Source of the DNA: Chloroflexota bacterium
GTDB lineage: Bacteria; Chloroflexota; Limnocylindria; Limnocylindrales; CSP1-4
Assembly (NCBI GenBank): GCA_012026785.1
Contig: VEOW01000064.1
Coordinates: 1,365 to 65,364 of the forward strand
Direction: 5' to 3'
DNA length: 64,000 bases
The position numbers and the translations under genes were made by a program. Each line of letters starts with the position of its first letter. The first letter of the stretch is position 1. Below the pieces are notes generated by a model, which saw nothing but the letters and a program-made list of their open reading frames with translations, ran no database searches and was not told the origin of the DNA. Shown here piece after piece: positions 1 through 64,000 of the stretch.

Positions 1-349
1 GGATTCCGGGAGGGATACTCTCGGCAATCGCGTGGAGCGATCCGTCGCGGACCACCGTCCGAACGAGTGGGTTCCGTAGGAGGGCCGCCGCCGCCGCCGC
101 CGTGCCACGGAACTCGAACCCGTTGAGCGCGTGCTGGTAGAGCCGGCCCATAGAGCCGCCCGCGGCGCGCGCGGCTTCGCGGCCGTGGTCGGCAGCGCGC
201 GCGCCGGGCTCGAGCGTGACGATCCAGTCGGCCTTCACCGGGGCCTCTCTTGGGCGGGCGAGAGCCGGCGAGATCAGCCCGGAGACGATGAGCAGGAGCA
301 GGGCGCCAACAACGGAGGTCTTCGCCCGGCGGTGTCGCTGGCTCCGCAT
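1..349 (-). CDS. Secreted subtilisin-like (S8) serine protease, N-terminal part only (signal peptide + inhibitor-I9-type propeptide). The gene runs off the 5' edge of the window.
   Basis: Not in the supplied ORF track because it is edge-truncated. My translation of the minus strand from the ATG at 349 is MRSQRHRRAKTSVVGALLLLIVSGLISPALARPREAPVKADWIVTLEPGARAADHGREAARAAGGSMGRLYQHALNGFEFRGTAAAAAALLRNPLVRTVVRDGSLHAIAESIPPGI. It has a basic n-region, hydrophobic core and A-L-A site. The following WIVTL...GG.....Y.HALNGF.F......A..L...P.V..V..D pattern is typical of I9 propeptides preceding S8 domains. GGAGG lies 4 nt upstream of the ATG. Confidence 0.6.
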   Translation of the reverse strand, partial: MRSQRHRRAKTSVVGALLLLIVSGLISPALARPREAPVKADWIVTLEPGARAADHGREAARAAGGSMGRLYQHALNGFEFRGTAAAAAALLRNPLVRTVVRDGSLHAIAESIPPGI

Positions 350-507
350 CGCCCCTCCGTGCGCTGACGAGCCGTTCGATCAGGTCTCGGCAGTGTCTGC
401 CCGAACTGCGCCTCCGTCAACATGCGAAGTGCTGCGCGTCAACACCCTCACGTGTGGCTCATACATTGCCACGCGCCCACCACGATGATGAGCCGTCAGC
501 CGGGTGG

Positions 508-1152
508 TCACCCGGATCCGAGCGGGCGGGCCGGAACTCCGACGACGGTCACCCCTGCCTCAACGTCCTTGGTGACCACGGCACCCGCTCCCACGGTCGC
601 CCTCGGCCCAACGACGCGGTTCTCGAGGATTTGACTTCCCGTACCAACCAGCACGGTGTCGCCGACGTGGACTCCGCCTGAGATGTTTACGCTCGGGTTG
701 AATACACAGAAGTCCGCGATCCGGGCGTCGTGGCCGACCGTCGTCTGCAGGTTGAACAGGTTGAAGCTTCCAACAACGATGTCGCAGGTGAAGACGCAGC
801 CGGCCGTGATCAGGTTGCCGCGGCCGAGTTCGACCAACCTCGTGTCGAGTACCGCCGATGGGTGGATCAATGTGGGGAACTCGAACCGACTTCCTTGGGA
901 GAGATAGCGGACTGCGATTCGCTCTCGAGCGGCGGGCAGGCCGACGCCGATGATCAGGCCACACTCGACGCTGGTCCCGATCAGCCACGCGTCGTCGCCG
1001 ACGACTCGAGCACGGCCAAGGTCGCGCCCGACCTCGCTGGCGTCGGCGGCAATGAAGCCGCTCAGTTCCCACTCCGTCTGAGGTACGGCATCGAACAGGA
1101 ATGCCATCTCGCGCGCAAGGCCGCTCGTGCCAAGGATGAACAGGCGCTTCAC
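508..1152 (-). CDS. Sugar N-acetyltransferase, NeuD/PglD/PglB hexapeptide-repeat family
   Basis: 214 aa. The N-terminal Rossmann-like part is MKRLFILGTSGLAREM. The C-terminal left-handed beta-helix repeats read ITAGCVFTCDIVVGSFNLFNLQTTVGHDARIADFCVFNPSVNISGGVHVGDTVLVGTGSQIL..VGAGAVV. It is the last gene of a tightly packed minus-strand operon, directly after a DegT aminotransferase. Confidence 0.85.
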   Translation of the reverse strand: MKRLFILGTSGLAREMAFLFDAVPQTEWELSGFIAADASEVGRDLGRARVVGDDAWLIGTSVECGLIIGVGLPAARERIAVRYLSQGSRFEFPTLIHPSAVLDTRLVELGRGNLITAGCVFTCDIVVGSFNLFNLQTTVGHDARIADFCVFNPSVNISGGVHVGDTVLVGTGSQILENRVVGPRATVGAGAVVTKDVEAGVTVVGVPARPLGSG

Positions 1153-1156
1153 GACG

Positions 1157-2269
1157 CTATCTCCGCGCGTTCTTGATGGCCGTGACGACCCGAGCCACGT
1201 CTTCGTCGGTCATGAGGCTTGACGTCGGCAGATTAAGTCCAGCCAAAGCCAGGTGATCGGTGACGGGCAGGGGTCGGTTTGAGCCGATCCGATGCTCGTA
1301 CGGCGGGAGGCGGTGGAGAGGATGGAAGAACGGCCTTGTTTCGATGTTGTCAGCGTCGAGCCTGCCGGCCAGCTCGTCTCGTGACATTCCGAAGCCGGCC
1401 TCGTCAACGGTGATACAGAACAGCCAGCGCGCAGGCTCCGCCCAGTCTGCCCGGGGTTGGAAACCAATCCCTGCGACCTGGCTGAGCGCCCGCTCGTACG
1501 CTTCGAAGACCGCCGCGCGCCGGCCGGCAAGCTCCATCCAGCGCTCCAGTTGCGCGCAGAGGAGCGCGCAGGCGACGTTCGTGAGTCTGTAGTTGTAGCC
1601 GATGACGGGGAAGAAGTAGCGTCGCTGAGGGTCCATGCCCTGTCCGCGGAACAGCCGGATGCGACGTTCCAGTTCCGGATCGTCGACCGTGACGGCCCCG
1701 CCTTCGCCTGACGTGACGATCTTGTTGCCGTAGAACGAGAACGTTCCGATGGTGCCGAGCGAGCCGGCGCGACGGCCACGGTACTGGGCCCCGTGGGCCT
1801 CCGCCGCGTCCTCGACCACCCACAGTCCATGCTTCGTTGCCAATCTGTTGATGGCATCCATGTCCGCCGGATGGCCGTAGAGGTGAACGGCGATGATGCC
1901 CTTCGTCCGCGGCGTGAGCGCGTTCTCAACGGCCGCGGGATCGATGCACCAGGTCGCGGGGTCGACATCCACGAAGACCGGCTCGGCACCAACGTACCGA
2001 ACGGCGTTCGCCGTCGCCACATAGGTCAGCGACGGAACAATGACCTCGTCGCCGGGGCCTGCCGCGAGCGCCAGAAGGGCAAGGTGGAGGGCAACCGTTC
2101 CGTTTGCCACGGAGACAGCGGCGCGCGCTCCCGAGAAAGCCGCGAACTCCCGCTCGAATCGATCGACGTAGGGGCCCGTCGATGAGATCCAGGAGCTGCG
2201 GATGGCGTCGACGACGTAGCGTTCCTCGTTCCCGCGGAGGTCAGGAGCAGCGACGGGAAGCCTATCCAT
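1157..2269 (-). CDS. DegT/DnrJ/EryC1/StrS-family PLP-dependent sugar aminotransferase
   Basis: Track ORF 1157..2458 trimmed to the internal ATG at 2269 (MDRLPVAAPDLRGNEERYVVDAIRSSW...). That start overlaps the stop of the upstream GT gene by 8 nt. Motifs seen: GDEVIVPSLTYVATANAV and SFYGNKIVTSGEGG (PLP lysine context). Confidence 0.85.
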   Translation of the reverse strand: MDRLPVAAPDLRGNEERYVVDAIRSSWISSTGPYVDRFEREFAAFSGARAAVSVANGTVALHLALLALAAGPGDEVIVPSLTYVATANAVRYVGAEPVFVDVDPATWCIDPAAVENALTPRTKGIIAVHLYGHPADMDAINRLATKHGLWVVEDAAEAHGAQYRGRRAGSLGTIGTFSFYGNKIVTSGEGGAVTVDDPELERRIRLFRGQGMDPQRRYFFPVIGYNYRLTNVACALLCAQLERWMELAGRRAAVFEAYERALSQVAGIGFQPRADWAEPARWLFCITVDEAGFGMSRDELAGRLDADNIETRPFFHPLHRLPPYEHRIGSNRPLPVTDHLALAGLNLPTSSLMTDEDVARVVTAIKNARR

Positions 2270-3509
2270 CGGGGCCTTTGCGGAATGCCTGATCGAAGAC
2301 GGCGAGGTACTCAGCCGCCACGTGCTCCCAGGTGCGTTTCTCGACGATTGCCTGCGACCTGGCTGCGGCCATGGCCCACTCCTCAGGCGCGTCGAGGATG
2401 CTCGCGATCTTCGCGGCGATATCGTCGGGGCTGCGAGGGTCAAAGAGCATGGCCTCAACGCCCTGCTCGGTCAGGTGCTCACGGAACGCCGGAATGTCGG
2501 ACATGGCCACCGGAGTCCCAAGACTCCAGGCATCGAGACCGGGTCCATTCCCGGCTTCGTAGAGCGAGGGGTTCACGGCGACAGCGGCGCCGGCAATCAG
2601 CGCATCGATCTCCCTGTTGGTGACATACCCGAGACCGACCACGTCCGGGTCATCACCGGAGCGCGTCGACCCGATCGGCGTCGCTCGCCCAGTCGCCGCC
2701 TCGGTCCCGACTCCCGTGATCACCAGCTTGAGACCCGGATATCGCCGACCCAGGATCGCATGGGCTGCGATGAGCGGCCCGAGGTTCTTGTGGACCGTCA
2801 AGTGGGTCGGGCAGATGATGTAACGACCGAAGGTTCGCGTGTTCGAACTCGCGTCGATCTCCGACGTGGCCGCTGCAAACGGCGCGAGCCGCACGACCTG
2901 AACTGGCCGCCGGCCCGGATAGTGGGCAGCGATCTCCGCGGCCATGAAGTCACTCGATGCCACGGCGGTGGCCGCGCGAATCCAGCCGTCGATCTGCGCA
3001 TCGAGCTCGAGGGCATCGGCGTGCGAGAAGACAGGCGTCCCGAAGAAGTAGCGGTAGTTCAAGTCGTGAACCGTCGTCACCATCGGGCGGGAGAGCCTGG
3101 GTGCACGAAGCCAGTACGGCCAGGAGAAGTAGGCGATGTCGCAGGCGGCGGTCGCTGTCTGCAGCTCCTGGGTCATCCTTCGCTGCGTCGCGCTCGCGAG
3201 GTCCCAGTTCCGGGGATCGATCCGCCGCCGGAACCTGAACCCGAGCCGTGATCGAAGCGGGCGAGACTTCCACGGGATGTTCGGCGCCCACTCGAGCGGT
3301 CTGACGTCGATCCCTGCCGCGGCCAGCTCCCCGCGAATGCCCTCGCGTGCGATGCTCAGCGGATTGCCGACGAACCGAATCGACATGTCGGGCCGGACTT
3401 CGCGCATCGCGGGAAGGAGGCGCCGCACGAATCGCGAGCCTCCGCCGGGATTCCCCATCGGATCGAGCACCACCAGGCGCCGAACCCGTCCAGCGTCCGA
3501 GACCGTCAT
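2262..3509 (-). CDS. Glycosyltransferase, GT4 (GT-B fold) family
   Basis: 415 aa. The C-terminal nucleotide-sugar binding half is LVITGVG...VGLGYVTNREIDALIAGAAVAVNPSLYEAGNGPGLDAWSLGTPVAMSDIPAFREH. The start overlaps the upstream stop by 4 nt. Confidence 0.8.
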   Translation of the reverse strand: MTVSDAGRVRRLVVLDPMGNPGGGSRFVRRLLPAMREVRPDMSIRFVGNPLSIAREGIRGELAAAGIDVRPLEWAPNIPWKSRPLRSRLGFRFRRRIDPRNWDLASATQRRMTQELQTATAACDIAYFSWPYWLRAPRLSRPMVTTVHDLNYRYFFGTPVFSHADALELDAQIDGWIRAATAVASSDFMAAEIAAHYPGRRPVQVVRLAPFAAATSEIDASSNTRTFGRYIICPTHLTVHKNLGPLIAAHAILGRRYPGLKLVITGVGTEAATGRATPIGSTRSGDDPDVVGLGYVTNREIDALIAGAAVAVNPSLYEAGNGPGLDAWSLGTPVAMSDIPAFREHLTEQGVEAMLFDPRSPDDIAAKIASILDAPEEWAMAAARSQAIVEKRTWEHVAAEYLAVFDQAFRKGPDG

Positions 3510-4426
3510 GGCACCTCCACGAGACGGGCCCCACTAATCAACTCCTGCTCTTCTTGCTGCGACAGGACGACCGGCCGTCCCCCACGGAGCATGGTTTCCT
3601 TGAAGGGACCCGCGACAAACCCTTCCTCCACGGACAGCGCGGGCATCCAATCTGGCCGGAGATCGGCTCGCACGAGGAAGGCATTGTTGCCGAAGCTGTT
3701 GCAGCCCACGAAGTCCATGCCCTTCCTGTTCGCGACCCCAACAATCGCGGCCAACGACGCTCCAGTGCAGAGCCAAGAGGTGTCGTGGCGTCGCCTGACG
3801 AACGCGGGGTCGTACGGGATCGTGACGGACCTCGCGGGGCCGAATCGGTGGTTGTATTCGACGACCGCGATCGCGGGCCGGACGGCGGTGATGGCCTCGA
3901 ACACCCAGTAGTCGTTGCCGTCGATGTCGACGCTGAGGAGACCCAGGTCGCCCGTGAACCCGTTGTCGGCCAGGAGTCGGTCGATGTTCTCGCGCGTCAC
4001 GAAGGCATTCACGGCGGTCAGGTCGTGGTTCCAGTAGACAGGATCGGCTCGGATCGCCGAGATGTTGTCTTCGTTCCCGTCCATCACCAGACCGCGCCAG
4101 CCCTCGCGCTGGAGGAGGAATCGCGTGTTCGCCTCTCGGTAGTCCTCGACCCCGAATTCGACGAACGTTCGGCTCGGGATGTCGATCGAATGGACCAGGA
4201 ACTGGATGATGCCGTCCTCGCCGGCGTGCGAGTACACCCGGAACTCGTGATCCCGCAGTGAGCCTCGTGTGCCCCGAAGCTGGCGTGCCTCGATTCGCCC
4301 GACCGCCTCGATCACGTTGTCGAGGCGGTCCTTCACCCGGTCGAGCTCATCGAGCTTCGGCAGCCGATCGAGCGCCCGTAGACGCTCGCGGAGGCGGCGA
4401 ACCCGCCCAGGTACCAGGCGTCGCAT
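3506..4426 (-). CDS. Hypothetical protein: N-terminal coiled-coil segment plus a methyltransferase-like domain. Possibly a glycan chain-termination or modification factor coupled to Wzt.
   Basis: Track ORF 3506..4822 trimmed to the ATG at 4426 (MRRLVPGRVRRLRERLRALDRLPKLDELDRVKDRLDNVIEAVGRIEARQL...). That ATG shares one base with the wzt stop (TGATG). The region upstream of it in the ORF is R/P-rich out-of-frame wzt sequence. Body motifs: HAGEDGIIQFL, FVEFGVEDYREANTRFL, LLSVDIDGNDYW. The function call is weak. Confidence 0.55.
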   Translation of the reverse strand: MRRLVPGRVRRLRERLRALDRLPKLDELDRVKDRLDNVIEAVGRIEARQLRGTRGSLRDHEFRVYSHAGEDGIIQFLVHSIDIPSRTFVEFGVEDYREANTRFLLQREGWRGLVMDGNEDNISAIRADPVYWNHDLTAVNAFVTRENIDRLLADNGFTGDLGLLSVDIDGNDYWVFEAITAVRPAIAVVEYNHRFGPARSVTIPYDPAFVRRRHDTSWLCTGASLAAIVGVANRKGMDFVGCNSFGNNAFLVRADLRPDWMPALSVEEGFVAGPFKETMLRGGRPVVLSQQEEQELISGARLVEVP

Positions 4427-5589
4427 CACCGGCCGGCCCCCACCTCGACGTTCGCGCCGGCCATCTCGTCGCGCTGCTCGAAGCGGTGGCGTGGCACCAC
4501 GAGGCTGTCGAGGCGATGATCGCCCGCGATCCGGAGCTCGGTTCGGATCGAGTCCAGGATCAACGGAGCGAGAGGATCGAGACCTACCAGGCGCAGCCAG
4601 AGCGAGTATCGGCCTGGGGCGAGCGCCATGTCGTCGATCGAGATCAGGAAGCGGTTGATGCCGGGGCGCAGGACGAGCCGTGTCCCGCTGAGGTCGCTCC
4701 GCAGGTGGATCACAGGTCGCCCGTCTGCCGACTCGATCAACAGGTTGAGAACGACCTCGAGTTCTCCGTTGCCTGGCTTGTGATCGACCTCGGTTTCGAC
4801 TCGGAGTGGCCCGTTTGACCACTCCACGGTCGGAGCGTCTCGCGTCTCTCCGTCAAGATGAACGCTCATCGCCCTCGACGCGGCGCCATCGCTCCCCGGC
4901 GCCGTATTCGCGATCGCCGCTCTATACCGTGCGATGGCATTCTCGACCCCGCCGTCGAACTCGAGCCGGCCGTTCGCCATGACGAGACCGCGGGTGCACA
5001 GATCGGCGACGGCGAGCAGGTTGTGGCTCACGAACAGGACGGTGGTCCCGTCGCTGGTCAGCCGGTGCATGAGCGATAGGCACTTGGCCTGAAACGGCAG
5101 GTCGCCGACCGCCAGGACCTCGTCAACGATCAGGATCGCGGGTCGGAGATGAGCAGCGACGGCGAAGCCGAGGCGCGCGAACATGCCGCTGGAGTAGCGC
5201 TTGACCGGCATGTCGATGAGCGACTCGATCTCGGAGAACGCGACGATCTCGTCAAACCGGTCGGCGACGTCTCGCTTCGACAGGCCGAGAATCGCTCCGC
5301 TGAGGAACGTGTTCTCGCGGCCCGTCAGTTCGGGATGGAAGCCCGTCCCGACCTCCAGCAAGGCTCCGACTCGGCCGTAGACGTCGGCGTATCCGGCTGA
5401 CGGCCGGGTCACCCGCGACAGGATCCGGAGCAGGGTGCTCTTGCCCGCCCCGTTGCGCCCGATGAGACCGACGGCCTCGCCGGCCTCCATCTCGAACGAC
5501 ACGTCGCTGACGGCGTCGATCCAGGGCGTCTCCCGGGTGGGGCCGCGGTATCGCTTGGACAACCCGACCGCGGCGATGGTCGTGGCCAT
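4426..5589 (-). CDS. wzt: Polysaccharide ABC exporter, ATP-binding subunit (Wzt/TagH type) with a C-terminal extension
   Basis: Walker A is GLIGRNGAGKSTLL, the signature is YSSGMFARLGFA, and Walker B is ILIVDEVLAVGD. An extra domain of roughly 140 aa follows the NBD, as in the glycan-terminus-recognising Wzt proteins. It is adjacent to the ABC-2 permease. Confidence 0.9.
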   Translation of the reverse strand: MATTIAAVGLSKRYRGPTRETPWIDAVSDVSFEMEAGEAVGLIGRNGAGKSTLLRILSRVTRPSAGYADVYGRVGALLEVGTGFHPELTGRENTFLSGAILGLSKRDVADRFDEIVAFSEIESLIDMPVKRYSSGMFARLGFAVAAHLRPAILIVDEVLAVGDLPFQAKCLSLMHRLTSDGTTVLFVSHNLLAVADLCTRGLVMANGRLEFDGGVENAIARYRAAIANTAPGSDGAASRAMSVHLDGETRDAPTVEWSNGPLRVETEVDHKPGNGELEVVLNLLIESADGRPVIHLRSDLSGTRLVLRPGINRFLISIDDMALAPGRYSLWLRLVGLDPLAPLILDSIRTELRIAGDHRLDSLVVPRHRFEQRDEMAGANVEVGAGR

Positions 5590-6464
5590 CAGATCACGTC
5601 ACTGAGGTCCCGCGACGCGCGCGCGTACACAACCAGACAGACGCCCACGAGGACCACGCCGCTCGCCGCCGCCATCGCGAGATCCGCCGATGATGGTGGG
5701 GCAGTCCCCAGCAACGCCGATCGAAACGACTCGATAAGGCCGACCATCGGGTTAAGCGCGTAGATGCCCTGGAGCGAGGCCGGGACGAGCTCCGACGAAT
5801 ACAGCACGGGCGAGCCGTACAACAGGACCTGGAGCACGAATGGCACGGCAATCGCGAAGTCGCGGTAGTGGGCCGTGAGCGCCGACACTGCCAGCCCGAC
5901 AGCGAGCCCCAACGAAAGAACCGCGATGGCGATCGCCGGCGCCGTGACGATCGCCACCGCGAAGCCTTGCCCGAGGGCGACCATCAGCACCAGCAGCACG
6001 AGGCTGCCGACGAGGAAGTCGACGATCGCGGCCGTGCCCGCCGCCAGTGGCAGGACGGCTCGCGGGAAGTACACCTTGGTCACGAGATTGCCGTCCCGGA
6101 GGAAGCTCGTCCCGCTCCTCGCGACGGCGTTCGAGAACAACCCGTAGACGACGAGCCCGGCGAGGGCGAACAAGAGGTACGGCGATCCCTCTGACGGCAA
6201 CCGGGCGAATGCACCGAAGACCGCGGCAAAGATCAGGGCCGGGACGAGGGGCTGGAGCACGACCCAGATCAGCCCGAGCGCCGTCTGTTTGTAGCGAACC
6301 CTGACCTCGCGGCCAAAGATGAGGACGAAGAGGTCGCGCGCCCTGAGCAGCTCGCGGATCTGGGTTCGCAGCGGCGGCGGCGACGTCGAGATCCGGTGAT
6401 GTTCTCGGTGAACACTCGATCCGCGAGCATCAAGCACGCGCGCCCTCCACCTACCGTCCCTCAA
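5589..6464 (-). CDS. wzm: Polysaccharide ABC exporter, ABC-2 type permease (Wzm/TagG type)
   Basis: 291 aa and polytopic. The N-terminal RELLRARDLFVLIFGREVRVRYKQTALGLIWVVLQPL motif is typical of Wzm/TagG permeases. Its stop shares a base with the wzt start. The exact start is uncertain. Confidence 0.85.
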   Translation of the reverse strand: MRDGRWRARVLDARGSSVHREHHRISTSPPPLRTQIRELLRARDLFVLIFGREVRVRYKQTALGLIWVVLQPLVPALIFAAVFGAFARLPSEGSPYLLFALAGLVVYGLFSNAVARSGTSFLRDGNLVTKVYFPRAVLPLAAGTAAIVDFLVGSLVLLVLMVALGQGFAVAIVTAPAIAIAVLSLGLAVGLAVSALTAHYRDFAIAVPFVLQVLLYGSPVLYSSELVPASLQGIYALNPMVGLIESFRSALLGTAPPSSADLAMAAASGVVLVGVCLVVYARASRDLSDVI

Positions 6465-7848
6465 GCGCAGCTGGCAGGGTCCGGGCCAGGATCTTCAGGT
6501 CGAGCAACAGCGACCATCGGTCGATGTAGGAGAGGTCCAATTCCGCCCAGTCATCAAAGTCCGGCGAGCGGCGGGCGCTCACCTGCCACAGTCCAGTGAT
6601 CCCAGGCTTCATCGAGAGCCGCCGTCGGTGCCACAGATCGTAGACATCGACCTCGCGCGGCAGCGCGGGCCGAGGACCGACCAGAGACATCTGGCCGCGC
6701 AGGACGTTCCAGAGCTGTGGCAGCTCGTCCATCGACGCTCGACGAAGGAACCGTCCGAAGTGCGTCACGCGCGGATCCTTCGTCATCTTGAACGCAGCTC
6801 CGCGGACTTCGGAATGGGTCATAAGCTCACTGAGCCGATCCTCTGCGTCCAGGACCATCGTCCGGAACTTCAGGACTTCGAACCGGCGGCCATGGAGGCC
6901 GACGCGAGTCTGTCGGAAGAGGACCGGTGGGCCGTCAACGATCCGAATGGCGACTGCGATCGCAGCGAGGACGGGCGACAGGATGATCAGGCCAACGAGC
7001 GCGACGGTCAGATCGATGACCCGCTTCAGGACGAGCGCGACCATCCGGTCCGGACCGGACACCAGGGAGTAGACGGGCGTCCCGTCGAGATCCTCCATCC
7101 GGCCATGCGAGAATGCGCGGTCCAGGACGTCGATCGGGATCCGGACGATCTTGCCCTGCTCCTCGCATAGGTGGGCGATCGCGTTCATTCGGTCCCACTG
7201 GCTGAACGGCAGGCAGATCGCGACCTCGTCGACGACTTCGCTCTGAAGCAGCGTTTCGATCGTTTCGGTGGAGCCCAGGTAGCGCCATGGACGAGGGATG
7301 TCGAATGGCTCGTCGTCGACGAAACCCGAGACCCGGAGGCCGAGCTCGCGGTGGTCCTCGAGCTTTCTGGCGAACGCCTGGGCCCTCGGGCCGGACCCGA
7401 CCACGAGGACGTATCGCGCGTTGTAGCCGCGCGCCCTGAGGCGCTCGAATCCCCAGCGCAGCACCACGCGGGTCGCCAACGTGAGCAGCCATTGCGAGGG
7501 GAACAGCAGGATCAGGAAAAGCCGGCTGACGTCAGGCAGGCGGATGGCGAAGAGGACGGTGCCCGTGATGAGGCCCATCACCACGGTGGCCTTCGCGATC
7601 GCGATGGCTTCGCTCCGAATCGACCACCGCGCCCGCGGCCGGTAGAGGCCGCTCAGCCACAGAATGATCACCCACGTCGTGGCAAACACGAGGGCCGCGA
7701 GGATCGGGACCTCGAGCAGCGGCCGCCAGACCTCGAGCCAATCTTCGCCGAAGCGCGTCCGCGAGAGCGCCACGAGCAAGACGAGCGCGAGCGCGGCATC
7801 GGCGAGCATCAGGAGCGCTCGAAATCCTGAGGCGTGGCGGCGAAGCAT
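6451..7848 (-). CDS. Polyprenyl-phosphate glycosyl-1-phosphate transferase (WbaP/WcaJ-type large PGT; bacterial sugar transferase)
   Basis: 465 aa with N-terminal TM helices and a central Rossmann-like segment (RYVLVVGSGPRAQAF). The C-terminal catalytic domain reads KRVIDLTVALVGLIILSPVLAAIAVAIRIVDGPPVLFRQTRVGLHGRRFEVLKFRTM...DELPQLWNVLRGQMSLVGPRP. Confidence 0.9.
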   Translation of the reverse strand: MLRRHASGFRALLMLADAALALVLLVALSRTRFGEDWLEVWRPLLEVPILAALVFATTWVIILWLSGLYRPRARWSIRSEAIAIAKATVVMGLITGTVLFAIRLPDVSRLFLILLFPSQWLLTLATRVVLRWGFERLRARGYNARYVLVVGSGPRAQAFARKLEDHRELGLRVSGFVDDEPFDIPRPWRYLGSTETIETLLQSEVVDEVAICLPFSQWDRMNAIAHLCEEQGKIVRIPIDVLDRAFSHGRMEDLDGTPVYSLVSGPDRMVALVLKRVIDLTVALVGLIILSPVLAAIAVAIRIVDGPPVLFRQTRVGLHGRRFEVLKFRTMVLDAEDRLSELMTHSEVRGAAFKMTKDPRVTHFGRFLRRASMDELPQLWNVLRGQMSLVGPRPALPREVDVYDLWHRRRLSMKPGITGLWQVSARRSPDFDDWAELDLSYIDRWSLLLDLKILARTLPAALEGR

Positions 7849-7916
7849 CGCGGGCGAGCCTATCGGTACGTGGTGCGCGGGCGCAATGGTACCGGGGGCC
7901 TACGAGGTGCCCTGCT

Positions 7917-9386
7917 TCAGGGACTGGGTTCTGTTGTGAACGTCCGGAGGGGGAAGTAGCTTTCCGCCCCTGCCGTCGTGGCCCAGAAGCTCTCGTCGGC
8001 GAGGGGCTGCGTTGTGCCAAGGTAGGCATTCAGGATGCGGGGGATCACGTTGACGGGGGTTGAAGTCGCCGGGAAGAGGCTCGGGTGATCGGGGGTGTGG
8101 GCAAGGAGCAGTGACCGGAACGTCTCGGACCCATCGCCCAGCCAGTGGCGGAACCCATGGTCGGAGAAGAACACCACGACCGATCCTGGCGATGCGTCGA
8201 TGATGGTCCGAGCCGTGTTGAGCACCAGGGTGCTGGTGAATTCAATCTGTTCCACGACGTCCGCCTTCAGGCTCTCGCTGAGCGGTTCGGCGAGGTTGCA
8301 GTCCTCCCAGTAGCAGTCGTCAACGGTCACCGCCGTGCCATCGCGGCGGAAGACGATTGGATGATGGGGAGCCATGACGTGCGCGAAGACGAGTCGTGGC
8401 CCTGCTGACGCCTCTTGGGCGAGGCCCTCGAGAGCCTCGAATGTCCCCAGAATCCGCTGCGCATGGTCCGCGCGGAAGAGCGGGATCATCGAGTAGGTCG
8501 GGTGCTCTGTCAGCAGCCCGTTCGCCATCACCTGGTACTCAAACGCGGAGAGCTGCCCGGCATCGATGAGGCGGTCAGCGCTCCAGGGGGTCAGGTACGC
8601 GACGTCCGTGGGCAGGTGGACGAACTCGTAGCCGAGCTGGCGCGCGACCTGGACCGCGGATGCCCGCGAGATGAGCGAGCTCAGCCATCGATTCTGGGCG
8701 ACGATCCCGCCCGGCGGGTTGGGCATGAGGTCGTCGATCGGTGCCGCGTTGAGGAATGACGCCAAGGTCAGGCCCGTCCTGTTGTAGTTCGAATGGGCAC
8801 GCTCGGCAAGGTCGAATCCCAGCCGGTCGGCTTCCTCGAGGAACTCCGAATTGTCGAAGCCGCGCGCCGATTTGAGAGTGTCGGCGCGCGGGTAGCCATC
8901 AAGGAGCACGAGGTAGATGTCGGGCGCGTCGAAGGGGCCAGCCGTGGCGGGCCGAGGCGGTGTGGCGCTACTCGGGAGGCCAACCGTGGCGAGGCCAACC
9001 GACAGCACCAGTGAGCCGACGGTGGCAATGCCCACGAAGTTGAGGAAGCGAGTCAGACCGCTCCAGTCGGGCGCTGAGGGACGTCGCCGTCGCACCGAGG
9101 TCCATGCCACCCCAAGCGCCCCAATGGCAAGCACAACGGCCGCGATCCGCAGGTCAACGGCGGCCACGACCGCCAGCGCGGCGAGGTAGGAGCCCTGGGC
9201 CGCCCCCAGTGCCCGACTGAGCATGAATTGGAGCAGAAGCGCCACGAGCACGACGACCCCGAGAGGCCGCACCAGTGCGAATACCGGTGGCCACCACGTG
9301 ACGAACTGCCCGACGACGCATCCGGCCGCGAGCAGGGTCGGATAGACGGCAATGGACCAATGTGACCCTATCCGGCGCCCGAGCAT
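7917..9386 (-). CDS. Membrane-anchored sulfatase/LtaS-like (alkaline-phosphatase superfamily) enzyme, paralogue A
   Basis: 489 aa with about 5 N-terminal TM helices, followed by DIYLVLLDGYPRADTL, HSNYNRTGLTLAS, LVFAHVMAPHHPIVF and VVVFFSDHGF. It is a clear paralogue of 38899..40383. Confidence 0.7.
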   Translation of the reverse strand: MLGRRIGSHWSIAVYPTLLAAGCVVGQFVTWWPPVFALVRPLGVVVLVALLLQFMLSRALGAAQGSYLAALAVVAAVDLRIAAVVLAIGALGVAWTSVRRRRPSAPDWSGLTRFLNFVGIATVGSLVLSVGLATVGLPSSATPPRPATAGPFDAPDIYLVLLDGYPRADTLKSARGFDNSEFLEEADRLGFDLAERAHSNYNRTGLTLASFLNAAPIDDLMPNPPGGIVAQNRWLSSLISRASAVQVARQLGYEFVHLPTDVAYLTPWSADRLIDAGQLSAFEYQVMANGLLTEHPTYSMIPLFRADHAQRILGTFEALEGLAQEASAGPRLVFAHVMAPHHPIVFRRDGTAVTVDDCYWEDCNLAEPLSESLKADVVEQIEFTSTLVLNTARTIIDASPGSVVVFFSDHGFRHWLGDGSETFRSLLLAHTPDHPSLFPATSTPVNVIPRILNAYLGTTQPLADESFWATTAGAESYFPLRTFTTEPSP

Positions 9387-10517
9387 CTACGGGGCCAGTG
9401 CCTGGGTAAAGTGGAGCGCGGCGAACACGACGAACAGCGCAGCGAGTCCGGCAAGTCCAACGAGCTCGAACCATCGTGCCTTGCGTTTGGCCAGAACCCA
9501 CGAGAAAGGCCATGCAACGGCCATGTACCTCGCAACCGACTGCAGGAGCGAGGTGTTTAGGAACATCGCACCAAACGTGCCGATCCACATCACGGCGACC
9601 AATACGACATGCGCAGCCGGGAAGCGGTCATGGCGGAGGTACACAAGAAGGAAGGTGTAGAGGCAAAGGATGCCGATCAGGAGCAGCACAATCGGATCGA
9701 ATCGATCGAGGACCGGTGTCGTGTTCCCAGTGGCCGGACGCCCGATGTTGCTCCATGCTTCTTGGGCCTTGAGCATGCCGAAGGGCTCACCGAAGGACAG
9801 TCCAAGCAAGAGCGCGAATGCGCCAAAGCCCAAAGGTCCTGCCAACAACCAGAACATCCTTCGAGATCGCCAGCTCTCCACATGTCGCCAGCCGCCCATG
9901 TCGTTCGCGATGAGCACGGCGAGTGGGAGGCCGATCAAGAGCCCCTGTGCGCGTGTGAGTGTCGCGAGTCCATACAACACAGCCATCAGCCACCACCGCC
10001 GATGCTCGGCGGCTAGGAATGCGCCTGCAGCGAGCAGCAGGAACAAGCTGTCGGTGTATGCCATCGCGAACGCCACGGCGCCCGGGGCGAACGTCACGAA
10101 CGCCAGGCTGCGGACCGCCCGATCGTGGTCGAGGTGGTTGAGTGCCAAACGGTAGAGGACGGCCAGCGCGGCCACGAAGGCGAGGTTTGCCACGAGGATC
10201 CCGGCGATCGTGATATCGCCAAGAGTCAGGACCGACGCCGCCCGCGTGACGAGGGGATACAGTGGGAAGAACGCCCAATCTCGGAAAGCTTGGCTGACCG
10301 GCTCGGCGTGGTAGCCCTCGGCGGCAATCCCGAGCAGGTACACGGAGTCCGACCCCGTCAGGCTCCGGAGGACGATGCGCTCGTCGAAGGCAGGGCCGGC
10401 GTACCCAAGCGGGATGTTGTTCTCAAGGAACAACGCGAGGAGGACGAGGATCCCGCGGGAGACGACGAAGAGCGCCGCGATCGCCGCCCCCGCCTCCCTC
10501 CATCGCATGGCTTGCAT
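9387..10517 (-). CDS. Polytopic membrane glycosyltransferase, GT-C superfamily (PIG-V/mannosyltransferase-like)
   Basis: 376 aa and about 9-10 TM. The N-terminal luminal-loop region VVSRGILVLLALFL...DSVYLLGIAAEGY...FFPLYPLVTR resembles bacterial mannosyltransferase (PIG-V) family proteins. The family call is by pattern only. Confidence 0.6.
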   Translation of the reverse strand: MQAMRWREAGAAIAALFVVSRGILVLLALFLENNIPLGYAGPAFDERIVLRSLTGSDSVYLLGIAAEGYHAEPVSQAFRDWAFFPLYPLVTRAASVLTLGDITIAGILVANLAFVAALAVLYRLALNHLDHDRAVRSLAFVTFAPGAVAFAMAYTDSLFLLLAAGAFLAAEHRRWWLMAVLYGLATLTRAQGLLIGLPLAVLIANDMGGWRHVESWRSRRMFWLLAGPLGFGAFALLLGLSFGEPFGMLKAQEAWSNIGRPATGNTTPVLDRFDPIVLLLIGILCLYTFLLVYLRHDRFPAAHVVLVAVMWIGTFGAMFLNTSLLQSVARYMAVAWPFSWVLAKRKARWFELVGLAGLAALFVVFAALHFTQALAP

Positions 10518-10531
10518 GCTACCGTCCCGCC

Positions 10532-11758
10532 GTGGCCGCGAACACGTTCGGTCTTCGGCTGCTCGCCCGGCCGGCGGTCCAGCTTGCGGTCCTCGTCGTC
10601 CTCGCGGCGATCGCTCTCGCCTTCCGCGGTCTCCAGTTCTGGGTCCTGACCGGCGAGATCCAGTGGGGCTACGACTTCTCGTTCTACTGGCTGGCCGGGC
10701 GCCGCCTCCTCGAAGGCGAGTCCATCTACTCGGCGGCCCAGCTCGCCGGGCCCTACTCGCCCCAGGGCCAGGACGGCTTCCTCTACCCGCCGCCGCTCGC
10801 CGCGGTCATCACCCCGCTGTCCGCCCTGTTCGAGACCGACTACCGGCCGGCGAACTGGATCTGGGCTGGGATGGGCGCCGCCGTCCTCGTCGTATCGATC
10901 CTCGCGATCGGGCGGTTCGAACGCCTCGGCGCGCGCTACCCGCTCCTGGCCGGGGGTCGCCGCTGGCTGCTCGTCGCGGCGGCGTTCGCCTTCCCCCCGG
11001 TCGTCGGCGAGCTGGTCATGGGCAACGTCCACCTGCTGCTGCTGGGGCTGTTCGCGGTCGCCTGGCCCGGTCTTCGTCGAGGCGACGCGCAGGGCGAGTG
11101 GCGGGCCGGCCTGGCGGTCGGGATCGCCGCGGTCGTCAAGGTCTTCCCGGGTCTGCTGATCGTGTGGTTCCTCGCGTCACGGCGCTACCGGGCCGCGGCG
11201 GGCGTCGTCATCGGGGCGCTGGTCGTGACGATCGCGACCCTCGAGTTCACCGGGGTCGAGCCATGGCGCCAGTACCCGACCGTCCTCGCCAACCTGTCGG
11301 CCCCGGCGGATGTGACCGACACCCTCGCGCCGACCGTCTGGCTGGCGCCCGTTCTCGGGTTCGAACCCGCCCGCTGGCTGATCGCGGCGATCGGGGTCGC
11401 CCTCGTCGTCATCGTCGGACTCCGGTTGCGACGCGACGTTCCGTCCCAGGCCCGTCCGACGACGCTCGCCGCGAGCTTCGGGGCCGCCGTCACGGTCTCG
11501 ATCCTCGTCGCCCCGGCGCTCTACCACCACTACCTCGCGATCCTCGTCCTGCCGCTCTTGCTCGGGCTCGTGGCAGGCGTCCAGGTTCGATGGCTGGCCC
11601 TCGCCTACCTCCTGATGTGGGGCGGCCAGCAGGACGCCCTCGGCGAGTGGTCGTGGCTCGTCAACCGGGCCCTGCCGACGGCCGGGGCGCTGGTGCTGCT
11701 GGTGGCGCTGGTGGTTCGCGTCAGGCCGACTCGGCCTGGGTTCGAACCTCGACCGTGA
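10532..11758 (+). CDS. DUF2029/GT87-like polytopic glycosyltransferase (polyprenol-phosphate-sugar dependent alpha-mannosyltransferase family)
   Basis: 408 aa. Motifs: GYDFSFYWLAGRRLLEGESIY, GFLYPPPLAAVITPL, GNVHLLLLGLFAVAW, VKVFPGLLIVWFL. It is one of four paralogues in the window. Confidence 0.8.
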   Translation: MAANTFGLRLLARPAVQLAVLVVLAAIALAFRGLQFWVLTGEIQWGYDFSFYWLAGRRLLEGESIYSAAQLAGPYSPQGQDGFLYPPPLAAVITPLSALFETDYRPANWIWAGMGAAVLVVSILAIGRFERLGARYPLLAGGRRWLLVAAAFAFPPVVGELVMGNVHLLLLGLFAVAWPGLRRGDAQGEWRAGLAVGIAAVVKVFPGLLIVWFLASRRYRAAAGVVIGALVVTIATLEFTGVEPWRQYPTVLANLSAPADVTDTLAPTVWLAPVLGFEPARWLIAAIGVALVVIVGLRLRRDVPSQARPTTLAASFGAAVTVSILVAPALYHHYLAILVLPLLLGLVAGVQVRWLALAYLLMWGGQQDALGEWSWLVNRALPTAGALVLLVALVVRVRPTRPGFEPRP

Positions 11759-12479
11759 TCGACGAGCCGGCGTCGGCGGTCAGGGCCAGCCGCCACCGGC
11801 CGGCCTTCGGGTTCAGCGGCACGACGGCCTCGATCCGTCGGCCCGTCATCTCCTCGACGAGTTCGTGCCTCGCGAGGTCCCGCCAAGTGAAGAATCGAGC
11901 GAGCTGACGCTGCAGCATCCCGACGTACGCCGCGGTCAGACCGCACAGTCGATCCGCGATGACCATCCGCCGCGACACCGTCGCCAGGCCACGCAGATCG
12001 GCGAATGCCCGGGGCCATGGCATCTCGACGCCCGGCGCGAAGCGTGAGACGTCTTCGATCGGCGGCAGGTACACGGAGCTGACGGGGTCGTTGCGCTCGA
12101 CCGCCGCCCAGCTGATCGCGTCGGTGATCGCGCCGTTTTCACCAACGAGCGTGACGGCCGGTTCGGGGACAATCGGGGCGACCGTCAGTCGGCAGTCGAC
12201 GTGGTCCGCGCTGATGTCCTGGTTCTTCTGCCGGTCGATCTCGCACGAGTGCGTGACGACGAGGGCGAACATCGTGTCGAGCGCGACCTCGCGGCCGTGC
12301 GGAAGCCGGAAGAGCGCCGGGTTCGGGTAGCCGGGGATCCGGCCGATCGGGTCGAAGACCTCCCCGGGTGGGGTCTCGCCGGTGACGCGCGTCCTCGCCA
12401 GCGAGAGATAGGCGATGTCGCCCGAGCTCAGCTTCCCCGAGTCATCGACCGGGCGATAGACCTCAGCCGCGTCGGGCAT
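11721..12479 (-). CDS. Hypothetical cytoplasmic protein with no family recognised; downstream partner of an XRE regulator (candidate toxin/effector)
   Basis: 252 aa with no TM helix or signal peptide. Its start overlaps the upstream XRE gene by 17 nt. Its 3' end overlaps the convergent GT87 gene by 38 nt. Conserved-looking blocks: SGDIAYLSL, FALVVTHSCEIDR, RLTVAPIVP, FADLRGLATVSRRMV. Confidence 0.6.
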   Translation of the reverse strand: MPDAAEVYRPVDDSGKLSSGDIAYLSLARTRVTGETPPGEVFDPIGRIPGYPNPALFRLPHGREVALDTMFALVVTHSCEIDRQKNQDISADHVDCRLTVAPIVPEPAVTLVGENGAITDAISWAAVERNDPVSSVYLPPIEDVSRFAPGVEMPWPRAFADLRGLATVSRRMVIADRLCGLTAAYVGMLQRQLARFFTWRDLARHELVEEMTGRRIEAVVPLNPKAGRWRLALTADAGSSITVEVRTQAESA

Positions 12480-12849
12480 CGACGGTCGGCATGCCCCCGA
12501 AGAACTCGTCTGGCGTCACATCGGCGATGTCGTCTCCGGCGCCGGACTCCAGCGGCGACGGGTACCGGACGGCCTGTCGGGCCCACATCACATCCCGAAT
12601 CGCTGCGGCGAGGCGGTCGGCGCGCGAGCTTGACGGGTCGCCCGGGTGGACCGGCTCATCCTCGAGCAAGAGGGCGACCGGAACCTCCAGGGCGTTCGCG
12701 ATTCGGCGGATCGTCCCGACCGCTACGCGGTCGATGGGGGTCTCGCCAGTGGCGAGCATGCGGACGGTTCGCGCCTGGAGGTGCGCCCGCCGTGCGACGG
12801 CCGCATACGACGCGTCGCGCGCCTCGATGATGCTGCCGATCTTCGTCAT
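12463..12849 (-). CDS. XRE/Cro-type helix-turn-helix DNA-binding protein with an unassigned C-terminal half (candidate antitoxin/regulator)
   Basis: 128 aa. The HTH region is ASYAAVARRAHLQARTVRMLATGETPIDRVAVGTIRRIANALEVPVALLLE. An inverted repeat lies 21 nt upstream of the start. Confidence 0.75.
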   Translation of the reverse strand: MTKIGSIIEARDASYAAVARRAHLQARTVRMLATGETPIDRVAVGTIRRIANALEVPVALLLEDEPVHPGDPSSSRADRLAAAIRDVMWARQAVRYPSPLESGAGDDIADVTPDEFFGGMPTVDARRG

Positions 12850-12869
12850 CCCGCCTCCAGTGCGCTGAA

Positions 12870-12887
12870 GCGCATGATGTCATGCGC
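12870..12887. promoter_or_regulatory. Inverted repeat GCGCATGA-tg-TCATGCGC in the divergent XRE/LCP intergenic region (candidate XRE operator)
   Basis: Read directly: 8-bp perfect arms with a 2-nt spacer, 21 nt upstream of the XRE start. A second small palindrome, GACG-ca-CGTC, is at 12891-12900. Confidence 0.4.
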
Positions 12888-14327
12888 TGTGACGCACGTC
12901 AATGGTCACGTTGGCCCTTTCAGGTTTGGTCTGGCGGGCTACACTCCCGAGCCGTGGGTCAGCCTCAGACCGTACGGCCCGGCCGCCCGCTCGCGCTGGC
13001 GGCGGTCCTGACGTTTCTCTGGCCCGGCCTCGGGCAACTGTTTGAGGGACGCCGAGGGACGGCTGCCCTCTTCGCCATCCCCCTGCTGCCCATCGCGCTC
13101 GTCGGGGTGCTGTTCCTGGCCGATGGAGCAGAGGTAGCCGCCCTCAGGCTGTTCGACCCGACCCTCGCGATGACGGTGTTCTGGCTGGTCGTGGCGGTCG
13201 CGGCATGGCGACTCGTGGCGCTCGGGGAGCACCTCGTCGTCCGCGGTCGTGGCCGAGTTCGCCGATCGGAGCTGGTCGTGGTCGGGCTGCTCGCCCTGCT
13301 CGTCTTCGAAACGCACGCAATCGTCGGCAACATCGCCCTGTCGTTCCACGACGCCGGCACCGCGATCTACGACCCCGGACCGACGCCGGGCCCGAACGAC
13401 ACGCCGCGGCCGAGCGGCGTGCCCGAGCCCAGCCCTTACGAGACGCCGGCGACCGCGGAATCTCGGATCAACGTCCTCCTGATCGGGGTCGACTCCTCCA
13501 GCACCCGCTCGCACGCCCTGACCGACACCCTCATCGTCGCAAGCGTCGATCCGGCCTCTGGCGACACCTCGATGGTCAGCTTCCCTCGAGACATCGCCGA
13601 GTTCCCGATGTACACCGGCGGGACCTACTTCGGCAAGATCAATTCCTTCGCCAACTACGCCGAGCGGCACCCACGCCAGTTCCCGGACGGTGGGATCCCA
13701 TCGCTGATGCGGCAGCTCGGGTTCCTGCTCGGCATCCCCATTCACTACTACGCGTCGGTCAGCCTCGAGGGCTTCGTCAAGGTCATCGATGCCCTCGAGT
13801 ATGTCGACGTCAACAACCCGCGTGAGATCGCCGATCCGCGGTACGGCGGCTGGACGGACGGACGGCCGATCGGCTTCTACCTCCCGAAGGGCCCGCAGCG
13901 TCTCGACGCCCAGGAGGCGCTGGCCTACGCTCGCTCCCGGATGGGTGCCGGCGACAGCGATTTCACCCGGGCGGCCCGGCAGCAACAGCTCCTCTCGGCC
14001 GTCCGCGCTCGCGTAACCGACCCGTCGCTCCTGCCCCGGCTGCCATCGATCCTGTCCGCCGTCGGCGAGACCATCCGGACGAACTTTCCACCTGACCGGC
14101 TGAGCGAGATGCTCCTGCTTGCGAGGCGGGTTGACGACGGGGCCACGAAGCGCGTCGTGCTCGGCCGCCCATATTCCTTCCACCCGCCGACGAACTCGAC
14201 CGGCGGGACCTACATCCTTCGACTCCGGATGCCGCGCGTCGAGGCCCTGTCGGTCGAGCTGTACGGCCAGGACAGTGCGTACTGGACGCCGGACGCAGGT
14301 CCGGCGCCTACACCCATGAGGAGCTGA
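12882..14327 (+). CDS. LytR-CpsA-Psr (LCP) family glycopolymer-to-wall ligase, copy 1
   Basis: N-terminal TM anchor, then INVLLIGVDSSSTRSHALTDTLIVASVDPASGDTSMVSFPRD and ALAYARSRMGAGDSDFTRAARQQQLL. The true start is probably the in-frame GTG at 12954 (VGQPQTVRPGRPLALAAVL...). The track start at 12882 sits inside the candidate XRE operator. Confidence 0.85.
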   Translation: MRCDARQWSRWPFQVWSGGLHSRAVGQPQTVRPGRPLALAAVLTFLWPGLGQLFEGRRGTAALFAIPLLPIALVGVLFLADGAEVAALRLFDPTLAMTVFWLVVAVAAWRLVALGEHLVVRGRGRVRRSELVVVGLLALLVFETHAIVGNIALSFHDAGTAIYDPGPTPGPNDTPRPSGVPEPSPYETPATAESRINVLLIGVDSSSTRSHALTDTLIVASVDPASGDTSMVSFPRDIAEFPMYTGGTYFGKINSFANYAERHPRQFPDGGIPSLMRQLGFLLGIPIHYYASVSLEGFVKVIDALEYVDVNNPREIADPRYGGWTDGRPIGFYLPKGPQRLDAQEALAYARSRMGAGDSDFTRAARQQQLLSAVRARVTDPSLLPRLPSILSAVGETIRTNFPPDRLSEMLLLARRVDDGATKRVVLGRPYSFHPPTNSTGGTYILRLRMPRVEALSVELYGQDSAYWTPDAGPAPTPMRS

Positions 14328-15385
14328 TGAACGAGATCCGGGCGCGTCTGGCGAGACTACCGCTGGCCGGACGCGTTTTCGTCACGCTCGCCCCGATTGC
14401 CGTCGCCCTGGTGGCGGTCATCGTGCTGTCCAGTCCATCGGCCCCGACGACGGCCGTCGCGACACCCACCCCGCCCGCACCGACTGCGGTACCGAGCAGC
14501 GCGCCACCCGCGACCATCGAACCAGCCACGCCGTCGCCCGGACCGACGGACGCCGCTGCCGATCCGCTGCTGGGTCTCGACGGCCGCTTCACGATCCTGC
14601 TCCTTGGCAGCGACTACCGGCCCACCCACCCGGGCAATCGGACGGACGCGATCATGGTCGTCAGCATCTCGCCCGTCGACGGCTCGGTGGCGGCGCTGAG
14701 CATCCCGCGCGATACCGCTCGCTTTCCGCTGCCCGACGGTGGCGTATACGACAACAAGATCAACGCCCTCTACCAGGCCACGATCGCGCGGCTCGGCCGC
14801 GAGCCGGCGGGGACGGAGATCAAGCGGATCATCGGCACGGGACTCGGTATCGAGATCGACTGGTACGCGGTGATCGGGATGTACGGCGTCACCGAGCTGA
14901 TCGATGCGATCGGGGGCGTCGACGTCACGCTCGAAACGGCCGTGAACGATCCCTACTACTGGGTCAACAGCCATACCCAAGGAGTGCACTTCCCGGCCGG
15001 CAAACAGCATCTCAACGGCGCGCGGGCGTTGATCTTCGCCCGGACCCGCCAGGGCGACAGCGACTTCCAGCGGGCGCGGCGGCAGCAGATCCTCGTTCTG
15101 GCGACCGCGAGCAAGGTTCTCGACCGCGGTGAGGGACGGCTGCCGGCCCTCGTCAAGCTCGTCGCTGACTGGGTTCGCTCGGACCTCGGCCTCGAACAGG
15201 CGGCCGCGGTCTACGCACTCGTCCAACGAGCCGACCTTGAGAACGCCCAGTCCGTCGTCCTCGGTCCCCGCTATGCCGACAAGATCCCGGGATCGGTGAG
15301 CTATGAGCTCAGGCTAGACAAGGTCCGGGCCCTCACCGCGGAGTGGTTTGCCCCGGCCGAGCCGACGCCTGCGCCGTCGTCCTAG
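14327..15385 (+). CDS. LytR-CpsA-Psr (LCP) family glycopolymer-to-wall ligase, copy 2
   Basis: TM anchor and a P/T/A-rich linker, then FTILLLGSDYRPTHPGNRTDAIMVVSISPVDGSVAALSIPRD and ALIFARTRQGDSDFQRARRQQIL. Its start overlaps the copy-1 stop (ATGA). Confidence 0.85.
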   Translation: MNEIRARLARLPLAGRVFVTLAPIAVALVAVIVLSSPSAPTTAVATPTPPAPTAVPSSAPPATIEPATPSPGPTDAAADPLLGLDGRFTILLLGSDYRPTHPGNRTDAIMVVSISPVDGSVAALSIPRDTARFPLPDGGVYDNKINALYQATIARLGREPAGTEIKRIIGTGLGIEIDWYAVIGMYGVTELIDAIGGVDVTLETAVNDPYYWVNSHTQGVHFPAGKQHLNGARALIFARTRQGDSDFQRARRQQILVLATASKVLDRGEGRLPALVKLVADWVRSDLGLEQAAAVYALVQRADLENAQSVVLGPRYADKIPGSVSYELRLDKVRALTAEWFAPAEPTPAPSS

Positions 15386-16649
15386 GTTCGGGATTTGGAG
15401 GTCGCCTCAAAGCCCTTCGAACGAGCGTGACGGAACCGGGCCGCGCGGCGGCCCACCAGGCGGCGGTGACGGCGACGGTCAGCAGGAAGCCGTTCAGGCT
15501 CGTGGCGTACGTTCGAACGAAGGCGACCGTGATGAGCGCCGCCGCCGCTCGATCCACAGGGCTCGCACCCAGTCGTCCGAGCAGCCGTCCGCAGCCCTGG
15601 GTGGCGAGGCCCAGGAGCAGCATCAGGCCGAGCGCGAGCGGTACACCGGCATTCACCCATGCCTCGGCGAGGATCCCGGGTGCGGCGAATGCCGGCTCAG
15701 TGCCGGGAAACAGGCGTTCATAGAGCCAGACGCCAAGTGGTGGGTGGTCGTCAGGGATCCCGAGCAGGGGCGACAGCCGGCGGACGTAGGTCGCGCCCGC
15801 CCAGAACGGTTCGTCGCTGGGAATGGCTTCGACGGCCACGTCGATCGTCTGGGGCTGGATCAGTACGATCCGCCCGACGCTGCGGTTCCACGCGAACTCG
15901 AGGAAGTCAGGTACATCCCGGAAGGACGCTTCCGGGCCCATCCGCGCGAGAAGCACACCGAAGAACAGGACGACGGCCAAACCGGTAAGCAGGAGCCATG
16001 TGCGGGGTCGGGGCCGCCAACCACTCCACCAGGCCATGAGGAGCCCGGCGAGCAGGAGCTCGAAGGGCAGCGCACGCGAGGCGAGCAGGACCTCGAGCAC
16101 GCTCACGGCGCCGACGACCAGTGCGGCAGTGGCAAGCCGCTTGGCGGTGCGCGCGGCAAGCGCCCAGCCGAGCACGACCAGCGCCGCCGGCGGAACGAGC
16201 CAGCGGAAGGCATCGAAGACGAGGCCACCGAATGCCGGCCGGGACGCTTGCGGGTCCAGACTCAGGAGCGGGATTCCAGCCCGGGCCACGATCGACCCCA
16301 GCGCGACCAGTCCCGCGATGGCGGCCAGCCACACCACCCACCACCGCACCGGCGAATCGTTGGTTCCACTCGGGATGGGTGCCATCCGCCCCCACGCCCA
16401 GGCGCCAAGTATGGAGCCGGCCCCGGCGGCAGCCATTGCGATGGCGGCCAGAAGCGGCCCACCGGTCGCGCCGCCCGCGGCGAGGATGATGGAACCCGCC
16501 GCGACGAGGACGACAAGCGATAGCGTGAGTGCGCGAGTGGGCGTCGCAGGCTCGAGTGGGCGGTTTGGCGGGCCCCCGCTCCACCAAGCGAGGACGGTGC
16601 CGACGATGACACCCGCCAGCGTGAGGACGACGACGATGGGTGGCGACAT
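15333..16649 (-). CDS. Polytopic integral membrane protein, possibly a Wzy/O-antigen-polymerase-like protein
   Basis: 438 aa, at least 10 hydrophobic segments, no soluble domain. It sits in the glycan cluster. The function is inferred from context only. Confidence 0.5.
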   Translation of the reverse strand: MSPPIVVVLTLAGVIVGTVLAWWSGGPPNRPLEPATPTRALTLSLVVLVAAGSIILAAGGATGGPLLAAIAMAAAGAGSILGAWAWGRMAPIPSGTNDSPVRWWVVWLAAIAGLVALGSIVARAGIPLLSLDPQASRPAFGGLVFDAFRWLVPPAALVVLGWALAARTAKRLATAALVVGAVSVLEVLLASRALPFELLLAGLLMAWWSGWRPRPRTWLLLTGLAVVLFFGVLLARMGPEASFRDVPDFLEFAWNRSVGRIVLIQPQTIDVAVEAIPSDEPFWAGATYVRRLSPLLGIPDDHPPLGVWLYERLFPGTEPAFAAPGILAEAWVNAGVPLALGLMLLLGLATQGCGRLLGRLGASPVDRAAAALITVAFVRTYATSLNGFLLTVAVTAAWWAAARPGSVTLVRRALRRPPNPEPRTTAQASARPGQTTPR

Positions 16650-16777
16650 CGCCAGGAGTATGGCGTCCGCGGCGGACTGGAGCGTTCGAATTCGCCACGC
16701 GCGGGGCGCCCTCAGCCGCTATCGTGTCGCCCGGCTTCCGCAATACTGAGGACCGTTTGGCGAGGAGGATCGGTTTC

Positions 16778-16912
16778 GTGGCAGACAATGACGCGCCGGC
16801 GGGTCAGGCCAATGGTCGGCAACTGAACGAGGATTGGGCCGCAACCGTCCTCGGGCTCGTCCTCATCGCACTCGCCATGCTCGGCGTCATCACCAAGGCG
16901 ATGGTGCCCTGA
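16778..16912 (+). CDS. Small single-TM protein (44 aa) translationally coupled to the YeiH-family gene
   Basis: In-frame GTG at 16778 within track ORF 16640..16912, with GAGGAGGA 8 nt upstream. The product is VADNDAPAGQANGRQLNEDWAATVLGLVLIALAMLGVITKAMVP. Its TGA overlaps the next ATG (TGATG). Confidence 0.45.
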   Translation: MADNDAPAGQANGRQLNEDWAATVLGLVLIALAMLGVITKAMVP

Positions 16913-18036
16913 TGACGGCTCTGGAGACCCCCCTCAGCCGAAGCGAGGAGCGCGTCGAGACCGGGTACGGCGGGCTGATCGGCGGGATCGTCGTTCTGCT
17001 CATCCTCGGGGCAGCCGCCCGATTCCTCGACGCCAACGTCGCGTCGTGGTTCGCAGGCACAGCGTTGGCGGGCCCTGCCAAGGCGATCGAGTTCCCGGTG
17101 TATGCCATCGCACTGGGGCTCCTCGGGAACCTGGCACTTGCCATGCTGGGGTTGCGAGAGCGATTTCGGGCGGCATTCCGGACCGAGTTCCTGATCAAGA
17201 CGGGCCTCGTCCTCCTCGGGGCCTCGATCAACCTGTCGATCATCCTCTCGGCTGCGGGACCGGCAATCGCGCAGTCGGTCTTCATGATCACGGTCGTCTT
17301 CCTGTTCACTTGGTGGATCGCGGGCGTGCTCGGGCTCGAGCCAAAGCTCCGAGCCCTCTTGGCGGCCGGTCTCGCGATCTGCGGCGTGAGCGCGGCCATC
17401 GCCGCGGCTGGCGCAGTGCACGCAAAGAAGGAGCAGCTCGCCTACGTGGCGGGGCTGGTCATCCTCTTCGCAATCCCGTCGATCTTCATCCAGCCCTGGC
17501 TGGTCGGTCTGCTCGGACTTCCCTCCGCCGTCGCGGGGGCGTGGATCGGCGGCAACATCGACACGACCGCGGCCGTGACCGCCGCCGGGACGCTCGTCGG
17601 CGAGGATGCGCTGAAGATCGCGACGATCGTCAAGGTCACCCAGAACGCGATGATGGGCGTGGTCGCGGTGCTCCTGACGATCTACTTCGTCATGCGCGTC
17701 GACCGGACGCCCGACTCCCCGCGCCCCGGGCTCGGCGAGCTGTGGGTCAGGTTCCCGAAGTTCGTCCTCGGGTTCATTGCGGCTTCCATCATCGGCACCT
17801 GGTTCGTCGGGGCCGTCGCCGCGGACACCGGGACGGCTGCGATCGGCGCCATCAACGGGATGCGGACCTGGTTCCTGATTCTGGCCTTCGTCAGCATCGG
17901 GCTTGAGCTTCGAGTCACGTCGCTCCGGGAGGCTGGATGGCGCCCGATCGGGGTCTTCGCCATCGCGACCGTGTTCAACCTCGCCCTGGCGCTGGTCGTC
18001 GCATCGATCCTGTTCGCCGGCTTCAGCGTGAGCTGA
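16912..18036 (+). CDS. YeiH/UPF0324 family membrane protein (putative sulfate-exporter family transporter)
   Basis: Track ORF 16834..18036 trimmed to the ATG at 16912 (MTALETPLSRS...). About 10 TM. Family-like motifs: LAICGVSAAIAAAGAV.AKKEQLAY and GAWIGGNIDTTAAVTAAG. Confidence 0.8.
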   Translation: MTALETPLSRSEERVETGYGGLIGGIVVLLILGAAARFLDANVASWFAGTALAGPAKAIEFPVYAIALGLLGNLALAMLGLRERFRAAFRTEFLIKTGLVLLGASINLSIILSAAGPAIAQSVFMITVVFLFTWWIAGVLGLEPKLRALLAAGLAICGVSAAIAAAGAVHAKKEQLAYVAGLVILFAIPSIFIQPWLVGLLGLPSAVAGAWIGGNIDTTAAVTAAGTLVGEDALKIATIVKVTQNAMMGVVAVLLTIYFVMRVDRTPDSPRPGLGELWVRFPKFVLGFIAASIIGTWFVGAVAADTGTAAIGAINGMRTWFLILAFVSIGLELRVTSLREAGWRPIGVFAIATVFNLALALVVASILFAGFSVS

Positions 18037-18128
18037 TCGGAGCGGTACTTCTCGGCCATGAACCCGTAGCCGAAAACTTTTGCATTGGGTATGGCATGCG
18101 GACGCCGAAGTCCGTTACGCTTTCGTAA

Positions 18129-18896
18129 GTGTCGTCTCCAGCGCTAGCTCGCGTGTTCCCCCGCCAGGCCGGTCGGCGCCTGCCACCGATTCCGCCTGAC
18201 GTCGAGGATCTCGGCCCGCACGACGTCCTTCGTGTTGCCCTCACGGCCCTCGGGCGGGAGCGGCTCGCGTTATCGGCCTCGTTCGGTCCGGAAGACATCG
18301 TGATCCTCGACATGCTGGCGGAGTTGGAACCGCAGCCTCGCGTGCTCACCCTTGACACGGGTCGCCTGCCGGAGGAAACGTATCGGCTGATCGACCGCGT
18401 TCGATCTCGATACGCCGTCGAGGTGGAGGTATTCGCGCCGGAGGCGGAAGCGGTCGAGGCGATGGTCCGCGAGCACGGGCCTAACCTCTTCTACCGGTCC
18501 GTCGAGAACCGGATCCTCTGTTGCGACGTTCGGAAGGTGCAGCCCCTGCGGCGTGCCCTGCAGACCGTCGACGGTTGGATCGCGGGGGTCCGGCGAGACC
18601 AGATCGCCACGCGGGCGCAGACACCCAAGATCGGCCTGGATCTGGCTCATGGTTTGATCTGGAAAGTCGCGCCGCTGGCCGACTGGACCGAGGCGCAGGT
18701 CTGGGCGTACATCCACGAGCGGGACCTGCCGTACAACGAGTTGCACGATCAGGGCTACCCGTCGATCGGCTGTGCACCCTGCTCGAGAGCCGTGGAGCCG
18801 GGTGCCGATCCCCGGTCGGGCCGGTGGTGGTGGGAGCAGCCGGAGGACCGCGAGTGCGGCATCCACGTCCCGCCGTCGGCCCGGGATGGCGGCTGA
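18129..18896 (+). CDS. cysH: Adenylyl-/phosphoadenylyl-sulfate reductase (thioredoxin-dependent), Fe-S (CC...CxxC) type
   Basis: 255 aa. Motifs: LSASFGPEDIVILDML, TGRLPEETY, ILCCDVRKVQPL, YPSIGCAPCSRAV, and C-terminal ECGIH. No other sulfate-assimilation genes are nearby. Confidence 0.9.
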   Translation: MSSPALARVFPRQAGRRLPPIPPDVEDLGPHDVLRVALTALGRERLALSASFGPEDIVILDMLAELEPQPRVLTLDTGRLPEETYRLIDRVRSRYAVEVEVFAPEAEAVEAMVREHGPNLFYRSVENRILCCDVRKVQPLRRALQTVDGWIAGVRRDQIATRAQTPKIGLDLAHGLIWKVAPLADWTEAQVWAYIHERDLPYNELHDQGYPSIGCAPCSRAVEPGADPRSGRWWWEQPEDRECGIHVPPSARDGG

Positions 18897-18910
18897 ACGT
18901 CCGTCCCTAG

Positions 18911-20053
18911 CTACGCTTCTCGGTCGGCGCGCAAGTTGGCGATGTCCTCGTCCTGCGCTTTCGGGCCGCCGCCGAGCACCATCCATGAGACGCTCCCGGC
19001 GATGCCCAGCGGCAGTGTCGTGACGGCACGCAGTAGGATCGCCGCGGCCCCGGCGGCCGCCGTGTCGACACCCTGGGCAACAAGCAGGACGACAAGGACC
19101 GCGTCAGCGGCGCCGAGTCCAAAGGGAAGCGCTGAGATCACGCCAGCGCAGATCGAGAGGCCGTACGCGGCCCACACGCCCGCGGGGTTGACCTCCGCCC
19201 CCAGGGCATCGAGGACGAGCCAGAGTTGGGTCGCGAATATGGCGAAGATGAGCGCTGTGGTCGCCACGAAATGGCCGCTTCGGCGAGGATCAAGGGTGAT
19301 GTCTCGGAGCCGGACGTCCATTGCCGCGAGGCCTGTGCTCAGGCGCCGGAGTCTCGCGGACGCGAACCGGCTGAGCACGCCGGCGAGCAGTAGCCCCGGG
19401 CGCAGCCCGAGGGCGTACAGGATGGACGGCGCGAAAGCCAGGACGGCGGCCACAAGCCAGCCCCCGGCAACAATCGGGAGCGGCGCTGGAATCAAGGTCC
19501 CCAGGGCCGCTGCGCTCGCCGTGACCAGCATCAGTCCGATTGCCCACAGTCGCTCGGCCAGAATGACCGCGGTAGAGCTCTCGTACGGAACGGCATGGCG
19601 GCGCTGCAGAACGATCGCCCGAAGGACCTCGCCCGAACTCGCCGGTGTGAGGTTGTTGATCGTGTTGGCGAATGAGGTGACTGGCACGAGCGTACGGATG
19701 GGCAGCGCGCTCCCGACTGCGTCCATCAGGCTCCGCGATCGCTCGGCCCAGAGGGCGATGACGATGAGGTTGAGGGCCAGGGCCGCGAAGAAGAGCCACC
19801 CGTCCAGTCTGGCGACCAAGGCCGCCGCCTCCCACGGCCGCGTCCGCCACAACACGATCAGAAGGAGTGCTAGCGAGACGAGACCCCAAACGACGACACG
19901 ACGCACGCGGTCAGATGGTAGCCTCGACTGCACGCCTGAGCGCCGTCTGCACGTGCCGCTCGGCCGCAGAAGCCTTGAGGGAGAGGCGACCGTAGCTTGA
20001 ACCTGCTCCGACGCGCCATGCCCCGCCCGACCGATCTCGCGACACCGGAGCAC
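18911..20053 (-). CDS. Flippase-like domain membrane protein (LPG-synthase-TM / UPF0104 family)
   Basis: Polytopic. Motif: SFANTINNLTPASSGEVLRAIVLQRRHAVPYESSTAVILAERLWAIGLMLV. The track start overlaps the divergent neighbour, so the real start is probably further in, near VRRVVVWGLVSLALLL. Confidence 0.7.
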   Translation of the reverse strand: MLRCREIGRAGHGASEQVQATVASPSRLLRPSGTCRRRSGVQSRLPSDRVRRVVVWGLVSLALLLIVLWRTRPWEAAALVARLDGWLFFAALALNLIVIALWAERSRSLMDAVGSALPIRTLVPVTSFANTINNLTPASSGEVLRAIVLQRRHAVPYESSTAVILAERLWAIGLMLVTASAAALGTLIPAPLPIVAGGWLVAAVLAFAPSILYALGLRPGLLLAGVLSRFASARLRRLSTGLAAMDVRLRDITLDPRRSGHFVATTALIFAIFATQLWLVLDALGAEVNPAGVWAAYGLSICAGVISALPFGLGAADAVLVVLLVAQGVDTAAAGAAAILLRAVTTLPLGIAGSVSWMVLGGGPKAQDEDIANLRADREA

Positions 20054-21970
20054 ATCGTCGTCATCTGCTCGCTGCTATTTGCCCTGGTCGTCCAGTCGAG
20101 CCTTTTCACCTACTCGGAATGGATGTTGGGCGACATGGCGTATCACCGTGGCGTCGCCTACACCATGCAAGCCGGCCTCGTCCAGGGTGAGGGACCCTTT
20201 CGGGGGTTGTTGACGTACTACGGCGGCCTACACCCACTCATCACTGGGACCCTGGCAGCGGCGTTCGACGTCACCTTCGACGCGATTGTTTCGGTTGTGT
20301 CGTGGTTCGGCGGACCGGCGTGGGTTCTCACCGCGTGGTTCGCAGGTCGTCGGATGTGGCCGAATGACAGGCTCGCGGTCGCGGCCTTCGTGGCTCTGGC
20401 GACGTTCGCTGTCCCATTCTCCACCGATCGGACGATCACTGGCGACATCTGGACGTCAAGCACACTGGCCGCAGGCCACGCCTATTGGCCGATCTACCCG
20501 CGTGACGTCGCACTGCTCCTGACGCTCCTGCTGGCGGCTGTGCTGCTTCATCCGAATCGGGCGCGGCGTGTTGTCATTTCCGGCCTCCTTATAGGCGCTA
20601 TGGTCTCGGTCCACCTGGAGCTCGGGCCACTCGCGGGGATCCTCGTTGCGGCGGTCATGGGCTGGCAGGCGTTACGAGACCGTGACCGGTCTCACTTGGT
20701 CGACATTGCACTCGTGGGCGGCATCTCGATCCTGATTTCCGCATGGTGGTGGATCCCGCGAGCCCAGGCCATCCTCGCGGGGGGCGGACTTCTCATCTCG
20801 GACTACCCACTCAACGTCCCACTGCGCTTGGATGTGCCGCGCTACCTGACATCAATGGGTATCGTGGGCGTCCTGTCGTTGATCGGATTCGCTCTCCTTC
20901 TCAGTCGTCGGTTTCGAGGACCGACTGCTACGGTCATCCTCGTCTGGGCCGCGACCTTGCTCTTCCTGATCCCATTTGATCGGATTGCACCCGAATTGGA
21001 TCCGGTCAACGAACGACGCCTCTGGCTGGTCTTCTCGATCCCTGCGACCGCCGCGGCTGCAGTGGCTGCATCGCAGATCGTACGCGTCGTACCAAGAGGC
21101 GTGAGCGCGGCGTTAATCCTGGCGGCGGCGCTCTCGATGCTACCGGGCACGAAGGCCACACTCGAATCAGTTAACGCATCGTGGCGCGCCGAAGGATTTG
21201 CCGGCCGCATGGCGTATGACCCACAGGTCTGGGTGCCGCTATGGGACGGACTCCACGACGAGGTCGTGGCGGAGCACGGAATGGTGATGGCCACGTACGA
21301 CATGTACTCCGTCTGGACGTGGTCCTTCACGGGCGCTCAACAGGTGAGCGTATGGATACCCGGCCCAGTGAAGTTGGGGTTCGATCCCGAGGTCCTGACG
21401 GGTCTGGGCTACCTCGAGCGAAACGAGCTGACTCGCACGGGATTCCAAGGCCGTGCAGCGATGTGCGCGATTCTTCCCACTGCGGGTGCAACGATGTTGC
21501 TGTTGGATCGATCTGATGGCCTCGTTGCGACCTACGATCGAACTCCAGCCTCGGAATTCAGGGTCGATGCCGGAGATCGTGATCTCGCGTCGATCAATCG
21601 GCCGGTCGCGCCGGGCGTTGTGTATCAGGATGGCGGAGGGTTCGATCAACTCCAGTTGCAGCCGGGCGGAAGCTACAGGGTCGATTGGGTCGACCCGAAT
21701 ATCCGCATGATCGGAATCGTGGCACAACTACCGAGGGGCGATGCCCCAGCCATGGAGGTTCGTGTCGGCGGGGAAGTCTTCAATGTTACCGCCGAAAAGG
21801 CCTCGCCGACGCCGTACTTCATTGACACGCCGAACGGCGTCGATGATGGGATTGTGATCAGTGCCAGACAGGCGTTTCGCCTGTTCCGCGTCTCGGGTTA
21901 CACCGTCGCACCGGAAATGGACGGTCCTGATGGTCCGTTCACTGTACCGATCGCCGACTTCTGCCGATGA
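19997..21970 (+). CDS. Large polytopic membrane protein with a C-terminal extracytoplasmic domain (putative GT-C glycosyltransferase)
   Basis: 657 aa. About 12 TM segments in the first ~420 aa, then a soluble ~230-aa tail. An alternative start is the ATG at 20018 (MPRPTDLATPEH...). It is in an operon with a similar protein. The function is inferred from topology and context. Confidence 0.6.
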   Translation: MNLLRRAMPRPTDLATPEHIVVICSLLFALVVQSSLFTYSEWMLGDMAYHRGVAYTMQAGLVQGEGPFRGLLTYYGGLHPLITGTLAAAFDVTFDAIVSVVSWFGGPAWVLTAWFAGRRMWPNDRLAVAAFVALATFAVPFSTDRTITGDIWTSSTLAAGHAYWPIYPRDVALLLTLLLAAVLLHPNRARRVVISGLLIGAMVSVHLELGPLAGILVAAVMGWQALRDRDRSHLVDIALVGGISILISAWWWIPRAQAILAGGGLLISDYPLNVPLRLDVPRYLTSMGIVGVLSLIGFALLLSRRFRGPTATVILVWAATLLFLIPFDRIAPELDPVNERRLWLVFSIPATAAAAVAASQIVRVVPRGVSAALILAAALSMLPGTKATLESVNASWRAEGFAGRMAYDPQVWVPLWDGLHDEVVAEHGMVMATYDMYSVWTWSFTGAQQVSVWIPGPVKLGFDPEVLTGLGYLERNELTRTGFQGRAAMCAILPTAGATMLLLDRSDGLVATYDRTPASEFRVDAGDRDLASINRPVAPGVVYQDGGGFDQLQLQPGGSYRVDWVDPNIRMIGIVAQLPRGDAPAMEVRVGGEVFNVTAEKASPTPYFIDTPNGVDDGIVISARQAFRLFRVSGYTVAPEMDGPDGPFTVPIADFCR

Positions 21971-23907
21971 CCGGTGTGATCCTCGGAGTAGGCTGGTCTC
22001 TTCTCGCGCTCGTCGCTTTCGCGCTCCTGCTCGTTCTTCCGGGCATGTCGTTGGCGCGCCGACTCGTAGCCATGTCCGACTTGACAACACTCTGGGTTGC
22101 GGCCGTCCTCATCTCTCTCCTTCTCAATGCAGCGTTGACCGCCGCCCTGCTCACCGTCGGCGTGTATGACCCGCGCTACGTCGTCGCTGTGACGATTCTC
22201 GTGTCGGTCCTGAGCCTTCCATCACTCGTTCGCTGGCTCAGGGCCGTGCCACCGCCGGTGGCCGTCGTCGTGGGGCTGTCCCTGCTCGTGGCTGTCGCCC
22301 CTTGGGTAGCGTCGGTCTGGCGACTGGATTTCGCACCCTCGAACACCCTCCAGTGGTATTACTGGGACCTTGGACGTGCGCTGAGCACGGCTGGCGGCAT
22401 CCCGGGGACAGTCCAGGAGTTCGGCCGCGCCGTCCCATGGCTGCCCGACTACGTCTTCTTCAACGGTATTTCGGAAGCCTACTCGGTGCTGATGGCACCA
22501 GCGGGCTCGGCTGTCGCAATGCAAGTCTGGCGCGTGCCGCTGGCGGCGGCGGGCCTCGTGGCGATGTACCTGGTTGCGCGGCTCTGGCTCGACCGTCTCC
22601 CTGCCATTGTCGCTGTCGCTGCAGCGGGCGCGAGCGTCTTCTTCCTGATGAAGTTCAACGCGTACAAACCGGAGTCACTCGGTATCGTCGTGGGGCTATT
22701 GGCAGCATGGCTGGTGGTACGGGGAAAGCGCGAACGAAACGCAACTTGGATGGCCCTCGGCGGAGTCGCGCTGGGAGTCGATGTCGCCATCCACGCGATC
22801 GCCGCGACCATAACAGGACTCGTCCTGATGGCCGCCGCCGTCGCGGAGCTGGTCACCGTCGCGGAAGTCCGACGACGCTCGCTGGCCTTGCTCGCTGGCA
22901 CGGCCGTGATCACCCTGAGCGTTGCTGTCGGTACAGGTGTTGCCCTGCAGGGACGACCGCTGGTCGTCACGGAGGTGCTCCGCCCCGCCGCCGGCCGGCC
23001 GGTCGATCCCACATGGACATACCTGCAATACAGCAACGGCAACTTCGCCGGCCAGCCACCACCTTCCCGAAGCACCCGGCTCGCCGCGGGCGTGCGGAGT
23101 CCGTGGCCCGGGATCCAGCTGGGGTGGCCCAGGGGCCTGTGGCTCGTGTGGGTCGCCGGGATGGGGATCCTGTTCGCCGCCGTATTCGGGGATCGGCGAA
23201 TTCGCGCCGGATTGCTGGCAGGCGTGCTCGGATGCGCGGCGCTCGCTGCCGGAATCGCCTTCTTCGCTGTGGCCTTCTCGACGTACGTCCCACAGCACAC
23301 CGGCCTCGTCCGCTTCGCCCAGTACATCCCGGGCGGACTCGGCTTCGCCGTTGGGTTCGCTGCCCAGGGATACATCGTGCTCTGGCAGCGGATCACGGGC
23401 GGGCTCCCCTCTCGGGGATTCGCGTCGGTTGTGGCTGCGGTCTCGATCGCCTGCCTCGTGATCGTCGCCCGAGAATCGTACCGAGGGGACGACGGGATTC
23501 CAGCGCAAGGCAGGGAGGCGATCGCGGAACTGGCGCGGCACGGGGAACCCGGCGACGTCGTTCTCTCCAACGCGCTCACGACCGGGCAGCTTGAGTTCCA
23601 CACTGAACTCGAAGCGCCGCTCGAGGGTCGGCAGCCGCTCATCGAGGAGCCGGCGTTTCTCGATCATGCCAATGCCATGCTGCTCGCCGCGCATCGGTTC
23701 TTCGGCCCGGAGCGCGATCCTGCCGTCCTTCAAGCGTTGGGCGTGAGGTGGGTCCTGGTTGCCGATCAGCCTAGGCTCCTCGGCGCGAGCGCGTCGCTGG
23801 GAGGAAACGTTGCTGATGCGGACCGTGATCCGCGATTGACGCTTCGGTGGCAGGGAGCCGGAGTGGCCCTGTTCGAAGTCATGACCGGAGCGGGAGACGA
23901 AACATGA
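21967..23907 (+). CDS. Large polytopic membrane protein with a C-terminal extracytoplasmic domain (putative GT-C glycosyltransferase)
   Basis: 646 aa. Its start overlaps the upstream stop (ATGA). It has many TM segments and then a soluble C-terminus. The function is inferred from topology and context. Confidence 0.6.
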   Translation: MTGVILGVGWSLLALVAFALLLVLPGMSLARRLVAMSDLTTLWVAAVLISLLLNAALTAALLTVGVYDPRYVVAVTILVSVLSLPSLVRWLRAVPPPVAVVVGLSLLVAVAPWVASVWRLDFAPSNTLQWYYWDLGRALSTAGGIPGTVQEFGRAVPWLPDYVFFNGISEAYSVLMAPAGSAVAMQVWRVPLAAAGLVAMYLVARLWLDRLPAIVAVAAAGASVFFLMKFNAYKPESLGIVVGLLAAWLVVRGKRERNATWMALGGVALGVDVAIHAIAATITGLVLMAAAVAELVTVAEVRRRSLALLAGTAVITLSVAVGTGVALQGRPLVVTEVLRPAAGRPVDPTWTYLQYSNGNFAGQPPPSRSTRLAAGVRSPWPGIQLGWPRGLWLVWVAGMGILFAAVFGDRRIRAGLLAGVLGCAALAAGIAFFAVAFSTYVPQHTGLVRFAQYIPGGLGFAVGFAAQGYIVLWQRITGGLPSRGFASVVAAVSIACLVIVARESYRGDDGIPAQGREAIAELARHGEPGDVVLSNALTTGQLEFHTELEAPLEGRQPLIEEPAFLDHANAMLLAAHRFFGPERDPAVLQALGVRWVLVADQPRLLGASASLGGNVADADRDPRLTLRWQGAGVALFEVMTGAGDET

Positions 23908-23942
23908 GTCCGAACGGCCGTTCGGCGGCCTAGACTGCTGCC

Positions 23943-24992
23943 GTGCCAAGCCTGCTGCGCCAAATTGGGCTCGTCCTGGCGGTCGTGCAGCTCGTCCTCG
24001 CGATCTGGGCCGGCAGGAGAAGTAGCACGCGTGGACTCGTCGTGCCACTGGCGCTGACGGGCATTGCCCTCTTCGTCGTGGTCGTGCTGCCCGACGCGGT
24101 GCGGGTCATCCAGAACCTGATCGGTCTAGGTGGGGAGAGCGCCGGTGGCATCATCACTGCCTTACTCTTGGCGGTGGCGCTCTCCTACGTACTCGTGTTC
24201 TACGTCCTCGCCAAGGTCGAGCGCCAAACCCAGAGACTACGCCGCCTGATCGTCGCCCTTTCCGCGGCGCAGCTCGAGTCCGCCGGCACGCCTTCCGATG
24301 GCGGGATCATGGTCATCATTCCTGCGTACAACGAAGAACAGTCGCTGCCAGCAGTGCTCTCCGCGATCCCCGAGCGGGTGGAGGGACTGCCGGTCCGGGT
24401 CCTCGTGGTCAATGACGCCTCACGCGATGGCACACGCAGGGTCGCGTTGGCAGGGGGCGCGCACGTCGTTTCGCATCCCGTGAACGGCGGCGGCGGTTCG
24501 GCACTGCAATCCGGCTACCTCGTGGCCCAACAGGCCGGTGTGAGCATCGTCGTGACGATGGATGCCGACGGTCAACACGACCCTGCCGAGATCGAGCGTC
24601 TCGTTGCACCGATCGTTCGAGACGAGGCTGACTTCGTCGTGGGCTCACGTCGCTTGGGTCTCTACGAGCCGGAAGCCGGTGCAAGCGGCGTCGCGCGCAA
24701 TGTCGGTCTCACCGTGTACACCGCCTTGGTAAACCTGCTCGGCGGCACTCGCATGACTGACGTGTCGAACGGCTTCCGCGCGATTCGTGCGAGCGGCCTG
24801 ACCTCCATCGTGTTCACCGAGGATCAATTCCACAATCCCGAGCTGCTGATGGGGGCAGCCCGCGCCGGCCTCAGGATTGCCGAGGTGCCGGTGACCATCC
24901 GCAGACGCACCGCGGGCACATCCAAGAAGGGTTCCACCCTTCGCTACGGCGTTGGTTTCTTGCGGGTCGTGCTGCGGAGCTGGTTGCGCTAG
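23943..24992 (+). CDS. Fusion of a DUF2304-like membrane module to a GT2 glycosyltransferase (polyprenol-phosphate sugar synthase-like)
   Basis: The first ~110 aa are 3-4 TM helices ending in an amphipathic helix (KVERQTQRLRRLIVALSAAQLE). GT2 motifs follow: VIIPAYNEEQSL, LVVNDASRDGT, VTMDADGQHDP. Confidence 0.8.
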   Translation: MPSLLRQIGLVLAVVQLVLAIWAGRRSSTRGLVVPLALTGIALFVVVVLPDAVRVIQNLIGLGGESAGGIITALLLAVALSYVLVFYVLAKVERQTQRLRRLIVALSAAQLESAGTPSDGGIMVIIPAYNEEQSLPAVLSAIPERVEGLPVRVLVVNDASRDGTRRVALAGGAHVVSHPVNGGGGSALQSGYLVAQQAGVSIVVTMDADGQHDPAEIERLVAPIVRDEADFVVGSRRLGLYEPEAGASGVARNVGLTVYTALVNLLGGTRMTDVSNGFRAIRASGLTSIVFTEDQFHNPELLMGAARAGLRIAEVPVTIRRRTAGTSKKGSTLRYGVGFLRVVLRSWLR

Positions 24993-26185
24993 CGACCCCT
25001 CGCGCGGGAGCCGGCGTTCTCGGTCGTCCAACGGCTGCGGTGCCAGGCTTCGATCCGCTGACCCCGCATCAGGTTCCACCAGCCGACGAGGAACGCCGCA
25101 TTCACGACCGCAACCGCCAAGGCGAATGCCGCGACGCGCGGTGGGGTCGCTCGACGGCGCCTGATGGCCCAGGCAGCGACGGACAGGACGACCCATGCAG
25201 CGATGGCCGCCAACGGGATCGCCCAGAGACCGGATCCACCGGCCAGCAGCTCGATTCCCGCGCCGAGGGCGGCGAGCCCGACGAGCCAGGGCGTTCCCCA
25301 GCGCAGGAGCTTGTGGGACCAGATCGCGAGCGCGGCCGAAGGATCTCGCCACGGGGCGAGGCGGGCGGCCATGGACAGGTTCGCCCGGATCCCCCGCGTC
25401 GCAGTCCGGCTGCGGTTCTGGAATTGCGCGCGCAGTCCTGCGATCGGTCGATCCGCGGCAACGGCCTCGGGAACGGCCACCACCCGCCTACCCTCGGCGC
25501 GGACATACAGCGGCAGAAGGTGGTCCATCGAGGCATGCGCCGGGACGTCTCGATACGAGCTGTGTCGAACGGCGAGGAGCGCGCCGGTGACGGCCGTCAG
25601 CCAGCCGGCACGGCTCTCGAGACGGCGTACCAGCTGCTCGTATCGCCAGTACAGCCCCTCGTTTCGACTGGTCTGCGTCCGCTTCGCGTCGACCCACTCC
25701 AGGCGACCGGTGGTGCAGCCGACGCGTTGGTCGGCGAACGGTGCGACAAGCTGGGCGATGCACCCGGGAGCAAACCTCGTCTCGGCGTCAGAAAGGATGA
25801 CGATCTCGCCTTGCGCTTCCCGGAAGATTGCGTTCTGGGCCGCCGTCTGACCGCCGCGGGCGAGATCGAGGTACCGGATTCGCTTTTCACTGGAGGCGAG
25901 CCGCTCAAGGATAGCCATCGATTGATCCGTCGACCCGTCGGAGGCCACGATGACCTCGAGCTCGAACGGTCCCTCCTGCGCCAGGATGTTCGCCACGCGA
26001 CCCTCGAGCTGACGTCCCTCGTCGTGGGCCGCGATCCCCACGGTGACGAGGGGTCGCGCGGAGCTGTCAGATTTGGGCACGAACGGCCGAACCCGGGCCT
26101 TGATGGCTGCCGCCACAGGGTAGCCGGCGTAGACCCAGACCAGCAGGGCGCTTGCGATCCAGAAGAGCCATCCTGCGGGCGTCAT
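24989..26185 (-). CDS. Membrane-embedded GT2 glycosyltransferase (processive synthase-like topology)
   Basis: 398 aa. N-terminal TM helix, then the GT2 core (VTVGIAAHDEG, VIVASDGSTDQS, VILSDAETRF), then C-terminal TM helices. Confidence 0.8.
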   Translation of the reverse strand: MTPAGWLFWIASALLVWVYAGYPVAAAIKARVRPFVPKSDSSARPLVTVGIAAHDEGRQLEGRVANILAQEGPFELEVIVASDGSTDQSMAILERLASSEKRIRYLDLARGGQTAAQNAIFREAQGEIVILSDAETRFAPGCIAQLVAPFADQRVGCTTGRLEWVDAKRTQTSRNEGLYWRYEQLVRRLESRAGWLTAVTGALLAVRHSSYRDVPAHASMDHLLPLYVRAEGRRVVAVPEAVAADRPIAGLRAQFQNRSRTATRGIRANLSMAARLAPWRDPSAALAIWSHKLLRWGTPWLVGLAALGAGIELLAGGSGLWAIPLAAIAAWVVLSVAAWAIRRRRATPPRVAAFALAVAVVNAAFLVGWWNLMRGQRIEAWHRSRWTTENAGSRARGR

Positions 26186-27408
26186 GTCGCAACTTCGGGC
26201 CAGGGAAGCCTTGGGAAGGAGGCGCGCAACCAGTCGACCAGCCGCCTGGCCTGGTCCTCGATCGTGTGACGGGCCGCGAACTCCAGACCGAGCTCGGACA
26301 GCCGTTCACGCTCGGTGTGGTCGGCTGCCAGGCTCTCGACGGCCGCGGCCAGGCCGCCAGGATCGTCGGGGTCAACGAGTCGACCTAGCCGCCCGTGATC
26401 CAGGATGCGGGGCAGGTTGCCCACCCTTGTCGCGATGACCGGCAAGCCGGCGGCCATCGCGTCGACGACGACCTTTGGTACGCCCTCCGCTCGCGACGGA
26501 AGCACGAAGAGATCCGCACCGCGCAGGCCCTCGAGATAGACGGCTCGATCCGAGAGATAGCCTGCCCAATCGACCCACTTCGCGACGCCGAGCTGGGTTG
26601 CATCCATCGTCAGCGCCTCGCGCTCCGGTCCGTCCCCGATCAGGATCACCGAAGCCGCCACGTCTCGGTCCCGCAGGATTCGGATCGCCCGGAGGAGATC
26701 GTCGATGCCCTTGTCGGCCACCATCCGTCCGGCCCATACGAGCCGCACCTCGCTCGAGTCTCCCCGCCCGGGGTGCTCTTCCAGCCGCCGTCGCGTTGTG
26801 GCTACCTCGTCGGCGGTCACGAGACTTGTGAACAACTGGTCATCAAGGTGCACGGCCGGCCCGGTTCGCGCGAGGATGCCAGCAACCGCGTCATATGCCG
26901 TCGCAACCCCGATGGCGACCGGCCTTGTGAACATGCCTCGTCGCTGGCCTCGAACGACCGCGTGGGCGCTGCCCGCAACCCACGTGAAATACGGGATCCG
27001 CCTGCGTCGTGCCGCCACCGCCGCCAGGGGGCCATTCGACGCCGGTGCCTTGATCCAGACGAGATCTGCCTCCACCACCGCCGAGCGCACGAGTGGCCAG
27101 TTGTGGCGAACGAGGCTCGGCCACCGCCGCAGATAGCCGGCGATGCCATCGAATGGGGCGGTCGCGACGATCCGCAGACGGGACGGATCAACCGGCGGCA
27201 GGCCCGGGCTCAGGGCGCCGTCGCCATCGGCGACCGGGATCAAGTACGCGGCCGCTGCGAACGGGCCGGCGGCAACAACCGCCTCCGCGAAGCGATGGAA
27301 CGTTGCCGCACGCGGCCGAATTTCGCCGCTGGGCAGCCGTACGAACGGGTTGTCATCGAGGATTGCGAGACGGATCAGGCGGGCTGGCTGATCCGTTGCG
27401 TCACGCAC
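26182..27408 (-). CDS. Glycosyltransferase, GT4 family
   Basis: 408 aa. C-terminal half: LVWAGRMVADKGIDDLL...LFVLPSRAEGVPKVVVDAMAAGLPVIATRVGNLPRIL. Confidence 0.8.
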   Translation of the reverse strand: MRDATDQPARLIRLAILDDNPFVRLPSGEIRPRAATFHRFAEAVVAAGPFAAAAYLIPVADGDGALSPGLPPVDPSRLRIVATAPFDGIAGYLRRWPSLVRHNWPLVRSAVVEADLVWIKAPASNGPLAAVAARRRRIPYFTWVAGSAHAVVRGQRRGMFTRPVAIGVATAYDAVAGILARTGPAVHLDDQLFTSLVTADEVATTRRRLEEHPGRGDSSEVRLVWAGRMVADKGIDDLLRAIRILRDRDVAASVILIGDGPEREALTMDATQLGVAKWVDWAGYLSDRAVYLEGLRGADLFVLPSRAEGVPKVVVDAMAAGLPVIATRVGNLPRILDHGRLGRLVDPDDPGGLAAAVESLAADHTERERLSELGLEFAARHTIEDQARRLVDWLRASFPRLPWPEVAT

Positions 27409-27432
27409 CCGGCGATTGTCGCAGGACAGCCG

Positions 27433-28284
27433 TCAGAAGGTGCCGGATCGTACCTGGCGGACGATCGATCGTGCGGTGTACCAGAGCGAGCTGTTGCGCT
27501 TCAGGTCCGAGTCGTACCGCGGGTTGTTCCACGTGTGGAAGATGATGCCCTTCGCCTTCAGGTACTTGAATGCGTCGCGAACCTGCCGGATCAGCTGCTT
27601 GGACGTCGGCGTCTTGCGGTCGCCGGGCCGGTAGCCGTGGCCCTGGACCATGAGCCAGATCTTCGTCCCCGGGGTGACCTTGTCCACGTAGGCCCGGACT
27701 TTCGGGAACCACTTCGACGCGGTGTCGATGTAGCCACGGCTGTAGGTCACCGGATACCAATCGACCCACAGCATGTTCGCGACCCCGGTCGCCCACGGGT
27801 TGGCGGAGGTCCCGAAGTGCGGGATGTCGCCCAACAGGGCGATGACTCGATGGTTCGGGTCGGCTGCCTTGAACGCCCTGTAGAGGGTCCGCATCTCGCT
27901 CAGTGAGATCCCACTCCAGGATGGCTCCTTGACCGAGAGGTAGCCGAACAGGGCCGGGTGGGTCTTGATCTTGTCGACCCAGGCCTTGATTCGTGACGGG
28001 TAGATCGTGCCCGTCGCGTAGTCGACCGTGTCGTTGAAGTGGACGGCGACTTTCTGACCGTAGGCCCGGGCCTTGTCGAGGTATGCCACGACGTTCATGC
28101 CCGGACTGAAGGACTTCACGAGGACATTCGTTCGCGGCGATCCGAGGCTTCCGATGTCGCCCACCGGCACCTCCCAGGTGCCGAACTTGGTCTTGGTGGA
28201 GTAGGCCAGCGAGGGTGACGGCAGGGCGAGGAGTGTGGCCAGCGCAACGATGGGCAGGAGAAATCGAGGGCTGGGCATCCGCAT
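27433..28284 (-). CDS. Secreted protein, possibly a TIM-barrel glycoside-hydrolase-like enzyme; compositionally atypical
   Basis: 283 aa with signal peptide MRMPSPRFLLPIVALATLLALPSPSLA-YS. Lys/Tyr/Trp-rich (many K where neighbours use R) and visibly lower GC than flanking genes. Motifs: YLSVKEPSW, VDWYPV, IWLMVQGHGY. The family is not recognised with confidence. Confidence 0.65.
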   Translation of the reverse strand: MRMPSPRFLLPIVALATLLALPSPSLAYSTKTKFGTWEVPVGDIGSLGSPRTNVLVKSFSPGMNVVAYLDKARAYGQKVAVHFNDTVDYATGTIYPSRIKAWVDKIKTHPALFGYLSVKEPSWSGISLSEMRTLYRAFKAADPNHRVIALLGDIPHFGTSANPWATGVANMLWVDWYPVTYSRGYIDTASKWFPKVRAYVDKVTPGTKIWLMVQGHGYRPGDRKTPTSKQLIRQVRDAFKYLKAKGIIFHTWNNPRYDSDLKRNSSLWYTARSIVRQVRSGTF

Positions 28285-28378
28285 GGTCGAATCTTCACGG
28301 GCCCCCGAAGGAAGCCCATCCCCCGGCAGTCCTGCGGGCGTCGCTGGAGGTCCCAGGAACTAACCGAGGCAGGCTTCG

Positions 28379-29821
28379 TCACTCCTCGGCGCGAGGCTCC
28401 GGCTGTGTCACGATGAGCTCCCCGGCCGCATCGCTTGGGATGGCTGAGGCCGCAGGTGGCTTTCGCTCGACCAGCCACGCCCACGCCGCCTGCGCTGCCG
28501 CCCCCGCCGCCGCGAAGTCGGATCGACGAAGCAGCAGGGTCTCACTGGCACCCCTTCCGGAGACTCGCAAGAAGACCGCCAGCGTGAGGACGGCGGTGAT
28601 GGAGTAGGAGATCGACGACGCCAGTGCAGCGCCGTTGATCCCGAGTCTCGGAACGAGAAGGATATTGGCGCCGACGTTGATACCCAGGCCGACCAGGAGG
28701 ATCAGGGTTGTCGCCCCCGGCCGGCCCTGGCCTGACAGGTAGCGCGTCAGGACGGCCACGATGCTGTAGGCAATGATCCCGGGGACGATGAACCTGAGTG
28801 CCACGCCGGCATCGGCAAACTGGCTGCCGTAGATGGCCCGCACGAAGTACGGCCCCAGGATGACCGCCGGGACGGCAAGCAGGACAGTGACGGCGACCGT
28901 GGCCCGTGTCAGCAGCGCCGCGACACGCCCCGCGTCCACCCGCGGGTCCACGGCCCGGCTGAACATGACGATCCCGAGGGCGTTGGGGATGTACCAGAGT
29001 GTCTCCGCCAGGCCCGTCGTCACCGAGTAGATGCCCGTTGGGCGTACCCCCACCAGCGCATTGACGATGAAGGCATCGGCTCGAAACTGCAGCCGCTCCG
29101 CGAGCGTTCCGGGCACGGCTCGGGTGCCGAACCCCAACTGTTCCCGAAGCAACGATGCAGATGGCCGGAAGGCGAGGAAACCGCCTGCCTTGGCTGCCAC
29201 TCCGATGGCCAGCCCAGTAACCGCCAGCGCAACGAGGTTGAGCAGGAGCGCGACGTTGAGATTCAGGTGGGCAACGGCAGCGGTTGCGAGGATGAGCACG
29301 AGCAGGGTGGCCCGACGAAGCATTCGAAGGACCGAATAGGCCGCGATCATCCGTCGACCGAGAATGGCCAAGAGAGCCACCGAGAAGAACAGCTCGCCGG
29401 GGATCGCGATTGCCGCGAAGATGAACTGGCGCTCGGACAGGTTCGGGAGCACGGTCGGGAGCAGACCGCTGGGAGGACCGGGTTCTCCCAACCCGTACGC
29501 CCACGCCGACACGAGCATCCCGAAACCGCCCACCACGCTCGTCCAGATGACGGCATTCGCGAAGCCCCGCCGCGCGCTGCCCAGATCCCGACCCGACGCC
29601 ACCGCCAGGGCTTGGTCCATGCCCCAGCCGAGCACGAGGGCCACGAGCTGCGAGTACAGGAGGACGATGGTGAAGCGCCCCTTGGCGGCCGGGCCGAGCA
29701 GCCGCGCCAGCGCGATGTCGGTTCCGAAGATGAGCACCGCGAGGATGAGGCGGGTCGCGATCGTCAGGAGCGCATCCCGCAGGAGGGCCCTCGAGCCCGA
29801 GCTGGCCTCCGAGGAAGCCAT
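28379..29821 (-). CDS. Polysaccharide biosynthesis protein, MOP-superfamily flippase (Wzx-like)
   Basis: 480 aa with about 14 TM segments and an N-terminal LLRDALLTIATRLILAVLIFGTDIALARLLGPAAKG pattern typical of Wzx/oligosaccharide flippases. Confidence 0.85.
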   Translation of the reverse strand: MASSEASSGSRALLRDALLTIATRLILAVLIFGTDIALARLLGPAAKGRFTIVLLYSQLVALVLGWGMDQALAVASGRDLGSARRGFANAVIWTSVVGGFGMLVSAWAYGLGEPGPPSGLLPTVLPNLSERQFIFAAIAIPGELFFSVALLAILGRRMIAAYSVLRMLRRATLLVLILATAAVAHLNLNVALLLNLVALAVTGLAIGVAAKAGGFLAFRPSASLLREQLGFGTRAVPGTLAERLQFRADAFIVNALVGVRPTGIYSVTTGLAETLWYIPNALGIVMFSRAVDPRVDAGRVAALLTRATVAVTVLLAVPAVILGPYFVRAIYGSQFADAGVALRFIVPGIIAYSIVAVLTRYLSGQGRPGATTLILLVGLGINVGANILLVPRLGINGAALASSISYSITAVLTLAVFLRVSGRGASETLLLRRSDFAAAGAAAQAAWAWLVERKPPAASAIPSDAAGELIVTQPEPRAEE

Positions 29822-29825
29822 CCGG

Positions 29826-30800
29826 CTAGTCCGAACCGGAGGCGGCCAGTGGTCGAATTCGGACGAGCTCGGGATCGGCGAGGGCCTCGCGGAACCACGC
29901 TACCGTCGCTGCGACACCGTCCCGAAGAGTCACGCGAGTCTCGAAGCCCAGCTTCGCTCGCGCCTTGTCCACGCGCGCATAGTTGCGCTCTGTATCCCCG
30001 GCACGCGGTGGCGCGTACCGGACCTCCGCTTCCCCGGTGGCCTCTCTGACGGCGTCGGCGAGCTCCGCGACCGTCGTTTCGACCCCCGTTCCGATCTGGA
30101 ACACCTGGCCGCCGACCACGGCAGGGGGTGCCGTGAGGGCCGCCCGGATTCCGGCCGCGAGGTCATCGACGAAGATGAAGTCCCGGGTCTGCTGGCCTGT
30201 CCCATAGACCGTGATCGGCCCACCTTCCAGCACGGACCGGAGCCATGCCGCGACCACGCTCTTCTTGTGCAGTGAGCGTGGCCCAAAGACGTTCGAGAAT
30301 CGAAGCGAGGATGCCGCGATGCCGTACGAGCCGGCATACGCGCTGACGTAGGCTTCGCCGGCCAGCTTCGAGGCGCCGTACGGCGTCGTCGGCATCGGCA
30401 ATGCCTCCTCGTCGAACGGCGGTGCGGCAGGTCCGAGAACGGCGTTCGACGAGGCGAATACGAACCGCTCCACGCCGGCGTGTCGCGCGGCATCGAGCAG
30501 GTGGATCGTGTCCGTGACATTGGCGCGAAAGGTGCCCAGGGGATCCTGGATCGAGTCCGGGATACCCGCCCTCGCGGCCAGGTGGACCACGTCGGTCACG
30601 CCGTCGAGCGCGCCGGTGAGGCTGTCGACCTCGGCGACCCGAGTCTCGATCAGCTCCGCTGGCGTGCCAGCGAGGTAGGCTCTAGAGCCCATCGACAGGT
30701 CGTCAAGGGCCCGAACCCGGTAGCCCGCCGCGACCAGCTGTCGACAGAGCGCGGAGCCGATGAAACCGGCCCCGCCGGTGATCAGGACAGTCCGGCTCAC
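29826..30800 (-). CDS. NAD-dependent nucleotide-sugar epimerase/dehydratase (GalE-like SDR)
   Basis: 324 aa. TGGAGFIGS glycine motif and YGASKLAGE (YxxxK). Its start overlaps the sqdB stop by 4 nt. Confidence 0.9.
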   Translation of the reverse strand: MSRTVLITGGAGFIGSALCRQLVAAGYRVRALDDLSMGSRAYLAGTPAELIETRVAEVDSLTGALDGVTDVVHLAARAGIPDSIQDPLGTFRANVTDTIHLLDAARHAGVERFVFASSNAVLGPAAPPFDEEALPMPTTPYGASKLAGEAYVSAYAGSYGIAASSLRFSNVFGPRSLHKKSVVAAWLRSVLEGGPITVYGTGQQTRDFIFVDDLAAGIRAALTAPPAVVGGQVFQIGTGVETTVAELADAVREATGEAEVRYAPPRAGDTERNYARVDKARAKLGFETRVTLRDGVAATVAWFREALADPELVRIRPLAASGSD

Positions 30801-31999
30801 GTCCTCGCCGGCGCGGCCGCTCGCTTCGCAGCCGGAGCCCGTTCGGGAACCCAGCGGACGTGCTGGACCAGCACCGAGGGATCGATCCGCGAGGCGTGGT
30901 CGCGGATCTTGGCCAGCATCGTGTCGATCAGCTCCTCGTTCAGGAGCCGAGGCTGCAGGCCGAGGTCGATCAGCTTGGAGTGCTTGGCGTTGTAGTAGTG
31001 CTCCTCGCTCTCCTTGCGAGGGTTCTCGGCGTGCGAGAGCTCGACGCTCCAGCCCATGTGCTCAGCGGCTGCCTTGACGCGCTCGGCAAGCTCGAGCACC
31101 GTGAACTGCTCGGTGAACTGGTTGTAGATCCGGAGCTCCCCCGGCTCGGCCGGGTTCGCGGCCGCGAGCTGCACGCAGGCCATCGTGTCGCGAATGTTCA
31201 GGTAGCCCCGGGTCTGGCCGCCCTTGCCATAGACGGTAAGGGGATGTCCGATGACGGCCTGCACGCAGAAGCGGTTCAGCGCCGTTCCGAAGACCTCGTC
31301 GTAGTGGAAGGACGTGGCGAGGCGCGGGTCCAGTGCCGATTCGTCGGTCTCGACGCCGTACACGACGCCCTGGTTGAGCTCGGTCGCCCGCAGGTCCCAG
31401 ATCCGGGTCGCGAAGTGGATGTTGTGGCTGTCGTGCACCTTGGAGAGGTGGTAGAGCGACCCCGGGGTCTTCGGGTACAGGAAGGTATGCGACCTGCCGT
31501 TGTGGTCGACCGTCAGGTAGCCCTCTTCGATATCGATGTTGGGCGTGCCGTACTCGCCCATCGTCCCGAGCTTGATCAGGTGCGACTCGGGCGATTTGTC
31601 GCGAATGGCGAACAGAACGTTGAGATTGCCGACGATGTTGTTCCGCTGGGTGTAGGTCGCGCGCCTGACATCGATCATCGAGTACGGCGCCGATGGCTGC
31701 TGCCCGTAGTGGATGATCGTGTCCGGCCGGAATTGGTCGATCAGCGACTCCACGAAGCCGTAGTCGCACAGGTCACCGATCGCAACCTCGATCTCGCGCT
31801 CGCTGACCTCACGCCACGCCCGAGCCCGCTCGTGCAGCGTCGAGATCGGGAACAGCGGACGGACGCCGAGCTCCAGCTCCCATTGCCGTTTGGCGAAGTT
31901 GTCGACCACGGCCACCCGATGGCCGGCTCGTGAGAATGCCATCGCGGTGGGCCAGCCAAGATAGCCGTCCCCACCGAGGATGAGCACGCGTTGCGCCAT
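30797..31999 (-). CDS. sqdB: UDP-sulfoquinovose synthase (SQD1/SqdB)
   Basis: Track ORF 30797..32353 trimmed to the ATG at 31999 (MAQRVLILGGDGYLGWPTAMAF...), with GGGAGAGG just upstream. The diagnostic block is FLYPKTPGSLYHLSKVHDSHNIHFATRIWDLRATELNQGVVYG, and the overall length is 400 aa, as in SQD1/SqdB. Confidence 0.9.
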   Translation of the reverse strand: MAQRVLILGGDGYLGWPTAMAFSRAGHRVAVVDNFAKRQWELELGVRPLFPISTLHERARAWREVSEREIEVAIGDLCDYGFVESLIDQFRPDTIIHYGQQPSAPYSMIDVRRATYTQRNNIVGNLNVLFAIRDKSPESHLIKLGTMGEYGTPNIDIEEGYLTVDHNGRSHTFLYPKTPGSLYHLSKVHDSHNIHFATRIWDLRATELNQGVVYGVETDESALDPRLATSFHYDEVFGTALNRFCVQAVIGHPLTVYGKGGQTRGYLNIRDTMACVQLAAANPAEPGELRIYNQFTEQFTVLELAERVKAAAEHMGWSVELSHAENPRKESEEHYYNAKHSKLIDLGLQPRLLNEELIDTMLAKIRDHASRIDPSVLVQHVRWVPERAPAAKRAAAPART

Positions 32000-32063
32000 G
32001 GACCTCTCCCTGCGGGTTTCCGCTCTGTTCGGACTCGGCGGGAGTCTAGCAGCCGGCACGTCG

Positions 32064-32079
32064 CTGCAATGTATTGCAG
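32064..32079. promoter_or_regulatory. Inverted repeat CTGCAAT-gt-ATTGCAG upstream of sqdB, overlapping a possible TTGCAG / TAGACT promoter
   Basis: Read directly. On the minus strand TTGCAG is followed about 15 nt later by TAGACT, and the sqdB ATG lies about 45 nt further downstream. Confidence 0.3.
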
Positions 32080-32139
32080 ACGGCGAACAGCCCAACTGCA
32101 ACATCTGCGAACCGCCCGGCTTCACCTTAGTCGCCACAT

Positions 32140-32484
32140 TCAGCCAAGGAGCTCGCCGGCCGAGCGCGACAGGGCATCGGAGAGGGCCAGGCCCTGGCCG
32201 CCGATCAGCAGGGGGCGAGACCCCGGGAAGCGCGCAACGAAGGCCGCCAGGCCCGTCACGCGGTCTTTCTGGCGCCCGCTGGCCACCTCGATCGCCAGCG
32301 TCCGCCGCCCGTCGGAAACGACATAGTCGACTTCGAGCCCGCGGTCGCGCCACCAGGTGATCTCGATGTCGCGCTCGGCGGTGTTGAGCAGGTGCGCCCC
32401 CAGGGCCGTCTCGACCGCGCGTCCCCGGCTGTCGGGCGACGGCGCGTGCTTCTCCAGCCTGGCCAGCAATCCGACGCTGCGCAT
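32140..32484 (-). pseudogene. C-terminal remnant of a DUF4143-type AAA ATPase (N-terminal ~2/3 missing)
   Basis: The 114-aa ORF ends ...ETALGAHLLNTAERDIEITWWRDRGLEVDYVVSDGRRTLAIEVASG... This is the restriction-endonuclease-like DUF4143 C-terminus of ~400-aa ATPases. Only ~110 nt separate it from abiEii, so the P-loop domain cannot be present. Confidence 0.5.
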
Positions 32485-32523
32485 CTGAAGGCGGGCAACG
32501 AATTACTCAACATCGTGGGTGAT

Positions 32524-32543
32524 TTGCTCAGTGCACTGAGCAA
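32524..32543. promoter_or_regulatory. Perfect 20-bp palindrome TTGCTCAGTG|CACTGAGCAA upstream of abiEii (candidate AbiEi operator)
   Basis: Read directly in a locally AT-richer intergenic stretch, 55-75 nt upstream of the abiEii start. TATTGT (TAnnnT) at 32596-32601 lies 5 nt before the ATG at 32607. Confidence 0.45.
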
Positions 32544-32597
32544 TCCGTTTAGCCGCGAACGCGGATGCCTTGACGACCCGGGCCTGATTACGCAATA

Positions 32598-33395
32598 TTG
32601 TCGCGCATGGAACAAACGCGTAATGACATCAGCTCAACTCTCGAGGTTGCCGAGGCCTTCCACCTTGCATTCCTCGGGGCCCTCGTTGCCGTCGCCAAGC
32701 CTGACATGTGGGCCCTCAAGGGCGGAGGAAACCTCCGCTTTTACTTCGACAGCATCCGCTTCTCCGAGGACATCGACCTCGACGTCCACGTGCCCGTCGC
32801 GCAGATGCGACCGCGGATCGAGCGAGCCTTCGAATCCGCGGCCCTCGCGAAGCTGCTCGCCTCCGTCGGAAGCAAGGTCGACCATCTCAACCCCAAGGAG
32901 CGAACTGCCACCAAGGAGCGGTGGACGATCGGTCTCCGCAACCGACGGTCTGCGAACCTCGTGTACACCCAGGTCGAGATCTCCTACCGGGAGTACGGGT
33001 TGCAGGCCTACATCGCGATCGAGGCGCCGAGGAGTGCACCCGCCCTCAGCTACCCGCCGATCCCGGCTCCAACGATCGCGTATTACGTTCCTCGTGGGGC
33101 GCTCATCCAGAAGGTGACGGCGTTGGCCGACAGACGGCACACCCAGCCCCGCGATGTGTTCGACATCGATCATCTGGCGAGGAAGTTTCCCGACGCTCCG
33201 TCGAAGGGGCTGGTCGAGCGGGCAACGGTCGACGCGGCGATCGACCGGGCCCTGGAGCTCGGCTTTGAGCTGTACCGCTCCAAGGTCGTCTCGTTTCTCG
33301 AGCCGTCAGTCCGTGGTGGCTTCGATCATGAGGCGCACTGGACCGACATGCAGCTGCGGGTCGTCGACGTCCTCGAGCGGATGCGCTCGTCATGA
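32598..33395 (+). CDS. abiEii: AbiEii/AbiGii-family nucleotidyltransferase toxin (type IV TA)
   Basis: 265 aa. Family motif LKGGGNLRFYFDSIRFSEDIDLDV. The start is either TTG at 32598 or ATG at 32607. The stop overlaps the next start by 4 nt. Confidence 0.85.
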   Translation: MSRMEQTRNDISSTLEVAEAFHLAFLGALVAVAKPDMWALKGGGNLRFYFDSIRFSEDIDLDVHVPVAQMRPRIERAFESAALAKLLASVGSKVDHLNPKERTATKERWTIGLRNRRSANLVYTQVEISYREYGLQAYIAIEAPRSAPALSYPPIPAPTIAYYVPRGALIQKVTALADRRHTQPRDVFDIDHLARKFPDAPSKGLVERATVDAAIDRALELGFELYRSKVVSFLEPSVRGGFDHEAHWTDMQLRVVDVLERMRSS

Positions 33396-34003
33396 ACACG
33401 GCGGTCGCGCTCGGGGTCCTGCGCCGCATCGGGCAACCGTTCGTCACCACCGCCGAAGCCGCAGCCGCCTTCGGGCAGTCGCCGTCGGCGGCATCGCGCA
33501 CGCTTGCACGCCTCGCCCAGGCGGGCCTCATCCGCCGGATCCGCCATGGCCAGTGGTCCCTGGAGCCGACGCCGGATCCATTTGCCTACGCCTCGTGGCT
33601 GACCACGCCGCTCCCGTCGTACGTCTCGCTGTACTCAGCCCTGGCGCAGCACGGCCTGATCACCCAGGTGCCACGCGTCATCTACGTCGCGTCGCTCGCC
33701 CGGACACAAGAGATCACGACCTCGATCGGGACGTTCTCGGTTCACCAGCTCCAGCCGGCGCTGTTCACCGGGTTCACGATCGAGCGAGGGGTTGCGATGG
33801 CGACGCCGGAGAAGGCCGTCTTCGATTCGCTCTACCTGGCCCGGGCGCGAAGCGGACGCTTTGCCGGGCTCCCGGAGATCGAGCTTCCGTCGGGCTTCCG
33901 ACTGGACCTGGTCGCTGGCTTTGGTGAGCGGATCGAGGATCCCGGTGCCCGTCGGCGCTTCCTCCGCCGCCTCCGGGCCTTCCGCGGTGAGCTCGAGCCG
34001 TAG
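33392..34003 (+). CDS. abiEi: AbiEi-family antitoxin / transcriptional regulator (wHTH + C-terminal domain)
   Basis: 203 aa. The N-terminal winged helix is FVTTAEAAAAFGQSPSAASRTLARLAQAGLIRRIRHGQWSL, followed by SYVSLYSALAQHGLITQVP. It is located downstream of the toxin gene, not upstream. Confidence 0.75.
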   Translation: MNTAVALGVLRRIGQPFVTTAEAAAAFGQSPSAASRTLARLAQAGLIRRIRHGQWSLEPTPDPFAYASWLTTPLPSYVSLYSALAQHGLITQVPRVIYVASLARTQEITTSIGTFSVHQLQPALFTGFTIERGVAMATPEKAVFDSLYLARARSGRFAGLPEIELPSGFRLDLVAGFGERIEDPGARRRFLRRLRAFRGELEP

Positions 34004-34018
34004 CCGGATCACGAGGGT

Positions 34019-34834
34019 GTGGCGCCGGTACACTCGCGCCCGATGCCGACGTCCCGACCCGAGGATCCTTCGAGCACGCCCGGCCCCACCCCCTCCAGCC
34101 TGACGATCGTCCTGCCGGCCTACAACGAGGCCCGGCGGATCGGGCCGGCGCTCGACGAGCTGTTCGCGTACCTCCACGGCCGGCCCGACGACGGGCTGCC
34201 GGCGCGGGTCGAGGTGATGGTCGTCGACGACGGCAGCGCCGCCGCCACGGCCGACATCGTCGCCGCGCGGCCGGAGGCGGCCACCGGCGCGCTCCACCTG
34301 CTCCGCGTGCCTCATGCCGGCAAGGGCGCGGCCGTGAAGTCGGGCATGCTGAACGCGACCGGCGACCTCGTCGTCTTCGCCGACGCCGACATGGCGACCC
34401 CGCCCTCGGAGCTGCCGAAGCTCGTCGCCGCCCTGGCCGCCGCCGAGGTTGCCCTCGGCAGCCGGATCCAGCCCGACGGCTCGGACATGCGGGCCTCCCA
34501 GCCGCGCTACCGCCGCTTCCTCGGCGGGATGTTCCACCTGCTCGCCTCGTGGTGGGTCGTCGGCGACGTCAAGGACACCCAGTGCGGCTTCAAGGGCTTC
34601 ACCCGCGAGGCCGCCCACGACCTGTTCGGGCGCCAAAAGGTCACCTCGATCGTGTTCGACGTCGAGCTCATCCACCTCGCCCGTCGCCGGGGCTACGGGC
34701 TGGCGGTGGTCCCGATTCGATGGGAAGACCGCCGCGGCTCGCGGATGCGGCCGGGCGCCCTCCTCGCGCTCAGGGTCGCGTGGGACCTGTTCCGGATCCC
34801 GCTTCTGCACCGGGACGTTCGACGCCGAAGGTAG
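34019..34834 (+). CDS. GT2 polyprenol-phosphate glycosyltransferase (dolichyl-phosphate glucosyl/mannosyl-transferase-like)
   Basis: 271 aa. Motifs: LTIVLPAYNEARRI, VMVVDDGSAAATADI, VVFADADMATPP, DTQCGFKGFTREAA. There is no C-terminal TM region. Confidence 0.85.
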   Translation: MAPVHSRPMPTSRPEDPSSTPGPTPSSLTIVLPAYNEARRIGPALDELFAYLHGRPDDGLPARVEVMVVDDGSAAATADIVAARPEAATGALHLLRVPHAGKGAAVKSGMLNATGDLVVFADADMATPPSELPKLVAALAAAEVALGSRIQPDGSDMRASQPRYRRFLGGMFHLLASWWVVGDVKDTQCGFKGFTREAAHDLFGRQKVTSIVFDVELIHLARRRGYGLAVVPIRWEDRRGSRMRPGALLALRVAWDLFRIPLLHRDVRRRR

Positions 34835-34871
34835 GGTGGCGGGCGGTGGCTTCGAACGCCATGATGCCGCC

Positions 34872-35987
34872 GTGAACCTTGCTCCGGTGCTTCGAATCGC
34901 GTACGTCGCCGGGCTCGTCCTGGCGATCGCCTGGGCGGCCGCGATCGTCCTCGCCAGCGCCGCTTCGAACACCCTGGGGTTCGACTTCCGGGCCTACTAC
35001 CTCGCCGCCGAGCGACTCCTCGCCGGCCAGCCGCTGTACGACCCGAACGCCCAGGCGACGGGATCGTTCGGGCTGTACTTCTACCCGCCGCCGTTCGCGC
35101 TGCTGCTCGCGCCGCTGACGCTGCTGCCCGAGGCGGTCGCGGTGTGGGGTTGGACGCTGGCCATGGCCGTGGCCGCCGCCTTGGCCGTCGCGCTCATGCC
35201 CGTTCCGGTGCGTGTCCGCTGGATCGTGCTGCTCCTCGCGGCCCTGTCGTGGCCACTCGTCTACGCGATCAAGCTCGGCCAGGTCGGACCGCTCGTCCTG
35301 CTGCTGTTCTCGCTCGGCTGGCGGTGGCTGGATCGGCCGTGGCCGCTGGGGCTGTCGATGGGCCTCGGGACGATCGCCAAGATCCAGCCGGCGCTGCTCG
35401 TGTTGTGGGCGGTCGTCGCCGGGCGACGTCGAGCCGCTGCGATCGCCCTCGTCACGGTCCTCGCCCTGTCGGCCGCCGCGACCCTCGTCACGGGCCCAGG
35501 AGCCTGGCTCGACGAGGCCTCGCTCCTGTCCCGGGTCAGCCGGCCGGTGCTCACGCCGGGGGCGTTCGGGCTGGGTCGCCTGGCCTTCGAGGCGGGCACC
35601 CCCGAAACCCTCGCGACGCTCATTCACTACGCGAATCTCGCCCTCGTGGCCCTCGTCGCGGTGGTCGCCCCGCTGCGCGCAACGCCGGCCGCGTCGTATC
35701 TCGTCGTGGCCGTCGCCTCGCACTTCGCCTCGCCGGTCCTGTGGGACCACTACGCGCTGGTCCTGCTGCTGCCCGTCGCCTTCCTGCTCGCTCGCGGCTG
35801 GTGGTGGGCCGCCGCGATCCCGCTCGCAACCTCGACGATCGGCTCCGCGTTGGGGATCGGGATCGGCTGGGCCTATCCCGTGGCTTTCTGGGTGTCTCTC
35901 CTGGCCGTGACGTTCGTCGGTCTCCGAGATGCGCGGCGGCCAGGCTCCCTGGCGCAGCCCTTCGGCCCGCCGATTCTCAGCACGTGA
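34872..35987 (+). CDS. DUF2029/GT87-like polytopic glycosyltransferase, paralogue B
   Basis: Track ORF 34449..35987 trimmed to the in-frame GTG at 34872 (VNLAPVLRIAYVAGLVLAI...). The upstream part is out-of-frame overlap with the GT2 gene. Motifs: GFDFRAYYLAAERLLAGQPLY, GLYFYPPPFALLLAPL, IAKIQPALLVLW. Confidence 0.75.
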   Translation: MNLAPVLRIAYVAGLVLAIAWAAAIVLASAASNTLGFDFRAYYLAAERLLAGQPLYDPNAQATGSFGLYFYPPPFALLLAPLTLLPEAVAVWGWTLAMAVAAALAVALMPVPVRVRWIVLLLAALSWPLVYAIKLGQVGPLVLLLFSLGWRWLDRPWPLGLSMGLGTIAKIQPALLVLWAVVAGRRRAAAIALVTVLALSAAATLVTGPGAWLDEASLLSRVSRPVLTPGAFGLGRLAFEAGTPETLATLIHYANLALVALVAVVAPLRATPAASYLVVAVASHFASPVLWDHYALVLLLPVAFLLARGWWWAAAIPLATSTIGSALGIGIGWAYPVAFWVSLLAVTFVGLRDARRPGSLAQPFGPPILST

Positions 35988-36140
35988 GCATTCCTGCCCC
36001 TACGCGGCCACAAGCAGCGCGGCCGGGTCACGTCCGCCGCTCCTTCGACGCCCAGCCGAGCACGCCCGAGCACGAATGGCGGGCCTGTTCGAGCCGCCGG
36101 GCACCCCATCGAACCTCGTTGTGCCTCCCTAGACGCCGAT

Positions 36141-36159
36141 ATGACCAGCAGGTGGTCAT
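36141..36159. repeat. Inverted repeat ATGACCA-gcagg-TGGTCAT
   Basis: Read directly in the 283-nt intergenic region upstream of 36271. It shares the ATGACC/GGTCAT core with the nested repeats at 45194-45341. Confidence 0.5.
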
Positions 36160-36171
36160 CGACCCGCCCAT

Positions 36172-36220
36172 GGCCACCCGAGATGGGGCCACCCGAGATG
36201 GGGCCACCCGAGATGGGGCC
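36172..36220. repeat. Tandem repeat, 15-nt unit GGCCACCCGAGATGG, 3 perfect copies plus a partial one
   Basis: Read directly; the copies are at 36172-36186, 36187-36201 and 36202-36216. Intergenic. Confidence 0.9.
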
Positions 36221-36270
36221 GCGCGTGCGGGGGCAGCGCAAGCGGCGGCGGCGCCCACAGGACCCTCGAC

Positions 36271-37179
36271 GTGACGCGCCTCCTCGCCCTCCTCGCACTT
36301 CGATGGGCGTTCCTGCGCAAGGTCCTCGTCGGCATCGGGATCGTGTTCGCGGCCTACTACTGGCTGCAGCTCACGACGACCACCGGCGCGCCGGTCGACA
36401 CCAACTGGTACTGGAGCGCGAACCCCAACGACCTGTACCCCCATCCGGAGCTGCTCGAGCGCAACGGCTACAACTACTCGCCGGCGTTTGAGGTCGTTGT
36501 CGGCTGGGGACGCCATCTCCCATTCGACGCCTTCGCTGCGGTCTGGCGGGGGATCCTCCTCGTGGTCTTCGTGTGGCTCGCGGGCCCGATCGCGGCACCG
36601 GTGATGTTCCTGCCGCCGGTTGCCTCGGAGATCAACGCGGGCAACATCCAGATCCTGCTGGCCGCGGCGATCGTCGTCGGCTTCCGCCATCCGGCGGCCT
36701 GGGCCTTCGTGCTGCTGACCAAGGTCACGCCGGGCGTCGGGCTGCTGTGGTTCGCGCTTCGGCGCCGCTGGCGCGATCTCGCGGTAGCGCTCGGGGCGAC
36801 AGCCGCGATCGCCGGCGTCGCGTTCGTGGTGTGGCCCGACCGATGGTTTGGCTGGTTCGAACTCCTCACCGCCGGCTCGCCACCGCCCGTTCCGCCGTAT
36901 AACCTGCCGCTCCTGCCTCGACTCGCGGCGGCCGTGGCGGTCGTCGCCCTGGCCGCCTGGCGCGGCTGGCGCTGGCCGGTGGTCGTTGCCGCGATGCTGG
37001 CCCTGCCGGCGTTCTACTTCCTCAGCCCGTCGATCCTCGTCGGCGTGATCCCGTTCGCGCGGGAGTGGGCAGGCGGCGCGCTGCGGCGCCGCCGCGAGGC
37101 CGCCAGCGTGAGGTTGCCCGCAGGAGCTACCGGCGGTGTCCCTTCGCTCGTGACGTTCGATGAACGATCGTCCACGTGA
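36271..37179 (+). CDS. Short DUF2029-like polytopic membrane protein, paralogue C
   Basis: 302 aa, GTG start. It shares a near-identical block with 44114..45142: VGFRHPAAWAFVLLTKVTPGVGLLWFALRRRWRDLAVALG versus VGFRYPAVWAFPLLTKVAPGIGLLWFAVRREWRSLAIAFG. Confidence 0.7.
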   Translation: MTRLLALLALRWAFLRKVLVGIGIVFAAYYWLQLTTTTGAPVDTNWYWSANPNDLYPHPELLERNGYNYSPAFEVVVGWGRHLPFDAFAAVWRGILLVVFVWLAGPIAAPVMFLPPVASEINAGNIQILLAAAIVVGFRHPAAWAFVLLTKVTPGVGLLWFALRRRWRDLAVALGATAAIAGVAFVVWPDRWFGWFELLTAGSPPPVPPYNLPLLPRLAAAVAVVALAAWRGWRWPVVVAAMLALPAFYFLSPSILVGVIPFAREWAGGALRRRREAASVRLPAGATGGVPSLVTFDERSST

Positions 37180-38610
37180 TCATCCGCGTCGTGACATGCG
37201 CATGAGGACCCTGTCACAGCCGTCGATCGGCGCCTCCTCGGCGATCTCGAACCACCGCTGGAAGATCCGCCTGAACTCCTCGATCGTCGGGTACGGTAGG
37301 TTGTCCGCTCGTTGCGCGAGAAGCTGCTGAACCATCGAGTCGGACCCTGGCACGAACTCGACGACGAGGACTGGGCCCAGCGCTGCCAGGAACTCCGCGA
37401 TCATCGCGAGTCGGATGTTCCGCCCGACGTTCAGGTGGTGAACCAGTGCCAGGGCCAGCACCACGTCGGCATTCGCTCGGTCGGCAAAGGACCTGCGCTC
37501 TGCGTTTCTCCAGCCGATGCCGGGGCTCGGATTCACCAGGTCGGCAACGAGCGGCAGCACCGTGTCGGTGGCCCGACGTCGCAGCTCCTCGTAGTGAAGC
37601 TGGGTCGCGCCGGGGTCCGCGTCCCAGGCGATGACGGTACGACCAACTGACGATGCAATCGCGCTGAAGCGACCGACGTTGGCCCCGAGGTCCCATACGA
37701 CGTCCCCGCCGGCCGCTTGGAGGAAGCGCCGGACGATCCCGTCCTTGCTGGCCGCGGCAGCACCGCTGTAGCTCGTGTTGTCCGCGTAGTCTGCCCAGGC
37801 GGTCTGCGTTGGACGCCAAGCGAGCTTCTCGACGGTCCTCTTGAGGCTGTCGAGGAGCGCGGCCTGTCGGAGGGTCCCCATGCCGCCTCGAGGTTTCGAC
37901 TCGGCGTGGCCTCTCGTCGCCTGCCTGCGCTGCGCCCGGGCGTGCAGGTGCACGTGGCTGGTGAGGCCCACATCGAGCTTCGTTCGGCCAGGAAGGAGTC
38001 TCGAAGCGAGGTCGACCGGGATGCCGTCGATGAAGTCACGGAGCATGAGGCCACATCGGACATCGCGATGCGCCATCAGGGCCAGCGGAGCCAGGAACTG
38101 CTCACAGAACTGGCGGTACGCGAGCCACGGCCTATTACGTTCCGAGCGCTCGAACGACAGCGTGTCGATGAGCTTCGGTGTTCCGTTGTGGAACTGGACG
38201 TTATAGGCGGAGGCGTCTCGAAGGGTGCAGCCTGCGGCCGCCGCGACGGATTGCGCCTCGAGGGTTACAAGCCCTGCGTCCTGAAGCTGCCGAAACGACC
38301 ACTCGTAGGGATACGAGACGAACGCGAGCTGTTCGGGCTCGATGACAGCGTGAGCGGTCGCAGCGTTGTACGCCAGCTCTGGAGCGACGACGTCGTGGTC
38401 GATGAGCAGCCCCCGTCGCTGGAGATCAACGAGGAGGCCCGAGGCACGCAGGTCGTCCCAGCGGTCGCCAAAGGGAAGGTTGACTTGGCGGAGCACTCGC
38501 CCATCACGCGTGTACACGAACCCGCCCGGGTCTCGATACGACGAGGGATCTGCGTCCCGTGCCCCGCGCCGTGGCTCTGGCTCGGCGAGTTCCGGGTCGA
38601 GTCCGGCCAT
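37180..38610 (-). CDS. Class I SAM-dependent methyltransferase with a large N-terminal domain
   Basis: Track ORF 37180..38697 trimmed to the ATG at 38610 (MAGLDPELAEPE...). C-terminal MTase motifs: VWDLGANVGRFSAIA, AWDADP, DVVLALALVHHL. Confidence 0.8.
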   Translation of the reverse strand: MAGLDPELAEPEPRRGARDADPSSYRDPGGFVYTRDGRVLRQVNLPFGDRWDDLRASGLLVDLQRRGLLIDHDVVAPELAYNAATAHAVIEPEQLAFVSYPYEWSFRQLQDAGLVTLEAQSVAAAAGCTLRDASAYNVQFHNGTPKLIDTLSFERSERNRPWLAYRQFCEQFLAPLALMAHRDVRCGLMLRDFIDGIPVDLASRLLPGRTKLDVGLTSHVHLHARAQRRQATRGHAESKPRGGMGTLRQAALLDSLKRTVEKLAWRPTQTAWADYADNTSYSGAAAASKDGIVRRFLQAAGGDVVWDLGANVGRFSAIASSVGRTVIAWDADPGATQLHYEELRRRATDTVLPLVADLVNPSPGIGWRNAERRSFADRANADVVLALALVHHLNVGRNIRLAMIAEFLAALGPVLVVEFVPGSDSMVQQLLAQRADNLPYPTIEEFRRIFQRWFEIAEEAPIDGCDRVLMRMSRRG

Positions 38611-38611
38611 G

Positions 38612-38803
38612 TCAGCTGGGGTCGGACGGAAGCTCGTGGCCCTCCTCCGGCGGGCTCGAGTCCCCGCGCCTCCGCAATGCTCGATAGGCCCGTCCAATCT
38701 GCGTCCGGAGGAAATATGGAACGGCCAGGAGCGAGGCGATGATCACCTGGATCAGGAGACTCCCTGAGCCAGGATCGAGGTACGCAACTGCGAATTCGAC
38801 CAT
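38612..38803 (-). CDS. Small membrane protein (63 aa) immediately upstream of the methyltransferase
   Basis: MVEFAVAYLDPGSGSLLIQVIIASLLAVPYFLRTQIGRAYRALRRRGDSSPPEEGHELPSDPS. It has one hydrophobic helix and then a basic tail. Its stop lies 1 nt before the methyltransferase ATG. Confidence 0.5.
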   Translation of the reverse strand: MVEFAVAYLDPGSGSLLIQVIIASLLAVPYFLRTQIGRAYRALRRRGDSSPPEEGHELPSDPS

Positions 38804-38898
38804 CCCTGCCCCCTCCCGTACCGATGTGATCGACGGGTGCCGGCAGCGTACGCGCGATCAGCAAGAGGTCAAGTCGCCGAGATGGGTCGCGAACCCGG

Positions 38899-40383
38899 CT
38901 ACGTCTGGGGCCAAGGAACGAGTGATCGGTACCCCCGCTCGAGGACGACGTTCAGCTGCACCAGGTACGACTCCTCCGTCGCCATCGGCAGTCCAGCGTC
39001 GACGTAGGCGTTCAGCAACCTCGGGATGAGATTGATCGGCGTGACATCGCCAGGAAAGAGCCCGGGATGTTCCGGGGTCACGCCCAGAAACAGGTTGCGG
39101 AGCATCTCGTCGGGGTCGTTGACGTCGTCATGGCGCGAACCATGATCGGACAGTACGACGATGACCGGCGGAACATCGCTGTCGGCCTGGATTGCCCTGA
39201 CTGTGTCGACAACGAGGTTGTTCGTGTAGACGAGCTGCTCGACTGTCGGCTGCAGATCCGACGGCGCTCGTCGGCCGTCCCACAGGTTGCACGACACCGG
39301 CAGGCAGGGATGGGGCCCAACCGGGCCTCCGCGGGCGTCGAAGACAATCGGTGCGTGCGGCGACATCACGTGGGCGAACACGAACCGCGGGCGTGTCCGA
39401 TTCGATGCCGCGATTTCTCGCAGGCTGGCAAACGCCGACATGATCCGATCCCTCTGCTGCGCGTGCAGCCACTCCGCCTGCACCGTTGAGAGAAGCCGAG
39501 GCAGGACGCCGGCCCGCAGCACGGACGTTTCGAAGGTCGTCACCTGGCCGGTGTCGATCACCTCGTCGACGGCGAGGAGGTCCGCGCGGGACACGCCCGA
39601 TGTGATCGACGTGATCGAGTACCCGGCCTGGTGCAGCCACTCCAGCGCGCGCCCCCGGTTCAGCAGCCGCTGGAGATCCCAACTGTCCACGACGCGCGTC
39701 TCGTCGACCCCGAGGAGCTCCGGAACCTGGGTCGCCGCGAACATCGACACGAGCGAGAGCGTCGTGGCGTTGTAGTTGGAGTGGGAGTCGTCGGCAACCT
39801 CGAAGCCGAGCTCGCGCATCTCCTCGAGAAACGGCGAGTTGTCGTAGGCGAACGTCGACGCGAGAGTATCCGCCCGTGGGTACTCGTCGAGCAGGATCAC
39901 GTAGATGTCCGGTGCCGAGGCCGAGATCGACCCGATTGGAGTCGTGGGACCCGTCGGGAGATCCTCCGCGAGGCGCATCGCGACTGCCGCGAGGTTGAGC
40001 CCGAGCACGGCAGCCGCAACGACGTTGAGCACAGCGGTCGTCCGCACCCAATCAATCCCGCTCGAGCGTCGGCGCCGGAGAATGTCCCCGAACATCGGGA
40101 TGGCAACAGGGGCAAGCAGTACGGGTGCGACCAGCGGATCGAGGATCGCTGTGAGCGCGACCCCGCCGATAAATGCTCCTCGGTGCTGGCTCCTCGTCGC
40201 GAGGCCGAGCACGAGTTGGAAGACAATGGCCAGCACGACCAGGACGACGAGTGCGCGGTAGGCCGCCGGAAGATCTTCGCCTGACGCAAGGTAGCGCCTG
40301 ACGATGAATGCGGCCGCCAGGGCAGCGGGGAACAGAGGCCACCGAAGCACCGCTTGCGTTAGCGAGCGAATCCCGCGAAACAT
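38899..40383 (-). CDS. Membrane-anchored sulfatase/LtaS-like enzyme, paralogue B
   Basis: 494 aa with the same architecture and motifs as 7917..9386: DIYVILLDEYPRADTL, HSNYNATTLSLVS, FVFAHVMSPHAPIVF, VIVVLSDHGS. Confidence 0.7.
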   Translation of the reverse strand: MFRGIRSLTQAVLRWPLFPAALAAAFIVRRYLASGEDLPAAYRALVVLVVLAIVFQLVLGLATRSQHRGAFIGGVALTAILDPLVAPVLLAPVAIPMFGDILRRRRSSGIDWVRTTAVLNVVAAAVLGLNLAAVAMRLAEDLPTGPTTPIGSISASAPDIYVILLDEYPRADTLASTFAYDNSPFLEEMRELGFEVADDSHSNYNATTLSLVSMFAATQVPELLGVDETRVVDSWDLQRLLNRGRALEWLHQAGYSITSITSGVSRADLLAVDEVIDTGQVTTFETSVLRAGVLPRLLSTVQAEWLHAQQRDRIMSAFASLREIAASNRTRPRFVFAHVMSPHAPIVFDARGGPVGPHPCLPVSCNLWDGRRAPSDLQPTVEQLVYTNNLVVDTVRAIQADSDVPPVIVVLSDHGSRHDDVNDPDEMLRNLFLGVTPEHPGLFPGDVTPINLIPRLLNAYVDAGLPMATEESYLVQLNVVLERGYRSLVPWPQT

Positions 40384-40509
40384 CGCCGAGGGAGCCTACC
40401 GATCGCGCCTGGGTCGGCGCAATGGATCGGCGGTCATGCCTCCCGCCGAGGCCGGGGCCGAGAGGTTGCGCGCGCAAGCAACGCCCGAGGTCGGTGCTAT
40501 CGTTGCCGG

Positions 40510-41706
40510 GTGACCCCCACGCTCGAAGCGGATCCCGATTGTGCACGGGCCGAGGCCACCCAGCGGCCTGAGCCTCGGCTGCACGCGGAACGCCGGTCGT
40601 TCGAATCGATCGAACCTGCGACGTGGGATGCCCTCGCGGCGCAAAACCCTGCCGCAACGCCGTTCTCGGCCTGGGCCTTCCATCGCGCCTGGTGGGACGG
40701 CTATGGCGAGAACGCCCACGACGAGACGATCGCCCTGGTCGATCGCGGGCGCCAGCTCGTGGCGATCGCGCCGCTCATGCATCGCCACGTCGTGGAACCC
40801 GACGATGCCGAGACCGCCACGCACCTGCGGCATGGTGAAACACCGGCCCTGACGCCCGTCGCACCGAGTGCCAAGGCCGTCTACTTCGGCGCGAGCTACC
40901 ACGCCGACTACGCGACCCTCCTCGGCGCGCCCGCGGACCTGCCGGCCGCCGCGGACGCCCTCGCCGTGGCGTTCGCGGCCGCGGACCCGCGCGATCTCGA
41001 CCCCGCCCATCCCGAGCCGTGGGATGCCATCGACCTGCGTCGGCTCCGCGAGAACGCTCCGGCCGTCGAGGCGTTGGCGGCGGCCTTCGGCGCCCGTGAG
41101 CTCGACTGCGGCTGGACGCTCAACCTCGAGCGCGAGGACGTCTGCCCGGTCGTTCGAATCCAGCCCGGCGTCGACTTCGAAACCTGTCTCGGCACGCTGT
41201 CGAGGAAGGAGCGCCACGAGATCCGCCGCAAGGTCCGGCGGGCCGAGGCAGCCGGACCGGTTCAGCTGGTCGAGTCGAACGACCCGCCCGCCGAGCTGGG
41301 CGCCTTCATCGAGCTCCACCAGAAGCGCTGGGGCGAGGATGGGCTGTTCCCCGAGACCCGCGGCGGGGAAGGTAGTCGCCGCTTCGTCGAGCGCCTGTTC
41401 GAGCTCTTCCCGAGTCCGCTGGGGAGCGTCCACCTGACCTTCCTGGAGATCGGCGGTCGACGCGTCGCGGCGGCCATCCACTTCGAGACCGCCGACCGCC
41501 TGCTGTTCTACAACGCCGGCATCGATCCCGAGGCTCGTGCCCTGTCGCCCGGCGTCTGCCTGACCGAGCGAATGCTGCGGCGGGCGGTCGAACGGGGCCT
41601 GACCCGGCTCGATTTCCTGCGCGGCAACGAGCCCTACAAGTACGACTGGGGTGCGGTCGACGAGCCGATCCAGCGCCTCCTCGTTCGTCGTACCGTCAAG
41701 CGATGA
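40510..41706 (+). CDS. GNAT-type acyltransferase of the CelD/BcsL / FemAB-like family
   Basis: 398 aa. N-terminal W.AL...NP..TPF..W.F..AWW pattern. C-terminal FLEIGGRRVAAAIHFETADRLLFYNAGIDPEARALSPGVCLTERMLRRAVERGLTRLDFLRGNEPYKYDWG. Confidence 0.75.
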   Translation: MTPTLEADPDCARAEATQRPEPRLHAERRSFESIEPATWDALAAQNPAATPFSAWAFHRAWWDGYGENAHDETIALVDRGRQLVAIAPLMHRHVVEPDDAETATHLRHGETPALTPVAPSAKAVYFGASYHADYATLLGAPADLPAAADALAVAFAAADPRDLDPAHPEPWDAIDLRRLRENAPAVEALAAAFGARELDCGWTLNLEREDVCPVVRIQPGVDFETCLGTLSRKERHEIRRKVRRAEAAGPVQLVESNDPPAELGAFIELHQKRWGEDGLFPETRGGEGSRRFVERLFELFPSPLGSVHLTFLEIGGRRVAAAIHFETADRLLFYNAGIDPEARALSPGVCLTERMLRRAVERGLTRLDFLRGNEPYKYDWGAVDEPIQRLLVRRTVKR

Positions 41707-42983
41707 CCGCGCCGAGCCATCCGCAGCGCCCGGGCGTCCGCCTGCCGCCGGCGGCCCTCGGCGTCGACCCCTGCTTCGAACCCGTCGTCCGGCTGCCCCT
41801 GCCGCCGTCGCGCCAGCGGATCCGGGTCGTCGAGCTGCTCGCCACGGGTTCGAATGGCGGCGCCCAGGAGCACGTCTACAACCTGGTGACCCGCATCGAC
41901 CGCGAGCGCTACGAGGTCTCGGTCCTGTCGCTCAGTGGCGGCGCCGGGGTTCGGCGCCTCGAACGCGCGGGCGTGGCGGTCTGCATCCTCGACGAGATGA
42001 CTGACGAGCAGGCCATCGAGGCCGTCGCCGCCCATCTCGCGGCGAACGAGGTCGACGTGGTCCACAACCACATGTACCGGGCCGAGGTGGTCGGTACGCA
42101 GGCCGCGTGGCGCCTGGCCGCCGCTGGGCGCCCGCGCCCGATGGTGGTCGGGACGGTCCATTCGAGCCGCATCCGCTCCGACGTGGATCGCGAGCTCGTC
42201 CGGCGTCTCACGCCGCGGATGGACCACCTCATCGCGGTCTCCCGGGCGATCGTCCGCAAGATCGAGGACGAGGGTCGAATGGGGGCGCCCGTCTCGCTGA
42301 TCTACAACGGCGTCGACCTCCAGCGGTACGCCGACCAGGAGGCGTGCTGCACGCTTCACGAGGAGTATTCGATCCCCGCGGAAGCACCGATCGTCGGGGT
42401 CGTCGCCCGGCTCGAGCCGGAGAAGGGCCACGCCACGCTGCTCGAGGCCTGGCCGCTGGTCCTGGCGGCCGTGCCCGCCGCGCATCTCCTCGTCGTGGGC
42501 GAGGGCTCCCTGCGCGACGCGCTGGAGACGCAGGCCCGGGCGCTGGGATTGCTGCCGTCGGTCGCCGCGCCGGAGGCGCCTCGGCGTGTGACCTTCACCG
42601 GGCGCCGCGACGACGTGCCCGCGGTGACCGCCGCGCTCGACGTGGCGGTGCTGCCGTCGTACAGAGAGGCCCAGGGTCTCTCGATCCTCGAGGCCATGGC
42701 GCTCGCTCGCCCCGTCGTGGCCTCGGCCGTCGGCGGCATCCCCGAGATGATCGACGACGGGCTGACGGGCCTCCTCGTGCCGCCTCGCGAGCCGGCCGCC
42801 CTCGCCGGGGCGATCTCTCGCCTCCTCACCGACCACCCCTACGCCGACACGCTGGCGCGCGCCGGCAAGGACCTCGTCCACGAGCGCTTCTGCGTTGAGC
42901 TTATGGTCCGCGCCGTCGAGTCGATCTACGACGAATCCGTGGCCGACGAGCGCCTCGTGGCGGGCGGTCTCGCCGCCGGCTGA
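41703..42983 (+). CDS. Glycosyltransferase, GT4 family
   Basis: 426 aa. Motifs: GGAQEHVYNL, VGVVARLEPEKGHATLLEAW, and VAVLPSYREAQGLSILEAMALARPVVASAVGGIPEMI (EX7E). Confidence 0.85.
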   Translation: MTAPSHPQRPGVRLPPAALGVDPCFEPVVRLPLPPSRQRIRVVELLATGSNGGAQEHVYNLVTRIDRERYEVSVLSLSGGAGVRRLERAGVAVCILDEMTDEQAIEAVAAHLAANEVDVVHNHMYRAEVVGTQAAWRLAAAGRPRPMVVGTVHSSRIRSDVDRELVRRLTPRMDHLIAVSRAIVRKIEDEGRMGAPVSLIYNGVDLQRYADQEACCTLHEEYSIPAEAPIVGVVARLEPEKGHATLLEAWPLVLAAVPAAHLLVVGEGSLRDALETQARALGLLPSVAAPEAPRRVTFTGRRDDVPAVTAALDVAVLPSYREAQGLSILEAMALARPVVASAVGGIPEMIDDGLTGLLVPPREPAALAGAISRLLTDHPYADTLARAGKDLVHERFCVELMVRAVESIYDESVADERLVAGGLAAG

Positions 42984-43293
42984 CGCCGCTCCCCGGCCGG
43001 CGAAGCCGGCCCGCGAGCTTCACCAGCCCCGATGAGCCTCCCGATTCTCATGTGCTGGTCATTCCTGCGGCTACAAGGCCACAAGGGCGACGTCGCGGCC
43101 CGCGGCCCGGTTGGACGCGCCCGATTTCGAGCTCAGCGGAGATCAGCGGAGGCGGAGAGCGCGGGTAGGAGGGCGCCGTCGACGGTTGTTGTGACCTCAA
43201 TAGGCCAGAGATGACCACGCAATGAGCACCGGGAGGGCCAAGCTGCACAGGGCGGGCGGCACGCCGGAGAAGGACTGCCCTCCGATGGTTGAC

Positions 43294-43321
43294 GTGATGG
43301 TGCTGCATGCATCACCATCAC
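43294..43321. promoter_or_regulatory. Inverted repeat GTGATGGTG-n10-CACCATCAC abutting the vapB start (candidate VapB operator)
   Basis: Read directly. It has 9-bp perfect arms, the spacer contains TGCATGCA, and it ends 4 nt before the GTG at 43326. Confidence 0.45.
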
Positions 43322-43325
43322 TCCC

Positions 43326-43664
43326 GTGAAGCGCATCACCACGACGGTTGACCCGGCTGTCTACCGGCGGCTCGACGCCATCGCTCACCGTGATGGGGTC
43401 TCGACATCGCACGTGCTCCGGGAGGCGATGGAGCGGTACGTGACGGAGCGCGAGGCGGCGATGGACAGCATTCCGCTCCCGGCGTGGGTCGGGATGCTCG
43501 AAGGTGGCGACGGCGAACCCTGGGCGGAGCGAGACGAGGCGCTCCTCGAGGAGGGCTGGGCCACTGACCTGGAGGCCGAGATCCAGCCGGCACCGCCCTC
43601 TTCGGCCCCATCCAGTCTCTCGGCGCGGCGCGGGCGCCTTCGTCGCTCGGCCCCACGCGGGTGA
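43326..43664 (+). CDS. vapB: Ribbon-helix-helix (CopG/VapB-like) antitoxin
   Basis: 112 aa, GTG start. The RHH segment is KRITTTVDPAVYRRLDAIAHRDGVSTSHVLREAMERYV. It overlaps the PIN gene by 4 nt. Confidence 0.75.
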   Translation: MKRITTTVDPAVYRRLDAIAHRDGVSTSHVLREAMERYVTEREAAMDSIPLPAWVGMLEGGDGEPWAERDEALLEEGWATDLEAEIQPAPPSSAPSSLSARRGRLRRSAPRG

Positions 43665-44083
43665 CCGCGCTCCTCGATTCGAGCGCCATGGTCGCCGCGC
43701 TCGATCCGCGCGATCCGTGGCATGCGGCCGTGCGGACCTCGCTCGCCGGAGAGCGATTCGTGCCGCGCCTGCCGATCACGGTCCTGCCCGAGGTCGCGTG
43801 GCTGGTCGATAGCCGTCGCGGCAGCCGTGTCGCGGCGGCCGTGATCCGCGCCATCGCCGCCGGCACATGGCCGATCGAGCCAGTCGATAACGACGACGTC
43901 CGCCGCGCGGGCGAACTGCTGGAGCGCTACGCCGACTCGCGCCTGTCCTTCGTCGACGCGACCGTCGTCGCGCTGGCGGAGAGGCTCGGGGTCTCGAGGA
44001 TCTACACCCTCGACCGTCACGACTTCGGGCTCGTCCGCCCGAAGCACGTCGCCGCGTTCGAGCTGCTGCCGGTACTGCCGTAG
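43661..44083 (+). CDS. vapC: PIN-domain ribonuclease toxin (VapC)
   Basis: 140 aa. Acidic residues lie in LLDSSAMVAALD, PEVAWL, SFVDATVVALAERL and IYTLDRHDF. Confidence 0.85.
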   Translation: MTALLDSSAMVAALDPRDPWHAAVRTSLAGERFVPRLPITVLPEVAWLVDSRRGSRVAAAVIRAIAAGTWPIEPVDNDDVRRAGELLERYADSRLSFVDATVVALAERLGVSRIYTLDRHDFGLVRPKHVAAFELLPVLP

Positions 44084-44113
44084 GGCCGGGTCTCGTCGTA
44101 CCCTGAGATTCCC

Positions 44114-45142
44114 GTGTCCACGCTCTCAGCTGCCGTCATCGCTCGCGTTCCGGCGCCGCTGCGCAGGCGGCTCCGGGCGCGGCTCGGGTTCGACCTGGCG
44201 GTCATCCTCGCCGTGGTGCTGGTCGCCTTTCGGCTGTTCGACGTCGAGCCGTGGAACTCGCCGCTGCTCGATCTCCACACCTACTGGCAGACCCGCGACG
44301 GATTCGAATACGCGCTCGACCCCTACACGATCGGGGCTTATCTCTACGCGCCGGCGTTCGCGCAGGCCCTGGCGCCGCTGACAGCCCTGCCGTGGCCGAT
44401 CTTCTCGGCGCTCTGGACCGCGCTCATCTGCCTGGCCTTGCTCTGGCTGGCCGGGCGGTGGGCGTTCCCGCTGGTGCTGACCGGGTCGGTCGCGCTCGAG
44501 ATCTTCCTCGGCCAGATCGACCTGTTCATCGCGGCGGTCATCCTGGTCGGCTTCCGCTACCCGGCCGTCTGGGCGTTCCCGCTGCTGACGAAGGTCGCGC
44601 CGGGGATCGGCTTGCTGTGGTTCGCGGTCCGGCGGGAGTGGCGCTCGCTCGCCATCGCCTTCGGTTCGACGCTCGCGGTGGCGGCGGTCTCGGCGATCCT
44701 CGCGCCCGAGGCCTGGGCCGCCTGGCTGGACCTCCTGCGGCGGAGCCTGTTCGAACGCCAGACGATCGAGGGCACCTACCTCGCGATTCCGATGGGCCTG
44801 CGGCTGCCGTTCGCGGTGCTGCTGATCATCTGGGGCGCTCGAACCGACCGCCACTGGACCGTTCCGTTCGGCGTGCTCCTGGCGATGCCGCTCCTGTGGA
44901 TCAACGTCTTCAGCCTCGCGGTGGCGGTGATCGCGCTCCGGCCCGAGTTCGGGATGACGCCGGCTCGCCGGTGGCTGCAGGCCCACGGCGTGTTGCCGGT
45001 CGAGCCGGCAGTGGCGCCGACCCCGGCGGCCGCGCCCACGTCGGATGGCCCGGCCGCCACATCCTCGAAGCGCAATGTCCGGGCCGATCGGGCGGAGCGT
45101 CCCCGTCAGCCACGACGCGCCGACGAAGCGCCCACCACCTGA
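44114..45142 (+). CDS. Short DUF2029-like polytopic membrane protein, paralogue D
   Basis: 342 aa, GTG start. It is a paralogue of 36271..37179 (see the shared block there) with a basic/proline-rich C-terminal tail. Confidence 0.7.
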   Translation: MSTLSAAVIARVPAPLRRRLRARLGFDLAVILAVVLVAFRLFDVEPWNSPLLDLHTYWQTRDGFEYALDPYTIGAYLYAPAFAQALAPLTALPWPIFSALWTALICLALLWLAGRWAFPLVLTGSVALEIFLGQIDLFIAAVILVGFRYPAVWAFPLLTKVAPGIGLLWFAVRREWRSLAIAFGSTLAVAAVSAILAPEAWAAWLDLLRRSLFERQTIEGTYLAIPMGLRLPFAVLLIIWGARTDRHWTVPFGVLLAMPLLWINVFSLAVAVIALRPEFGMTPARRWLQAHGVLPVEPAVAPTPAAAPTSDGPAATSSKRNVRADRAERPRQPRRADEAPTT

Positions 45143-45193
45143 GGGACTGGCACTAGGAGCTTGGGCCACGGGTCGCCCACCTCGGCCGCCGCC

Positions 45194-45341
45194 CTCGTAT
45201 GACCGGACTCGGCCCCGATGTTTCAGCTGTCGTCCGTGATGACCATCGTGCTCATTCGAAGCTGGCATGCCCCGTTCGTATGCACACGATGGTCATCAGC
45301 CGGAAGGATTGAATACCGCCGGCCGGAATCGGTCATACGAG
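45194..45341. repeat. Nested long-range perfect inverted repeats (12-bp outer, 14-bp inner) in an AT-richer intergenic region
   Basis: Outer arms: CTCGTATGACCG (45194-45205) and CGGTCATACGAG (45330-45341). Inner arms: TGATGACCATCGTG (45237-45250) and CACGATGGTCATCA (45285-45298). Read directly. Confidence 0.85.
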
Positions 45342-45422
45342 CGATGGACCGCGCCCTCTTTCAGGGAGTCAGGGGTGGAGGAGCCGCTCCTCGGGGGCGT
45401 CCGGCAGCCGTAGCATTCGACT

Positions 45423-46970
45423 GTGCGGATGGATCGGCTGTGGGCGTTCCTGGCGGCGATGTTGCCGGCGCTCGCGGCGCTGCTCGTGCCGATGCCGGCG
45501 GTCGATCTGGCGTATCAGCTGCGGGCCGGGAGTGAGATTCTCGGCGGCCCCGGCATTCCGACGGTCGACACCTGGACGTTCACGGTGGCCGGCACGCCGT
45601 GGCTCGATCAGCAGTGGGGCGCGCAGGTCCTCCTGCGACTGACGTTCGATGCGGTCGGCTGGACCGGCCTGGCGGTGCTGCGGGCGCTGCTGCTGTTCGT
45701 GACCTTCGGGCTCGTGTTCGGTGCCGCGCGGCGGGCGAGTGGCGGGGCCATGCCCGCCGCCTGGCTGGCGATCCTCGCCCTCGCGGCGTTCGTCGTGGCG
45801 GCCCCGGCGTTGGCGCTGCGGCCGCAGCTGTTCGCGATCGTGCTGTTCGCGATCGTGCTGTCCCTGCTGGTCGGACGGTTCGAGCGCCCGAACCGGGTCT
45901 GGCTCATCGTCCCGATCGCGCTCGCCTGGGCGAACCTCCACGGCAGCTTCCCGCTCGTGCTCGTGCTGGTCGGCCTGGCCGCGCTCGACGACGCGCTCCG
46001 GCGACGCTGGCCCGATGCGATCCAGCTGGCCGTGGTCGGGGGCGTGGCGGCCCTGGCGACGCTGGTCAACCCGTTCGGGCTCGACGTCTGGGGTTACGTG
46101 CTGAATCTCGCGTCGAATCCGACGATTGCCTCCCAGGTCAGCGAGTGGCGCCCGCCGTCACCGCGCGAAGGCGCAGGCAGCCTGTTCTACGGCTCGCTGG
46201 TCGCCTTCGGCCTCGTGGCGATCGGCGCCCTGGCGTTCGCCCGCAGATCCGGTCGTGCCACGATTCCGACCACGGCGATCGCGCCGCTGCTGACGCTCGC
46301 GGCATTCGCCGGCCTCGGCGTGATCACTGGCCGGGGGCTCGCCTGGTGGGCCCTCGCCGCGCCCGTCGCGCTCGCCTCGATCGTCGGCGTGGCCGCGGGT
46401 ACTGACGTCCGCCGGCCCGGGGATGCCTCCGTCGCCGGGCCGACATGGGTCCCAGAGGCGTTGCGCCCGATTCCCGCCACCGAGCGACCTCGAGCCCTCA
46501 ACGCAGTGATCGTCGTCGTGTTGCTCATCGCGTTCGTGGCGCTCCTGCCCTCGTGGCGTCCCGTCGGGCCGGCCGGCGTGCCGGAAGGCCTGCTCAGTCA
46601 CGCGCCGCAGGGCATCGCCGCGGCGTTCTCTGATCTAGCGGATCGGGGACGCCTGCGCCTTCGACACAACATCTGGAATCCCCAGCTCTGGGGCTCATGG
46701 CTCGAGCTGATCGTCCCGGATCGGCCGGTCGCCCTCGACTCACGCCTCGAGTTGTTCCCGCCCTCGATCTGGGCCGATGCCGAGACGATCGCCACCGGCG
46801 CGGACGGCTGGCAGGCGTTGCTCGTCCGCTACCGAGTGGGCATCGTCGTCGTGTCGGCCGACCAGACCGCGCTCAGCCAGGCCCTCGCGGCGTCCGGCCA
46901 GTGGGTCGCCCAGTACCGCGATGCGGACGGTTCGATCTGGACGCAGATCCTGCTCGAGGCCTCGCGATGA
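45423..46970 (+). CDS. Polytopic membrane protein with a C-terminal extracytoplasmic domain (putative GT-C-like)
   Basis: 515 aa. The start is GTG at 45423 or ATG at 45429 (MDRLWAFLAAML...). About 11 TM segments, a conserved-looking loop TPWLDQQWGAQVLL, and a soluble C-terminus. The function is inferred. Confidence 0.6.
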   Translation: MRMDRLWAFLAAMLPALAALLVPMPAVDLAYQLRAGSEILGGPGIPTVDTWTFTVAGTPWLDQQWGAQVLLRLTFDAVGWTGLAVLRALLLFVTFGLVFGAARRASGGAMPAAWLAILALAAFVVAAPALALRPQLFAIVLFAIVLSLLVGRFERPNRVWLIVPIALAWANLHGSFPLVLVLVGLAALDDALRRRWPDAIQLAVVGGVAALATLVNPFGLDVWGYVLNLASNPTIASQVSEWRPPSPREGAGSLFYGSLVAFGLVAIGALAFARRSGRATIPTTAIAPLLTLAAFAGLGVITGRGLAWWALAAPVALASIVGVAAGTDVRRPGDASVAGPTWVPEALRPIPATERPRALNAVIVVVLLIAFVALLPSWRPVGPAGVPEGLLSHAPQGIAAAFSDLADRGRLRLRHNIWNPQLWGSWLELIVPDRPVALDSRLELFPPSIWADAETIATGADGWQALLVRYRVGIVVVSADQTALSQALAASGQWVAQYRDADGSIWTQILLEASR

Positions 46971-46977
46971 GCGCGAG

Positions 46978-48081
46978 CTACGGTCGGTAGCTGTCCCAGT
47001 AGCGCTCGGCCCGGCCGACCCCGCCCGCGGCGCCGACCCGCGCCGCCTCGAGTCGAACCGCCGAGGCCATCTTGCGCTCGCCCCCGAAGAGCCGGTCGAG
47101 CTGGCTCTCGTAGAACGCGACGCCGCGGACCTTGCGTTCGAGCTGGTCCCCGATGTCGGCGAAGCGCGGCGTCAGGTACACGTCGGCCGGCAGGCCATCG
47201 AGCGCTCCCGCCGGCAGCTCGTCGAGCGACGAGAAGCCGTTCCACCAGCTGTATGGAAAGTCCTCGTAGAAGCTCACCTTGCCGGCCCACTCGGGCCCCG
47301 GCATGACCCATCGCTGCGGCTCCGTCATGAGGCGCAGGCCGACCGAGCGGCACAGCTGGTGGTCGACGTGGTTGCCGCCGCCGAGCGGGAAGTAGACCCG
47401 CTGGGGTTCGAGTCGAACGATCTCGCGGCGCAGGATCTCGTAGGGCGCCCCGTCGTCCGGCCGCGGCTCGCCGAGCAGCTGATCGTCGCCCTCGTAGCCG
47501 CGGAAGACCGCGTCGGGCAGGTCGAGGAAGACGATCGAGGCCTCGGCATACATCGCGTAGCGCTCGTCCTCGACGCGGCGGGACGCGACCACGTCGCCCG
47601 CCATTGCCGCGTCGACCACGTCGTCGGTGTAGACCGCGCCCTGGGTGGAGACCTCGTCGACCAGCAGCTGACCGGCCAGCGGCCGGTTTCGAATGCTCGC
47701 CCGGCGATACCACGACGCGCGCTGCCAGAACCGCTTGGCGGAGGCGTCCGCGTCGGCCTGGGTGGCCTCGAGACGATCGTCGTCGGCCGCCCATGGCGCC
47801 ACGCCGCTGCCGTCGTCGACCGGGTAGTCGGCCGCGATCGCCGAGCGGTTGAAGGCCTCGCTCGCCGGCCAGATCGTCTTGGTCCCGAACCCGAGCGCCT
47901 CGCGCTGGTAGCTGGTCAGGCCGCCGCTGCCGTTGCCCACGCCGCCGCCCGACCCGCTGCCCGACCCCGAGTAGACCGTCAGGATCGTGACGTTCTGGCC
48001 GAGCTCTCGAAGGCTGGCGATGAGGCCACCGCAGGAAAGGGCGGCGTCGTCAGGGTGGGGAGCGACGAAGACGTGGGCCAC
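46978..48081 (-). CDS. PIG-L/LmbE-family N-acetylglucosaminyl deacetylase domain protein
   Basis: Track ORF 46978..48216 trimmed to the GTG at 48081 (VAHVFVAPHPDDAALSCGGLIASL...). TATACT lies 9 nt upstream of that GTG. The start is uncertain. Confidence 0.7.
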   Translation of the reverse strand: MAHVFVAPHPDDAALSCGGLIASLRELGQNVTILTVYSGSGSGSGGGVGNGSGGLTSYQREALGFGTKTIWPASEAFNRSAIAADYPVDDGSGVAPWAADDDRLEATQADADASAKRFWQRASWYRRASIRNRPLAGQLLVDEVSTQGAVYTDDVVDAAMAGDVVASRRVEDERYAMYAEASIVFLDLPDAVFRGYEGDDQLLGEPRPDDGAPYEILRREIVRLEPQRVYFPLGGGNHVDHQLCRSVGLRLMTEPQRWVMPGPEWAGKVSFYEDFPYSWWNGFSSLDELPAGALDGLPADVYLTPRFADIGDQLERKVRGVAFYESQLDRLFGGERKMASAVRLEAARVGAAGGVGRAERYWDSYRP

Positions 48082-48328
48082 TGCCGGGCGAGTATACGAA
48101 GCGCGGGCGGGAGTGGGCGCCGCGCGGCGTCGGATGCAGGGCCCCGGTGTCCGCTCGTCATCGACCTGAACGCGCCGGTCGTTCTCATATTTCGCCCACC
48201 ATGACTGTGGAGGCATAGCTCCACGAGCTCATGCATCCACTCGCATCGCGGACGAAATATCGATGTCTTCGATGCAATGATCGCGAGGCAACGACGGGCT
48301 GACCGTCGGACAGCAATCCGGCCGCCGG

Positions 48329-48392
48329 CCGCGGCCATGACCGAGGGCTGCGACCACCCGCCGCGGCCATGCCCGACGGCTCCGGCCACCCG
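48329..48392. repeat. Tandem direct repeat, 32-nt unit x2 (CCGCGGCCATGACCGAGGGCTGCGACCACCCG / CCGCGGCCATGCCCGACGGCTCCGGCCACCCG)
   Basis: Read directly. It lies just 3' of the pcm stop codon on the minus strand. The two units differ at about 4 positions. Confidence 0.85.
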
Positions 48393-48404
48393 CCGGTGCC
48401 GCCC

Positions 48405-49106
48405 TCAGCGGCCGCCCTCCTGCCAGCCGCCCTCGCCGACGAGCGGCACGAAGACGACCGGTCCGTCCGACCACTGGGCCCAGCTCCGCTCGCCTCGCCG
48501 CTCCACCACGACGAGATCCTGCTGGTACTTCGGCCCGACCGGGATGACCAGCCGGCCGCCGACCGCGAGCTGGTCGCGCAGGGCCTCGGGCAGGGTCGGC
48601 GCCGCGGCCGTGACGATGATCCCGTCCCACGGCGCGCCCTCGGGCGCCCCGACGCTGCCGTCGCCGACCCGGATCTCGACCCCGGTGACCCCCAACCGTT
48701 CGAGCCGCTCCGTCGCCCCTGCCGCGAGCTCGGCATGCCGTTCGATCGTCAGGACGCGGGCCCCGAGGCCGGCGAGGATCGCCGCCTGGTAGCCGGAGCC
48801 GGTGCCGATCTCGAGCACCCGGTCGCCGTCATCGATCGCCAGGAGCTCCGTCATTCGAGCGACGATGTAGGGCTGGCTGATCGTCTGGCCGGCCTCGATC
48901 GGCAGCGCCCGATCGTCGTACGCGAAGGCGGCCGCCCCGGGGACGAAGAGCTCGCGTCGAACGCTCGCCATGCATTCGAGCACCCGCTCGTCGCGGACAC
49001 CGCGGCGCTCGAGCTGATCGCGGACCATCGACCGACGCTGCCGCTCCGAGGCGTCGGCCCCGCCGTCGTCCGGGGCGTCGCGCCAGCGGTTTCGAAGCCA
49101 GCGCAC
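48405..49106 (-). CDS. pcm: Protein-L-isoaspartate O-methyltransferase
   Basis: 233 aa. Motifs: QTISQPYIVARM, VLEIGTGSGYQAAILA, GGRLVIPVG. The start could be slightly internal. Confidence 0.9.
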   Translation of the reverse strand: MRWLRNRWRDAPDDGGADASERQRRSMVRDQLERRGVRDERVLECMASVRRELFVPGAAAFAYDDRALPIEAGQTISQPYIVARMTELLAIDDGDRVLEIGTGSGYQAAILAGLGARVLTIERHAELAAGATERLERLGVTGVEIRVGDGSVGAPEGAPWDGIIVTAAAPTLPEALRDQLAVGGRLVIPVGPKYQQDLVVVERRGERSWAQWSDGPVVFVPLVGEGGWQEGGR

Positions 49107-49158
49107 GGCCGCAGCATACGCGTCGGGCCCACGGCGGACGCGTCAACGGCGACGGCCG

Positions 49159-49572
49159 TCAGGTAGCGGCTGGGCTGGCCTCGGGCGTGGGTGCCGGACT
49201 GGCGACGGGGCTGGTGCCCGTGCTCGCCGGCGTCGTGGGCGACACCGCCGGGCTGCCGGACGGCAGGCCGCTCGGCGAGACGCCCGGACTGGGGCTGACG
49301 ATCGGCGCCGGCGTTCGAGGTGGCGTGAAGGCGCCGCCCTTCCCGAAGCCCGCGGCGTACAGGAAGATGCCGACGAAAACGGCGGTCGAGCCGATGACGA
49401 ACGCCGCCGCCCATCGATCTCGAATTCGAAGGGCGGGATCGATCGCGAACCCGCCACGCCTGGCCGGCGGTGCGGCCTTCGGGGCCTGGCGCGGCCGAGG
49501 GGCTGGTTCGAGCTCATCCGGCTCGGGTTCGAGCTCGTCGGCGACGGGCGCGTCGGTCCGTTGGTCGGTCAT
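49159..49572 (-). CDS. Hypothetical single-TM protein with an acidic N-terminus and a Pro/Ser/Thr-rich extracytoplasmic tail
   Basis: 137 aa with TM segment WAAAFVIGSTAVFVGIFLYAAGF and tail PSPGVSPSGLPSGSPAVSPTTPASTGTSPVASPAPTPEASP. Low complexity makes the coding call uncertain. Confidence 0.45.
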   Translation of the reverse strand: MTDQRTDAPVADELEPEPDELEPAPRPRQAPKAAPPARRGGFAIDPALRIRDRWAAAFVIGSTAVFVGIFLYAAGFGKGGAFTPPRTPAPIVSPSPGVSPSGLPSGSPAVSPTTPASTGTSPVASPAPTPEASPAAT

Positions 49573-49641
49573 CGGTTCGGGGTCGTCTCCTGGGGGCAGG
49601 GCCGTTGGCCCGCGGGACGGCGCGAGTGTACGCGAAGGGCG

Positions 49642-51744
49642 TCAGGCGTCGCGAACCGCCGGGAACAACAGCCCGGCGAGGCCGGCCGCGACCGTCACCA
49701 GGCCGAAGACCCCGATGACGGGGGCCGCCCCGAACCACTCGCCGAGGACGCCGCCGACGCCCATGGCCAGGGTCATCGAGCCGAACACGACCGAGAACCG
49801 CAGGCCCAGGACTCGACCCATGAGCTCCTGCGGGGTTCGACGCTGGAAGAGCGTCTGGCTGGGGATCACGAAGGCCAGGTTGCCAACGCCGGTCCCGAAG
49901 GCCAGGCCGATGGCGAGGTACAGGTTGCCCGTCAGCGCCAGGCCGGCGACGAGGGCCCCGGTGGTCGCGTAGCCGACGATGACCAGGCGGCCCAGGGGCA
50001 GGCGCGACCCGACGAGGCCGATCAGGAAGCCGCCGACCAGGTTGCCGGCCCCGATCGAGCCCTCGAGGAACGAGTAGACGGTCGTGTCGTCGAAGCCCAG
50101 GCCGTCGATCGAGTCGCGGGCGTAGACGGGGGTCAGGGCCAGGAAGATGCCGAGCATGAACTGGCCGGCCGTGGCCTGGAGGGTGTTGGCGAGCAGGACC
50201 CCGTCGCCGCGCAGGAACTGCCAGCCGTCACGGAGCTCCGTGCCGAATCTCGCCAACGCGGCGCGGGCGCCCGCCAGAGCCGACGTCGCCGCCTCCTTGC
50301 CGGCCTCCAGGCTGGCCTGACCGAGGCGCGCCATCGGGGCCACCGACATCGAGGCGAGGAGCAGCGCCGAGCCGATGTAGGTCACCGAATCGACCCAGAA
50401 GGCCAGCGGCAGCTGGCTGCCCAGCAGGGCCACGAACAGGCCGGCGATGACGTAGCCGCCGATGTCGGCGAACGTCTCGCCGATCCAGAGGGCCGAGTTC
50501 GCGGCCACCAGGTCGTCCGAGGCGACCATCCGCGGGACGATCGCGCCCTTGGCCGGCCGGAAGAAGATCGAGATGGTGGTGAGCAGGAAGACGAGCGGAT
50601 AGACGAGGACGAGGTTGGTCACCGCGGCGATCGGGATGAGGAGGACGACCCCCGCGCGGAGCAGGTCGCTGACGATCATCACCTCGCGGTGGTCCCAGCG
50701 ATCGACGAGCGTCCCCGCGATCGGGCCGACGAGGAGGTTCGGCAGGGTCGCGACGAGGAACACCGCGCCGACGGCGATCGGGGAGTTGGTGGCGTTGAGG
50801 ACGAGGAATGCCAGGGCGACCTGGTGGATCCGATCGCCGACGAGGCTGATGAGCTGGCCGAACCACAGGGCCGAGAACGACGAGTCGAGGGCGAGCCGGA
50901 CGTACGGGTGGCGCCGGACGCGTTCGAGGATCGGGGGGACGCCGGGGATGGCGACGGTTCGGGGGGCCGGCAGGGAGCCCTCGGCACGGAGTGAGGCGCC
51001 GCCGAGAACGAGCGGCCGCTCGAGGGCCGCGGCCCGGACCAGCGCCGTGTCGGCACTCGGGTCGCTGAGTGCGCCAGCTTCCGCGCCCGCCTCCGCGCCG
51101 GCCCCGGCGAGCGCCGGCTCGAGGGGAGTGCCGATGGTCGCGACGCGCCGTCGGATCGCCTCCTTCGTCGCCTCATCGAGCTCGGTCTGGTGTCGAACGG
51201 TAACCGCGAACAGGAAGAACGCCAGGCCGGCCGCCAGGAACAGGTCGCCGATGCTGGCGACGTTGCGCAGGAACGGGATCGGGATCGGGATGATGTCGCC
51301 GAGCGGGCCGGCGAGGGCCAGGAAGTCGCCCGAGATGCCGCCTTCCGCGGCCAACCCGACGATTCGATGGAAGGGCGTCGCGAAGACCTCGTTGCCGAGC
51401 CCCGCCGCCTCGATGCTGGGCGCCCAGACCGGCATCGCGCCGCCGTTGGTGACCACCGCGACGGCGTTCATCAGGATGCCCACGAAGGCCAGCGGAAGGC
51501 CGGGCTGCTCGCGGTTCACCCACAGCCCGATGAGCAGCAGTGCGAAGCCACTGGCGAAGAGCGGCAGGCGCAATGCCTCGGCCGGGTCGATGCCGGCCTC
51601 GATCGCGACTTGGGTGGCGAATCGGAGGATGAGGCCCAGGAACAGCAGCTGGACGAGCCGCAGCCGCACGCTGGCGAGGTTGTCGAGGCGGCCCCCGGCG
51701 AGCAGGCCCAGCACGAGGCCTGCGGCGAGGCTCAGGATCAGCAC
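49642..51744 (-). CDS. Fusion protein: N-terminal DUF5317-like membrane module + C-terminal MFS transporter (EntS/MFS_3-like)
   Basis: 700 aa. Residues 1 to ~190 are MLILSLAAGLVLGLLAGGRLDNLASVRLRLVQLLFLGLILRF...GDIIPIPIPFLRNVASIGDLFLAAGLAFFLF, which follows the DUF5317 pattern as I recall it. An Ala/Gly/Glu-rich linker comes next. The 12-TM MFS part starts at WFGQLISLVGDRIHQVALAFLVL...TLVDRWDHREVMIVSDLLRAG. Confidence 0.75.
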   Translation of the reverse strand: MLILSLAAGLVLGLLAGGRLDNLASVRLRLVQLLFLGLILRFATQVAIEAGIDPAEALRLPLFASGFALLLIGLWVNREQPGLPLAFVGILMNAVAVVTNGGAMPVWAPSIEAAGLGNEVFATPFHRIVGLAAEGGISGDFLALAGPLGDIIPIPIPFLRNVASIGDLFLAAGLAFFLFAVTVRHQTELDEATKEAIRRRVATIGTPLEPALAGAGAEAGAEAGALSDPSADTALVRAAALERPLVLGGASLRAEGSLPAPRTVAIPGVPPILERVRRHPYVRLALDSSFSALWFGQLISLVGDRIHQVALAFLVLNATNSPIAVGAVFLVATLPNLLVGPIAGTLVDRWDHREVMIVSDLLRAGVVLLIPIAAVTNLVLVYPLVFLLTTISIFFRPAKGAIVPRMVASDDLVAANSALWIGETFADIGGYVIAGLFVALLGSQLPLAFWVDSVTYIGSALLLASMSVAPMARLGQASLEAGKEAATSALAGARAALARFGTELRDGWQFLRGDGVLLANTLQATAGQFMLGIFLALTPVYARDSIDGLGFDDTTVYSFLEGSIGAGNLVGGFLIGLVGSRLPLGRLVIVGYATTGALVAGLALTGNLYLAIGLAFGTGVGNLAFVIPSQTLFQRRTPQELMGRVLGLRFSVVFGSMTLAMGVGGVLGEWFGAAPVIGVFGLVTVAAGLAGLLFPAVRDA

Positions 51745-51843
51745 GGGCTCAGCTCGTCTTCCATCCCGTGCTGATTCTCACGCCGCGACGGGCATCGCCG
51801 CTCGTGATTCGTGACGTGGGCGGCCGCGTCCTCCGCGGCCGGC

Positions 51844-53247
51844 TCAGGCGAGATCCGCCGCGGGCGACCCGGGTGCCGGGGCGTCGAAGTGGTGGGCGGC
51901 TCGGTCGGCCGCCAGCTGTCCCAGCGTCGGGATCGGCCGAAGCTCGGGCCGGCCGGGGTCTCGAACGTCCTCCGCCCAGCGGGTCCTGACGAAGGCGTCG
52001 ACGACCTCGGGGGCGAACTGGACGCCGGCGAACTTCCGCAGCTCGGCGAGGGCCTGCTCGGTCGACAGGGCCTTGCGGTACGGCCGGTCGGCGGTCATCG
52101 CCTCGAAGGCGTCGGCGACGTGGAGGATCCGGGCGAGCTTCGGGATCTCGTCGCCCATCAGCCGGTCGGGATAGCCCGAGCCGTTGTACCACTCGTGGTG
52201 ATGCCGGATGACGGGCAGCTCGGGCGCCAGCCGATCGACGGGCCCGATGATCTGGGCCCCGAGCACGGGGTGGGCGTTCATCGTGATCCGCTCCTCGCGG
52301 GTCAGCTTGCCCTGCTTCAGCAGAACGCTGTCGGGGACCCCGATCTTGCCGACGTCGTGAAGCAGGCCGCCCCATTCGAGGGCCTCCAGCTCCGCGGCGC
52401 TCACCCGCATCACCCGACCAATGTCGACGGCGATCGTCCGCACGCGCTGGCTGTGCTTGCTGGTGTACGGGTCCCGCTTGTCGACGGCCTCGGCCAGGGC
52501 GCCGATGGTCTGGGTGAACATCTCGCGCATCTCGACGAACCGCTGGTACGCCACCCGCGTCGTAAACAGCGGCAGCCCGAACAGCAAGGTCGTCCACCAG
52601 CCGCCCCCTGGGATTTCGTACAGGCGCGCCATTAGCCACCCTAGGGGCGCCAGAGTCAGGAAGTTTGCCCAAATGTTCGCGGTTTCGGCACGGGCCAGAA
52701 ACTCTCGCGGGGAGCGGCCTTGCCGGATCAGAACGATCAGCGACACGAGGACGAGGTTGAATAGGAAGTAGAGCAGAGTGGCGGCGAGTGTCGCCAGAAA
52801 TTCCCAAAATAGCCCTTCGCCTAGACCGCGCACTCCGACAAGCACCATTCCCGCCAGGGTGACCGGGAGCACGATGGCGGCATGGTTCGCGAGCGTCCCG
52901 TACCAAGCTACTCGCCCGCGAAGTTCGCGGGTATCGGTTGTCCCGAGGAGTGCGACCCATGCCCCGGCCGTCGGTCCACCTAAGACCGTCGCGGCCATCA
53001 GCGGGGCAGTGGAAACGGCCACTTGAACGCCATCGGTAAGGCGGACCGGCAAGGCCGATGCGATCAGCGTCACCAAGGTCCAAAAGCCAAGCCCGGCGAG
53101 CACCTCTATCGGCGATACCTCGCCATGGACGCCGTCGAGTTCGATGGCGATGGTGTGCTCAACAGGAATCACAAGGCTCGTGGCCAGCAGCGCCAAGGCT
53201 GCTGCTCCCACGAGCCATGCGATGTATATCGCCAGGGATCGAGTCAA
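51844..53247 (-). CDS. Polytopic-membrane HD-GYP domain protein (c-di-GMP phosphodiesterase family)
   Basis: 467 aa with a TTG start and AAGGAG 12 nt upstream. There are about 7 TM segments in the first ~230 aa. The HD-GYP domain follows: DPYTSKHSQRV, LLHDVGKIGVPD, HHEWYNGSGYPD, ADAFEAMTADRPYR. Confidence 0.85.
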   Translation of the reverse strand: MTRSLAIYIAWLVGAAALALLATSLVIPVEHTIAIELDGVHGEVSPIEVLAGLGFWTLVTLIASALPVRLTDGVQVAVSTAPLMAATVLGGPTAGAWVALLGTTDTRELRGRVAWYGTLANHAAIVLPVTLAGMVLVGVRGLGEGLFWEFLATLAATLLYFLFNLVLVSLIVLIRQGRSPREFLARAETANIWANFLTLAPLGWLMARLYEIPGGGWWTTLLFGLPLFTTRVAYQRFVEMREMFTQTIGALAEAVDKRDPYTSKHSQRVRTIAVDIGRVMRVSAAELEALEWGGLLHDVGKIGVPDSVLLKQGKLTREERITMNAHPVLGAQIIGPVDRLAPELPVIRHHHEWYNGSGYPDRLMGDEIPKLARILHVADAFEAMTADRPYRKALSTEQALAELRKFAGVQFAPEVVDAFVRTRWAEDVRDPGRPELRPIPTLGQLAADRAAHHFDAPAPGSPAADLA

Positions 53248-53322
53248 CTCGCCTCTGTACTCCTTGGACCTACGTCCCGAACTCTAAGACCTAACGTCCG
53301 GGCCCTAAATGGTCCATGCGTA

Positions 53323-53418
53323 CTAGAAGCCCTTTAGAGTCGCTCCTCCGGCGAGGGCGGTCGCGGCGATGGCACTCAGGGTGATGGCCAGCCGCATCAG
53401 TCGGAGCTTCATGATCAT
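53323..53418 (-). CDS. Micro-ORF A (31 codons): Sec-type signal peptide followed by an 8-residue tail; candidate exported peptide or leader peptide
   Basis: Own translation, below the ORF-track cut-off: MIMKLRLMRLAITLSAIAATALAGGATLKGF-TAG. There is an in-frame TAA immediately upstream. It ends with the same TLKGF-TAG as micro-ORF B, with only synonymous differences. Confidence 0.4.
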   Translation of the reverse strand: MIMKLRLMRLAITLSAIAATALAGGATLKGF

Positions 53419-53426
53419 TTACCTGA

Positions 53427-53459
53427 CTAGAAGCCCTTGAGGGTCTGTTCCGGCTTCAC
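53427..53459 (-). CDS. Micro-ORF B (10 codons, GTG start) ending TLKGF
   Basis: The sequence reads AGGAGGA-cgagc-GTG AAG CCG GAA CAG ACC CTC AAG GGC TTC TAG. Its stop lies 8 nt before the micro-ORF A ATG. It is very short, so the coding status is speculative. Confidence 0.25.
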   Translation of the reverse strand: MKPEQTLKGF

Positions 53460-53496
53460 GCTCGTCCTCCTCGCGGTTTCCGCGTTCCACCCTGGA

Positions 53497-53526
53497 AACA
53501 CGAAAACCGACCAGACACTTGGTCGG
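53497..53526 (-). terminator. Intrinsic terminator candidate downstream of the STAND regulator / at the end of a structured leader
   Basis: On the minus strand: CCGACCA-AGUGUC-UGGUCGG (7-bp stem, 6-nt loop) followed by UUUUCGUGUUU. Confidence 0.55.
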
Positions 53527-53637
53527 TCGGTTGCACTACTCGCTCGATCCCACCCTAAGTGCCCATTTCAGGTGGGATTTCGGCGCGTCCGAGCGTTATT
53601 GAGATGACGCTCTCTTAGTACCGGAGTACTAGACAGC
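53527..53637 (-). ncRNA. Candidate structured leader RNA or small RNA between a promoter-like element and the terminator (class not recognised)
   Basis: Three perfect hairpins, read directly in plus-strand coordinates: 53617-53630 (AGTAC/GTACT), 53591-53612 (GAGCGT/ACGCTC) and 53547-53578 (ATCCCACC/GGTGGGAT, 16-nt loop). The region is AT-richer and contains no credible ORF. Confidence 0.35.
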
Positions 53638-53643
53638 GGCGGG

Positions 53644-53673
53644 ACTATAGGTATCCCGCTCCACCCCGGTCAA
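53644..53673 (-). promoter_or_regulatory. Sigma-70-like promoter candidate TTGACC-n18-TATAGT
   Basis: On the minus strand the -35 TTGACC (53673-53668) overlaps the regulator stop codon, and the -10 TATAGT is at 53649-53644. Read directly. Confidence 0.45.
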
Positions 53674-56600
53674 TACGCATGTCTACCTAATTGGCCCGCC
53701 TCGTTGAATGGCGTTGGTTCGACACCGAGCTCCTTCATCGAGCGGGCGTAGTGTGCGTAGGCCTCCGCGGCGGCAGCGTGCGCGCCCGAGTACCGGTACA
53801 GGCGGACAAGGGAAAGCTGGATTTCCTCGGAGTCTGGATCCACTTCGGCAGCGCGCTCCGCGAGGAACGTGCCGCGCTCCCACTGACCAGAGTCGATGTC
53901 CGCTCGAATGGCCCGCTCAACCGTCCGGAGGAAGCCTGCATGCAGCGCGTCTCGGAAGGGCTGCGCCCATTCGTCGTAGATGAAGTCCAGGGCAAATCGC
54001 CCCGAGTATTCCTTCGCTAGACGAACCGCGACATCGGGCTCCGGTGTCCCGGTTGTCTGGCGAACCAGCCCCAGGCACCGCTGGCTTCGTGCGTCAATCA
54101 ACTCGTCGTCGAGCCAAATCGTCTCCCCGTCCTGTTGGACGTATCCGGGTGATGTGTCGTCTCGGTAGTCGGGCTCGAACACCCGGCGAAGGAAGTACAC
54201 GGTCTGGTTCAGCGAATTCAGGGCGGACGCAGGATCCTGGTCCGGCCAGAGGCTATCGAGGACCTCATCTCTCGAGCAGGCAAACTCGACTTTCGTGAGC
54301 AGAAGACAAAGAAGGGCCAGGACCTTCCGCCGCACGCCCCCACCTTCAACTGTGCGCTCGCCAATCTGGATCCGGACGCGACCCAGATCCTCCACGGAGA
54401 CCCGCGGCGCGAGTCGACGAGCGAGCGAGCGACCAAGAGCGGCAGCTCGCGGATCGCGAAGAGACCGGGCCGCATCACGGAGTCGAGGAACGTCCTCGGG
54501 CTCACCAATCTGCTCGAGGAGCTGTCCGGCTGCCAGTCTCGTGGAGGCTGAAACCGAGCGCAGTTGAGCACGGGCAGCGGTTCGCCACCGTGGCGGAAGT
54601 CGGTGCGCCTCAGCCTCGATCACTCGCTGGGCCTCGACGCTGACCTCCGGCAATCGTCGCGCGACCACTTCCGCCCCCATTGTTAGAACCCTCGGGTTCT
54701 CTCCGGCGAGCCTCAGGATCACTTGGGACAAGTCGCCTTTGCCATGGGCGGAAGCTTCAAGAAGGCGCCCGTATCGCTCCCACAGGCGAGCCCCTTGGTG
54801 CGCCGCCAGGTCGATCGCCCGCGCAGCACCATGTCCTGCCGCAGGATCATCCTTCAAGCAGGCCAGCAGAACCTGGGCGAGCTGACGGCGCAGTTCGAAC
54901 GCGGGCGTCGTGCGCAGGGCGTTGCCGGGTAGCTTTCCGAGCGATTCGCCGGCCTCGTCGAGTCTCCCGATTTGAGCAAGTGCTACCGCACTGGCCAGAT
55001 GGGCCTTGTCCCTTTCATTCCGATCCTTTTCGATACGGCCGTCAACGCGGAGGAGGTGTGCTAGAGCGCGGTCGACGTCGCCGAAGAACTCCTCGATTTC
55101 CGCCGCTTCGACGGCGACTTCAACCGCTTGCCCGGCAGGTGCCGCCTCGATGGCGCGCTCTATTTCCAGCCGAGCTTCCTCGATGGTGCCCAGTTGGGCA
55201 AGTGACGCGGCGCGGGCCAGGCGTGACGACACGAGCTCGACACCTTGCGAACTCCGATTCAGTAGCTCGATTGAGTCCTCGGCCGCTTTCAGGGCGGCGG
55301 ACGCCTCTCCCATCGGGAGGAGCACTTGGGCGAGGTTGCAATACGTGACCCCTAGGAAGTGCGTTTCGGGACGGCCGCTGGCTCTGGCCGCGGTCCGCTC
55401 GAGCGCTTCAGCTGCGGTGGGCAGCAGGCCATCCGTCGACACCTCGAGACACAGCCGATAGGTTCGGGCGATCTCCGCCAATCGAGGCGGGGCGTACTCC
55501 TCAAGACGCCGACAAGCCTCGAGGGCACCGGCGGTGTCGCCTGCCAGATTCCGTGCCGACACGAGGTTGAGAAGCGCGGCCGTGTCGCCGGGGTCGGCGT
55601 GGATGGCGCGTTCGGCGAGATCGAGGCCCTCGACGGTGTTGGCGCGCTGCTGGGCAAGACGCGAGCGGATGACGAGGCCCGGGGCGCCGGGCAGCTCGCC
55701 GCCCGGAAGGCCACTCGCCAGCGACTGCGCGGCGGCGTACGCGCCAGTCGCGAGGATCGACTCGACCGCCCCGGTGAGGACGCGGCCGGCGCTCGTGGGG
55801 TCGCCAGCCGCGAGGTAGTGGCGGGCGGCGGTCTGCCAGTCGATCGCCTCGGCCGCGGCGGCAATTCGATGGTGGATGACTCGAACCTGGGCGTCGCCGA
55901 TCGAGCGCGCAAGGCGCGCCTGGAGAAAGTCTCGAACGAGCGGGTGGGCCCGGGCCACGTGGCGGGTGTTCGGGCCGCCCTTGCCGAGCAGCCCCAGACG
56001 CTCGCCATCGTCGATCCATCGAGCGGCTTCGGCCTCCGGAATGTCCGCCGCGACCGTGCCAAGCGGCAGATCGATGGTTTCGAGCAGGGAGGTCCGCATG
56101 AGGAACGCCTGCAGGTCGGGTTCGAGATCCCCGATGACCTCCTCGGCGAGATAGTCGTAGAGGTGCCCCTCGGCCCCGCTCAGCGACGAGATGAAGGCCC
56201 GGATCTGGGCCGGATCCCGGTCGTGGAGCGCGGATCGGACGAGCTGCAGCGAGGCGGCCCAGCCCTCTGTCCGCCGGGTGAGCTCGGCGACGAGCCCCGG
56301 TTCGAGACGCATCTCGTACGTCTCCCGGAACAGCCGCTCCGTCTCCTCGGCATCGAACCGGAGATCGTCGGTGCCGAGCTGGGCGACCTCCCCGAGCGCT
56401 CGAAGACGGGCCAGACGGAGGGGTGGTTCGCGGCGGCTGGCGAACACGAACGCGAGCCGCTCGGGTCCGCGGGCCAGCAGCTCCCGCACGACGTCCCGGA
56501 CGTCCGGAGAGTCGTCGACCAGGTGGAAGTCGTCGAAAACGAACGCGCTCGCGTCCGGCGGCAGCTGGCCGAGTTCGCGGAGGAAGGTATCGACGACCAT

Positions 56601-57113
56601 CTCGCGCGGCGGAGCGGCGGTCGCCGTCTCGCGGATCAGCGAGCCGGTCGCCTCGCCGAAGCCCGGGTGGTGGAGCCGGATGGCGGCCACGAGATAGGCC
56701 AGGAACCCAACCCAGTCGCGATCGCCCCGGTCGAGGCGGTACCAGAAGACGCGGACGCGGCTGCGGCGTGTGAAGTCGGCAAGGAGGGTTGTCTTGCCGT
56801 AGCCAGCCTCGGCGATGACCAGCACAGCCCGGCGGTGGATCTTGACCGACAGCCATTCCAGCAACCGATCGCGGGCCAGCGTCTCGTCCCGCAGCGGCGG
56901 CGCCTGGACCTGCGTGATCTGGACCGGATACTCGGACATGCCTCCGAGGAGCCCTCCGGTGGTCGCGTGGCTGGGCGTGGCCGGCGCCGAACCGGTGGGG
57001 ACGAGGGTCATGTGGGCGCTGCGGGGCGGCTCGGGCGGCGCGAACGATAGGGACGGGGCGCGAAGCGTATCAACGGCGAGGGCGGCCCGACGGTGCTGGG
57101 GCATGCCGGGCAT
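53670..57113 (-). CDS. Large STAND (MalT-like P-loop NTPase) + TPR/helical-repeat regulator with a C-terminal SARP-type wHTH + BTAD DNA-binding output
   Basis: 1147 aa. P-loop: VLVIAEAGYGKTTLLADF; Walker B-like FVFDDFHLV; MalT-like TEGWAASLQLV. A helical-repeat region of roughly 450 aa follows. The C-terminal wHTH is RRKVLALLCLLLTKVEFACSRDEVLDSLWPDQDPASALNSLNQTVYFLRRVF. The BTAD is YSGRFALDFIYDEWAQPFRDALHAGFL...DPDSEEIQLSLVRLYRYSGAHAAAAEAYAHYARSMKELGVEPTP. The start is uncertain (57113, 57011 or 56939). Confidence 0.85.
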   Translation of the reverse strand: MPGMPQHRRAALAVDTLRAPSLSFAPPEPPRSAHMTLVPTGSAPATPSHATTGGLLGGMSEYPVQITQVQAPPLRDETLARDRLLEWLSVKIHRRAVLVIAEAGYGKTTLLADFTRRSRVRVFWYRLDRGDRDWVGFLAYLVAAIRLHHPGFGEATGSLIRETATAAPPREMVVDTFLRELGQLPPDASAFVFDDFHLVDDSPDVRDVVRELLARGPERLAFVFASRREPPLRLARLRALGEVAQLGTDDLRFDAEETERLFRETYEMRLEPGLVAELTRRTEGWAASLQLVRSALHDRDPAQIRAFISSLSGAEGHLYDYLAEEVIGDLEPDLQAFLMRTSLLETIDLPLGTVAADIPEAEAARWIDDGERLGLLGKGGPNTRHVARAHPLVRDFLQARLARSIGDAQVRVIHHRIAAAAEAIDWQTAARHYLAAGDPTSAGRVLTGAVESILATGAYAAAQSLASGLPGGELPGAPGLVIRSRLAQQRANTVEGLDLAERAIHADPGDTAALLNLVSARNLAGDTAGALEACRRLEEYAPPRLAEIARTYRLCLEVSTDGLLPTAAEALERTAARASGRPETHFLGVTYCNLAQVLLPMGEASAALKAAEDSIELLNRSSQGVELVSSRLARAASLAQLGTIEEARLEIERAIEAAPAGQAVEVAVEAAEIEEFFGDVDRALAHLLRVDGRIEKDRNERDKAHLASAVALAQIGRLDEAGESLGKLPGNALRTTPAFELRRQLAQVLLACLKDDPAAGHGAARAIDLAAHQGARLWERYGRLLEASAHGKGDLSQVILRLAGENPRVLTMGAEVVARRLPEVSVEAQRVIEAEAHRLPPRWRTAARAQLRSVSASTRLAAGQLLEQIGEPEDVPRLRDAARSLRDPRAAALGRSLARRLAPRVSVEDLGRVRIQIGERTVEGGGVRRKVLALLCLLLTKVEFACSRDEVLDSLWPDQDPASALNSLNQTVYFLRRVFEPDYRDDTSPGYVQQDGETIWLDDELIDARSQRCLGLVRQTTGTPEPDVAVRLAKEYSGRFALDFIYDEWAQPFRDALHAGFLRTVERAIRADIDSGQWERGTFLAERAAEVDPDSEEIQLSLVRLYRYSGAHAAAAEAYAHYARSMKELGVEPTPFNEAGQLGRHAY

Positions 57114-57173
57114 CTTGCGGTTGCCCGCTCATCGGGCGGTTACCGCATCGTGGAAACGCTGTGGATAGCTCGG

Positions 57174-57377
57174 TCAGCCCTCGTATTCGAAGCCGATCTT
57201 GAGGTCGACCTGGTACTCGACGATCTCGCCGTCCTCGACCCGGGCCGTCGATTTCACGACCTCGATCGTCTGGATGTTTCGAACGGTCCGCGAGGCCGTC
57301 GCTACGGCCTGTCGTGCCGCATCGCTCCACGAATTGGGGCTCGTGCCAACCATCTCGCGAATGATGATCACGCCCAT
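57174..57377 (-). CDS. Dodecin-family small flavin-binding protein
   Basis: 67 aa: MGVIIIREMVGTSPNSWSDAARQAVATASRTVRNIQTIEVVKSTARVEDGEIVEYQVDLKIGFEYEG. This is the typical dodecin pattern. Confidence 0.8.
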   Translation of the reverse strand: MGVIIIREMVGTSPNSWSDAARQAVATASRTVRNIQTIEVVKSTARVEDGEIVEYQVDLKIGFEYEG

Positions 57378-57460
57378 GTCAGCCTCCTCCGACTGGGGGT
57401 TGAGATGGGTCGAGTGTAGGTCTGGCGGCGCGGCCGACGGCGGCCGTTACGGCCCGACGA

Positions 57461-57781
57461 TCAGCCCTGGACGGGCGCCGCCGCGGGCTCGATCAGGCCG
57501 GCTCGAACCTTGTCGAAGCAGCTGCTGCAGTACACGGGCCGGTCGGTCCGCGGCGCGAAGGGCACCATCGCCTGGTTGCCGCAGGCGTTGCAGATCGCCG
57601 CGTGGTACTCGCGTGGGCCGCCGTTGCGGGCGCGCTTGGCGATCGCCCGGCAGTTCGGGCAGCGCTGCGGCGTGTTCACCAGGCCCTTCTCGGCGAAGAA
57701 CCGTTGCTCGCCCGCGGAGAAGATGAAGCTCTCGCCGCAATCGCGGCAGCTCAGGGTCCGATCCTCGTACACGCCGTCCAT
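57461..57781 (-). CDS. Zinc-ribbon domain protein (four CxxC pairs)
   Basis: Track ORF 57461..57883 trimmed to the ATG at 57781 (MDGVYEDRTLSCRDCGESFIFSAGEQRFFAEKGL.NTPQRCPNCR...CNACGNQAMVPF.P...RPVYCSSCF). Confidence 0.75.
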   Translation of the reverse strand: MDGVYEDRTLSCRDCGESFIFSAGEQRFFAEKGLVNTPQRCPNCRAIAKRARNGGPREYHAAICNACGNQAMVPFAPRTDRPVYCSSCFDKVRAGLIEPAAAPVQG

Positions 57782-57947
57782 CCTCCGCTCGAGGGCCGCG
57801 TCTGTTCGCTTCGTCCCCCGCCCGTTGCGCCTGGACCGGTGGGCTCGCGGGGGGCGAGACCCTTGGGCTCGGATCCAGGGCACGGTCCGAATCTCGTGCC
57901 CGTGAGAATACGCACGCTCGTCAAGCGTGGGTGGCAGCGAGCGGCGG

Positions 57948-59297
57948 CTAGCTTGCCTCGGCGTAGCGCTGGCCGGCGTACGACTGGAAGCGTGTCTGGC
58001 TCTTGCGGAACCACAGCTGGATCTCGCCGGTCGGGCCGTTGCGGTGCTTCGCCAGCTTCACGTTCACGACCTCGCCATCGACGTCGGCGTCGTCCGCACC
58101 CTTCTCCTTCTCACGCCACAGGAAGACGACGAGGTCCGCGTCCTGCTCGATGGCGCCCGACTCCCGCAGGTCGGACAGCCGCGGCTCCTTCGACTCGCGC
58201 ATCTCCGGCTGGCGCGACAGCTGCGACAGCGCGATGACCGGCACGTTGAGCTCTCGAGCGAGCGCCTTGAGGCCCCGCGAGATCTCCGAGACCTCCTGGA
58301 CGCGGTTTGCATCCCGGCTCGTGGTCGTCGCCTGCATCAACTGGAGGTAGTCGACGATCACGAGGTCCAGGCCCGACTCGGCCTGCAGCCGGCGGGCCTT
58401 GGTCCGAAGCTCCATCGTGCTGATGTTCGGGGTGTCGTCGATGAACAGCGCCGCCTCGGACAGGTCGTTCATCGCCGGTGCGATGCGGGCGAAGTCCAGC
58501 TCCTCCAGGAAGCCCGAGCGAAGGCGCTTCGAGTCAATGCTGGCGACGCTCGAGAGCAGTCGCAGGACGAGCTGTTCCTTGCTCATCTCGAGGCTGAACA
58601 CGCCGACCGTCCGGCCCTCCCGGACCGCGGCGTGCTCGGCGACGTTCAGCGCGAAGCGCGTCTTGCCGACGCTCGGCCGGGCGGCGACGACGATCAGGTC
58701 GCTGCGCTGGAAGCCAGTCGTCAGCTGGTCGAGATCCATGAAGCCCGACGAGATACCGCTCAGCTCGCCGCGATGGGCGTGCAGGTAATCGAGGCGGTCG
58801 TAGGCCGCGTGGAGCAGCTCCCGAAGCTGGCTGAAGCCGGCGGTGATCCGGCGGTTCGAGACCTGGAACAGCTCCGACTCGGCGCGGTCGATCGCCTCCT
58901 GGATCTCCGACGGATCCTCGTACCCGATCCCGGCGATCTTGCCGGCCGCGCCGATCAGGTTGCGCAGGACCGCCTTGCGCTCGACGATCCGGGCGTACTG
59001 GACGGCGTGGACGGCTGTCGGCGTCTGGTTCGACAGCGTCGAGAGGTAGGCCCGTCCGCCGATCGACTCGAGGTCCTCGCTCCGTTCCAGCGTCTCGGCG
59101 ACGGTGACCAGGTCGATCGGCTCGCGTCGCTCGAACAGCTCCAGCATCGCCCGATAGACCTGCCCGTGGGCTTGGCGGTAGAAGTCCTCCGGGCGCAGGA
59201 ACTCGGCGATCTCGATGATCGCCTCGCGGTCGATCAGGATCGCGCCCAGGACGGACTGCTCCGCCTCGAGGCTGTGGGGCGGTAGACGGTCGATCAT
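57948..59297 (-). CDS. dnaB: Replicative DNA helicase DnaB (no intein)
   Basis: 449 aa. Motifs: PHSLEAEQSVLGAILID, Walker A VVAARPSVGKTRFAL, VDYLQLM, ALSQLSR. Confidence 0.95.
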   Translation of the reverse strand: MIDRLPPHSLEAEQSVLGAILIDREAIIEIAEFLRPEDFYRQAHGQVYRAMLELFERREPIDLVTVAETLERSEDLESIGGRAYLSTLSNQTPTAVHAVQYARIVERKAVLRNLIGAAGKIAGIGYEDPSEIQEAIDRAESELFQVSNRRITAGFSQLRELLHAAYDRLDYLHAHRGELSGISSGFMDLDQLTTGFQRSDLIVVAARPSVGKTRFALNVAEHAAVREGRTVGVFSLEMSKEQLVLRLLSSVASIDSKRLRSGFLEELDFARIAPAMNDLSEAALFIDDTPNISTMELRTKARRLQAESGLDLVIVDYLQLMQATTTSRDANRVQEVSEISRGLKALARELNVPVIALSQLSRQPEMRESKEPRLSDLRESGAIEQDADLVVFLWREKEKGADDADVDGEVVNVKLAKHRNGPTGEIQLWFRKSQTRFQSYAGQRYAEAS

Positions 59298-59474
59298 GCG
59301 TTCGAATGGTCCCCATCCGGTGTGACAGCTCGGTTGTCAGCGCCAAGGGTCGCCGCCCGGGCGCATCTGCCCAACCCGGTTGTCAACGAACCTCGTCCAC
59401 AACCCGCCATCCGGGCCGCCGAGACTGTGCAGAACCGTCGATGGGCCGTGGACACGCTCCGTCCCGGCGAGGTT

Positions 59475-59667
59475 CAGCCGTCGATCCCGCACCTCGTGCG
59501 CGATTCTTCGGCTGATGGCCTGGAGGGAGTGCTTCGGTCGTCAGATCGTGCATCGGACGGAGCATTCGTCGGCTGGAACCCGGCCAACCTGGCCCGGGTG
59601 ACCGGCGAGCGAAGGGCCTGGCCGTCTCAGCCGAAGAATCGTGCATGGCGTGAACGATGTTCGGCTG
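59475..59667. repeat. Cluster of ~40-nt imperfect palindromic (REP-like) elements, both orientations
   Basis: Element D (59475-59514) is CAGCCGTCGATCCCGCACCTCGTGCGCGATTCTTCGGCTG. Element A (59628-59667) is CAGCCGAAGAATCGTGCATGGCGTGAACGATGTTCGGCTG. A degenerate copy lies at about 59537-59578. D is 33/40 identical to the reverse complement of element B at 61304-61343. Confidence 0.8.
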
Positions 59668-59719
59668 GCACCGCCAGGGGATCCGGGGGACCCGGGCGCC
59701 CGGGCGCCCGGGCACATGC

Positions 59720-60313
59720 CTAGCGTCGAACGGCGACCAGCTCTCCCTTGCCGATCGGCACGACGAGGCCGACGAGGCGGTCGTCCGACAGGGCTCGCTG
59801 CCTGAACGGTGCGAGTTCGTCTTCGTGGGACGTGAGGTTGTCGGCGATCAGCAGGCCGCCCGGCCGGAGCGCGCCGATCGCGGGTTCGAGGGCGGCTTCG
59901 TAGATGGCTTTCTCGGCGTCGAGGAACACGAGATCGACGTCGCCGTCGAACCGGGCCAGTCCGGCGACGCCATCTTCGGTGCGCTGCTCGACGACATCGG
60001 CCAGGCCGGCGTCGACGAAGGCCTCGGCGGCTCGGGCGACCTTGGCGGGGTCGACGTCGAAGGTGATCAATCGCCCGCCACATTCCCGGGCGGCGAGGGC
60101 CAGCCACAGCCCGGAGTACCCACCGCTCGTGCCCACCTCGACGATCGTCCGCGCGCCGACCGAGATCGCCAGGGTGAGCAGGAACTGGCCGGTTTCGGGC
60201 GTGATCGCCCGCAACCGCTGCGACTGGGGCGTGCCATCGACTCGATCCTCGGCATCGCGCGCCTCGAGCCGCGCCATGACCGCCCGAACCCGCTCTGAAA
60301 CCAGATCCATCAC
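59720..60313 (-). CDS. Class I SAM-dependent O-methyltransferase (family 3, caffeoyl-CoA OMT-like)
   Basis: 197 aa. Motifs: IVEVGTSGGYSGLWLA, DLVFLDAEK, GGLLIADN. It sits directly downstream of lexA on the same strand. Confidence 0.85.
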   Translation of the reverse strand: MMDLVSERVRAVMARLEARDAEDRVDGTPQSQRLRAITPETGQFLLTLAISVGARTIVEVGTSGGYSGLWLALAARECGGRLITFDVDPAKVARAAEAFVDAGLADVVEQRTEDGVAGLARFDGDVDLVFLDAEKAIYEAALEPAIGALRPGGLLIADNLTSHEDELAPFRQRALSDDRLVGLVVPIGKGELVAVRR

Positions 60314-60417
60314 GCCGATGGTAGATGCCCTCGCTCGTGGCGTGAGCCGACGGACGGCCCGGACGGGTCAGGCCAAGGAGCCAGGCAACGCACGCATCGC
60401 ACGTGCCCGGCGGACCG

Positions 60418-61068
60418 TCAATCGAGGCGGCGGATGACCCCGATGAGCTTCCCCTGAATTCGAACGTCGTCGTAGAACTGCGGCGGGTAGTTGGGGTTCG
60501 CCGGCTGGAGTCGAACCCGGTCCTTCTCCTTGTAGAAGCGCTTGAGGGTCACCGCGTTCTCCTCCACCTGGGCCACGACGATGTCGCCGTTTCGCGCGGT
60601 CGTCTGGGGGCGGATGAGGACGAAGTCGCCGTCGGCGATGTGCTCCTCGATCATCGAGTCGCCCCGAACCCGGAGGACGTACGCATCCCCGCTGGGCGCC
60701 AGCAGGTCGGGCACGGGCAGCGTCTCCGAGGCGTCCTGGTAGGCCTCGATCGGGCCGCCGGCCGCGATCTCGCCGACGATCGGCAGGACGTGCGCCTCCG
60801 AGGTCACCGCCTGCGGAACGAGCTCGTTGGTGAGCCCGAGCTGGATGGCCGCGGTCGGCGTCAGCCGCAGCGCCCGCGACTGGGCTGCGCCACGCTCGAG
60901 GTAGCCCTCGCGCTCCAGCATCAGGAGGTGGTGATGGACGGCCGAGGTGGAACTGAGGCCCACGGCCACCGCGATCTCGCGCACCGACGGCGGATACCCG
61001 CGTGCGCGGAGCGTGGCCGCGATGTGGTTGAGGATCTTCAGCTTCCGTTCGGCATCATGCCTGGTCAA
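60418..61068 (-). CDS. lexA: LexA repressor
   Basis: Track ORF 60418..62187 trimmed to the TTG at 61068, which has AAGGAG 7 nt upstream. The wHTH is YPPSVREIAVAVGLSSTSAVHHHLLMLEREGYL, the cleavage site is GEIAAGGPI, and the catalytic motifs are RGDSM and TLKRF. Confidence 0.9.
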   Translation of the reverse strand: MTRHDAERKLKILNHIAATLRARGYPPSVREIAVAVGLSSTSAVHHHLLMLEREGYLERGAAQSRALRLTPTAAIQLGLTNELVPQAVTSEAHVLPIVGEIAAGGPIEAYQDASETLPVPDLLAPSGDAYVLRVRGDSMIEEHIADGDFVLIRPQTTARNGDIVVAQVEENAVTLKRFYKEKDRVRLQPANPNYPPQFYDDVRIQGKLIGVIRRLD

Positions 61069-61096
61069 CGCGCGACTCCTTTGAGCGGCTGCGCGT

Positions 61097-61124
61097 AGCA
61101 TACCGAACGGGTGTTCGATGTCAA
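61097..61124 (-). promoter_or_regulatory. lexA promoter TTGACA-n16-TATGCT with a Cheo-type SOS box CGAACnnnnGTTCG (61104-61117) filling the spacer
   Basis: The minus strand reads TTGACA tCGAACacccGTTCGg TATGCT. The palindrome is perfect, and the promoter lies about 30 nt upstream of the lexA start. Confidence 0.75.
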
Positions 61125-61242
61125 GTTGTAGCTCGTGCGGACGCCCAGTTCCACCGACGGCCATGCATGTGACGCTCGATTCAGCGTTCGAAACCGTCGC
61201 GGCCGTCCTCGCAGCGGACGACAAGGCCCTTCTTGGGGCCTT

Positions 61243-61343
61243 CAGCCGATGAATCGAGCACCTCACGAACGACTCGTCGGGCGAGCCCGGCTGCGTCTGG
61301 CTCCAGCCGAAGAATCGTGCATGGGATGCACGGTCGACGGCTG
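61243..61343. repeat. Two further REP-like palindromic elements (C and B) in the lexA / DUF1232 divergent region
   Basis: Element B (61304-61343) is CAGCCGAAGAATCGTGCATGGGATGCACGGTCGACGGCTG; its first 21 nt are identical to element A at 59628-59648. Element C (61243-61280) is a degenerate copy: CAGCCGATGAATCGAGCA...CGACTCGTCGG. Confidence 0.8.
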
Positions 61344-61458
61344 ATGTCGGCGCGCAACTGGCGCGCGATTGGCTCGAAGCGCTCGCTGCTAGACTTCCCG
61401 ATCCCGACGATGCGATGGCGACCCGCACGCGGTGCTGGATCCTGGAGGCAGGTGGCGG

Positions 61459-61965
61459 ATGGCTCGCGGCAAGCGGGCGAATGGTGACGACGACACGAAG
61501 CGAGGTCGAGGGGCAGGGCTCCGGCGCCTGATCGCCGTCGGCGCGCTTTTGCCGTTCGCCGGCCGCGCACCGCTGTACGCCCGCCTGCTGTGGTCGCTGG
61601 TCGCGGACCCGCGCATCCCGGCGGGCCGCAAGGCCCTCCTCGGGGTCGCGCTCGGCTACATCGCGCTGGGGCGAGACATCGTGCCCGACCGCGTTCCGCT
61701 GCTCGGCCAGTTCGCCGATCTCGTCGTCGTCGCGCTCGCGACCCAGCTGTTCCTCGAAGGGCTCGATGATGCCGTCCTGACCGAGAAGCTCGAAGAGGCT
61801 GGCATTGCCCGAGCGGCCTACGAGGAGGATCTCGCGCGGATGCGACGACTCGTCCCGGGACCGCTGCGCCGCACCGTGCTCCGGCTGCCCGGCGCGTTGG
61901 AGGCAGCCGGCGCGGCCCTCGATCGAACCGGCATCGGGCCGCGGGTTCGGGGCTGGATCGGCTAG
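61459..61965 (+). CDS. DUF1232 (YkvA-like) membrane protein
   Basis: Track ORF 61432..61965 trimmed to the ATG at 61459. Family core: DPRIPAGRKALLGVALGYIALGRDIVPDRVPLLGQFADLVVVALA. Confidence 0.7.
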   Translation: MARGKRANGDDDTKRGRGAGLRRLIAVGALLPFAGRAPLYARLLWSLVADPRIPAGRKALLGVALGYIALGRDIVPDRVPLLGQFADLVVVALATQLFLEGLDDAVLTEKLEEAGIARAAYEEDLARMRRLVPGPLRRTVLRLPGALEAAGAALDRTGIGPRVRGWIG

Positions 61966-62040
61966 CCCAGGGCAAGGCCGCAGGCAGCCAAGGCCGATCC
62001 GGGCCATCATTCGAACGACCATGAAGGAGGAAACGACCGC

Positions 62041-62487
62041 GTGAAGGTGATTCTGACCCAGGACGTGTCGAAGCTCGGGAAGTCGGGCGAGATGAAGTCC
62101 GTCGCCGACGGGTATGCCACGAACTACCTGATCCCGAACAAGCTGGCCGTCCCCGCTGCCGGTGGCGCCTATCGCGCCTGGCAGCACGACATCGCGTCAC
62201 GCGAGGAGAAGCGCAACCGCGAGCGAGGCGAGGCCGAAGTGACGGCCAATCGGATCTCGTCGACGACCCTGACGATGGGCGTCAAGGTCGGCGAGGGCGG
62301 CAAGCTGTACGGCTCGATCACCGCCAAGGAGATCGCGGAGGCCCTCGGTCGACGGGGCATCGAGGTCGACCGCCACAAGATCGAACTCGAGGAGCCGCTC
62401 AAGTCGCTCGGGACCTACAAGGTCGCGATCAAGGTCTACCAGGGCATGACCCCCGAGGTCACGGTCGTCGTCGAGCCGAAGGGCTAG
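62041..62487 (+). CDS. rplI: 50S ribosomal protein L9
   Basis: 148 aa with a GTG start and GAAGGAGGA upstream. Sequence: MKVILTQDVSKLGKSGEMKSVADGYATNYLIP...KLYGSITAKEIAEAL. Confidence 0.9.
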   Translation: MKVILTQDVSKLGKSGEMKSVADGYATNYLIPNKLAVPAAGGAYRAWQHDIASREEKRNRERGEAEVTANRISSTTLTMGVKVGEGGKLYGSITAKEIAEALGRRGIEVDRHKIELEEPLKSLGTYKVAIKVYQGMTPEVTVVVEPKG

Positions 62488-62769
62488 CGCTGGCGTCTCG
62501 CGCGTCCTTCGCCACGTCGGACTCGCCGGCGCCGGCGTCTCGGCGCCGTCCGCGGCAGCGGGCCCGCCATCCCTGTCCCCCGCCATTCCTGTCCAATGAC
62601 CTCCTCATGGACGCTAGACCGGGCTGCGGCACCGGGCGATCGGATATGGGGTCCGCGGAGTCCGAAATTCGAGCGCAAATGGTCAACGCAGTGCGCTTCT
62701 CGTAGCGAGGCAGCACCTTCTCCGAGCGGGCGCCGGACGAACGTCCATCACGCGGTCGCTTGACAATTT

Positions 62770-62801
62770 CGGAGCGGGATCGGGCTCGGAGCGGGATCGG
62801 G
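62770..62801. repeat. Direct tandem repeat CGGAGCGGGATCGGG x2 (17-nt period)
   Basis: Read directly. It is intergenic between rplI and dinB. Confidence 0.8.
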
Positions 62802-62960
62802 GGCGGCAACGCGCCCGGCCCGCCCTGCGGACGCGCCCGGCGCCATATCCCTCTGCCGTATCGGAATCGGCCTGAGCACGCTGCGCCCACAGCTGGAATC
62901 GACGCCCTGGGCTGAGTGGCACGCTCGCTCGACGGGATTTCGATACGGGAGAGGAGTATT

Positions 62961-63002
62961 CCGAGGCCCGAGGCCCGAGGCCCGAGGCCCGAGGCTCGAG
63001 GC
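62961..63002. repeat. Heptanucleotide tandem repeat (CCGAGGC)x6, five perfect copies plus one with a C>T change
   Basis: Read directly. It lies 65-105 nt upstream of the dinB ATG. Confidence 0.9.
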
Positions 63003-63066
63003 CCGGGTCGCGACACAGAGCTGGCACGGACGGGCGGACAATCGCGGGGTGACGGTCGCACCGAGG

Positions 63067-64000
63067 ATGCCGCGGACCATCCTGCACGTCGCTCTCGACG
63101 CGTTCTTCGCCGCGATCGAGCAGCGGGATCACCCGGAGCTGCGCGGCAAGCCCGTTGCGGTCGGGCTCGGGGGTTCGAACGACCGCGGCGTCGTCAGCGC
63201 CGCCTCGTACGAGGCACGGGTCTACGGCATCCATTCGGCGATGCCGATCCGGACGGCCCGCCGCCTCTGCCCCGATTGCGTCTTCGTGCCGGTCGACGGC
63301 GCCAAGTACCAGCGGGTCAGCCGCGAGGTGATGGCGATCCTGCGTCGCTTCACCCCACTCGTCCAGCCGATCTCGATCGACGAGGCCTTCCTCGATGTCA
63401 CCGCCTCGCGGGCGCTGTTCGGTGACGGCGAGGCGATCGCGCGTCGGATCAAGGCCGCGATCAGCGCGGAGCTCCAGCTGCCCGCCTCGGTCGGGGTCGC
63501 GGCGACGAAGCTCGTCGCCAAGATCGCCAGCGACCTTCGAAAGCCCGACGGCCTGGTCGTGGTGGCGCCGGGCGACGAGGCGGCGTTCCTCGCGCCGCTG
63601 CCGATCTCGCGGCTGTGGGGCGTCGGGCCGTCGACGGCAGCCGCGCTTCGCGACTTCGGGGGCGCGACGATCGGCGACCTCCAGGCGGCCGATCGAGCCG
63701 GTCTCGTCCGGCGGCTGGGCAAGCACGGCGCGACGCTGGTCGACCGGGCGCACGGGCTCGACGCCGACCCGGTCGACGATCCCGACGCCGCCAAGTCGAT
63801 CGGCCACGAGCACACGTTCGATGTCGATACCTCCGACCCGGAGGTCCTCGAACGAACGCTGCTGGCGATGGCCGAGGGCGTCTCGGGACGCCTTCGCCAC
63901 GCGGGCCTGCGAGCTCGAACGATCACGGTTAAGGTCCGAGACTCGGGGTTTCGAACGGTGACCCGGCAGCGCGGGCTGGCGGAGCCGACCGACCTGACCG
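63067..64000 (+). CDS. dinB: DNA polymerase IV (Y-family, DinB), 3'-truncated by the window edge
   Basis: Not in the ORF track because it is edge-truncated. My translation from the ATG at 63067 is MPRTILHVALDAFFAAIEQRDHPELRGKPVAVG...SAASYEARVYGIHSAMP...ISIDEAFLDVT...VAATKLVAKIASDLRKPDG, and the frame stays open to position 64000. Confidence 0.9.
   Translation, partial: MPRTILHVALDAFFAAIEQRDHPELRGKPVAVGLGGSNDRGVVSAASYEARVYGIHSAMPIRTARRLCPDCVFVPVDGAKYQRVSREVMAILRRFTPLVQPISIDEAFLDVTASRALFGDGEAIARRIKAAISAELQLPASVGVAATKLVAKIASDLRKPDGLVVVAPGDEAAFLAPLPISRLWGVGPSTAAALRDFGGATIGDLQAADRAGLVRRLGKHGATLVDRAHGLDADPVDDPDAAKSIGHEHTFDVDTSDPEVLERTLLAMAEGVSGRLRHAGLRARTITVKVRDSGFRTVTRQRGLAEPTDLT

Follow-up and report, generated by a model that had tools for sequence, protein, structure and literature searches.

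The window analyzed here, a 64,000-nt stretch of a Chloroflexota genome of the class Limnocylindria, carries on its minus strand a compact cassette whose transcript, as read from the DNA, holds in this order a riboswitch, two micro-ORFs (ORF-B followed by ORF-A), the gene of a MASE9-HD-GYP c-di-GMP phosphodiesterase and a gene that fuses DUF5317 to an MFS exporter (Table 1). The translation of the phosphodiesterase gene shows HHExxDGxGYP-type motifs, and homologues have an ATG at the aligned start; gene callers place the start later than in the 467-aa form. The DUF5317-MFS gene comes after the HD-GYP gene in 77 loci and matches the NCBIfam 2A0121 H+ antiporter family (3.7e-58). Within DUF5317, D150 is invariant and D167 is found in at least 90% of the sequences; its AF2 model (pLDDT 92.9) has no fold match in the PDB (best TM 0.32), and searches against PDB sequences returned only spurious antibody matches. 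A GxGD-type intramembrane protease, suggested by these two Asp residues, which lie in xGD motifs, was considered and rejected, with no supporting fold match.

Table 1. Features of the cassette and its neighbors, from upstream to downstream in the direction of the minus strand.
Feature	Position	Strand	Details
MalT-like STAND ATPase	53670..57113	minus	C-terminal OmpR-type winged helix and BTAD; context gene upstream of the cassette
DNA motif (G)ATAGGTA-N6-CGTA	53674..53690	minus	Abuts the -35 box; found at almost every locus, L080 (no STAND gene) among them
Cassette promoter	53644..53673	minus	TTGACC-N18-TATAGT; 10 of 12 positions matched
5'-proximal hairpin	53611..53634	minus	GUCUAGUAC-UCCG-GUACUAAGAG; family consensus CUUCCUAGUAC-N4-GUACUAGGAAG
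c-di-GMP-II riboswitch aptamer (RF01786)	53516..53599	minus	64.6 bits (gathering score 53.5)
Intrinsic terminator (expression platform)	53501..53528	minus	Stem 53528..53505, then T-run
Post-terminator hairpin	53475..53508	minus	GG-UUUU-CGUGUYY...RRCACG-RAGG-CC; uses the terminator U-tract
Shine-Dalgarno of ORF-B	53465..53472	minus	GAGGAGGA; 5 nt before the GTG
ORF-B	53427..53459	minus	10 codons plus TAG, VKPEQTLKGF; GTG at 53459, TAG 53429-53427; leaderless, tail K-G-aromatic
ORF-A, longest form	53323..53418	minus	31 codons from ATG 53418, MIMKLRLMRLAITLSAIAATALAGGATLKGF, then stop; TAG 53325-53323
ORF-A, conserved start	ATG 53412	minus	29 residues, MKLRLMRLAITLSAIAATALAGGATLKGF; predicted signal-anchor-like micropeptide
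Structured spacer	53251..53330	minus	GCUUCU (53330..53325) pairs with AGAGGC (53256..53251, HD-GYP Shine-Dalgarno)
MASE9-HD-GYP c-di-GMP phosphodiesterase	51844..53247	minus	467 aa, TTG start; Pfam HD_5 2.4e-41, MASE9 6.7e-05
DUF5317-MFS fusion	49642..51744	minus	700 aa; DUF5317 joined to an MFS exporter of the DHA3/Mef/EntS type; Pfam DUF5317, MFS_3, MFS_1

An earlier, sequence-only reading of this DNA had described the micro-ORFs as a tandem pair ending in the same TLKGF-stop, and its coordinates, Shine-Dalgarno sequence, gap and two synonymous differences were all reproduced. An 8-nt spacer (TCAGGTAA, minus-strand reading) separates the ORF-B stop from the ORF-A ATG at 53418, and the final five codons of the two ORFs differ by ACC/ACT and CTC/CTA alone. 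The repeat shared by the two ends takes in the stop codon and one more base; the 64 kb contain exactly two copies of the 12-mer AAGGGCTTCTAG, one per ORF end, compared with 0.03 copies expected by chance and at least two matches in 0 of 100 shuffles. For ORF-A, the proposed reading frame held and the proposed 31-aa start had to be moved, with homologues beginning at the second ATG (53412). This 29-aa form has already been called as a gene, without a name, in JGI/Logan data, it has no match in Pfam or NCBIfam, and a small-ORF search of a representative library returned 12 matches, all to the same small ORF.

Both micro-ORFs recur, as the earlier reading had proposed to check, upstream of orthologous HD-GYP genes, across about 200 loci of related Limnocylindria (Chloroflexota). 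Besides the window, all 77 related genome loci that retain upstream sequence have ORF-A, and ORF-B occurs in 74 of the 78 loci (window plus related genomes), with 10 codons in 62 of them. A context-free DNA-pattern scan found both ORFs in 120 further metagenome loci, with HD-GYP at +72..+100 in 105/107 of those with enough downstream sequence and the riboswitch core in 92/93 of those with enough upstream sequence. The entropy of ORF-A at codon positions 1, 2 and 3 (0.91, 0.58 and 1.61 bits, respectively) shows strong codon-level purifying selection on all 29 codons, and codon periodicity together with the frame kept across the ~200 loci bears out the protein-level constraint that the two synonymous differences, the whole basis of the earlier argument, had hinted at. 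The possibility that the pair represents chance ORFs, a non-coding RNA or a DNA repeat, to which a shared repeat extending through the stop codon and one further base would lend itself, is refuted by the same comparative data: Rfam contained no matching family besides the riboswitch, and RNAalifold found no structure over ORF-B. Hence, comparison among relatives confirms ORF-A and ORF-B as real, conserved, protein-coding genes.

The 166 distinct ORF-A sequences keep a basic n-region (K2, R4 and R7 conserved), a hydrophobic core (residues 8-18, hydrophobic but variable), an A-x-A site and a nearly invariant 8-residue tail, in agreement with the signal-peptide-like design proposed earlier; by rule, this is the layout of a Sec signal peptide (basic n-region, h-region of 7-15 residues, small residues at -3/-1). 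G22, G23 and A24 are invariant, A19 is kept in 152/166 and A21 in 165/166 sequences, while third codon positions are saturated at all five. The 11-12 residue hydrophobic core is variable, with no clear helical face of conservation. Cleavage between K-G and F by a prepilin peptidase was also considered and set aside, since the hydrophobic segment lies on the wrong side of the site.

ORF-B was shown to be specific to the Limnocylindria and, judged by its sequence, a leaderless copy, 9-10 residues long, of the ORF-A tail. It keeps P3, E or D at position 4, K8 and a terminal aromatic residue with synonymous variation: among 139 distinct sequences, P3 is found in 83% (third codon position saturated), K8 in 139/139 and a final W, F or Y in 139/139, i.e., K-x-aromatic-stop in every copy found. 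Across both ORFs the terminal residue is F, W or Y with a single Ile exception; S, L and C are never terminal though their codons likewise begin with U. GGAGG lies within -16..-4 of the ORF-B start in 66/68 loci, and the ORF-B unit has been tandemly expanded at least four times (SVTKGF x3, ITKGW x3, TTKPW x2 and SAKGW x2). Degenerate tails were seen in two lineages without an adjacent STAND gene, L013/L094 (KGFER) and L070/L080 (RVI/RVF).

The promoter of the cassette is the sole sigma-70-like site within 53150..53750, and nearly all related loci have the same hexamers; an internal promoter at TAGAGT was considered and is absent from the promoter scan. The motif that abuts the -35 box is possibly a regulator site. 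Conservation extends to the 5'-proximal hairpin, the arms of which have changed in a compensatory way in the L057 clade. Further downstream, the earlier reading had seen a terminator of the STAND gene; it is really the terminator of a c-di-GMP-II riboswitch, which that reading had missed, and overlaps the 3' end of the aptamer. The RF01786 match covers the full model (1-84 of 84; E 3.7e-12 for the whole window) and lies in a 5' leader with an overlapping expression platform on the coding strand. RF01786 was found at the same position in relatives, with 17 of the 20 loci scanned above the gathering threshold (58-71 bits), and also in L204. The 5' arm of the terminator (CCGACC) doubles as the 3' strand of aptamer helix P1, from which we infer ON-switch logic; in the ligand-free MFE fold, the terminator hairpin is formed and P1 is absent. 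The post-terminator hairpin has 13 pairs, seven with compensatory changes (RNAalifold, 70 loci). A helix between CGCUCG, the 5' strand of the aptamer, and CGAGCG ahead of the ORF-B start was rejected, with no covariation by inspection. The position of c-di-GMP-II riboswitches upstream of c-di-GMP turnover genes is a known association (Lee et al. 2010, as summarized in PMC12564702 and PMC9495176), and reviews name clostridia and Deinococcus as the typical hosts of the class. The window aptamer agrees with that picture in being a full-model, above-threshold match ahead of a c-di-GMP turnover gene; it departs from it in being conserved across a Chloroflexota class and in having two peptide genes precede the enzyme gene.

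The position of the micro-ORFs between a riboswitch and an enzyme gene raises the alternative, named already in the earlier reading, that they are regulatory uORFs that act in cis. In its strict form, ORF-B, with its strong Shine-Dalgarno, would load ribosomes that are relayed to ORF-A and HD-GYP by helix melting, and the released peptides would be functionless; in a variant, the K/R-G-aromatic-UAG ends would stall termination on a ligand and so gate downstream translation. The spacer between ORF-A and HD-GYP is predicted to be structured (MFE -38.6 kcal/mol, z = -3.0; duplex energy -23.8 kcal/mol) and includes a conserved UUAGAGU motif (53287..53281). GCUUCU, i.e., Gly28, Phe29 and the U of the UAG of ORF-A, forms with the HD-GYP Shine-Dalgarno the sole consensus pairing in 12 clade-I sequences, kept in 11-12 of the 12. 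That is, in the window's clade, the last codons of ORF-A may mask the HD-GYP Shine-Dalgarno and ORF-A translation would unmask it. A hairpin ties the ORF-B tail to the start of ORF-A in the window, and the ORF-B to ORF-A gap is short (2-32 nt across loci). The last four codons (AAG GGC TTC TAG) are under additional nucleotide-level constraint, and the stops of both ORFs favor UAG and UAA and avoid UGA (UAG in 82-84% vs. 31% in the background, which has 66% TGA); the UAG bias outside the window's clade is not accounted for by the model we favor below.

The uORF proposal is thus partly right, in that the 3' end of ORF-A pairs with the ribosome-binding site of HD-GYP within the window's clade. 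The pairings are not family-wide: the GCUUCU:AGAGGC helix occurs in only about half of all loci, with no two-sided compensatory changes, and the hairpin of the ORF-B tail with the ORF-A start is kept in 23/74. Short ORFs such as TnaC and MsrDL lie upstream of the gene that they regulate and have conserved last residues and stop, and MsrDL shares an operon with a Mef-type MFS pump. The micro-ORFs are like them in their conserved tails and UAG bias upstream of a regulated gene, and unlike them in that the two tails co-vary by lineage, tail repeats occur internally and downstream RNA pairings are not conserved. Such lineage-specific co-variation argues against the arrest class, since the invariant ribosome tunnel would not predict it. 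The closest precedent for the cis-acting form is M. tuberculosis ppe2, where a translated uORF downstream of a B12 riboswitch is required for PPE2 translation (Kipkorir et al. 2024, PMC11260477), by termination-reinitiation (PMC11260477). At the sequence level, the window likewise has short ORFs between aptamer and main ORF, and masking of the ribosome-binding site of HD-GYP by the 3' end of ORF-A is predicted for the window's clade. It differs from ppe2 in having two ORFs, strong peptide-level selection on both, co-evolving tails and a riboswitch of the c-di-GMP-II class that is probably a transcriptional ON switch, and in that the ORF-A family exists without a riboswitch too. The purifying selection on all 29 ORF-A codons, the persistence of the family over quite different downstream RNA, the internal tandem tail units with no stop codon following and the co-variation of the tails through different codons speak against peptides without function, and we consider a purely cis-acting role very doubtful.

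The co-variation itself is best seen in the window's clade, where the 5-residue tails of ORF-A and ORF-B are identical in 17/24 genomes, compared with 2.9 on average and at most 9 when tails are re-paired among the same 24 genomes (10,000 permutations). Across clades, ORF-A(-4)=I accompanies ORF-B(-4)=I in 7/8 cases and ORF-A(-5)=T accompanies ORF-B(-5)=T in 8/10. Gene conversion is ruled out as the cause of the identical tails by their third-position identity, which is 0.62 within the same genome vs. 0.64 between different genomes, by the use of AGC for Ser in ORF-B and TCN in ORF-A, and by the S/T exchange, which needs different mutations in each ORF. The tails co-evolve at the amino-acid level, through different codons, in a pherotype-like manner, which points to one shared partner that would read both. 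The alignments of the HD-GYP, MFS and STAND proteins contained no convincing column that tracks the F-to-W tail change. An explanation of the shared tail by RNA alone was rejected, with the two pairings described above confined to part of the family; complementarity beside GTAC anchors is weak (5.36 vs. 5.01 of 9, p about 0.02), and duplex energies of cognate and non-cognate combinations are -14.7 vs. -13.4 kcal/mol. The resemblance of the left arm of the 5' hairpin to the ORF-A end was likewise dropped as marginal (3.44 vs. 3.21 of 9).

Peptides similar to ORF-A were also found in another, probably actinobacterial (Acidimicrobiia-type), lineage. There, 29-aa MK.RL.RL... peptides are encoded upstream of MASE9-like GGDEF-EAL genes (L201, L209 and L211) and, in L210, a MASE9-like GAF-histidine kinase gene is preceded by one of 30 aa; in 4/4 of these loci the peptide gene is divergent from a standalone DUF5317 gene. 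The MASE9-type membrane domains of the two lineages are homologous (hhalign probability 95.9%, E 6e-9). No riboswitch, ORF-B or STAND gene was found in the loci of this lineage, and its DUF5317/GGDEF-EAL locus L206 has no micro-ORF. The peptides keep the MK.RL.RL N-terminus and differ in their tails (IKWH, WKWH, VKWR, DRKWG and AFGRR). These comparisons show ORF-A to belong to what reads as an undescribed family of 29-30-residue peptides, present in at least two lineages, in which a basic MK.RL.R[LI] start leads into a hydrophobic segment, a cluster of small residues and a short tail of basic-aromatic type. The family accompanies MASE9-type domains, whatever the output domain, plus DUF5317. 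With MASE9 and DUF5317 as its constant companions, ORF-A looks more like part of a membrane micropeptide/sensor module than like a diffusible pheromone sensed by the STAND protein. MASE9 has been proposed to bind a ligand inside the membrane (Galperin and Chou, bioRxiv 10.1101/2021.11.05.467447).

In size (29-30 residues) and position (directly upstream of MASE9-type genes), ORF-A corresponds to the small membrane-protein partners of sensors. MgrB-PhoQ, SafA-PhoQ, KdpF and AcrZ are such cases, with fewer than 50 residues, one hydrophobic helix and a gene encoded with, or induced by, the modulated system, and MgrB feeds back on the membrane sensor that it partners. ORF-A is comparable in being predicted to be co-transcribed with a membrane sensor enzyme and in following MASE9 across output types. 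It has no sequence relationship to them in Pfam or NCBIfam searches, and we know of no leaderless tail mimic or riboswitch control in the MgrB, SafA, KdpF or AcrZ systems.

The precursor-like design of ORF-A had instead suggested to the earlier reading a pheromone of the RNPP/Rgg type, with the neighboring regulator as its TPR-containing receptor. Firmicutes pheromone precursors (SHP/Rgg, ComS/ComR, PrgQ-iCF10/PrgX and Phr/Rap) are ~20-45 residues long and consist of a basic N-terminus, a hydrophobic core and an active part made up of the 5-8 C-terminal residues; their pherotypes diversify with the partner, and prgQ opens an operon that is gated by a terminator. ORF-A shares with them, as far as its sequence tells, the precursor-like design, the C-terminal tail and the terminator-gated 5' position. 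It differs in its Chloroflexota host, its c-di-GMP enzyme neighbors and the better conservation of its N-terminal part across lineages, and the cassette is without RNPP/Rgg receptor, Eep, PptAB or Opp genes. The supposed receptor is a MalT-like STAND ATPase (NF003420 at 3e-58, with Trans_reg_C and BTAD domains) whose TPR matches are all below the Pfam cutoffs. Its adjacency belongs to a broadly conserved gene order, DnaB-STAND-cassette. The STAND gene is syntenic in 66 loci, whereas L013, L080 and the Acidimicrobiia-type loci lack it, and ORF-A-like peptides occur without it in other lineages. With no cognate receptor encoded alongside, the assignment of the micro-ORF system to the RNPP family fails on the predicted gene content.

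A secreted signal need not belong to that family, however. ORF-A could be a Sec pre-peptide that signal peptidase I cleaves after A-L-A, releasing GGA[ST]L[KR]GF outside the cell, and ORF-B could be exported by the MFS protein, with sensing by MASE9 or, after re-import, by the STAND protein, so that the peptides would act between cells as a quorum or autocrine signal. This reading draws on the textbook n-, h- and c-regions and the near-invariance of the eight predicted mature-tail residues, on the alignment of Met-trimmed ORF-B (APESVKGW) with the predicted octapeptide GGASLRGF, on multi-unit ORF-Bs that look like multi-core precursors, on an exporter encoded in the operon, on the pherotype-like joint diversification of the tails and, anecdotally, on their degeneration in the L013/L094 and L070/L080 loci without an adjacent STAND gene. 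Set against this, a 29-residue chain would be complete before the signal peptide exits the ribosome, no oligopeptide importer was noticed among the cassette genes, and the neighboring regulator is, as described above, not of the RNPP/Rgg type, its adjacency being part of the general synteny. Further, the Acidimicrobiia-type peptides keep the leader motif and vary their tails without a STAND gene; conservation of the leader while tails differ across lineages argues against the precursor of a diffusible signal, the leader of which should drift. We therefore regard a secreted signal as unlikely, though less so than a purely cis-acting role.

Hence, we favor, with only slightly better than even confidence, the hypothesis of a signal-anchor micropeptide, ORF-A, that associates with MASE9 and DUF5317, and of ORF-B as its tail copied without the leader, both in a riboswitch-controlled c-di-GMP operon. 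Under this hypothesis, high c-di-GMP would stabilize P1 so that the terminator is not formed, and the resulting read-through would allow the phosphodiesterase to be made and c-di-GMP to drop, i.e., a homeostatic loop. ORF-A would insert N-in/C-out beside the MASE9/DUF5317 membrane proteins with its tail at the outer face, where clipping between A-x-A and G may or may not happen. In the window's clade, translation of ORF-A would also open the HD-GYP Shine-Dalgarno. The MFS half fused to DUF5317 may export the ORF-B peptide, which would then act at the MASE9/DUF5317 module as a mimic or competitor of the ORF-A tail and thereby tune c-di-GMP hydrolysis. The link between ORF-B and export by the MFS half comes from one evolutionary co-occurrence. 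The invariant, contiguous A-x-A-G-G-A-S block and the short, variable core of 11-12 residues are no better evidence of a transmembrane anchor than of a cleaved Sec signal peptide. A more specific and rather speculative circuit, to which we give little more than an outside chance, would have the riboswitch-gated ORF-A tail and the MFS-exported ORF-B copy form an autocrine or quorum signal on MASE9, with tails and receptor diversifying in a pherotype-like manner.

In conclusion, our results show that genes of 10 and 29 codons, missed by normal annotation, can be confidently identified by comparative sequence alone, and they widen the range of c-di-GMP-II riboswitches by an entire class of Chloroflexota, uncultured and from soil and fresh water. 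The second peptide, in changing in step with the first, represents a natural genetic experiment that points to a specific peptide-binding site. If the circuit outlined above were true, it would be the first peptide-signaling system in Chloroflexota, the first riboswitch-controlled pheromone-like gene and the first proposed MASE9 ligand. MASE9 and DUF5317 are widespread membrane domains without a known ligand or function, and a micropeptide that follows MASE9 across HD-GYP, GGDEF-EAL and histidine kinase outputs represents a concrete, testable candidate partner of this sensor module.

Re-reading the minus strand of the window confirmed two tandem micro-ORFs with a shared ending, ORF-B and, after a gap of 8 nt, ORF-A, as the sequence-only reading had described them. 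Their final five codons differ at two synonymous sites only, and the 12-mer AAGGGCTTCTAG occurs twice in the 64 kb, both times at the ORF ends (expectation 0.03). Using the downstream HD-GYP protein as the query, we retrieved 80 related loci (57-80% identity), labelled almost all as Chloroflexota or Candidatus Limnocylindria MAGs. ORF-A was found in the window and in 77/77 of the loci that retain upstream sequence, with its stop 64-105 nt from the HD-GYP start. Its start lies exactly 29 codons ahead of the stop in 72 sequences, which puts the conserved start of the window's copy at the second ATG (53412); that is, ORF-A is real as proposed, with its start moved from 53418. Entropy at codon positions 1, 2 and 3 was 0.91, 0.58 and 1.61 bits, respectively, and residues A19, A21, G22, G23 and A24 were invariant with saturated third positions in the same codons, a pattern that, by comparison of sequences, marks purifying selection at the protein level and bears out the constraint previously suspected from the two synonymous sites.

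ORF-B was found in 74/78 loci (10 codons long in 62 of those), with GGAGG upstream of its start in 66/68. Among 139 distinct ORF-B sequences, K8 is invariant, the final residue is W, F or Y without exception, and P3 and E/D4 are kept in 83% and 78%, respectively, with free third positions in these two codons. A context-free metagenome scan with a degenerate pattern for the last nine ORF-A codons returned 120 further loci, with HD-GYP at +72 to +100 in 105 of the 107 having sufficient downstream sequence and a riboswitch core in 92 of the 93 having sufficient upstream sequence. ORF-A has no family in Pfam or NCBIfam, and among 1.8 billion representative proteins searched, the sole match was this ORF itself, whose 29-residue form has already been called, without a name, in JGI and Logan data. 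Two related loci, L054 and L077, retain a sequence resembling ORF-A ahead of HD-GYP (in garbled form in L054) and carry unrelated sequence where the riboswitch and ORF-B would stand; the STAND gene of L077 is reduced to its N-terminal half. The Limnocylindria-type cassette also appears in MAGs labelled Dormibacterota, Patescibacteria, Sulfomarinibacteraceae and Verrucomicrobiia (L002, L005, L014, L024; 64-80% protein identity), whose contigs are probably mis-binned or mislabelled.

Both ORFs virtually always end in an aromatic residue; codons for Ser, Leu and Cys likewise start with U, yet are absent from the final position of both. Within the window's clade, the last five residues are the same in both ORFs in 17/24 genomes vs. 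a mean of 2.9 and a maximum of at most 9 when tails were re-paired among the same genomes (10,000 trials), and the HD-GYP protein tree implies at least 10 independent paired tail changes (L to I, V or A; F to W or Y; G to P; S to T or T to S). Gene conversion as the cause of the matching tails was rejected, since third-position identity is 0.62 within a genome vs. 0.64 between genomes, and Ser is encoded by AGC in ORF-B and TCN in ORF-A. Beyond this clade, Ile at position -4 of ORF-A goes with Ile at -4 of ORF-B in 7/8 distinct pairs, and Thr at -5 with Thr at -5 in 8/10. The ORF-B tail unit has also grown in tandem at least four independent times (SVTKGF x3, ITKGW x3, TTKPW x2, SAKGW x2), with two or three units in the related loci L042, L051, L092, L114, L122 and L192 (e.g., MEISSVTKGFSSVTKGFSSVTKGF). 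Finally, a nine-codon ORF-B minus its initiator residue (APESVKGW) aligns with the eight residues (GGASLRGF) after the ORF-A A-x-A, the putative signal-peptidase site, and ORF-B thus looks like a leaderless copy of the ORF-A C-terminal peptide. The aromatic ends, paired changes, tandem units and this alignment indicate that the peptides are likely the products, with a single predicted partner reading both tails.

Features of the cassette in the window and of the second-lineage loci
Feature	Position	Strand	Remark
DNA motif GATAGGTA-N6-CGTA	53674..53690	-	adjoins -35 box
Promoter TTGACC-N18-TATAGT	53673..53644	-	
5' hairpin CUUCCUAGUAC-N4-GUACUAGGAAG	53611..53634	-	directly after -10 box
c-di-GMP-II riboswitch aptamer	53599..53516	-	Rfam, 64.6 bits vs. 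gathering score 53.5
Terminator hairpin and T-run	53528..53501	-	
Post-terminator hairpin	53475..53508	-	covariation: 13 pairs, 7 with compensatory changes
GAGGAGGA	5 nt upstream of ORF-B GTG	-	direct reading of strand
ORF-B	GTG 53459 to TAG 53429-53427	-	VKPEQTLKGF, read directly from sequence
ORF-A	ATG 53418 to TAG 53325-53323	-	MIMKLRLMRLAITLSAIAATALAGGATLKGF, read directly from sequence
GCUUCU : AGAGGC helix	53330..53325 : 53256..53251	-	AGAGGC is the HD-GYP Shine-Dalgarno sequence
MASE9-HD-GYP	53247..51844	-	downstream of ORF-A
DUF5317-MFS	51744..49642	-	downstream of MASE9-HD-GYP
L201 micro-ORF MKERLFRLGVALGSVTALAAVLGAGIKWH	4750..4839	-	GGDEF-EAL gene directly downstream
L209 micro-ORF MKVRLFRLSVTAATLGALAAVLGAGWKWH	3684..3770	-	GGDEF-EAL gene directly downstream
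L211 micro-ORF MRARLLRLATAAATIVALAASLGAGVKWR	3237..3326	-	GGDEF-EAL gene directly downstream
L210 micro-ORF MFKLRMFRIAVALSSFAALAASVGADRKWG	3774..3866	-	GAF-histidine kinase gene directly downstream
L212 micro-ORF MKKYAYRIAALSGSVMAIVMAGGAAFGRR	96..185	-	upstream of HD_5 gene

The hairpin previously taken for the terminator of the STAND regulator instead overlaps the 3' end of a c-di-GMP-II aptamer and shares its P1 strand: in the Rfam alignment, CCGACC of the terminator 5' arm doubles as the 3' strand of the P1 helix. The ligand-free minimum-energy fold is the terminator, and we infer that the riboswitch acts as a transcriptional ON switch. The aptamer passes the threshold at the corresponding position in 17/20 related loci scanned; such riboswitches are known to be associated with c-di-GMP turnover genes (PMC12564702) and, according to reviews, are found mainly in clostridia and Deinococcus (PMC9495176). 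Based on the positions of promoter, aptamer and terminator, one unit runs from the promoter through the riboswitch, ORF-B, ORF-A and MASE9-HD-GYP to DUF5317-MFS, in which c-di-GMP would induce a c-di-GMP phosphodiesterase and thereby close a homeostatic loop. The promoter and 5' hairpin are conserved in nearly all loci, and so is the GATAGGTA-N6-CGTA motif (GGTA to CGTA spacing of 11 nt; same position in related loci L001-L080), even in L080, where the upstream STAND gene is missing; this putative regulator binding site may serve the OmpR/BTAD domain of the upstream protein. The 5' hairpin arms show compensatory changes in the L057 clade, and the left arm is similar to the ORF-A end (GCUUCUAGUAC), with marginal co-variation between them. 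The post-terminator hairpin takes up the terminator U-tract, ends just ahead of the ORF-B Shine-Dalgarno sequence and, as predicted, can form in read-through transcripts only. In public gene calls, the HD-GYP protein (P0013, 450 aa) starts 17 codons downstream of TTG 53247; the longer ORF is supported because the homologues' ATG aligns with 53247. JGI names many MASE9-HD-GYP proteins (P0019, P0020, P0026, P0031 and others) 'riboflavin transporter FmnP' or 'F0F1-type ATP synthase assembly protein I'; these annotations were probably carried over in error from the membrane domain.

The regulator next to the peptide genes, which had invited comparison with RNPP pheromone systems, is not of that type: it is a STAND ATPase resembling MalT that also carries an OmpR-type winged helix and a BTAD domain, and its position beside the peptide genes belongs to a broader conserved gene order, DnaB included. 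In the related loci L013 and L094, ORF-B is without its stop and ends KGFER-stop, and in L013 an HNH endonuclease gene (4697..5425) occupies the upstream place of the STAND regulator; L070 and L080 have a partial STAND gene or none, and their ORF-A tail has degenerated (RVI/RVF). Two lineages that combine loss of the STAND gene with a degenerate tail in one peptide represent a lead, not evidence.

Alternatively, the micro-ORFs might be regulatory uORFs of the HD-GYP operon. A precedent for coupling between riboswitch, small ORF and downstream gene comes from M. tuberculosis, where PPE2 translation requires a uORF under riboswitch control (PMC11260477). Third-position entropy is low in the last four ORF-A codons (AAG GGC TTC TAG), and UAG terminates 82% of ORF-A copies and, depending on the set, 76-84% of ORF-B copies vs. 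a background of 31% (497 long ORFs). The predicted helix between the ORF-A end and the HD-GYP Shine-Dalgarno sequence closes a structured 75-nt spacer (duplex energy -23.8 kcal/mol; spacer MFE -38.6 kcal/mol, z = -3.0) and is the sole consensus pairing among 12 close relatives, making translational coupling plausible in the window. However, such a helix is missing from about half of the family, and an analogous hairpin, formed by the ORF-B tail with the ORF-A start, occurs in just 23/74 loci; hence, coupling cannot account for the family-wide conservation, and the RNA layer is, judging from these predicted pairings, lineage-specific. A YUAGAGU element (53281..53287, minus strand) is conserved mid-spacer between ORF-A and HD-GYP in most loci and is not predicted as a promoter.

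ORF-A-like micro-ORFs of 29-30 codons were also found near DUF5317 in five loci of a second lineage (L201, L209, L210, L211 and L212), probably Acidimicrobiia based on one database record label; the distant, standalone members of the DUF5317 family are numerous (1963 matches, one labelled Acidimicrobiia). The micro-ORF is divergent from a DUF5317 gene in 4/4 of these loci (L201, L209, L210 and L211), and the N-terminal membrane domains of the enzymes encoded there are, by profile comparison, homologous to the window's MASE9 (hhalign 95.9%, E 6e-9, 186 columns). The second-lineage loci have no c-di-GMP-II riboswitch, ORF-B or STAND regulator, and L206 has no micro-ORF; in L203, an HD_5 gene immediately precedes that of a DUF5317 showing 28% identity. 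A hairpin and T-run follow the micro-ORF in L209 and L210. Outside Limnocylindria, the evidence that ORF-A-like peptides accompany MASE9 and DUF5317 comes from five loci. MASE9 has been described as a promiscuous sensor domain, likely binding its ligand within the membrane (Galperin and Chou, bioRxiv 10.1101/2021.11.05.467447). The window's DUF5317 (residues 1-186 of the 49642..51744 minus-strand product) gave a confident AF2 model (pLDDT 92.9, pTM 0.86). Its fold, possibly a new one among membrane proteins, matched none in the PDB; NGG.MP is an invariant motif of the domain, and its xGD motifs contain two conserved Asp, D150 (invariant) and D167 (at least 90% of sequences).

The best-supported reading is that ORF-A would be a signal-anchor-like micropeptide working with the MASE9/DUF5317 membrane module. 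The main rival, i.e., that ORF-A is cleaved to yield a diffusible octapeptide, is favored by the invariant A-x-A-G-G-A-S block together with a hydrophobic core that is short and variable. For both, whether it concerns translation, topology, cleavage, peptide export, binding or the action of the riboswitch, the basis is comparative or predicted throughout. According to the signal-anchor reading, Limnocylindria would have gained the riboswitch, ORF-B as a leaderless copy of the tail, and a fusion of DUF5317 to an MFS exporter; the exporter would move the ORF-B peptide, which, once exported, may mimic or compete with the ORF-A tail.
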